From a virus (lineage: Duplodnaviria > Caudoviricetes), in the IMG/VR virus record IMGVR_UViG_3300048598_000375, positions 1-28,682 of that record: a stretch of 28,682 nucleotides of DNA; one strand, given 5' to 3'. Shown piece after piece: positions 1 through 28,682 of the stretch. The first letter of the stretch is position 1. Every line of letters starts with the position of its first letter. The notes under the pieces were generated by a model. The model ran no database searches. It had not been told where the DNA came from and saw nothing but the letters and a program-made list of their open reading frames with translations. The translations under genes were made by a program, and so were the position numbers.

Positions 1-2406
1 AATTGGTAGTGAGCCAAATTGTTGATTGTTTGCAGGTGAATTTATTAAATCGGTAATATCCTGCTTTGCATAGAAAGAGACAGTTCCATCATTTACTATC
101 GTACCCTTCTTATAAATAATATCAGATTGCCAAGTTAATCCTTGAAGTTTAAATGGTGTGATACTCATAGACCTGTCATCGAAATGGCTCAATAATGGTG
201 TTGTGTACGTTAGCGAACTGAACCATCTTTCAGGGTATTCCGCGTATCTGGGTGCTGTGGAAAAAGTATGTACGCCATTACCAATATCCCATTGGAATGT
301 TGTAGGACTATATATTTGATGTAAATTAGGCGGCTGCCCTTTGCTCCCATCCCTGATAAATGGAGTATGCCGGCCTAAAGAATATTGCCATGTTTTACGG
401 AATGTGCCTTCAGATTCGGCATAACAATTCCATCCTCTTAAACAGGTATCTGTGTCGGGATAATTATACAAATGGCTGTACTGAACGCTTCCTTTGCCGA
501 CAGTCGTCATTGCCGCCCATCTGCAAATCTCCGCTGGAATAAACTGCAAACCAATCTGATACGCCCAATCATACCTGCCTAGTTCTGTTAGAAAATGTTC
601 AAAACCGCTTTCATTATCGCCCCAGCATGGATCATTAACATCAGGATAATCATGCCAACTGTCGCATTCATTTTCACAGTAGCTTACATAACCATTTTCA
701 GTATACTTATATAAGCCGCCGTCAGACGGATCATAATATATAGAGCCAACCGTCGGCTCTGATGGTTTATTTGAAAAGAAAAATCTTCGCCAATTACTTT
801 TATATAAACTGCTTGCAGGTCTGCGCCAATGACTTTGACTTAATATGATTTCAGCATAGTTTTGCAGGCCGCACATACCATTATTGCCAGCTTTTGGATT
901 TACGGTCCAGTTGCCAATATCCAATGGCGTATTAGCCAGTATATCGCCATTATTTGCATATTGATTGCCGGCAAACCAATGATTCCAGCCAGCTAAAATC
1001 CCGTATGCATCAATCTGCGGGAAGGCATATTCATCGCTAACAAGTACAGCATCCCATCTATCACATGTAAATACAGCACCAAGTGATGAAGGATCAGTAA
1101 TATAAAGGCTATTAAACGGCACCTTACATTTTCCATCTTTAGCCCAATATATACCAACTTGGCCCGAGGGTTTGATTAATTCTTTTTCTTTATAGGCATA
1201 AATAATGAGTTCGTTTTGATTTTGGGGGTCTGTTTGAGTTGGGAAAAGGAAAGATGCCGGGCAATTTATGAAATTTTCAACCCGTGCTATTTCAATACCT
1301 TCTTCTCTGTCGATTTCGATTTGATAATCCAGGATTTTACCGATAAAATTCTTATCATAATCATGCAGGTAATTACCGTAATCGGGTATAAGCTGCCATG
1401 CACTTACTGTGTTATGCAGCCAGCCATCATTTACACGTTCCCATTCAACAGCCAAATCATCGTGTTTTTGCCAGTAATCGGTATTTGATAATGCGATACC
1501 GGCAGGAACATCGTGCAAAGCTTGGTAAACTGTAATACCATCGACATCTCTAACCAGAGAGCCTTTAAGCCATGTCGTAGATGACCATTCACTGCCGGCA
1601 TATATACCGGTATCTTTTGTAATATCGAGTCTTTCACCTGCCCATAAATGCGGAGGTATTGACATTAATTGTATTTGGCGTTTCGCTCGCCAGCCACCCT
1701 GCCATGAAACATGCTTTTCTTTTTGATACCCCTGGTCTTTGACCCATGTATCATAATGGATTTTAGTTTCGCACCGTTGCGCACTCGAATTGTAATAAGT
1801 TGCAGGCGGGCCATAATCTGACAAACCCCAATATTCTGTATTGTATGTACCATCTGATTTTTTAGGAGCCTGGCCTGCGGGAACATTTTTTATAGCTGTA
1901 TAAATATTACCATCTTCAAGATAAAATTTTCTCGCGCCTTGTAAATATGACTGACTTGAAACATATTCAGGATCGGCATTGACCGTATCGAACAGATAAT
2001 ATTCATTGCGGCTAAACTCTCTGGTATTTTTCCACCGCAGCCACCTTCCTGCATAAGTTTTTATCTGGTCATTATTACCGGTTTTTGTGCCCATGCCATG
2101 TGAGCGATCGAACATGGCAATTTCAAATAAAGCTATATACTTATTAGGAACATCTGTATCCTGCCAATAATTTAAATCAGCCTGATTCCTAAAAAATGGA
2201 AGTGCATATTGATTCCATTTAACAACAGCATTGTCGTTTTCTGTGTCATAACTTCCGGGAAAAGAAAAAGACTTTGCTATTAATATCTGGCGCAAATCTT
2301 CAAAGAACAATGAAGAGATAACCGGCTTAGCACCTTTGGCAATATCTGCTTTAAATTTAGTCCAGTCGGCCCGGAGCCAATAGTTTTGTAAAAGCTCGCT
2401 GCTCAT
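1..2406 (-). CDS. Large tail-tip/receptor-binding protein with CBM5/12-like aromatic modules (3' truncated, >802 aa)
   Basis: Not in the ORF track because it has no stop in the window. Manual translation from ATG 2406 (ATGA overlap with the upstream stop) is open to base 1: MSSELLQNYWLRADW...NNQQFGSLPI. It is Trp/Tyr rich, with modules such as EWSSTTWLKGSLVRDVDGITVYQALHDVPAGIALSNTDYW. Function is inferred from position after the tape measure. Confidence 0.85.
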   Translation of the reverse strand, partial: MSSELLQNYWLRADWTKFKADIAKGAKPVISSLFFEDLRQILIAKSFSFPGSYDTENDNAVVKWNQYALPFFRNQADLNYWQDTDVPNKYIALFEIAMFDRSHGMGTKTGNNDQIKTYAGRWLRWKNTREFSRNEYYLFDTVNADPEYVSSQSYLQGARKFYLEDGNIYTAIKNVPAGQAPKKSDGTYNTEYWGLSDYGPPATYYNSSAQRCETKIHYDTWVKDQGYQKEKHVSWQGGWRAKRQIQLMSIPPHLWAGERLDITKDTGIYAGSEWSSTTWLKGSLVRDVDGITVYQALHDVPAGIALSNTDYWQKHDDLAVEWERVNDGWLHNTVSAWQLIPDYGNYLHDYDKNFIGKILDYQIEIDREEGIEIARVENFINCPASFLFPTQTDPQNQNELIIYAYKEKELIKPSGQVGIYWAKDGKCKVPFNSLYITDPSSLGAVFTCDRWDAVLVSDEYAFPQIDAYGILAGWNHWFAGNQYANNGDILANTPLDIGNWTVNPKAGNNGMCGLQNYAEIILSQSHWRRPASSLYKSNWRRFFFSNKPSEPTVGSIYYDPSDGGLYKYTENGYVSYCENECDSWHDYPDVNDPCWGDNESGFEHFLTELGRYDWAYQIGLQFIPAEICRWAAMTTVGKGSVQYSHLYNYPDTDTCLRGWNCYAESEGTFRKTWQYSLGRHTPFIRDGSKGQPPNLHQIYSPTTFQWDIGNGVHTFSTAPRYAEYPERWFSSLTYTTPLLSHFDDRSMSITPFKLQGLTWQSDIIYKKGTIVNDGTVSFYAKQDITDLINSPANNQQFGSLPI

Positions 2407-3452
2407 TGAAAAACCGCCATCACCTTGCCATCAACTATCGATATTGTTCGAATTTCAGGCTCACCTACAGGAAGCAGAGTTTCATCGAGATAATACCGTT
2501 TAGTTTGACCTGCTAATACGCGGCTTGTTATTCTTACCCTTGCCCCAACCGCAAATACCGGTACGCAATCCTTAACCAGAGCCTCGGAACTATCTCCTTG
2601 CCCGGAACCTAACGCATATTCGATTTTTATTTCTTCAGAGATTTCCCAATCTGTTGCGTTTTCATGCGGAGCAATCGATGGATATTGAATTTCTCCGGCT
2701 TTCTTTGTATAGACTCTGTTATTTGCAGGGTCAATTACCGGTGTGCCTTCCACATATGGCGGATCATGATTTTCCTGCCATACTTCATAGTTTAATGAAT
2801 CGAGCCTTACAATATAAAAACCATTGCCTACATATTCCGGCGAAGTACTTGCAGCATAAGGATCTTGAAATGTCGGGGCAACTATAACTTTTGCCCACAA
2901 TTCAGATACAGTACTGCCACCACCGGAACCGCCAAACCTCACAATCGCAAGTTTGGTCCCTGTTCCATCCTCTTTATATAAGATAACCGCCGCACCTGAC
3001 GCTGCGCTTTCAAGCTGCGTTATGTCACTATCTTTAATATCAGCAAAATTGTGCCCTTCATCAATTATATTAATCTGTACCGCTGTAACCCCCGCAACAT
3101 ACGCCCTGCCTATGCAATCGATTCCGATAGGCTCTGCCGTAATTACAAATCTGCCATTGGCGTGATCTGCTTTTGATGGGGTTACACCAGTTAAAACAGT
3201 CATTTCTTTAAAGCCATTTGTTGTCGGATCGATTTGGCTGCCGCCAATACCGAGAATATTCAAACGATCAACTGCTACACCTGTGGTATTTTTTACATAA
3301 ACCATATTTGCAGCTAGCTGCTTACCGATTTGCGATGAAACATTATTTTTTCTGTTGATATAGTCCTGTGCCGCATCGACCATTGCGTTATATGTACGGG
3401 CGGGAATTTTTAATCTTTCGCCATCTCGGACTTTTCTAAATGCATCACCCAT
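2403..3452 (-). CDS. Putative tail-tip structural protein (349 aa) with Gly linker and one CBM-like module
   Basis: Long ORF in the tail operon. FGGSGGGS linker separates two domains; the C-terminal half contains WQENHDPPYVEGTPVIDPANNRVY...P..NATDW. Confidence 0.7.
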   Translation of the reverse strand: MGDAFRKVRDGERLKIPARTYNAMVDAAQDYINRKNNVSSQIGKQLAANMVYVKNTTGVAVDRLNILGIGGSQIDPTTNGFKEMTVLTGVTPSKADHANGRFVITAEPIGIDCIGRAYVAGVTAVQINIIDEGHNFADIKDSDITQLESAASGAAVILYKEDGTGTKLAIVRFGGSGGGSTVSELWAKVIVAPTFQDPYAASTSPEYVGNGFYIVRLDSLNYEVWQENHDPPYVEGTPVIDPANNRVYTKKAGEIQYPSIAPHENATDWEISEEIKIEYALGSGQGDSSEALVKDCVPVFAVGARVRITSRVLAGQTKRYYLDETLLPVGEPEIRTISIVDGKVMAVFQ

Positions 3453-3463
3453 TAATCACCCAA

Positions 3464-4291
3464 TTAAGCACCCAAACCTAACGCAGAAAAATCGCCCGAT
3501 TCATAAACTTGATGGACATAAACTGCTTTAGGAATTTGAATCAGACAGTTTTGGTCCGTGCTTTTTTCGTATCTGACCCAGAGATACTCCCAACCTTTTT
3601 TCTCAATGCCTGATATTGAACCGATCGTTATATTTGTTTTGTTCGGGCTTGCAGCGAATTTGAAATTCAGTTCATAATCACCTGTCCTGCCATGTTTCGA
3701 GCCACTTGCACCCATGAACAATACTTCGCCGGCCTCAAAGCCATGCCAGGCTTGTGAATTTACCTTACTTGTTAATCTAAAAACTGATGTTTTAAAAGCA
3801 GTGCTGATAAAATCGCGAGCGATCCGCTTTGTCTCATTAAAATTAAAAACAGGAACAATAATATCGACGCCATTGACTGAATTGTCATCGACATTGATCG
3901 CTCCCTTAAAATCTGGAGGATTATCACCGTATGATCTAACGGTTAGTGGTGCGATTGTTTGAGTAATTTTCTGGCTGCCACCGCCCGTATCAAAACTGAA
4001 TTCGATATCATCTGTATCTCTGCTGTTATAACCATAATATACGGTACCAATCCATATATTATCTGCAATCTGCTCAACATCGCAGCCAGCTCGCGGTATT
4101 AGGGCCAGACCCCATTCTGCTGGCGCATTTTCCTCAAGGCACAAGATCGCGTCGCCATCATCGCCCGGCTGATTGAATTGTTCCGGCGGTGTAGCTGCAT
4201 CCGGCATTATGATATATTCAACCGTTGCGCTTCGGGTATTGCCGCCGGTTCTTTTTCTGCCTGACCATCTTTCCTGGATACACAATGCCAT
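3464..4291 (-). CDS. Putative distal tail/baseplate hub protein (275 aa)
   Basis: First gene after the tape measure; beta-rich sequence. Function is positional inference only. Confidence 0.6.
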   Translation of the reverse strand: MALCIQERWSGRKRTGGNTRSATVEYIIMPDAATPPEQFNQPGDDGDAILCLEENAPAEWGLALIPRAGCDVEQIADNIWIGTVYYGYNSRDTDDIEFSFDTGGGSQKITQTIAPLTVRSYGDNPPDFKGAINVDDNSVNGVDIIVPVFNFNETKRIARDFISTAFKTSVFRLTSKVNSQAWHGFEAGEVLFMGASGSKHGRTGDYELNFKFAASPNKTNITIGSISGIEKKGWEYLWVRYEKSTDQNCLIQIPKAVYVHQVYESGDFSALGLGA

Positions 4292-4294
4292 TAC

Positions 4295-6367
4295 TTAATC
4301 CCCGAACTCTACCTCATTGCCATCCATATTGTCAGCCATTTCTTCTGTTGCCTCGGCTGTTCGAGTTGTGGCATCGGCTATTTTTTGCATAACGCCGCCT
4401 GCGCCAATTTGGCCCAGACCAAATGCACTGAATGTCCCCGCCGTTGATGCCTTGGTTAAACCTGTATTTGCCTCCCAATCTTTTTGCGGCAGAGGTAATT
4501 TACCCTTTGGTTGTACAGGTTCTTTTGCCTTGGCAATTGCAGCATTGAATTCTTCTTTTGTTTTAGCAAGTTCATCAGCAACACCTTTTTTGCCTGAGTT
4601 AATGCCATCAATCGTATTTTGCAAACCTTCTTCTACATACTGGTTTGCTCCGGCAAGCCCTAAATCAAATTGCTCTTTTGCACGTTTCCTTTTTTCGCTG
4701 CGATTCTTTTCTATTTCGTCAAGTTCAGTTTGTGTTTCTTTTTCCAGTTGAAGTCTTTTAGTATTTGCATCTTTTTCAGCTTTTTCTTTTGCAGCATTAG
4801 CATTATCATCGCGTTGTTGCTTATCATCTGAAAGCATATCATCCATTTGCTTTCGTGCTGAACCTTCATCGAAGTTAGGATCAGATAATTTCTTCCACCA
4901 GATCCAGACATTCATCAATTTCTTGGCAATCCAATCAATTGTATTTCCCCAGAATTGTTTGAAGCCGGCCCATGCTTTTTTAAAAACCTCAACCGTTGTT
5001 ATCCATGCACCTTCAAGAAATGCACCTGATTTGACCCATGCTTTCTTTAAAAAAGCAAGAGTTTCAATCCAGGCAACCTGAATTCCATAAACTGCTGCAT
5101 CCCAGCCAACTGCAATTGAATAAACTGCCGAATACCATATTTCCATAATTGCAAGTTTTATGCTGTACCATATTCCAAGCATCCATTCTTTCGCACGCAG
5201 CCATTCCATTTTTACAAAAAGCCACGCGATGCGTGCAGCCAAACCAATATCACCTTTAGCAAATGCGGCCGCGATACCGCCGATTGCGTTTGTTGCATCT
5301 TCTTTTAAAGTATTAAAACAACCACCCAACCAATTAAGCATCTTACCGCCCAATCCTGTCATCCAAAGCAGTGCACCTACGCATAAACCTATTTGAATTA
5401 TCAAAGTTCCAAGAGGAGAGAGCATTGCAGCTAAAACAGTTCGCAAAATTCCAAAGCCACCGCGAATAAACCCAAGCATCTTGCTGCACACAATAAGAGT
5501 TTTGCCAAAAAGCATGAAAGCTGCGCCGCCTGCAACAAGAACTGTTCCCAGCCACAGAACCATAGTCACAACACCCCTATGTTCTTTGATCCAGCGGGTT
5601 GCAATGCCGATTGTTTCAATCATTTTATTCGCCCATTCTTTGAGCAAAGGAATGACAGCACTGCCAATTGCAGCAGTTAAGCCGTTTTTAATTATGTACC
5701 AGAGTTTCTTAAGCGTTTCATGGAATTCTTCACCAGCTTGAACATCTTCATCGCTCATTACCGCGCCAAGTCTTTGAAGTTCAGCCTTATATTCTGCAAT
5801 TGCGCCGGCGCCTTTACTAAGTAGCGGTATTAAATTTGCACCTGCCTTGCCAAAGATTTTTAAAGCGATAGTGATTCTCTCGGTTGGGTTTTCGATCGAT
5901 GCAATTCTATCAGCTATAAGCATGAATAATTCATCAGGTGATTTGTCTTTCAAATCAGCAGATGCAAGTCCCAGTTTTCCAAAGGCTTCTACCTGTGCCT
6001 TTGAGCCTTTATTAAAAGCGGCCAGATTTTTGTGCATGAAAATAAGTGCCTTGCCAAGCGATTGCATACTTATGTCATTCTGATTTGCGGCAAAGCTAAG
6101 ACCTTGCAGTGAAGTTACACTTACATCTACTATTTGAGACAACCTGGCAATATCATCTGCGAAACTACTGGCGTATTTAGCGGCAGCAATAAGCGGAGTA
6201 ACAATGGCTGTTCCGATGCCCATCATCTTTCTGCCAAAAGATGAGATAGTATTACCCCATTTTTTAATGCTAGATTCAGCACTGCGCAGGCCACGCATTA
6301 ACGCACTTTTATCTGCGAAAATCTCAACGTATGCACTGCCTGCCTTTATTGCACCTGAATTTGCCAC
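4295..6367 (-). CDS. Tail tape measure protein (690 aa)
   Basis: N-terminal AGSAYVEI motif, Ala/Lys-rich helical core (ALKIFGKAGANLIPLL), hydrophobic central segments, 11-residue Trp periodicity (IWYSIKLAIMEIWYSAVYSIAVGWDAAVYGIQVAWIETLAFLKKAW); follows the tail chaperones. Confidence 0.93.
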   Translation of the reverse strand: MANSGAIKAGSAYVEIFADKSALMRGLRSAESSIKKWGNTISSFGRKMMGIGTAIVTPLIAAAKYASSFADDIARLSQIVDVSVTSLQGLSFAANQNDISMQSLGKALIFMHKNLAAFNKGSKAQVEAFGKLGLASADLKDKSPDELFMLIADRIASIENPTERITIALKIFGKAGANLIPLLSKGAGAIAEYKAELQRLGAVMSDEDVQAGEEFHETLKKLWYIIKNGLTAAIGSAVIPLLKEWANKMIETIGIATRWIKEHRGVVTMVLWLGTVLVAGGAAFMLFGKTLIVCSKMLGFIRGGFGILRTVLAAMLSPLGTLIIQIGLCVGALLWMTGLGGKMLNWLGGCFNTLKEDATNAIGGIAAAFAKGDIGLAARIAWLFVKMEWLRAKEWMLGIWYSIKLAIMEIWYSAVYSIAVGWDAAVYGIQVAWIETLAFLKKAWVKSGAFLEGAWITTVEVFKKAWAGFKQFWGNTIDWIAKKLMNVWIWWKKLSDPNFDEGSARKQMDDMLSDDKQQRDDNANAAKEKAEKDANTKRLQLEKETQTELDEIEKNRSEKRKRAKEQFDLGLAGANQYVEEGLQNTIDGINSGKKGVADELAKTKEEFNAAIAKAKEPVQPKGKLPLPQKDWEANTGLTKASTAGTFSAFGLGQIGAGGVMQKIADATTRTAEATEEMADNMDGNEVEFGD

Positions 6368-6370
6368 TTC

Positions 6371-6802
6371 TTACTTCCCTGTAAAAGCCTTTTTAAATAA
6401 TGCTTTTGATTTGTCATCTTTGACTTCAATTACATTTTCTTTATGAGAATTTGTTTGCAGATATGGATTGAAATCTGTCGGCTTAAATACTTTTGCCTTT
6501 TTCGGATCACGATTAATATTGCCGAGTAGTGCCATTAATGCAGAAACGCGATTCCATTCCATCCGATCACGCAGTTCAATTGCCTCCGACATCCACCACA
6601 ATTCACGCAGTGTAAGCGGTCCCGGATTAACGCCTACAAATCCTGCTAAGGTGTAAACTGTCCGCCAAATATTTCCGTCATCTTTTTCTCGACATCGATT
6701 TGCGATAGATTGCTGGTTACCTTGTCGATTGCCAGATTTATCATCTTCTGCTGAGTCGCTGCCGCCTTGGCCCTGTCGGTTCGACCCCGTTTCTGGAAAA
6801 AA
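6371..6802 (-). CDS. Tail assembly chaperone, frameshift extension (gpT-like part of a gpGT fusion)
   Basis: The frame of the 76-aa track ORF stays open upstream to 6802, starting exactly at T TTT TTC, and reads ...IWRTVYTLAGFVGVNPGPLTLRELWWMSEAIELRDRMEW. It is the -1 frame of 6646..7092. Confidence 0.8.
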   Translation of the reverse strand, partial: FFPETGSNRQGQGGSDSAEDDKSGNRQGNQQSIANRCREKDDGNIWRTVYTLAGFVGVNPGPLTLRELWWMSEAIELRDRMEWNRVSALMALLGNINRDPKKAKVFKPTDFNPYLQTNSHKENVIEVKDDKSKALFKKAFTGK

Positions 6803-7092
6803 TCAATCAGTTCATCATAGAATGCATTTTGAGCAGCAAGTATTACATCACCGCCGAGTGACTGACCAAACTGAGAATCGGATATATTTAAGGAATCAGC
6901 CTGCGGTTTTATCAGGCAGTAAATAATATCGCACAGAAGTATCTCATCTGTTCCGATCCGAGTTAGAAGTGGCGGATCCCCCGCTTCAGGTTCCAATAGA
7001 TTTACATTCAATAAATCTCGAACTCGTTTTACACTATCGATCGTCAATGAAATCGTCCATATTCTTGATGCATTATCTGTAAATGTCTTCAT
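6646..7092 (-). CDS. Tail assembly chaperone (gpG-like, 148 aa)
   Basis: Lies between tail tube and tape measure; contains the slippery heptamer at codons D-F-F. Confidence 0.82.
   Translation of the reverse strand: MKTFTDNASRIWTISLTIDSVKRVRDLLNVNLLEPEAGDPPLLTRIGTDEILLCDIIYCLIKPQADSLNISDSQFGQSLGGDVILAAQNAFYDELIDFFQKRGRTDRAKAAATQQKMINLAIDKVTSNLSQIDVEKKMTEIFGGQFTP
6796..6802 (-). other. -1 ribosomal frameshift slippery site T TTT TTC
   Basis: Canonical X XXY YYZ heptamer in the correct frame (GAT TTT TTC). The -1 frame has a TGA immediately before it and is open for about 143 codons after it. Confidence 0.8.
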
Positions 7093-7093
7093 A

Positions 7094-7537
7094 TTATGCT
7101 CCTACCACATCAATCCATGCTATAAATTTACTCATTTTTGCAGTTACATCGACGCTGATCGCTTCTTCAAGACCTTCTGCCCTGTCAAACTTCGTTATCG
7201 CAAAATTTCCATGTGGTCCGCTTGCACCATCCGCTTCCTTTGCATCAGTCAGACAAGCCAGACATATCGTTGTCGATGTAAGGAACGCTGTCTTAATTGC
7301 TGCAAATACAGCATCCGATGGTTTCCACTGCATCTTAAAATTCAGTTCGCATTCTCGAAGTGTAGGTGCTGTTGCCCGCCAGCCTGAATTTGCTCTTGTG
7401 GTCACATCTGCCTCGCCGGCCGAAAGTGATACTGTCAGATCCTTTACATTGCCAACTTCCGTAAGCGTAGCCAGTTCCGCATCCTTTGCCCCCTGGTAAA
7501 GTTTTGCATTCATTCCTAAAATAAAATCTACTGCCAT
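7094..7537 (-). CDS. Major tail (tube) protein (147 aa)
   Basis: Strong SD (CAGGAGG). Tube-like motifs EVGNVKDLTVSLSAGEADVTTRANSGWR and GNFAITKFDR; directly upstream of the chaperones. Confidence 0.82.
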   Translation of the reverse strand: MAVDFILGMNAKLYQGAKDAELATLTEVGNVKDLTVSLSAGEADVTTRANSGWRATAPTLRECELNFKMQWKPSDAVFAAIKTAFLTSTTICLACLTDAKEADGASGPHGNFAITKFDRAEGLEEAISVDVTAKMSKFIAWIDVVGA

Positions 7538-7552
7538 TTGAACCTCCTGAAG

Positions 7553-8005
7553 TTATTTATGAACACTATTTTTCCACACCGCTGCCATCCTGGATTTGTT
7601 TACAGCTAATGCCGGCGCCATAAAGGGGCGTGCAGCGATATGGATATTTTTATTTTTTATTTTTGTACTACCGCTGTATTCGAGTGTATGCGGCACGTTT
7701 TTACCTTTAGCTCTGAGTGCCACAGGTCCAACAACAACAGATCTGGCCTGCGGGTCAAACGAATAATAAATATAGTTTCTAAGCAGGCCCGTATGACTGA
7801 GCGGCGGTTTGCCGGGTTTACTGACAGCTTTTCCATTAGGTGCTTTCTTTATAGATCTTCTTGCGGTAAGTCTGATCATACCGCCGATTCTATTTAGAAC
7901 TTTTCGTGTTGCAGAATCTACGGCAGCAAGTACCTTTGGACTATCAAAGAACAAGGTTTTTACTTTGAATAGAGATTTACCAAATTCTGATACTGCTTTT
8001 GCCAT
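7553..8005 (-). CDS. Tail completion/neck protein (HK97 gp10 / virion morphogenesis-like, 150 aa)
   Basis: Basic protein with HTGLLRNYI, HTLEYSG and IAARPFMAPAL, matching the TG.L..SI / .EYG / .RPF..PA pattern of this family. Confidence 0.75.
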   Translation of the reverse strand: MAKAVSEFGKSLFKVKTLFFDSPKVLAAVDSATRKVLNRIGGMIRLTARRSIKKAPNGKAVSKPGKPPLSHTGLLRNYIYYSFDPQARSVVVGPVALRAKGKNVPHTLEYSGSTKIKNKNIHIAARPFMAPALAVNKSRMAAVWKNSVHK

Positions 8006-8499
8006 TAGCTAAAATATCCAAAAAATACATCCGCCCTTGTTACATTAGTAAGCGTAATTATTTCCGCAGCAATCCATGCGATGTCGAGTCCATCAAAACT
8101 TATAGTGCACAATAAATTATTGCCGCTATTTACTGTTTTGATATCTGTAGGCCAGTAAGAAGTAACGGCGGCCGAATCAGCGTACCTTGCAAGGCTGGTT
8201 GACTTACCAGTCTGCGGGTCTTTATTGCAAACCATGGTACCAAGCGTAAAAGTTACATCCGCAATAAGCTGTGCCGGACCAGATTGTGGATTTCTTCCGC
8301 CCCAGAGACGAACTCCGATAGTTCCGTTTTCATCGCCAATTGCTGCAAGGATTAATTCCAAAGCTCTTATAGGTGCGATATTAATATTCTGGGCATAGCC
8401 AGGTTTGGAATCAAAAGTATTTGCAGAAAGCGCCGGATTATCAATTGCCTCTACTGAGCGTAAAACTTGCCAACCTGAATTATTTCTAAAATTATTCAT
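8005..8499 (-). CDS. Hypothetical virion protein (164 aa)
   Basis: Coupled ORF in the morphogenesis operon; beta-rich; no motif recognised. Confidence 0.7.
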   Translation of the reverse strand: MNNFRNNSGWQVLRSVEAIDNPALSANTFDSKPGYAQNINIAPIRALELILAAIGDENGTIGVRLWGGRNPQSGPAQLIADVTFTLGTMVCNKDPQTGKSTSLARYADSAAVTSYWPTDIKTVNSGNNLLCTISFDGLDIAWIAAEIITLTNVTRADVFFGYFS

Positions 8500-8500
8500 A

Positions 8501-9754
8501 TTACACCAATCTATTTAACCTCCTAAATGGACTTGCAGGCGCAAGTGAGCCAACGATATTTCCATGCTGAATACCTTTCCTTACAGATTCAGCAGGTAAT
8601 TGAAGTGGAAATCTCCTTGGCTGATTACCTGTGCCGTTGTCACTTTCATGGTATGTTTGGTAATAATTTGCCGATGTATTATCAACCAGGACTGCACCAT
8701 TGTAGGCATTGCAAAATAGCGTATCTATAATATTGCCCTTTATTACAGCTGCACCTACACGCATCCAGTTGCTGGCATTAAAACCATAAGAGCCTTCTGT
8801 AAGTCCGCCGATAAGAGCCTCTGTAATTGTGATATGATTTGCAGGTGCATTATATGAACATATGCCGCATCCGTATCCTGTACCACCTTGTACAATCCTT
8901 GCAGTTAAATAAGCATCGGCATTCATAATATGTATTCCGTTGTTGCTGTTATCGCCGCCGATGACTTGATCTGCTATGATGTAAACTTCAGAAGCCTCGC
9001 AATACAAGCCGCTTGCAAAACCTGACCCCTGACAGATACCGTTTATAGATACGTGATTTTCACCACCATAAATATAGATACCGTATCCACCCAATTCAAT
9101 GCCGCCATATACATTGCCATTGATAATTAAATTTATTGAATAACCAGAAAGAGTAACAGCAGAACCCATTGAGCCTGTGAGATTTCCGGTAATAATTATT
9201 GTTGCACCATCAGCCTCGCAAAATACGCCTTCACAGACATCAGCGCTCGATCCTATAACGTCACCTGTAATACATACATAAGGTGAGCCGCCATACATCA
9301 TTTGAATACCGAAGCAGCCATCGCCGATTACATTACCATTTACAGTAACATGTGCACTTGATTGAAATACTAATCCGGAATTACTGATACCGCGTATTGT
9401 ACCTTCTATTTCCAAAGGAGTTGTTGCATCGGCCGGATCTTGAATTAGTATGCAGGTATCTTCATTGGCAATTACATTACCGGTTATCTTCACAGCCCCT
9501 GTTGAATTACCAGCTATGTCCCGCCCTTTGAATACAAAATTTCCACCAATACTGCCGCCTATTTGAGTTACAGTCGTCAATTCTTTGCATGTAAAACTGG
9601 TATTGATCCTTATATTGATTTTACCATTTGCAAATAAAACGACCGTTCCATCGCATGTTGCAAAATCAACAGGTGTATTATTTGTCGGATGCGTATGCCA
9701 CAAGCCGGCAGCATTTATATTTGCATTACTACTATGTGCATACCATATAGGCAT
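8501..9754 (-). CDS. Gly-rich repeat protein, predicted parallel beta-helix (417 aa)
   Basis: About 9-10 imperfect 23-26 aa repeats of type h-x-I-x-G-x-V-x-G...G-h (VTVNGNVIGDGCFGI, VCITGDVIG, IIITGNLTG, LIINGNVYGG, VSINGICQG). Confidence 0.72.
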   Translation of the reverse strand: MPIWYAHSSNANINAAGLWHTHPTNNTPVDFATCDGTVVLFANGKINIRINTSFTCKELTTVTQIGGSIGGNFVFKGRDIAGNSTGAVKITGNVIANEDTCILIQDPADATTPLEIEGTIRGISNSGLVFQSSAHVTVNGNVIGDGCFGIQMMYGGSPYVCITGDVIGSSADVCEGVFCEADGATIIITGNLTGSMGSAVTLSGYSINLIINGNVYGGIELGGYGIYIYGGENHVSINGICQGSGFASGLYCEASEVYIIADQVIGGDNSNNGIHIMNADAYLTARIVQGGTGYGCGICSYNAPANHITITEALIGGLTEGSYGFNASNWMRVGAAVIKGNIIDTLFCNAYNGAVLVDNTSANYYQTYHESDNGTGNQPRRFPLQLPAESVRKGIQHGNIVGSLAPASPFRRLNRLV

Positions 9755-9756
9755 AG

Positions 9757-10059
9757 CTAAATTACCTTGCGAATAGAATTAATCGTGCCGATCATCGTTA
9801 CAAATTGATCGAATAAGCCCTGGACTTGCTGTGAGTATTGAGCTATATCAGCTTCGAGGGCAAAAATATTCGGAATATATAAGCTTTTAGTCTGCGAATC
9901 GGCAGCTGACCAGTTACCCTGCTCGTCAACTTTAGCGCCTCGCAGTGTAATTTGGGCAGATGTAGCAATCTGGCCACCTGAAATATTGGTATGCAGAACA
10001 ATACTTGGTGCATACAGAGCATTTGGAACAATTGGTTCTTTGGTTAGAGGAAGTGGCAT
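9757..10059 (-). CDS. Hypothetical protein (100 aa)
   Basis: SD AAGGAG upstream; coupled into the operon; no motif recognised. Confidence 0.7.
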   Translation of the reverse strand: MPLPLTKEPIVPNALYAPSIVLHTNISGGQIATSAQITLRGAKVDEQGNWSAADSQTKSLYIPNIFALEADIAQYSQQVQGLFDQFVTMIGTINSIRKVI

Positions 10060-10071
10060 AACAGAAACTCC

Positions 10072-10491
10072 TTATTCAATTACTTTAAAATTTAATGTTA
10101 CAACAGAAGTAAAAACACTCGGCGGCTGGATATGCTCAACTGAATACAATGGATCGATTGATTGTTTAAAGCATACAGCGCCAATATCCTGGTACACTTT
10201 ATTGCGAAAACTTTTTGCAATAGCTAATGCAAGCTCTGTCAAAGCGGTAACTTCGATATCGTCCGGCGATTTCACAGCTTTTTGGATTGCGATATCGATT
10301 TGATAATCGAATTCACTACTTGATCTGGTTGCCGTTGTAATATTTACAGCTTTAGGAACAACAGTTACACGCAGAGTTGATAAATCCTTCAACTCATAAA
10401 ATGGAAACAGCGTCCTTACAGCAGTAAATGGCAAAGCGAAACTGCCAGCATTTAAAGTCTGAACGATTTTTTCAGCAAGCTGCAAAACCAT
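10072..10491 (-). CDS. Putative tail terminator (gpU-like, 139 aa)
   Basis: Size, alpha/beta pattern (N-terminal helix, YQIDIAIQK strand, helix, C-terminal SVVTLNFKV strand) and position after the head-tail adaptor. Confidence 0.6.
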   Translation of the reverse strand: MVLQLAEKIVQTLNAGSFALPFTAVRTLFPFYELKDLSTLRVTVVPKAVNITTATRSSSEFDYQIDIAIQKAVKSPDDIEVTALTELALAIAKSFRNKVYQDIGAVCFKQSIDPLYSVEHIQPPSVFTSVVTLNFKVIE

Positions 10492-10495
10492 ATTA

Positions 10496-10831
10496 TTATT
10501 CTTCCTTTTTTATAGCAGCAAGGCCATTTGGGTTATCAACCTTAAACGCATTTGCATCCAACAAACACGGTCTCTCGCGGCATACTGCACAAAATGTCTG
10601 GATCGCATTTATCAATCGCTCTTCCTGGGAAGTTTTATCCTTGATCATTTTTTCAAGTGAGGCAACCAGGCAGTAATTGCTGTACATAAGATACGCCACT
10701 AAAGCAAAGCATAGACCCAGCTCGCCATATTTCATAAACTCATCGGCTATAGTTACAACTTCCGTAGAACTACTGCTTCCAAGCATCAGAAAAGGAACCG
10801 CTGATATAGCTATCTTAGTTGTTAATGACAT
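10496..10831 (-). CDS. Small membrane protein, holin-like candidate (111 aa)
   Basis: Hydrophobic segments IAISAVPFLMLG and LGLCFALVAYLMYSNYCLVA, followed by a charged coiled-coil tail. Confidence 0.55.
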   Translation of the reverse strand: MSLTTKIAISAVPFLMLGSSSSTEVVTIADEFMKYGELGLCFALVAYLMYSNYCLVASLEKMIKDKTSQEERLINAIQTFCAVCRERPCLLDANAFKVDNPNGLAAIKKEE

Positions 10832-11185
10832 CTAAATTTCCTTTGTATGGAGGCGAATGATTTTTCCAAAGGGATCGCTGTACCGCCAGCATCCATCGTT
10901 TATAAATAACGCTTCATATACTTTCCCATCGACTTCGATCCGATCAGCTGCTTTTGGAGCCGTCAATAGACCATCAATAATCAGATCAGCAGCATCAAAT
11001 AAGAAATCCGTTACCTGCCCGCCAATCTTAAAACCCGATTCATCTTCTATTTGATAATCCGTCTTTCCAAAACTGGCGCAGATACTGACACTATCTGCGC
11101 CACGCATGTAAATTACAGTTTCCGAGGCATTGGCTTTTAATTTATTAGCTAAAAATTCAATTCCTTTTTTCAGCAAATTAGTCAT
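10832..11185 (-). CDS. Head-tail adaptor/head closure protein (gpFII-like, 117 aa)
   Basis: Start moved to ATG 11185 (TAATG overlap with the upstream stop). Motif PKAADRIEVDGKVYE resembles the P..GD.I..DG..Y pattern of head-closure proteins. Confidence 0.7.
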   Translation of the reverse strand: MTNLLKKGIEFLANKLKANASETVIYMRGADSVSICASFGKTDYQIEDESGFKIGGQVTDFLFDAADLIIDGLLTAPKAADRIEVDGKVYEALFINDGCWRYSDPFGKIIRLHTKEI

Positions 11186-11931
11186 TACGCTTCCTGTGCC
11201 CATGTCCCGCGAATTGCCTTGATGCGATAACCATCGACGCCATCAGCAACAAATGTGACAAAGTCACCTTTCTTGGCTGTGGCCTTGGTATTAGACAATT
11301 TCTTGCCATCACCACCTGCTGCAATACCCAGACCGCCGACGTTTTTATCCGCAGCCTGGAAATCCACTTCAACTAGTGCACCACCATCGGCCGCCGCATT
11401 CATAATTGTAAATTCAAGTCCTGCAGCTGTTGCCGGCAGAGTAATTACTGTATTATCCGCCGTACAATCGTAGCAAACACCGGATTCCGTAGCCGCTGCA
11501 TTTGCACTTGCAGCTTTGGTAATTCTTGCAGCACCCGCAAATGTCGGAATACGAGCATCGAATTTATTCAAGGCAACATAAACAAATTGATCCGCAGCTA
11601 CAGCACCAATTACTGCTGCGCCAAGAAGGACATCACCAGCAGCTTGAGCGTCGCCGCCAATTTGCGTTGCTGCCCCGCTTCCTGCTGTACCACCCTGCGG
11701 GTCACCATCGGCGTCAAACCAGACAGGAAGACCAGCCGCAAATGCTTCATTCTTTTTAGGAACTGCAAAGATTCCTTGGACCGCTAGTGCTCCTTTTGTA
11801 TTTGCCGGGATATCGAGTTTAGTTATACCGACAAGACCTTTTTGCATCACGATAGTACCGGCAGCTACATCTACAGCCGGTGTATAATCGATTGATTTGC
11901 CATCTTGATAGAAATTTATTGTATAAGCCAT
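11185..11931 (-). CDS. DUF2190-like capsid decoration/cement protein with C-terminal extension (248 aa)
   Basis: N-terminus FYQDGKSIDYTPAVDVAAGTIV...GITKLDIPANTKGALAVQGIFAVPK is typical of DUF2190. It follows the capsid gene and has about 120 extra residues. Confidence 0.82.
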   Translation of the reverse strand: MAYTINFYQDGKSIDYTPAVDVAAGTIVMQKGLVGITKLDIPANTKGALAVQGIFAVPKKNEAFAAGLPVWFDADGDPQGGTAGSGAATQIGGDAQAAGDVLLGAAVIGAVAADQFVYVALNKFDARIPTFAGAARITKAASANAAATESGVCYDCTADNTVITLPATAAGLEFTIMNAAADGGALVEVDFQAADKNVGGLGIAAGGDGKKLSNTKATAKKGDFVTFVADGVDGYRIKAIRGTWAQEA

Positions 11932-11967
11932 TTTAAATACTCCTATATTTTTAAATTTTAATATTTA

Positions 11968-13860
11968 TTACGCTTCACCCTTGAATTTTATAGCACCGCG
12001 GTAATCCTGTTCACGAACACCGAAATCGATAAAGCCCCTGAACTGAATACCCATTGTATTGAAATCGGCATCTGTCTTTTCAACGGTAGGCTGATCCACA
12101 CCATTTAGGAACGCAACTTCCAATGCAGGAAGTCTGTTGGGATCAGCAAACAGATACCATGCCTTTGAGCTGTATCCGTTGAATGATGAGTTCGAGAGGA
12201 AACTGCTTGAGACAACTTCGAACTTGCCGATATGAGGGTTATTCGAAGGCTTGCCCTTGTTTGCAGTTGTAGTCTCATTTAAAGTTTGCGACTTCATCAG
12301 CATATCCGCCGGAACTCTCAGTGCTGTAGGCACTAAAATCATTGAAGGCTGAATACCGAGTGGTCTGCCATTTGGTTTTGTCTGTTCGCCAAATACGACC
12401 TCGGCGTCTGTCAATGCTTCAACAGACAAGGCAGTATCCGCGCCATCCTTATAGTTTTTATGAGCCGCTGAAAAAAAGCTCGATGGATTAGAAAGCAAAA
12501 GTCCCCACACAGCATCAGCAATTGCCTCTGCTGCACCCATGCCGATTTGACGCGGAATATCTGTAAATGCAGCAAGGTCGTCATTGATAATCATCTGACG
12601 GGTTAACGCGAACATGATGCCATGGGTATCTGCTTTCTGGCCATATTTGAGCTCATCGATTTTCCCGTGCTTTAATTCACCATCGGCGCCAACGTGCTCG
12701 AACTTGAAGCTTCCCGTCATCCGGTACCTGCTGTGTTCCTTAAAGTCATTTACACTTGCAATCTTGCATATCTTTCGCCAGGTATCTTCGATGTAGCTGT
12801 ATCCTTCGAGTAGCATCTTATTGGCTACATTGGATAAAATCCCCGGAAGAGAAGCTGTGCTAAATGCCGCTGAAAGCCATGCCGATGCATCGCGCCTGAA
12901 CCTTGGCAGTTGCATTCCGCATATATGCTCGCAGTACTCCTGTATACCAACACCGCGAAGTTTATCTGCCGCTTCAAGAGTCTGGTTGTCATAGAGTTTT
13001 TCCAGTCGTGTGCTCGCAAAACCAGATGCCATCAAAGCTACTGCTTCAAATATTTTAGGTGTTGCAGTAATATTTTGAGAAGTTCGAATATTTACATTTG
13101 GTCTTGATGCCCGCAGAACTTCCAATTCACATTTGCTCTGGTCCCAGCCTTCTGCAATCGCCTTTGCCTCGATATCATCGTATTTACCAGAGCAGATTTT
13201 CTTAATAGCTGCTATACGGATAGTTTCCGCTGCGGCTGCTGCGCGAATATCTGCGGTGGTGCTTTCTGCGGTTACGGTTGTCTGTTCTTGCTTATTGTTT
13301 TCATTATTTTCCATAGTTTGCTCCTGATTTTTTGCGGCAATTGTTGCCGATGTATTATTATCTGCACCAAGGGTCACAAAACTTATTTCACCCAAGGTTG
13401 CCTTACGTGCGATATTTAGTGGCCCTGTAAATTCCTTACCGTTTACGCTAATATTCTGGCCTGCTTTTATAAATTCAACCTGTTCGGCCCTTGCACCAAC
13501 AGATGCCTGCCAATTAAAACCTTTATCTGCCAAAGCAATGACCCGCGTTACGCGAGGTGAGTCGCCAAGAACCACACCTGCGGCGATGAGATTGTTTTCT
13601 ACAATATCCACATGGTCAGTCTGGCCAAGCAGGTCATCGATATCCTGATTGTGGCTGATAAATATCGGCCGAGATGAACTGCCTGTATTTAAACCTTGCA
13701 GGTCGATAACCACAGGATATTTCCAGCCTTCAAGCATCATCGGGCCGCCTGTATATGCCGTCATTGAAAAACGCCTGTTTTTGGGTTTTTCGTTCTCGCC
13801 GATTGCCTGTGCTGCTTCGATTGAGAAACTAGCGGTTATATTTAATTTATTCTGACTCAT
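11968..13860 (-). CDS. Prohead protease-major capsid fusion protein (630 aa)
   Basis: N-terminal HK97/U35-like protease motifs (ISHN, WQASVG, EISFV), scaffold-like helical linker, then capsid domain (ANKMLLEGY, SVNDFK, ALTRQMIINDDL, DFGVREQDYRG). Confidence 0.92.
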   Translation of the reverse strand: MSQNKLNITASFSIEAAQAIGENEKPKNRRFSMTAYTGGPMMLEGWKYPVVIDLQGLNTGSSSRPIFISHNQDIDDLLGQTDHVDIVENNLIAAGVVLGDSPRVTRVIALADKGFNWQASVGARAEQVEFIKAGQNISVNGKEFTGPLNIARKATLGEISFVTLGADNNTSATIAAKNQEQTMENNENNKQEQTTVTAESTTADIRAAAAAETIRIAAIKKICSGKYDDIEAKAIAEGWDQSKCELEVLRASRPNVNIRTSQNITATPKIFEAVALMASGFASTRLEKLYDNQTLEAADKLRGVGIQEYCEHICGMQLPRFRRDASAWLSAAFSTASLPGILSNVANKMLLEGYSYIEDTWRKICKIASVNDFKEHSRYRMTGSFKFEHVGADGELKHGKIDELKYGQKADTHGIMFALTRQMIINDDLAAFTDIPRQIGMGAAEAIADAVWGLLLSNPSSFFSAAHKNYKDGADTALSVEALTDAEVVFGEQTKPNGRPLGIQPSMILVPTALRVPADMLMKSQTLNETTTANKGKPSNNPHIGKFEVVSSSFLSNSSFNGYSSKAWYLFADPNRLPALEVAFLNGVDQPTVEKTDADFNTMGIQFRGFIDFGVREQDYRGAIKFKGEA

Positions 13861-15262
13861 CGTCTTTCTCCAAAATTGAAGTAGTTCTCGTTTGTTGTGA
13901 TATACCTAATTCATCCATTAATTTTTTCTCACGTGCGCACTGGCGAAGTTCAACTTCCCAGTCTTTGCCTTGTTTGGCATATTCATCAGCCAGTGTGGTA
14001 GTATGATTTGCCAGCCTTGTCTCCTGTGCATTTGCTTCTTTGGCAGGATCAACATGTTCAGTTCCATCCCAAAACCACTGATGGGGAAAACGGCGGATTG
14101 TACGCCAGTTAAGCGGCAAATAATCTGATATCAAAATCGCTTCATCGAGCCATGCCTGCAAAATTCGGTCGAGTATAATAACTGCCATATCCGCCTGGTC
14201 CACCCCGATGCTCTTGAAATATATTTGGTGGTCAAGCCGGCCTGAAGCGTAGTTATAGCCCGATGAGTTGCACAATGCGATGTTGAGCGGCATACTCCAA
14301 TTTCGGGCAATTTCATTCAGGACATGGTTTTTAAACTCTCCGTATGTTGTTGTCGGCTGCTGCGCTTCAATCTGGCCGATCTTCCACCCGTCCGGAAGTG
14401 TAGTTGCTGAGCCTTTTGGAATTTCAACCACATCCATAGGCTCTAAATTTGCAGCTTCACCATCAGCGGGAGAGTCGGTATATAAAACCGCCGCAAAATC
14501 AGCCGCAGTTTCAGCGGCTGCAATTACGGCCAGAGTATATCTTCTAAGCTGCGAAAATAGCGGAAGTGCCGGAGCAATTTCCGGAATACCCCTGCTTTGT
14601 CCCGGTCTATCAGACCTGAACCAGTGGATCATCGAATTAGCATCAACTATGCTGTATTCCTGATCAAAAGTTTGGCAAGAACCAGGATGGTTCTTTAACA
14701 CATAATAAAATACCGGATTTCCGAATTCATCAAATTGGATGCCATCAACCTGATTATTCAAAATATAATTCTTTGACCATGGAGTTGTTACGTGATCTGC
14801 TTCAATGAGCTTAAGATCAAGTTTTACCGGAGAATTTAAATTCCTGTTTATTGAAAGTATCCCGAAAGCCTCACCATCAGATGCTTTTGCCGTTCGCATT
14901 GTGCGCAGTTTCTGGGCCAGGCGAATTTGAGATGCCCAATTCATAAACTCTTCTTCGATAATGCCATTACCATTGTCATCGTCAGTAAGCATTTGAAGCC
15001 TTGGCCCGGTACCAACGACATCATTGGCCAGTGTGGCTATCATTCCGCGAGCATAGCTGTTATTGGCTATTTCGTAGCGTGCTCTGTTACGAAGCATTCG
15101 GCGAACATCAACATTTGCAGCGGCATCGGGGGACAAAGAATCCGCATTTGCCCAGTGACGCTGGTTGTCAGTTGTGGTCTGGGCAGCATCAAACTTTGCC
15201 CGCAGGATTCGTCCTGCCGGCTGCATTGTTTTAATATTCTTCTTTTTGCCGAAAAACCACAT
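13847..15262 (-). CDS. Portal protein, lambda family (471 aa)
   Basis: LRNRARYEIANNSYA, DRPGQSRGIP, NYASGRLD and HVDPAKEA motifs; lies between the terminase region and the protease. Confidence 0.93.
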   Translation of the reverse strand: MWFFGKKKNIKTMQPAGRILRAKFDAAQTTTDNQRHWANADSLSPDAAANVDVRRMLRNRARYEIANNSYARGMIATLANDVVGTGPRLQMLTDDDNGNGIIEEEFMNWASQIRLAQKLRTMRTAKASDGEAFGILSINRNLNSPVKLDLKLIEADHVTTPWSKNYILNNQVDGIQFDEFGNPVFYYVLKNHPGSCQTFDQEYSIVDANSMIHWFRSDRPGQSRGIPEIAPALPLFSQLRRYTLAVIAAAETAADFAAVLYTDSPADGEAANLEPMDVVEIPKGSATTLPDGWKIGQIEAQQPTTTYGEFKNHVLNEIARNWSMPLNIALCNSSGYNYASGRLDHQIYFKSIGVDQADMAVIILDRILQAWLDEAILISDYLPLNWRTIRRFPHQWFWDGTEHVDPAKEANAQETRLANHTTTLADEYAKQGKDWEVELRQCAREKKLMDELGISQQTRTTSILEKDDESE

Positions 15263-15457
15263 TTAAACCGTTCCTGAATGAGATATTTTTGAAAACTTTA
15301 TGCCCAACCCTTTACGCCGCGAGGCAGTTTTACTTGCCAGATATTTATCCGCTGCAATCTGATCAGCCAACGAATGCTGCTCGACAGAAACTCCGTCGCT
15401 GGTAACTTTTGCGGGAGCTGTTGCATTGTTTTCAATATTCGAACTTAAATCTGACAT
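15263..15457 (-). CDS. Small head-completion protein (gpW positional analogue, 64 aa)
   Basis: SD GGAG; abuts the portal start; size and position match lambda gpW. Confidence 0.65.
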   Translation of the reverse strand: MSDLSSNIENNATAPAKVTSDGVSVEQHSLADQIAADKYLASKTASRRKGLGIKFSKISHSGTV

Positions 15458-15470
15458 TTTTTTCTCCGTA

Positions 15471-15524
15471 CCAAAAGAAAAAGCCGCTGAGGTGTTGAGC
15501 CCTCAACGGCTTTATAACTTTTGG
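15471..15524 (-). terminator. Intrinsic terminator/attenuator-like hairpin in the leader of the head operon
   Basis: Minus strand AAAGCCGTTGAGG-GCTCAACA-CCTCAGCGGCTTT then TTCTTTT; extendable by CCAAAAG/CTTTTGG; ends 13 nt before the ATG at 15457. Confidence 0.75.
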
Positions 15525-15576
15525 ATTTTTGCCCGCGCGCTTGCAACTCGCCAGGCGTATTAAATTGTCAAATTTA

Positions 15577-15604
15577 AATTTATACTTCTTGTTTTACAAG
15601 TCAA
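15577..15604 (-). promoter_or_regulatory. Candidate sigma70-type late promoter
   Basis: TTGACT-N16-TAAATT, with an overlapping alternative TTGTAA-N17-TAAATT, in AT-rich intergenic DNA. Confidence 0.45.
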
Positions 15605-15635
15605 TACATAAAGATGGATTTTGGATGAGATTAAA

Positions 15636-15663
15636 AAATAGTTTCTATTAGTAGAAACTATTT
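15636..15663. promoter_or_regulatory. Perfect 12-bp inverted repeat, candidate operator/activator site
   Basis: AAATAGTTTCTA-ttag-TAGAAACTATTT, about 30 bp upstream of the candidate -35. Confidence 0.6.
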
Positions 15664-15695
15664 ACATTTTTACCGAATTTCATTGATAGTTTATT

Positions 15696-16358
15696 TTATT
15701 TTACAGATTCAAATGTGAACTGAAATGAATATTTTTTCAGGCTAATGTTCGGAATTGCTCTGGCAGCTAAAACAATTCTTTTATCAAAATCACCAGCCAC
15801 AAGAATCCCTCTCACAGGTTTATTGTCCTTTTCAGTAACTGCTGTCATATACGCCAAAATTTGCGTAATTACTGTCTGTGGTGCATCACCAGCTTTCAGT
15901 TCAATAACAACTATTTGCCCTTTGTCATCGCAAGCAGTTATATCTATTCTTCCTGCTTCTGTTACTTGTTCTTTACCGCCATCGATTATTTGAAGACCGC
16001 TTTCCAATTGCGCAATATTTGCACGTAACGCTGCTTGCATATCTCGTTCAAGCCCGAATGTAACCTCCTGTGCTTCAGCTAATTCATCTTCTTGGGTATC
16101 GTCTTCGTCATCAAACAGCGTATCAGCGTAAGAAATATCTCCCTTTTCATCGGGCCTTATCATTAAAACACGGGTGGTTGATTCTTCCATTTCCCACCCC
16201 TTTTTTTTGAGGAATCTTCTAATTTCATGAGAAGTAGAGTTTTCAAAGTCTGACGCACCTTGAATATCTTTTGCATTTACCCTGAACCATTCTCTCAATG
16301 GACTTATGTTAGGGGTTCCATCAGGATTTTTAGTGATCGCAAAATGATGTTTAATCAT
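15696..16358 (-). CDS. NucS/DUF91-like PD-(D/E)xK endonuclease domain protein (220 aa), probable moron
   Basis: C-terminal LERDMQ...GRIDI...VVIELK...QILAYM...VRGILVA motif set; unknown N-terminal domain and acidic linker; own SD (GGAG) and AT-rich upstream region. Confidence 0.85.
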   Translation of the reverse strand: MIKHHFAITKNPDGTPNISPLREWFRVNAKDIQGASDFENSTSHEIRRFLKKKGWEMEESTTRVLMIRPDEKGDISYADTLFDDEDDTQEDELAEAQEVTFGLERDMQAALRANIAQLESGLQIIDGGKEQVTEAGRIDITACDDKGQIVVIELKAGDAPQTVITQILAYMTAVTEKDNKPVRGILVAGDFDKRIVLAARAIPNISLKKYSFQFTFESVK

Positions 16359-16381
16359 AATATCTCCATAATTTTAAAATC

Positions 16382-16420
16382 TTTATACATATAATACTCT
16401 TTCTTACAATTATTTGTAAA
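16382..16420 (-). promoter_or_regulatory. Candidate promoter of the nuclease moron
   Basis: TTTACA-N18-TATTAT, or TTGTAA-N16-TATAAA with TG extension; contains the dyad TTACAA-N4-TTGTAA. Confidence 0.4.
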
Positions 16421-16425
16421 GCTCT

Positions 16426-16596
16426 TTATTTTAGCACGGGCCTTTCGATGGTAGTAAGCCGCTTTCCGCAGTTTCGGCAGATACGGTATCTGATAATTTG
16501 CCTATTGGCAATACGCGTCCCTTGAACACTAAAATGCCTGCATCCGCAATTGCCGCATTCAAGTCCGACTTCTTTTTCTTTATCTTCTTCATTCAT
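16426..16596 (-). CDS. Zn-ribbon protein, Ogr/Delta- or NrdR-N-like, candidate late regulator (56 aa)
   Basis: CGNC-x22-CRNCGKRLTTIER; start moved to ATG 16596 with AAGGA upstream, overlapping the terminase stop. Confidence 0.72.
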   Translation of the reverse strand: MNEEDKEKEVGLECGNCGCRHFSVQGTRIANRQIIRYRICRNCGKRLTTIERPVLK

Positions 16597-18844
16597 TAAC
16601 AGCCATCCTTTTCTGTTTTTGAAGTTCTGACAATGTAATCCTCTCGCGTTTCGCACGGGCGACAGCCTGTCCTGTAATAGTGCACCCGCACATTGAGGCC
16701 GCTACAGAGCAGCCGACCATGCAATCAAGCCAGTGGTTGTCGAGGCCGCCAACTTTTGGTGACCATTGATAAACAACTCTGCCATGTCCTTCAGTTCGTA
16801 CCCAGGTTTCAGAACCTGCGATATGCTCGGCGAATAATGAATGCTGATGGCCCCCTTTGCCGAAAACAGTCAGTGATCCATGGTCCCCCGCTGCTACGAA
16901 AAATCTCTCGTGAATAAATGTTTTCCAATAATTTGTATCAATAGCTACATGGGTAAATTCACCAGTTTTATTTATATTGGGAATATACCAGTGATGGCCA
17001 TGCCTTTCGCCCGGCTTTCGTTTGTAGGTTGACATTGGTTTATTTGCGGCTTTGATACCAACACCTTTTGAAGCCATGATTGTGCCGCCAAGTTTATGGC
17101 GGATATTTTCAACTATGCCCGGCATATAGCCGCTGTCAATCAGGCAACGGTCAATTTTCATAACACCAGTTCCACGATTCCAGTCTCTATTTAATAAATC
17201 GCTGCATAATTTTTCCAAACCTGCTTGAATCGCACCTTCTTTTTCCATACCGCGGTAAATATCCTGTAAACTGATCTGAGCTTTGCGAAGATTAAAGGAA
17301 GCCCTTTTCTGATCCGGATAGGTTCCATAATCAACAACAAAACCTGTAAAATCCTCTGCCCATGCACATACCGTATAGAAAAGAAGTTTATCATGCACAT
17401 CGATAAACATCGTAAGGTACTGACAACCCAGCGGAACATCGCCCCGCCTGCGGCCATTAGTTTTCTCCATAACTTGCTCGATGGTTAAAACCTGTTCATC
17501 AGATTGTTCTGCAATCGGATCGTTTTGATATTCAGCATAAAATGCAGCTTCGTCGCGGATCATCAGGTTCATAGCATGCTGAATCGCAGATACTTCATCC
17601 TCATTGTGCCTTTGCGGCCAGGCAACTTTACTGCCAAAATCCATTGCAGCCCTGTTTTGAATATAAAACTCAGTTGCTTCCTTGCCGCCATTGCCGGCCC
17701 GCAAACTATCAGCGCGAATTTCTTCATACTTATCCCAAAGTTTCATATCAGAAGGTAATGCGTAAACCATCTTTGTACACTGCCCTTGCCATTCAGGATT
17801 TTTATCCGAGTCGAGAATCTGATCAGCCAAATCATTGCAGTAGATTTTGGTACAGGTTAATAGACCGGATATTTTCTTACCCGGCCCTGCCATACCAAGT
17901 ACATCACCATTTAATGTACTCAGCCGCTGGTTAGTCTGGTCAACTGATTTGGCTGATTCTCTGGTTTGCGGATCATCGATTAAAACAAGATCAGGCCGAA
18001 TGATCTTTCCATCCATGGTTGTATGAATCTGACCTCGAATATTACTATCCAAACTATCAACAGTAATTACAGAACCTGATGCGATGCTGCCATTGATAGT
18101 TGGAATAACTATTTTATGGGTGCCCCATACCGGATAAGTAAGTTCACCGCGATATCGCTGACCACGTTGTTTATGTGCACTATTTTCCAGGCACTGAATT
18201 GGGTAAATGATTTCCGGGAAATCTGCCAATAATAAATCATTTCCTAGCATTGTAGCTTGAACACTCTGAAATAAATTCAAAGATTGCCTTGTGGCTGAAC
18301 CAATCAGACAAACGTATTTTCTTGCGCCAATTAAAATTGCCCATATAGCAGCCGATCTTGTTAACGCAGATTTACCGCTTCCGCGAGGCATTGCAAATGC
18401 AAACAAGCCGCCATGGAGAACGGACTGTTCTATTTTGGAAATTACATTCAGGTGATCATCCGACCATGGCAAATAAAAAACATCAGCAAAGTAGGTCTCA
18501 CAAAAGAATCTAAAATCGCTGCATGCTTTCTCTCTTCGTTCTTGATTTTCAATTGCTGGAATTTCACCAATATCCTGCGCCTCTTTGCGGGCAGCATTTT
18601 TAGCAATTAGATCTTTTAATCTTGATTCTTCCACAGACTGTTTCTGCTGTTTTGGTTTTTCATATTCTTTCGCAAGCCATGAAACATACCGCACGAGATT
18701 AACGTGCTTTCCATCACCAATGCGGTATGCGGCAGAATTCATCTGCCAACGCAGTTGATTTTGTGACAAAACATTGCCAAGCGGCGTTGCGTTCATCAAT
18801 CGAAGCAGTTGTATCTGTGATAAATTATTTACGTCAATTGCCAT
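16589..18844 (-). CDS. Terminase large subunit with GpA-like nuclease domain and N-terminal HTH-like extension (751 aa)
   Basis: Walker A MPRGSGKS, Walker B LVLIDD, EYQNDP junction, nuclease motifs FIDVH, LIDSGY and DNHWLDC. Confidence 0.92.
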   Translation of the reverse strand: MAIDVNNLSQIQLLRLMNATPLGNVLSQNQLRWQMNSAAYRIGDGKHVNLVRYVSWLAKEYEKPKQQKQSVEESRLKDLIAKNAARKEAQDIGEIPAIENQERREKACSDFRFFCETYFADVFYLPWSDDHLNVISKIEQSVLHGGLFAFAMPRGSGKSALTRSAAIWAILIGARKYVCLIGSATRQSLNLFQSVQATMLGNDLLLADFPEIIYPIQCLENSAHKQRGQRYRGELTYPVWGTHKIVIPTINGSIASGSVITVDSLDSNIRGQIHTTMDGKIIRPDLVLIDDPQTRESAKSVDQTNQRLSTLNGDVLGMAGPGKKISGLLTCTKIYCNDLADQILDSDKNPEWQGQCTKMVYALPSDMKLWDKYEEIRADSLRAGNGGKEATEFYIQNRAAMDFGSKVAWPQRHNEDEVSAIQHAMNLMIRDEAAFYAEYQNDPIAEQSDEQVLTIEQVMEKTNGRRRGDVPLGCQYLTMFIDVHDKLLFYTVCAWAEDFTGFVVDYGTYPDQKRASFNLRKAQISLQDIYRGMEKEGAIQAGLEKLCSDLLNRDWNRGTGVMKIDRCLIDSGYMPGIVENIRHKLGGTIMASKGVGIKAANKPMSTYKRKPGERHGHHWYIPNINKTGEFTHVAIDTNYWKTFIHERFFVAAGDHGSLTVFGKGGHQHSLFAEHIAGSETWVRTEGHGRVVYQWSPKVGGLDNHWLDCMVGCSVAASMCGCTITGQAVARAKRERITLSELQKQKRMAVNE

Positions 18845-19028
18845 TGTTTATCCTGCTGTTAAGCCATGCGCCATAATGTACTAAATTAATTGTTCCGTCC
18901 GCCGCTGCCGGCGCCCCCTGCAAGATATGTTTCTGGACAATCTCAACTTGCAATCCAAGCATTTTAGCTGCCGTTTCAGGCGTTAATGCCGCCGGGTTTA
19001 TCTGTTTTGTGTCATTTTGTGTAGTCAT
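18834..19028 (-). CDS. Small terminase-like winged-HTH protein (64 aa)
   Basis: LTPETAAKMLG...VQKHILQGAP...DGTINLVHYGAWL resembles the Nu1/MerR-type wHTH pattern; overlaps the large subunit start. Confidence 0.65.
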   Translation of the reverse strand: MTTQNDTKQINPAALTPETAAKMLGLQVEIVQKHILQGAPAAADGTINLVHYGAWLNSRINNGN

Positions 19029-19138
19029 AATAAATTAATGTAAGTCCTTTAAAATAATGTATTTAATTACTTGCTAATACGTTTTTTTGAGATATTACAT
19101 GCATGTCCTTAAAGACAAGATTTTTGAAAGGAAAAACA

Positions 19139-19345
19139 ATGGAAAACGCAGAATACAAAGCAGCAAGATTCGATATCGCAAACCTGCTTGGCTGGTTTGA
19201 ATGCGAATTAGCAAAAGAGTCAAATCTCGGCTCGCCAATCGATGCCCGGCGCGAATTGATCCGGGCACTGGCGGTATTTAGCGGTATATCAGAAAAACAA
19301 ATCAAAGAATCACTGGAAGAATCAAATGAAAGGACAGGCAAATGA
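19139..19345 (+). CDS. Hypothetical protein (68 aa), first gene of the inverted island
   Basis: SD GAAAGGA before ATG 19139; helical; ATGA-coupled to the next gene. Confidence 0.7.
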   Translation: MENAEYKAARFDIANLLGWFECELAKESNLGSPIDARRELIRALAVFSGISEKQIKESLEESNERTGK

Positions 19346-19497
19346 AGATCGAAATCACAAAAGGAAAATACAAAGGAATTCGCGGCAGAGTAGTTGGAGT
19401 TTACACTGATGGGCGTTACGACATAAACATCATCAAACCGAAAACTGGCCAACCAAAGATCATGATTATTAAAATTAATAATTGCAAGGAGATCTAA
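19342..19497 (+). CDS. KOW-motif small protein (51 aa)
   Basis: Below the ORF track cutoff. MKIEITKGKYKGIRGRVVGVYTDGRYDINII... fits the KOW pattern (I..G.YKG..G.V); SD AAGGA. Confidence 0.7.
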   Translation: MKIEITKGKYKGIRGRVVGVYTDGRYDINIIKPKTGQPKIMIIKINNCKEI

Positions 19498-19500
19498 ATC

Positions 19501-19752
19501 ATGAAGGTAAAAACAATCATACTCGAAGGCGAAACAGGATACATAGCAACAATCAGCAGAGAAGAAAAAAGTATCGTGTGCCATATCGCAGATAACACCG
19601 GAAATTGCGTAAACATCCATCTTGTATCGCCGGATGATCGGGACGATATGTTCAGCATGGCCGAATGCATACAATTCCAGCTTGATGGATGCCGTGGTAC
19701 CAACAGCATGAAACATGAATATTTCAGAATGATAACATTTTTTGCAGATTAA
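19501..19752 (+). CDS. Hypothetical protein (83 aa)
   Basis: SD AAGGAG; starts 3 nt after the previous stop. Confidence 0.72.
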   Translation: MKVKTIILEGETGYIATISREEKSIVCHIADNTGNCVNIHLVSPDDRDDMFSMAECIQFQLDGCRGTNSMKHEYFRMITFFAD

Positions 19753-19764
19753 GGAGTTTTGACA

Positions 19765-19935
19765 ATGAACGAAGCAGATATCCAGGAAATTATCACAGAT
19801 TCCATAAGCGATCAGGATGAAATCATAAGGGTCCGGACATTTGAAGAAGCCGGAGTTCTTACCACAAATAACGGACTTGTCATCCGAACCAGCGATGGCA
19901 GTGAATTTCAAATTACAATTATTCAAAGCAGATAA
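19765..19935 (+). CDS. Small acidic hypothetical protein (56 aa)
   Basis: Below the track cutoff. SD AAGGAG; MNEADIQEIITDSISDQDEIIRVRTFEEAGVLTTNNGLVIRTSDGSEFQITIIQSR. Confidence 0.72.
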   Translation: MNEADIQEIITDSISDQDEIIRVRTFEEAGVLTTNNGLVIRTSDGSEFQITIIQSR

Positions 19936-19965
19936 TAAACCATTATTTTTGAAAGGAAAATTACA

Positions 19966-20448
19966 ATGAAGAACGAAGAAATTAAAATCAGCAAAATCTA
20001 CGCAATTAAGGTTGGCAAAAACACCGTCGGTGTCCGTATCATGAGCGAACATAAGGATGGCGGATGGGTTGGTTCCAATATTAAAACCAACAAAGAACTT
20101 ATTATCAGGTCTGCCGACAGGTTCATCGGACTCTACGAGGCAAAGAATGACAAAGCAAAATCCTCCAAGCCCTCTAAAAAGGAAAAGCAGTTTTCCCCGA
20201 AACCCGAAAACGTCAAACCATCCAAACAAGGCGGCTTGACTATCGCCGCCCAAATTCTTCAGGAAGCTGGCCAGCCGCTGAATTGTCAGGAGATGGTTAA
20301 GCAGATGCTGGAAAAAGGTCTGTGGAAGACCGATGGCAAGACACCGGCAGCGACTATTTACTCTGCGATAATCCGAGAGATCAAGGAAAAAGGTCCCCAG
20401 TCCAGATTCCGCAAGACCGAGCGCGGTAAGTTTGAATTTGCCAAGTAG
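19966..20448 (+). CDS. HARE-HTH (HB1/ASXL/restriction endonuclease winged HTH) domain protein (160 aa)
   Basis: C-terminal AAQILQEAGQPLNCQEMVKQMLEKGLWKTDGKTPAATIYSAIIREI...FRKTERGKF; Lys/Pro linker; small beta N-terminal domain. Confidence 0.85.
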   Translation: MKNEEIKISKIYAIKVGKNTVGVRIMSEHKDGGWVGSNIKTNKELIIRSADRFIGLYEAKNDKAKSSKPSKKEKQFSPKPENVKPSKQGGLTIAAQILQEAGQPLNCQEMVKQMLEKGLWKTDGKTPAATIYSAIIREIKEKGPQSRFRKTERGKFEFAK

Positions 20449-20456
20449 CGATAACA

Positions 20457-21752
20457 TTATTTTTTCTCCGAGACAACCCCAGCTTCAGCAGTTGGGGTTT
20501 TGTCGTTAGCAATCATTTTCTTTCTCTCCGCAAGCGTCATGCAATCAAGTCTAGCCACTGAGTAAGTATATTCACCATCACGGTATGCTTTCCGGCCTGT
20601 AAACTGTTCCCATCTGTTTTTTATCACGTCGCAATACACTGGATCTATTTCAAGACCATAGCATTTCCGCCCAGTCTGCTCGCAAGCAATCAGCGTACTT
20701 CCGCTGCCAAGAAAGCCATCGAAAACAATCGCTCCGGGCACGGAACTATTTGTGATGCCTTTTATGCACAGTTCAACCGGCTTCATTGTGGGATGGAGTT
20801 TTGAATTGAGCGGACGGTTAATTTCCCAGACTTCCGTTTGGGTTCTGTCGTCTCCAAAGCTGCTCTTTCCGAACCAGCCGAAAAAACAAGGTTCATACAT
20901 TCTCTGATATTTTGCAGGGGATAAAACCAGCTGCTGCTTTTTCCAGATAATTGTCGCAGACCAGTGGCAGCCCATTTCAATTAGCCATAGTCGCATTCGC
21001 ATACCTTCCGGACCTGAAGCTCCCCACATGTAAATATCGCCCGTATTGAATTCCTGAAAAATCTCATACATCTTGTGGCAGAAAATACTCCACTCGTCTG
21101 TGGACATGGAATCATTTTTGATGGATCTTATTTTATGGCGGGGATTTTTCGAACTTCCGTAATCGACATTATACGGCGCATCAGTGAAAATCATGTCTGC
21201 TTTGTCGCCCTTCATTAATTTAATTACATCGTCGCGATTGGTGCTGTCGCCGCAGAGAAGCCTGTGATCACCTAATATCCAAAGATCGCCCGTTTTTGTT
21301 ACAGGTTCCGCCGGCGGTTCGGGTACATCGTCTGGATCGGTCAACCCATCTTTTATGCCGGGATTAAGTATTTTAGCGAGCTGGTCACTATCGAAACCAA
21401 GCAGTTCGAGATTGAAATCCATCGACTGCAAATCTTTTAGTTCGATTGGAAGCAGTTCATAATTCCATTCCGCAATTGTAGAGGTTTGATTATCCGCAAT
21501 TCTGTATGCTTTTATTTGTGCATCAGTCAAATCCTGGGCAACATGCACAGGAAGTTTGTCCAAACCTAACTTCTGGGCCGCCTTATAGCGGGTATGACCG
21601 ACGATGATTACCCCATCTTTATCTACCACAATGGGCTGTCTAAATCCGAATTCCTTCAAACTTGCCATAACCGCATCGACCGCCTTGTCATTTATGCGGG
21701 GATTGTTTTGATATGGCTTTATTTCTTCAATGCTAAGTAATTCTATTTTCAT
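20457..21752 (-). CDS. ParB/Srx-domain plus N6A/N4C DNA methyltransferase fusion (431 aa)
   Basis: N-terminal PYQNNPR...FGFRQPIVVD...IVGHTRYKAA; GDLWILGDHRLLCGDST; motif IV as DAPY; HPTMKPV; motif I FDGFLGSGST (beta order). Confidence 0.93.
   Translation of the reverse strand: MKIELLSIEEIKPYQNNPRINDKAVDAVMASLKEFGFRQPIVVDKDGVIIVGHTRYKAAQKLGLDKLPVHVAQDLTDAQIKAYRIADNQTSTIAEWNYELLPIELKDLQSMDFNLELLGFDSDQLAKILNPGIKDGLTDPDDVPEPPAEPVTKTGDLWILGDHRLLCGDSTNRDDVIKLMKGDKADMIFTDAPYNVDYGSSKNPRHKIRSIKNDSMSTDEWSIFCHKMYEIFQEFNTGDIYMWGASGPEGMRMRLWLIEMGCHWSATIIWKKQQLVLSPAKYQRMYEPCFFGWFGKSSFGDDRTQTEVWEINRPLNSKLHPTMKPVELCIKGITNSSVPGAIVFDGFLGSGSTLIACEQTGRKCYGLEIDPVYCDVIKNRWEQFTGRKAYRDGEYTYSVARLDCMTLAERKKMIANDKTPTAEAGVVSEKK
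20472..20504 (+). terminator. Intrinsic terminator of the inverted island, embedded in the methyltransferase 3' end
   Basis: AACCCCAGCT-TCAGC-AGTTGGGGTT running into a short T tract on the + strand, about 25 nt after the HARE-HTH stop. Confidence 0.6.
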
Positions 21753-21778
21753 AAAAATCCTATTTAAAATTATAAAAG

Positions 21779-21961
21779 TTATTGTTTTTGAGGGCTTAAC
21801 AATTTTTGAAGTATGTAGCTGGTTCTATTTAAACCTAAAGCACGTGCCCGTTTTGATATAATCGCTCTTTCCAAACGCGATGCCCGAAAAGTTATCATGT
21901 AACTTCGCGGTTCGATAGAATGGCTACAATAAATGCAACGTTTTTCTTTCTTTTGACCCAT
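21779..21961 (-). CDS. Ribbon-helix-helix (MobC/CopG-like) protein (60 aa)
   Basis: ITFRASRLERAIISKRARALGLNRTSYI fits the RHH strand-helix-G-helix pattern; SD GAAAGGA. Confidence 0.65.
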   Translation of the reverse strand: MGQKKEKRCIYCSHSIEPRSYMITFRASRLERAIISKRARALGLNRTSYILQKLLSPQKQ

Positions 21962-22018
21962 TTCTTTCCTTTCTAAAGAAAATGTAGTTTGCGACCGAAT
22001 GTCTTATTTAAGGGGACC

Positions 22019-22062
22019 GTTCCCGCCGCCAATGCGGAGAATTCCGCACAGGGAGGACCCGT
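22019..22062 (-). other. Lambda-like cos packaging site (cosQ plus cosN-like)
   Basis: Minus strand ACGGGTCCT (lambda cosQ is GGGTCCT), then 23 nt, then GGCGGCG. In lambda, as recalled, the same 7-mer of the cohesive end follows after 24 nt. Consistent with a GpA-type terminase and lambda-family portal. Confidence 0.65.
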
Positions 22063-22070
22063 TCAATAAA

Positions 22071-22149
22071 CGTCGCACCACGTTGCACCACGTCGCGAGA
22101 TGTCGGCAGATTCGTATAAAGGTGCCTGCTTTCAACACAACGCAACGTG
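22071..22149. repeat. Short tandem and inverted repeats next to cos
   Basis: CGTCGCACCA CGTTGCACCA CGTCGC (10-bp period) and inverted pair CACGTTGC (22079) / GCAACGTG (22142). Confidence 0.55.
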
Positions 22150-22170
22150 CGCAAACGTGAGCGATTATTT

Positions 22171-22440
22171 TCAATTGGCTTGGTCATCATCAAATTGCTG
22201 CTCACAATTAAAAACATTAAATGCGTCATCCAGCTTTTCATCAAAGGTAAGTCCTTCGCCATATCTTTGACGCTTTATAGCTAAACGCGCGTATTGTCTG
22301 TTAGCCAGGTTATGATTGAACCTGGCTTCACTTTCTTTAGAACACTTGTGATTATTTTCAAGCGGTTCACCACATACCACGCATTTCCTTTTAACTGTGG
22401 ATAGATATCGAAGCTCAAACATGATTTCAAATAGTTCCAT
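22171..22440 (-). CDS. Hypothetical protein with CxxC...HxC motif (89 aa)
   Basis: Starts directly after the lipoprotein stop; CVVCGEPLENNHKC. Confidence 0.6.
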   Translation of the reverse strand: MELFEIMFELRYLSTVKRKCVVCGEPLENNHKCSKESEARFNHNLANRQYARLAIKRQRYGEGLTFDEKLDDAFNVFNCEQQFDDDQAN

Positions 22441-23073
22441 TTAATTCTTCTTTACTAATCTTGCTTGGCCAATATTCTGATACAACTGCGTCTCAACAGC
22501 TTTAACTTCGGGCACTGTTGATTGCGATACCTGCTTCATTGTCAGCTCAACACCCTGCTTATGTGCATCGTACTTAGCAAGAGCCTCGGCTGCTTTTTGT
22601 GCATTCTTTTTCGCCATTGCCGCTGCAAACGCTGCCGCTAATCCCAGACCAACATCAATCAGCGGTGCGTAAGGATTAAAAGGTGCACTTGCTGCATTTG
22701 CGGCTCTGGCTCCTTGCAGCACAGTTGTCAGGCCATCATCGGGATTTGTGTACTGGGCCGTTTTGATTGCGCTGGCAATAACCTGTGTCTTATCCTGAAC
22801 TGCATTGATTGTGCTCTGAAGTTTTTCAACTTTCGCGATTGCGTTGCTATCGATGGCGCCGTTTTGTTTAAGCGTTTCCAATGTCGCAGTCGTCTGCTCT
22901 TGAAACTGGTCCACCTGACTGCTTAACTGCTGGGTCTGGTCAGCTAAGGCTTGGAGGTCATCGGGCTTGATGTTTACACTTTGACAACCGCCAAGCCATA
23001 AAGCCAAAGTGGTAGCGATTAAAATTATTACAATCGCTACATCCCATTTCGTAATTGTTTTCACATTCTTCAT
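22441..23073 (-). CDS. Coiled-coil lipoprotein with C-proximal hydrophobic segment, u-spanin-like (210 aa)
   Basis: Start moved to ATG 23073 (SD AGGAG). Signal peptide ends in lipobox LGGC (Cys30), then a Gln/Ala coiled coil, then PLIDVGLGLAAAFAAAMA followed by KK. Confidence 0.7.
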   Translation of the reverse strand: MKNVKTITKWDVAIVIILIATTLALWLGGCQSVNIKPDDLQALADQTQQLSSQVDQFQEQTTATLETLKQNGAIDSNAIAKVEKLQSTINAVQDKTQVIASAIKTAQYTNPDDGLTTVLQGARAANAASAPFNPYAPLIDVGLGLAAAFAAAMAKKNAQKAAEALAKYDAHKQGVELTMKQVSQSTVPEVKAVETQLYQNIGQARLVKKN

Positions 23074-23101
23074 TTTTCGTACTCCTAAAACAAATTGGTT
23101 A

Positions 23102-23290
23102 TTATTTACCGGCAACATTTGCCGATTTTTCTTTTGAATTCATCAGTGGACCATTAAGAACGTTTTTGCTGCCGCATCGAACACAGGGTTTGATTACATC
23201 CTTCTCTTTTCCGAAATACATCATCTGGCAATCAAGACAGTAATGAGCATAAAAATATTTTCTTTCGTTTTTAATTATTGTTGTATTCAT
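23102..23290 (-). CDS. Zn-ribbon protein (62 aa)
   Basis: CLDC-x14-CVRCGS. Confidence 0.65.
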   Translation of the reverse strand: MNTTIIKNERKYFYAHYCLDCQMMYFGKEKDVIKPCVRCGSKNVLNGPLMNSKEKSANVAGK

Positions 23291-23336
23291 ATCTGTTTCT
23301 TCTGTTAATCTGTAACGACTTTTTGAATTCTTCCCG

Positions 23337-23581
23337 TTTCACCCGGGCTCTATACGCGCGTGCGCGCATCGCGTCGCGCGTGTGGGTGTGGGGTGAATAG
23401 GTGAAAGATTATTATTTTTTTTTATATATATTTTATTTTTCATATACTTATGACTTTTGAATCTTTCTCTTAATCTTTCACCCTGACCATCAGAACTTTT
23501 CACCTTCCAAAAATTTCTTGACCTGAAAACATCATTTAACACATCAAAATGTTTGAATGTTTCACCCTTGGGTGAAAGATT
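23337..23581. repeat. Iteron-like GGTGAAA(GATT) cluster, candidate replication origin
   Basis: Full or partial copies at 23337(-), 23392(+), 23400(+), 23460(-), 23472(-), 23498(-), 23560(-) and 23571(+), around a very AT-rich core (23408-23460), directly after the primase gene. Confidence 0.7.
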
Positions 23582-23604
23582 CGCCATGATTTGTAGAAAC
23601 ATTT

Positions 23605-25899
23605 TCATTCCTCCAGCAGGCGATAACCTGTCCCTTTATTCGTTTTTGTTTCGATTATGATTTTTTCGATATCCCCTTGCTCATTAAGAGTGTCTATAAT
23701 GTTGCGGAAATTGGTCTTATCGATCTTCATCCGCTTCATAAGTACACTATGCAGCAGCATCCTCTGGTCAGCTTCACGCAGTTTTTGTTTGACCTTGAGG
23801 CACAAAGCATGGAAATCATTTTCAGCAACATAACATTCCGCAAGATAGAGCATCCTTCGCAGCTGATGGGTCATTAATTCAACTGACCACTTTGCAGCAT
23901 CGGTCCCTATTAGCGGTGCAATATGATTTTCGCTGCAGGCGTAAATCAATGCTAATTTGCGGGCATTTTCATTTGCCCTTCCCCATACTGTTTTTGAAAC
24001 CTCATCATTACCCCCTTCTGCTTTTGCATACTCACTGTCAGCAAATACCCTGAAATCATCAAGAATACGTTTGCCTTCATTAGAATAATCAACAACTGCG
24101 GGTATTGGGTTTACATCAACAAGGTTATTGGGTTTGCCAGGATTAAAATCCTTCCACCATTTTGCGGTTTCAAGGATTTTCTGCGGCATCGAATCAATAA
24201 GTCCTGCATCCTTGCCCTCGGACCGCTTGCCAACATCGATGGTTATCATTCTGGCGATAAATCCGTTGGTGAGCATTCTCTCGCTTAACGCGCTGTAATA
24301 ATATTTGGGTGTTGCCGTTCCAAAAAATGTAAGATGCGGCTGATTAATAAATCCTGCCTGCTGCTTTCCTGCTTTTCTGCGCATAGGATATATAGAATTG
24401 CTGGATGTATACATTGTCAGCAGTGTTCCCATGATGCTTTCTAAATGCCCATCACGACTTTTATTTAATGATAGAAGCATGCCATCAACTTCATCATTTT
24501 GAAAGAGCATGCATGGCGACTGAAACATCGCATCCTGCAAACCTTCACCTGATGCGAATTTATCACCTAGGGCATTCATTTCACCTATCTGATTAAGAAT
24601 ATATGCATTGATTTTGCGGGGATAATCTTTACCTGTTGAAGCGCCGGCAAGAGCGAGGATATAAATATTGGGCCGAAGATCACCTTTTTCACGAACTTTG
24701 CGACCGCATAAATAAGATTGTCCTGCAAGTCCGCCGCAAAATGCCATGGCCTGGTTCGGATAAGCTGAAATTTGCATACAAAAATCAATCACGCTTGAAA
24801 TAAAGCCAGGCACGCGCATAAGCTCAACAGGTATTGGACCCGGATCAGGAAACCTCTTAATTTGCTTATCTTGTTTTTCAAATGATTTAACCAGTGCAGA
24901 AATATCAACATCCGTTGGTGTATCGATATTTTTCTCGCCATATCCTTTGTCAGCCAATGCTTGTGCTGCCTTGCTGTAATCGCCATTATGTTCAAGAAGC
25001 GTATAAACGCTGAATGGCGAATATGCTTTTTCACTCTCAAATGGATGGGCGTTGGTGCTAAATACATAAAAAACTCTGTTTTTAAGTGTTGCCGATGTAC
25101 CGCTTGTCTTGCCCGGCCGACACCAATGCTCATTTTCACCTGCCTGATAACATCGCCACCCATGCTGGAGCAAAACAGCTCGTAAATCCCCATTTGTATT
25201 GTAATCATCACCCGGTCTAAGCGAACCAGCTGGTGATAATGATTGAGTTTCCGTAGGTTGCAGAGGTTCCGGAATATACTCATTTAGAGATAATGCAGCA
25301 TCGAGAAGTATATCCCGCTGCTCTGATGATATTACAGGTACGTCTGTAAAATCATTCTGAATCAGTTCATAACCGGGCGTTGGCGCACAAAGGAATAATC
25401 CACCTTCGCCGCGAGTTTCAATATATGTTGGCAGAATATACCATGTACCATCTTTATCCTTGATGGGCTTAAATTTCTTGCCGCATAAAATTATATCTTC
25501 GCTGGTATCGACTATTATTTTGCGTTTTGCGAGCTTGAGACTTTTGCATATCTCATCTTCGCATCGGTAAATAACATGCCGGCCGCCAGATTGCGACTGC
25601 TCAATAATGACTTTTTTGAGAATATCGGGCAAAGACATTTCAACAATTGCTCGCCAGGCTTGAAACATCTCAGCGACCATATCAAAATCTATCATTTCCA
25701 AATTGCCTGATACTTTACCCGCCACAATGCAAATGCCATTGTTGCCGCTTGTGAACCATGATTGCAATTCGGAATCATAAGGCAAACGCTCCTGATATTG
25801 TTTCCAGCCCGATAAAGATGCAAATTTCGACTGCACATTTGCCGGCAGAACTGACAGTCCGTTTGCTAAGTATTGATTAGCCTTAGACAAAATATTCAT
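23605..25899 (-). CDS. Bifunctional primase/polymerase (Prim-Pol) fused to DUF3987-like P-loop domain (about 764 aa)
   Basis: N-terminal GLSVLP...WKQYQ...GICIVAG...MIDFD...SQSGGRH...ETRGEGG..APTPGY; C-terminal LAGASTGKD, FQNDE, FFGTATP, NGFIARM. Start placed at the TGATG overlap (25899). Confidence 0.88.
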   Translation of the reverse strand: MNILSKANQYLANGLSVLPANVQSKFASLSGWKQYQERLPYDSELQSWFTSGNNGICIVAGKVSGNLEMIDFDMVAEMFQAWRAIVEMSLPDILKKVIIEQSQSGGRHVIYRCEDEICKSLKLAKRKIIVDTSEDIILCGKKFKPIKDKDGTWYILPTYIETRGEGGLFLCAPTPGYELIQNDFTDVPVISSEQRDILLDAALSLNEYIPEPLQPTETQSLSPAGSLRPGDDYNTNGDLRAVLLQHGWRCYQAGENEHWCRPGKTSGTSATLKNRVFYVFSTNAHPFESEKAYSPFSVYTLLEHNGDYSKAAQALADKGYGEKNIDTPTDVDISALVKSFEKQDKQIKRFPDPGPIPVELMRVPGFISSVIDFCMQISAYPNQAMAFCGGLAGQSYLCGRKVREKGDLRPNIYILALAGASTGKDYPRKINAYILNQIGEMNALGDKFASGEGLQDAMFQSPCMLFQNDEVDGMLLSLNKSRDGHLESIMGTLLTMYTSSNSIYPMRRKAGKQQAGFINQPHLTFFGTATPKYYYSALSERMLTNGFIARMITIDVGKRSEGKDAGLIDSMPQKILETAKWWKDFNPGKPNNLVDVNPIPAVVDYSNEGKRILDDFRVFADSEYAKAEGGNDEVSKTVWGRANENARKLALIYACSENHIAPLIGTDAAKWSVELMTHQLRRMLYLAECYVAENDFHALCLKVKQKLREADQRMLLHSVLMKRMKIDKTNFRNIIDTLNEQGDIEKIIIETKTNKGTGYRLLEE

Positions 25900-26243
25900 C
25901 AATCTCTCCATATTGTGTCCGGCCGTAATGCAGGGTCATCTGGTAATTTAGGTATTTGGCGACTAACAAGGGTACTGCCCTTATGGAAATGAAATTCATA
26001 ATCAAAAGCGTGACCGCATTCACAAAGAAAATGCAATGTAATCATCACGCCGCGTCCAGTTGGCGGAACTTCGGGATTAATGTGAATGCCTTTGCTGTCA
26101 ATTCGTACATGACCTTTGGCAGTGCCGGGTGATCTGCACTCTAATCCAACAGGATGAACATAGAAGAAATTACAGACCGGACATGCAAGAACAGGCTCGG
26201 ATACCGATTCATAATAAATGGGAATAAATTCTTTATAGTTCAT
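25899..26243 (-). CDS. Hypothetical Cys/His-rich protein (114 aa)
   Basis: SD AGGAG; CPVC and CECGH motifs. Confidence 0.72.
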   Translation of the reverse strand: MNYKEFIPIYYESVSEPVLACPVCNFFYVHPVGLECRSPGTAKGHVRIDSKGIHINPEVPPTGRGVMITLHFLCECGHAFDYEFHFHKGSTLVSRQIPKLPDDPALRPDTIWRD

Positions 26244-26257
26244 TTTTTTCTCCTAAA

Positions 26258-27934
26258 TTAAAAAGGTATTTCATCATCTGCTTGGATATAGTCAGAAACT
26301 TCTTGATTAACTTGCCAATCTGCAATTTCCGGATTTTCGAATTGATAGCTGACTATTCTTTCAAATTTTTCACCGGGAACTTTTTTAACGATTATTTTTA
26401 TAGGCTCTTTTAATCTGCCGTTATGTGCGAAAAATACAGCCATATCGGATTTTTCCGGCATATCTTCAGCGGATCTTTGTCTCCACCAGTCTTCAGCCTT
26501 GAAATGTGCAAAACCAGTATGTTCGAAACATATCCATTCAGAGATATATCTTTCCAGCCCAACCTTATATTGAACACGCATTGTTTTTGGGGCATCTTCA
26601 TCAGCTTTTCTTTTGGTATGAACGTTATAAAGCACCTCAAGAACATCATATTCTTCAACAACTGGATCTCCTGAAAGGATGTTTTCAAAACTTGCCTGCG
26701 TATCGTGTTTTGATTTTTCAGGCTGCGGGAAATCATATCCGCATGAAGGACAGCGGCTGTATGCCGCATGAACAATTTCAAAACACACCGGGCATTCTTT
26801 CGCCGGCGCCCTGCCAGTGCCTTTAGAAAATACCTGATTTATTTTCAGGCAATCAATCGGGCCGTGACGAAGAATATTGCCGCCAAAATCGAGAACCAGA
26901 CAATCTTGTTTACCTTCTGCAAGCCTGCTTCCTCTTCCTACCATTTGAACATAAAGACCAGTACTCATAGTTGGACGCAGCATTGCAATACAATCGATGT
27001 GGGGTGCATCAAAGCCGGTTGTCAGAACATTTACGTTACATAAATATTTCAGTGCCCCGCTTCGAAAATCATCAATCATCTTCTTCCGCCAGCCATCGGG
27101 ACTATCGCCTGAAACAAATCCGCATTCAATATTATGATTTTGCTGAAATATTTTTTGAATATGTTTGCCGTGTTCCACACCTGCTGCAAAAATGAGAACT
27201 GCTCTTCGATCATGCGTATATTCGAGTATTTCAGTACATGCGGCTTTGACGCGGGTTTCAGTATCCATCAGTTCTTCTATTTCATTGGCGATAAATTCAC
27301 CACCTCTGACATGGAGACTGCTTGTATCGATGTGAGTTTTTGATGCCTTGCTGCGCAAGGGTGAAAGGTATCTGTCACGAATCAGCTCTTTTATTCCTAC
27401 TTCGTAGCAGATTTCATTTAAGATGTTGTTCGGCCCGCATATCATACCGGTGCTGGTTCGATATGGTGTGGCGGTTAACCCAAGCAATCTGATATTGGGA
27501 TTGACGATCTTTGCATCCTGCAAAAATGACCGGTACCTGCCTTCACCATCCGCTGGCAAAAGGTGTGCCTCATCGATTATGATTAAATCGAATGGCTCGA
27601 ATTCGAAAGCCATTTTGTAAATAGATTGTATAGATGCCGCTATTACCGGCTGGTGCATATCTCTCTGTTTTAATCCGGCAGAATAAATCCCGACAAAATT
27701 ATCACCGAGAAAATGTTTTATTTTTCCGGCGTTTTGCTCTATAAGTTCCTGCACATGCGCAAGAACAAGCACCCTGCCATTCCATAATGAAACGGCATCA
27801 CTGCATATTTGAGCAAGGACAACGCTTTTGCCCGAACCTGTCGGCAGCACAATGCAGCTGTTACCATCGCGTTCTTTTAAATATTTATAGCAGGCATCAA
27901 CTGCCTGTTTTTGATATCCACGAAGCTCTATCAT
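26258..27934 (-). CDS. SF2 DEAH helicase with C-terminal Zn finger (RadD/YejH-like, 558 aa)
   Basis: Q motif LRGYQ, LPTGSGKS, DEAH, TAT, VLTTGFDAP, QMVGRGSR, CPVC-x10-CPSC. Confidence 0.95.
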   Translation of the reverse strand: MIELRGYQKQAVDACYKYLKERDGNSCIVLPTGSGKSVVLAQICSDAVSLWNGRVLVLAHVQELIEQNAGKIKHFLGDNFVGIYSAGLKQRDMHQPVIAASIQSIYKMAFEFEPFDLIIIDEAHLLPADGEGRYRSFLQDAKIVNPNIRLLGLTATPYRTSTGMICGPNNILNEICYEVGIKELIRDRYLSPLRSKASKTHIDTSSLHVRGGEFIANEIEELMDTETRVKAACTEILEYTHDRRAVLIFAAGVEHGKHIQKIFQQNHNIECGFVSGDSPDGWRKKMIDDFRSGALKYLCNVNVLTTGFDAPHIDCIAMLRPTMSTGLYVQMVGRGSRLAEGKQDCLVLDFGGNILRHGPIDCLKINQVFSKGTGRAPAKECPVCFEIVHAAYSRCPSCGYDFPQPEKSKHDTQASFENILSGDPVVEEYDVLEVLYNVHTKRKADEDAPKTMRVQYKVGLERYISEWICFEHTGFAHFKAEDWWRQRSAEDMPEKSDMAVFFAHNGRLKEPIKIIVKKVPGEKFERIVSYQFENPEIADWQVNQEVSDYIQADDEIPF

Positions 27935-28283
27935 TGATTTTCCTTATCGTTACAATTGTTTTGCCATACTTGACAGGTTCTTTCATAACGGTAGTCAGAT
28001 GTTTAATCTGGCAATCGTTATAAAAGGCCATGCCTTTTTCCAATGCATCAAGAAGCGGTTTTTGAATATTGTCGATATCACGCTTTCGTTTGTCCGGAGG
28101 GTATGCCCGGACTTTCATTGCGAGCATACCCATCATCGGACTAACCTTTGCTGCCATAAGAGCCTTGCAAACACGATTGCGAAACATCATGCCTTCACGC
28201 CCTATGAACGTCCTGTTCCCCCGCCGCCTGAAATAATGATTAATACTTGGCGGATACGGCAGCTCTATCGTCAGCGTTTCCAG
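27897..28283 (-). CDS. rusA: Holliday junction resolvase RusA (start uncertain, probably CTG)
   Basis: RDIDNIQKPLLDAL...NDCQI catalytic motif. The conserved N-terminus IELPYPPSINHY lies upstream of the first ATG (28190) in the same frame. Confidence 0.88.
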   Translation of the reverse strand: METLTIELPYPPSINHYFRRRGNRTFIGREGMMFRNRVCKALMAAKVSPMMGMLAMKVRAYPPDKRKRDIDNIQKPLLDALEKGMAFYNDCQIKHLTTVMKEPVKYGKTIVTIRKINDRASWISKTGS

Positions 28284-28682
28284 GGTGCGATTCCTTTTGC
28301 AGCTGGACTACTATTTTGAACAGGAGCAGTTTCTTTAGCTGAATAACCGCGAATTTCGTTTACTAATTCGTTTGTATCATTGCGTTTTTTGAGTTTGACA
28401 TTGATCATCAGCGGCAGATTATGAAGTTCCGCTGAATCCTTCGGAGTCATTACGCCGACCGCTTTGCATATCGCGGCAAGCTGGCCGCGTGAAATCTTGG
28501 TGGTAGTTTCGTTGGCATGTTCCAAATTCAATCTGGCCCACAGGAGCCTGTTTTTGTACTGCCCATCGATAACCTGGAATGTCAATTCCAGGTAATTACC
28601 ATTTCCATTCTTTGTCGGTTTAAATTCCGAGTTGGTTATAACCGCCAAATATTTTGCTGCCGGGATCGGATCAAAATCGGCT
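28271..28682 (-). CDS. DUF669-like single-stranded DNA-binding protein (5' truncated)
   Basis: Frame open to the window edge: DFDPIPAAKYLAVITNSEFKPTKNGNGNYLELTFQVIDGQYKNRLLWARLNL...NEIRGY...PWKR. Confidence 0.85.
   Translation of the reverse strand, partial: ADFDPIPAAKYLAVITNSEFKPTKNGNGNYLELTFQVIDGQYKNRLLWARLNLEHANETTTKISRGQLAAICKAVGVMTPKDSAELHNLPLMINVKLKKRNDTNELVNEIRGYSAKETAPVQNSSPAAKGIAPWKR

Follow-up and report, generated by a model that had tools for sequence, protein, structure and literature searches.

An antisense reading frame kept open beneath an inverted gene island ahead of phage terminase genes

Organization of the locus

The stretch of DNA analyzed here (the window; 28,682 nt, IMG/VR record IMGVR_UViG_3300048598_000375) belongs to a tailed dsDNA phage genome in which a methyltransferase gene and the terminase genes lie in one row on the minus strand, with an island of five plus-strand genes nested between them (Table 1). 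Beneath the whole island runs a long minus-strand frame, the bridge ORF, which takes up 1.4 of the 28.7 kb. An antisense island with its own predicted promoter and terminator, set within a row of same-strand genes, gives the locus the layout of a non-contiguous operon.

The large terminase is 24–29% identical to phage terminases; the name of the putative small subunit (terS) rests on its position, there being no Pfam or PHROG matches. A total of 403 homologues were found for the HARE-HTH gene, those with names being from Planctomycetota, and a search of the GenBank phage set with this gene gave no matches, so that no cultured member was found by that route. The promoter-like element of the island sits beneath the final codons of the bridge ORF and was not flagged by a sigma-70 scan; the GAAAGG preceding the ATG of island gene 1 is conserved. 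The hairpin predicted to close the island transcript has a z of -5.2 on the plus strand and -1.2 on the minus strand, where no U run follows it. A weak terminator-like site on the minus strand (20331-20317) folds at the level of its shuffles and was set aside.

Table 1. Features of the locus, in window coordinates
Feature	Position	Strand	Remarks
Large terminase	16589..18844	-	Pfam PF20454
Putative small terminase subunit (terS)	18834..19028	-	Position and conservation; overlaps large subunit start
Bridge ORF	19063..20457	-	464 codons, ATG start; antisense to whole island
Promoter-like element of island, conserved (TTG ... ACATGCATGT)	19071..19106	+	15-locus alignment; putative function
Island gene 1	19139..19345	+	68 aa; out of register; ATGA overlap with gene 2
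Island gene 2	19342..19497	+	51 aa; no known family; in register with bridge
Island gene 3	19501..19752	+	83 aa; no known family; in register with bridge
Island gene 4	19765..19935	+	56 aa; no known family; in register with bridge
Island gene 5, HARE-HTH winged-helix protein	19966..20448	+	Pfam PF05066; in register with bridge
Start junction	20455..20469	-	GGAG (20466-20469), 8 nt, then TAATG (methyltransferase stop/bridge ATG)
ParB-N and N6/N4 DNA methyltransferase, cistron upstream of bridge	20457..21752	-	Pfam PF02195, PF01555
Intrinsic-terminator-like hairpin and T run	20475..20499	+	Within methyltransferase 3' end

The frame in the window

The four consecutive island genes starting at 19342, 19501, 19765 and 19966 all lie in a single frame that is codon-aligned with the bridge ORF, and are separated by spacers of 3, 12, and 30 nt. 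Among their 12 Leu and 21 Ser codons (the gene at 19342 contains neither residue) there is no TTA, CTA or TCA, whereas in the 25 other ORFs of the window these triplets make up 27% of Leu and 27% of Ser codons. Island gene 1, which lies in another frame and serves as an internal control for codon use, has TTA once and TCA four times. The sequence-only reading from which this work started had reported this avoidance and the commonness of the same codons elsewhere in the phage, together with an ATG overlapping the methyltransferase stop as TAATG, a repeat of that coupling near 11185 (it lies at 11183-11187), and a stop-free run beneath all five genes that ends 34 nt before the putative terS, which starts at 19028; all of this is borne out. 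It had also proposed a codon shuffle, and when synonymous codons were resampled from genome-wide usage with the register fixed, the frame received 8.85 stops on average and stayed open in none of 20,000 trials, so the ORF exceeds what chance would give. The longest in-register antisense run among 23 other genes of the window is 136 codons.

Conservation of the open frame in relatives

The relatives belong to a family of Planctomycetota phages, one of them carried by a cultured Anaerohalosphaeraceae isolate. From terS to the stop of the HTH gene, the bridge frame is open in 108 of 117 relative clusters, over stretches of 178–1719 codons and with varying cargo, so the frame stays open despite different island content, the point that a comparison of homologues suggested earlier was meant to test. 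The two remaining minus frames are open in 0/234 cases. In a set sampled with an alignment of the terminase, that of terS being too variable for scanning, the bridge frame is open in 42/44. Nine of the 117 clusters have no single bridging frame, and the terminase is intact in six of these nine.

The HTH gene of 115 clusters has two antisense stops where 174 are expected; in the 23 clusters below 50% GC there are none against 89.3. In-register genes of AT-rich relatives use TTA, CTA or TCA at 0/677 positions (Leu 0/329, Ser 0/348), compared with 91/268 in their out-of-register gene 1 (Leu 34/153, Ser 57/115), and the remaining A-ending codons are freely used in the in-register island genes. Beneath gene 1 itself the bridge frame has no stops against 9.1 expected (open in 0/500 simulations). 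Register is kept in 192/210 conserved island ORFs, and island cargo (Fic, Doc, amidoligase; six genes counted) is in register and lacks the three codons. On these comparisons the frame of the bridge ORF is kept open by selection, as had been claimed for the window.

Start and end junctions

In 54 of 65 cases the bridge start codon sits at -1 or -4 relative to the stop of the gene upstream. A Shine-Dalgarno of at least 4 nt precedes 49 of these 54 overlapping starts; among 1871 internal start codons the share is 3.8%, and in the window itself the motif is no more than GGAG. The overlap and motif counts are defined by position, whereas motif counts from a “ribosome walk” are circular, because the walk picks starts by Shine-Dalgarno score. 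The start coupling to the methyltransferase inferred in the sequence-only reading thus holds at the level of sequence. Directly upstream of the bridge start, stops return at 5.6 per 100 codons. At the other end the bridge stops within 90 nt of terS in 101/106, the start of terS being taken as the nearest ATG ahead of the profile match, which probably places some too far downstream. In an island-free relative (L329) methyltransferase and terS are coupled directly by ATGA.

The bridge product

The 464-aa product is rich in F, L, and C, which make up 28% of it. Its ratio pSN/pSS is 1.03 and 1.09 in the island genes and 0.99 and 1.03 in controls; changes that hit the antisense residue alone show no deficit, so that purifying selection on bridge amino acids was not found, and fourfold sites diverge near the control level. 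Bridge length (172–1358 aa) tracks island content, and whole blocks are gained and lost among relatives; in five loci the bridge is fused to a real DUF1937 domain, which is separate elsewhere. A protein search gave no homologues among 6919 candidates of 255–812 aa, Pfam and PHROG gave no matches, and in the Atlas nothing matched at 0.9, the best value (0.82) being at the level of a lead. AlphaFold2 gave a pLDDT of 27 on a shallow 18-row alignment, a weak result of little information. Both the richness in F, C, and L and the shadow-like character ascribed earlier to the product are upheld, and the comparison supports the view that the product is an unconstrained shadow of the sense genes.

A possible role for translation of the bridge

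We give a probability of about 0.6 to the reading that translation of the bridge cistron, and not its product, carries expression of the packaging genes past the island, probably against Rho polarity. During lytic growth a single transcript would run from the methyltransferase across the island to terS and the large terminase gene (terL), as suggested by the coupled ORF, the coupling in L329 and the lack of any predicted minus-strand promoter between 19737 and terS. Ribosomes would re-initiate at the overlapping bridge start, and their passage would mask 0.5–4 kb of pyrimidine-rich antisense RNA, whereby premature, probably Rho-dependent, termination of the packaging-gene transcript would be averted; in many GC-rich members the bridge may also bring ribosomes to terS. 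The lysogen probably expresses the island, which has a predicted promoter and terminator of its own. The cost of the bridge would be the confinement of island genes to one register and the surrender of TTA, CTA, and TCA.

The available text of one source describes the silencing of antisense transcription by Rho and the masking of Rut sites by ribosomes (PMC12360218). Rho was above the cut-off in 4/5 host genomes and NusG in 5/5. The island strand has more U (0.268 vs 0.185) and more YC (106/108), and its excess of C over G is slight (0.005 vs -0.035; higher in 71/108). This slight skew, the nine unbridged clusters of 117 and the inverted islands of DUF3489 type, which are passed or bypassed unbridged, are points against the preferred reading. 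In the literature searched, transcription-translation coupling was not established for Planctomycetota, and the accessible part of PMC8567305 speculates on spatial separation.

Alternative explanations

The frame might instead serve to hand ribosomes to terS by termination-reinitiation, keeping a coupling that the island has interrupted while transcription crosses regardless. We regard this as unlikely, even though the direct coupling in L329 favors it, a strong Shine-Dalgarno is often missing at terS, and the bridge stops within 10 nt of terS in 56/85 GC-rich members, many via ATGA or TGATG, an arrangement that suits such a relay equally well. Against it, 20/21 bridges of the AT-rich clade, which includes the window, end at variable points 18–83 nt before terS, and it would presumably cost far less to acquire a fresh Shine-Dalgarno at terS than to recode kilobases. 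It also seems quite unlikely that ribosomes act chiefly by shielding the antisense RNA from RNase and from pairing with island mRNA, or by aiding the late polymerase in collisions with polymerases from the island promoter, which, when won, would also shut the island off in lysis. With its predicted promoter and terminator, the island would produce a transcript converging at full length with the late one; according to the part of PMC7457138 available, resumption after a collision is about 13-fold more frequent for a polymerase trailed by a ribosome (Hoffmann 2019), and phage genes are switched by antisense transcription in non-contiguous operons (PMC11087260, available portion). The hosts, however, carry Rho, which usually cuts short antisense transcripts that are not translated.

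That the bridge is a true overlapping gene with a functional protein appears very improbable. Its start and stop signals are gene-like, the products of 82/107 relatives align to that of the window, and long functional antisense genes are reported from Pseudomonas aeruginosa (10.1101/2021.02.09.430400, in the text available); yet likeness among bridge products is expected from the sense genes that they share, and the unconstrained antisense residues and fourfold sites, the dependence of length on island content, the blocks that come and go, the tolerated DUF1937 fusion and the absence of homologues in the size range searched, of an Atlas match at 0.9 or (weakly) of a confident fold all speak against it. 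We give hardly any credence to the frame being a by-product of GC- or host-driven codon bias, with a start junction inherited from an ancestral methyltransferase-terS overlap. At high GC, antisense stops are indeed infrequent (control genes have 0.49 per 100 codons), and the bridge starts much as terS does at its junction with the methyltransferase in L329, but the effect peaks at 41–49% GC (0 vs 89 expected), TTA, CTA, and TCA occur freely in gene 1 of that island, register is held across islands, and stops return directly ahead of the bridge start. Inverted islands of DUF3489 type in the methyltransferase-terminase gap are bridged in 0/26 clusters, at 58–68% GC, and a depletion check on their genes gave 12 vs 20.8; since these islands are unbridged, neither GC content nor layout explains the bridge, and since they manage without one, such a frame is not needed in every case.

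Comparison with known systems

The DUF3489/DUF6900 islands of AcaML1-like phages are likewise inverted cassettes that carry a winged-helix-like gene and follow a methyltransferase and precede the terminase, but they lack a bridging frame, and the terS of AcaML1 is found upstream of its methyltransferases. In the nested eta/kil genes of phage P4 (Forti et al. 1999, as described in the part of PMC10111431 available), there is again an upstream-coupled ORF whose translation blocks termination so that the late transcript reaches downstream genes; Eta, however, is a member of a protein family, and its ORF covers a promoter of the same strand together with the region of CI-RNA termination, whereas the bridge is antisense to several protein genes, varies with the cargo and lacks amino-acid selection. 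No homology of the bridge ORF to Eta or Kil was found in Pfam or PHROG, and Rfam gave no matches in 18700-22500, where CI RNA/seqA-type sites of P4 were looked for.

The reverse ORF of ambigrammatic narnaviruses resembles the bridge in being codon-aligned, antisense, open over a real gene and without homologues; according to the available text of PMC8316113 and PMC8155312, double-synonym tests gave no protein function, and the role of the ORF is proposed to lie in the act of translation. The bridge shares the codon-aligned open frame that avoids TTA, CTA, and TCA and the lack of protein-level selection. Narnaviruses, in the same sources, are eukaryotic RNA viruses with one gene per segment and no operon, and the near genome-length overlap on an RdRp segment has no counterpart here; the bridge belongs to a bacterial dsDNA phage, has multiple genes and their spacers in register, and is placed as a cistron between genes.

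Non-contiguous operons, or excludons, of Staphylococcus aureus and its phages, through whose antisense transcription temperate phages switch between lysogeny and lysis, are also operons in which antisense genes, with a promoter of their own, break up the row (PMC11087260); the available portion of that source does not describe an open frame across the antisense gene, and co-transcription across the present island is our inference. The olg1 and olg2 genes of P. aeruginosa are long codon-aligned antisense ORFs with stop-codon depletion, but have a single mother gene and amino-acid constraint (10.1101/2021.02.09.430400, available text), whereas the bridge spans an operon and is unconstrained. The sequence-only reading knew of no earlier description; this stands for a multi-gene bridge, of which we found none in the literature searched, but not for the principle, which has precedents in P4 eta and the narnavirus reverse ORFs.

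Implications

The chances are about even that “bridge cistrons” are a class of translated genes without a functional product that replace an antiterminator and are near-universal in one phage family of one phylum. If the bridge-cistron reading is true, the phage keeps a swappable antisense cassette (regulators, Fic/Doc, amidoligase-glutamine amidotransferase pairs) in its late operon, incoming cargo is forced into a single register with three codons banned, and a kilobase-scale ORF is maintained for translation alone in a bacterial DNA virus. Stop-codon depletion serves as evidence for overlapping protein genes, and here it is extreme without amino-acid selection; whether a conserved antisense ORF is a protein gene or a ribosome track becomes directly testable. 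Register and codon ban together form a readable rule of cargo acquisition. If the reading is true, the bridge may be a sequence marker of transcription-translation coupling in Planctomycetota, and it suggests a possible synthetic-operon design for read-through of antisense cassettes.

Layout of the Window and the Bridge

In this 28.7-kb virus record of a tailed phage, the minus strand carries primase-like, helicase, ParB-methyltransferase, terminase, portal, capsid and tail genes, while five small genes between the methyltransferase and a putative terS, labeled from position only, are oppositely oriented. The product of the last is a HARE-HTH protein; its named relatives are from Planctomycetota, with Sedimentisphaerales and Phycisphaerales closest. 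The sequence-only reading had described a 464-codon ORF (“the bridge”) antisense to this island, and its sequence statements all hold on re-reading: the start codon of the bridge overlaps the methyltransferase stop as TAATG, and its own stop lies 34 nt ahead of terS; codon register with it is shared by four island genes, which are separated by spacers of 3, 12, and 30 nt; and TTA, CTA, and TCA are absent from the 33 Leu/Ser codons of these four genes. The synonymous codon shuffle that it had proposed, with register fixed, gave a mean of 8.85 stops, and zero stops in 0/20,000 trials. Judged from sequence, the bridge is a real, strongly selected feature.

Coordinates of the bridge and of further features in the window and in related loci (L numbers)
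Locus	Position (strand)	Feature	Observation
Window	15696-16358 (-)	NucS-like PD-(D/E)XK nuclease gene	Low-GC stretch (35%) in the terminase-portal interval; neighbors on same strand
Window	16589-18844 (-)	Terminase	Pfam gives a gpA-type nuclease domain; D3112-like phages are among the best GenBank phage matches, at identity <30%
Window	19063-20457 (-)	Bridge
Window	21768-21740	Promoter-like site	Adjoins NikA-like ORF
Window	21779-21961 (-)	Small NikA-like ORF	Under Pfam cut-off; directly upstream of methyltransferase
Window	22441-23118 (-)	Lipoprotein-like ORF	Weak Rz-like spanin match (E 2.5e-4); between replication genes and methyltransferase
L183; L178; L017	6472-7221; 6631-7863; 6679-8307	Island cargo	MazE-like + Doc pair, Fic genes, amidoligase + glutamine-amidotransferase pairs
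L058	1236-3263	DUF1937 gene	Nucleoside deoxyribosyltransferase-like; without own stop, as in L200, L220, L225, and L241
L238	3363-5221	Island genes change register	Other minus frame open beneath (3570-5187)
L078	1594-4902	Large terminase	In-frame insertion of ~350 codons near residue 159
L105	169-3456	Large terminase	In-frame insertion of ~350 codons near residue 159
L243 (AcaML1, JX507079.1)	762-1295	gp23	Upstream of methyltransferases; matches PHROG terminase small subunit
L243 (AcaML1, JX507079.1)	6519-6980	gp33	Annotated terminase small subunit; without family match; opposite a DUF6900 gene

Conservation Across Relatives

HTH-based scans gave at least 242 loci, the three alignment scans supplying the best 80 each. 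Within the stretch matched to the HTH gene, 233 of 243 sequences (window included) have no stop in the antisense frame that is in register; the other two antisense frames are stop-free in 1 and 4. The 154 loci with a terminase N-terminus upstream were retained (89 were dropped, 8 of them with a stop in the HTH match) and form 117 clusters at 90% nucleotide identity. In each cluster a single frame was sought that stays open between the HTH stop and a point ≤150 nt from terS; among the remaining minus frames, 0/234 are open over that span. At 80% terminase identity the clusters merge into 43 groups, and 37 of these contain a bridged member. The clusters are kin, not independent origins, and the weight lies in the absence of stops despite near-saturated synonymous sites. 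A second sampling, through terminase alignment so as to escape selection by the island gene, yielded 80 loci in 73 clusters, partially overlapping the first set. The homologue comparison that had been called for bears out the proposed selection for an open frame, the frame staying open over islands of differing content in 108/117 clusters of the first set and in 42/44 terminase-sampled clusters with both terS and the HTH gene in view. Three terminase-sampled clusters have the methyltransferase, no HTH gene, and no inverted island that we could see; in the island-free relative L329, the methyltransferase stop directly overlaps the terS ATG.

In nine clusters, no single frame bridges the island. 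The terminase is broken in three of them versus 7/95 assessable bridged clusters, so that decay accounts for only some exceptions. There is a single stop in L096 and two close stops in L105, the same frame then resuming in both, and L020 and L078 have partly lost the frame with the terminase intact. The register change in L238 suggests a bridge of several cistrons. The terminase insertion in L078 and L105 is possibly an intein.

Start and Stop Signals

The bridge is laid out as a cistron. Among the 65 clusters whose assigned upstream gene ends within the open stretch, the start codon overlaps the upstream stop at -1 or -4 in 54, and 49 of these overlapping starts have a Shine-Dalgarno match of ≥4 nt, versus 3.8% of internal start codons; directly upstream of the start, stops in frame resume. 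The upstream gene is variable (methyltransferase, Mom-family, radical-SAM-like, or DUF1937); DUF1937 continues into the bridge without a stop in five loci (Pfam-confirmed for two), and is a separate gene in L035, L038, L113, L132, L196, and L212. The bridge stop lies ≤90 nt from terS in 101/106 cases, at 18–83 nt in 20/21 AT-rich members and at ≤10 nt in 56/85 others.

Composition, Codon Use, and the Bridge Product

For the HTH genes of 115 clusters, codon use in the terminase and methyltransferase of the same locus predicts 174 antisense stops, against 2 observed; for those below 50% GC the figures are 89.3 and 0. Beneath gene 1, the first island gene, the bridge frame has 0 stops where 9.1 were expected. 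In-register genes of 23 AT-rich clusters have TTA/CTA at 0/329 Leu and TCA at 0/348 Ser codons, with no avoidance of other A-ending codons; out-of-register gene 1 (21 loci) has them at 34/153 and 57/115. By a substitution-pattern rule devised for this analysis, bridged islands hold 210 conserved plus-strand ORFs, 192 of them in register, and gene 1 accounts for 15 of those out of register. Fic, Doc, and amidoligase cargo genes are free of all three codons, including a Fic gene at 43% GC with 67 Leu/Ser codons. The types of cargo suggest host-conflict or lysogeny functions.

Acidithiobacillus phage AcaML1, taken as an outgroup, carries its methyltransferases and terminase on either side of a DUF3489/DUF6900 inverted island. 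Islands of the DUF3489 type (34 clusters) share the inverted layout of the bridged family, yet are bridge-free in all 26 clusters with both flanks in view (58–68% GC), the longest open run reaching ≤52% of the span. Composition as the cause of the open frame is contradicted by these islands, by the HTH-gene stop deficit, and by gene 1 codon use. The small-subunit annotation of AcaML1 gp33 is probably a mis-annotation.

The bridge product is very probably not a selected protein. Across 32 close pairs, in which no locus id recurs though a few share a lineage, the ratio of sense-silent antisense-altering to doubly silent changes is 1.03 for HTH and 1.09 for genes 2–4 (terminase and ParB controls, 0.99 and 1.03); doubly silent sites number just 215 and 54, so constraint of a weak or local kind may remain. 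Bridge length ranges from 172 to 1358 aa, blocks appearing and vanishing together with island genes, and protein search, the Atlas, and structure prediction gave no homologue, match, or confident fold for the window's product.

Mechanism and Known Systems

What is under selection is a frame that is uninterrupted and can be initiated, and this suggests ribosome passage. We favor, at a probability of about 0.6, protection from Rho-dependent polarity: ribosomes on the bridge would shield the antisense transcript. Passages of PMC12360218 treat as established both that Rho acts against antisense RNA and that ribosomes mask its action. Rho scores above the family cut-off in four of five host genomes, and is split in the fifth; NusG is found in all five. 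U and YC are more abundant on the bridged strand than in flanking mRNA, with no more than a slight C-over-G skew. A relay of ribosomes to terS, or protection from decay or collision, would leave nearly the same sequence pattern as polarity, and joint action is possible. The relay seems unlikely, and members of the AT-rich clade span the island with no tight hand-over at terS; shielding from decay or collision is slightly more doubtful, with passages of PMC7457138 describing polymerases that pass collisions with the help of ribosomes. The unbridged DUF3489 islands argue against the bridge being necessary. Returning to shielding from Rho, no documentation of transcription-translation coupling in Planctomycetota came up in the literature searched, and we infer the transcription, translation, and lytic/lysogenic timing of the bridged operon.

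The bridge resembles P4 eta in working mode, coupled translation there preventing termination (passages of PMC10111431), and the narnavirus reverse ORF in appearance (in parts of PMC8316113 and PMC8155312), but belongs to neither class. Its setting has the layout of a non-contiguous operon, as sketched in part of PMC11087260, and Pseudomonas olg1/olg2 differ in showing amino-acid constraint (sections of 10.1101/2021.02.09.430400), of which the bridge shows none. On its sequence pattern, it is probably a translation-as-function ORF of a variant kind. It is apparently undescribed: searches of full-text literature, drawn largely from outside the subscription journals and with most matches judged by listing entry, turned up no account of either the phage family or a bridge antisense to several genes. 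The NikA-like ORF may regulate the bridged operon.
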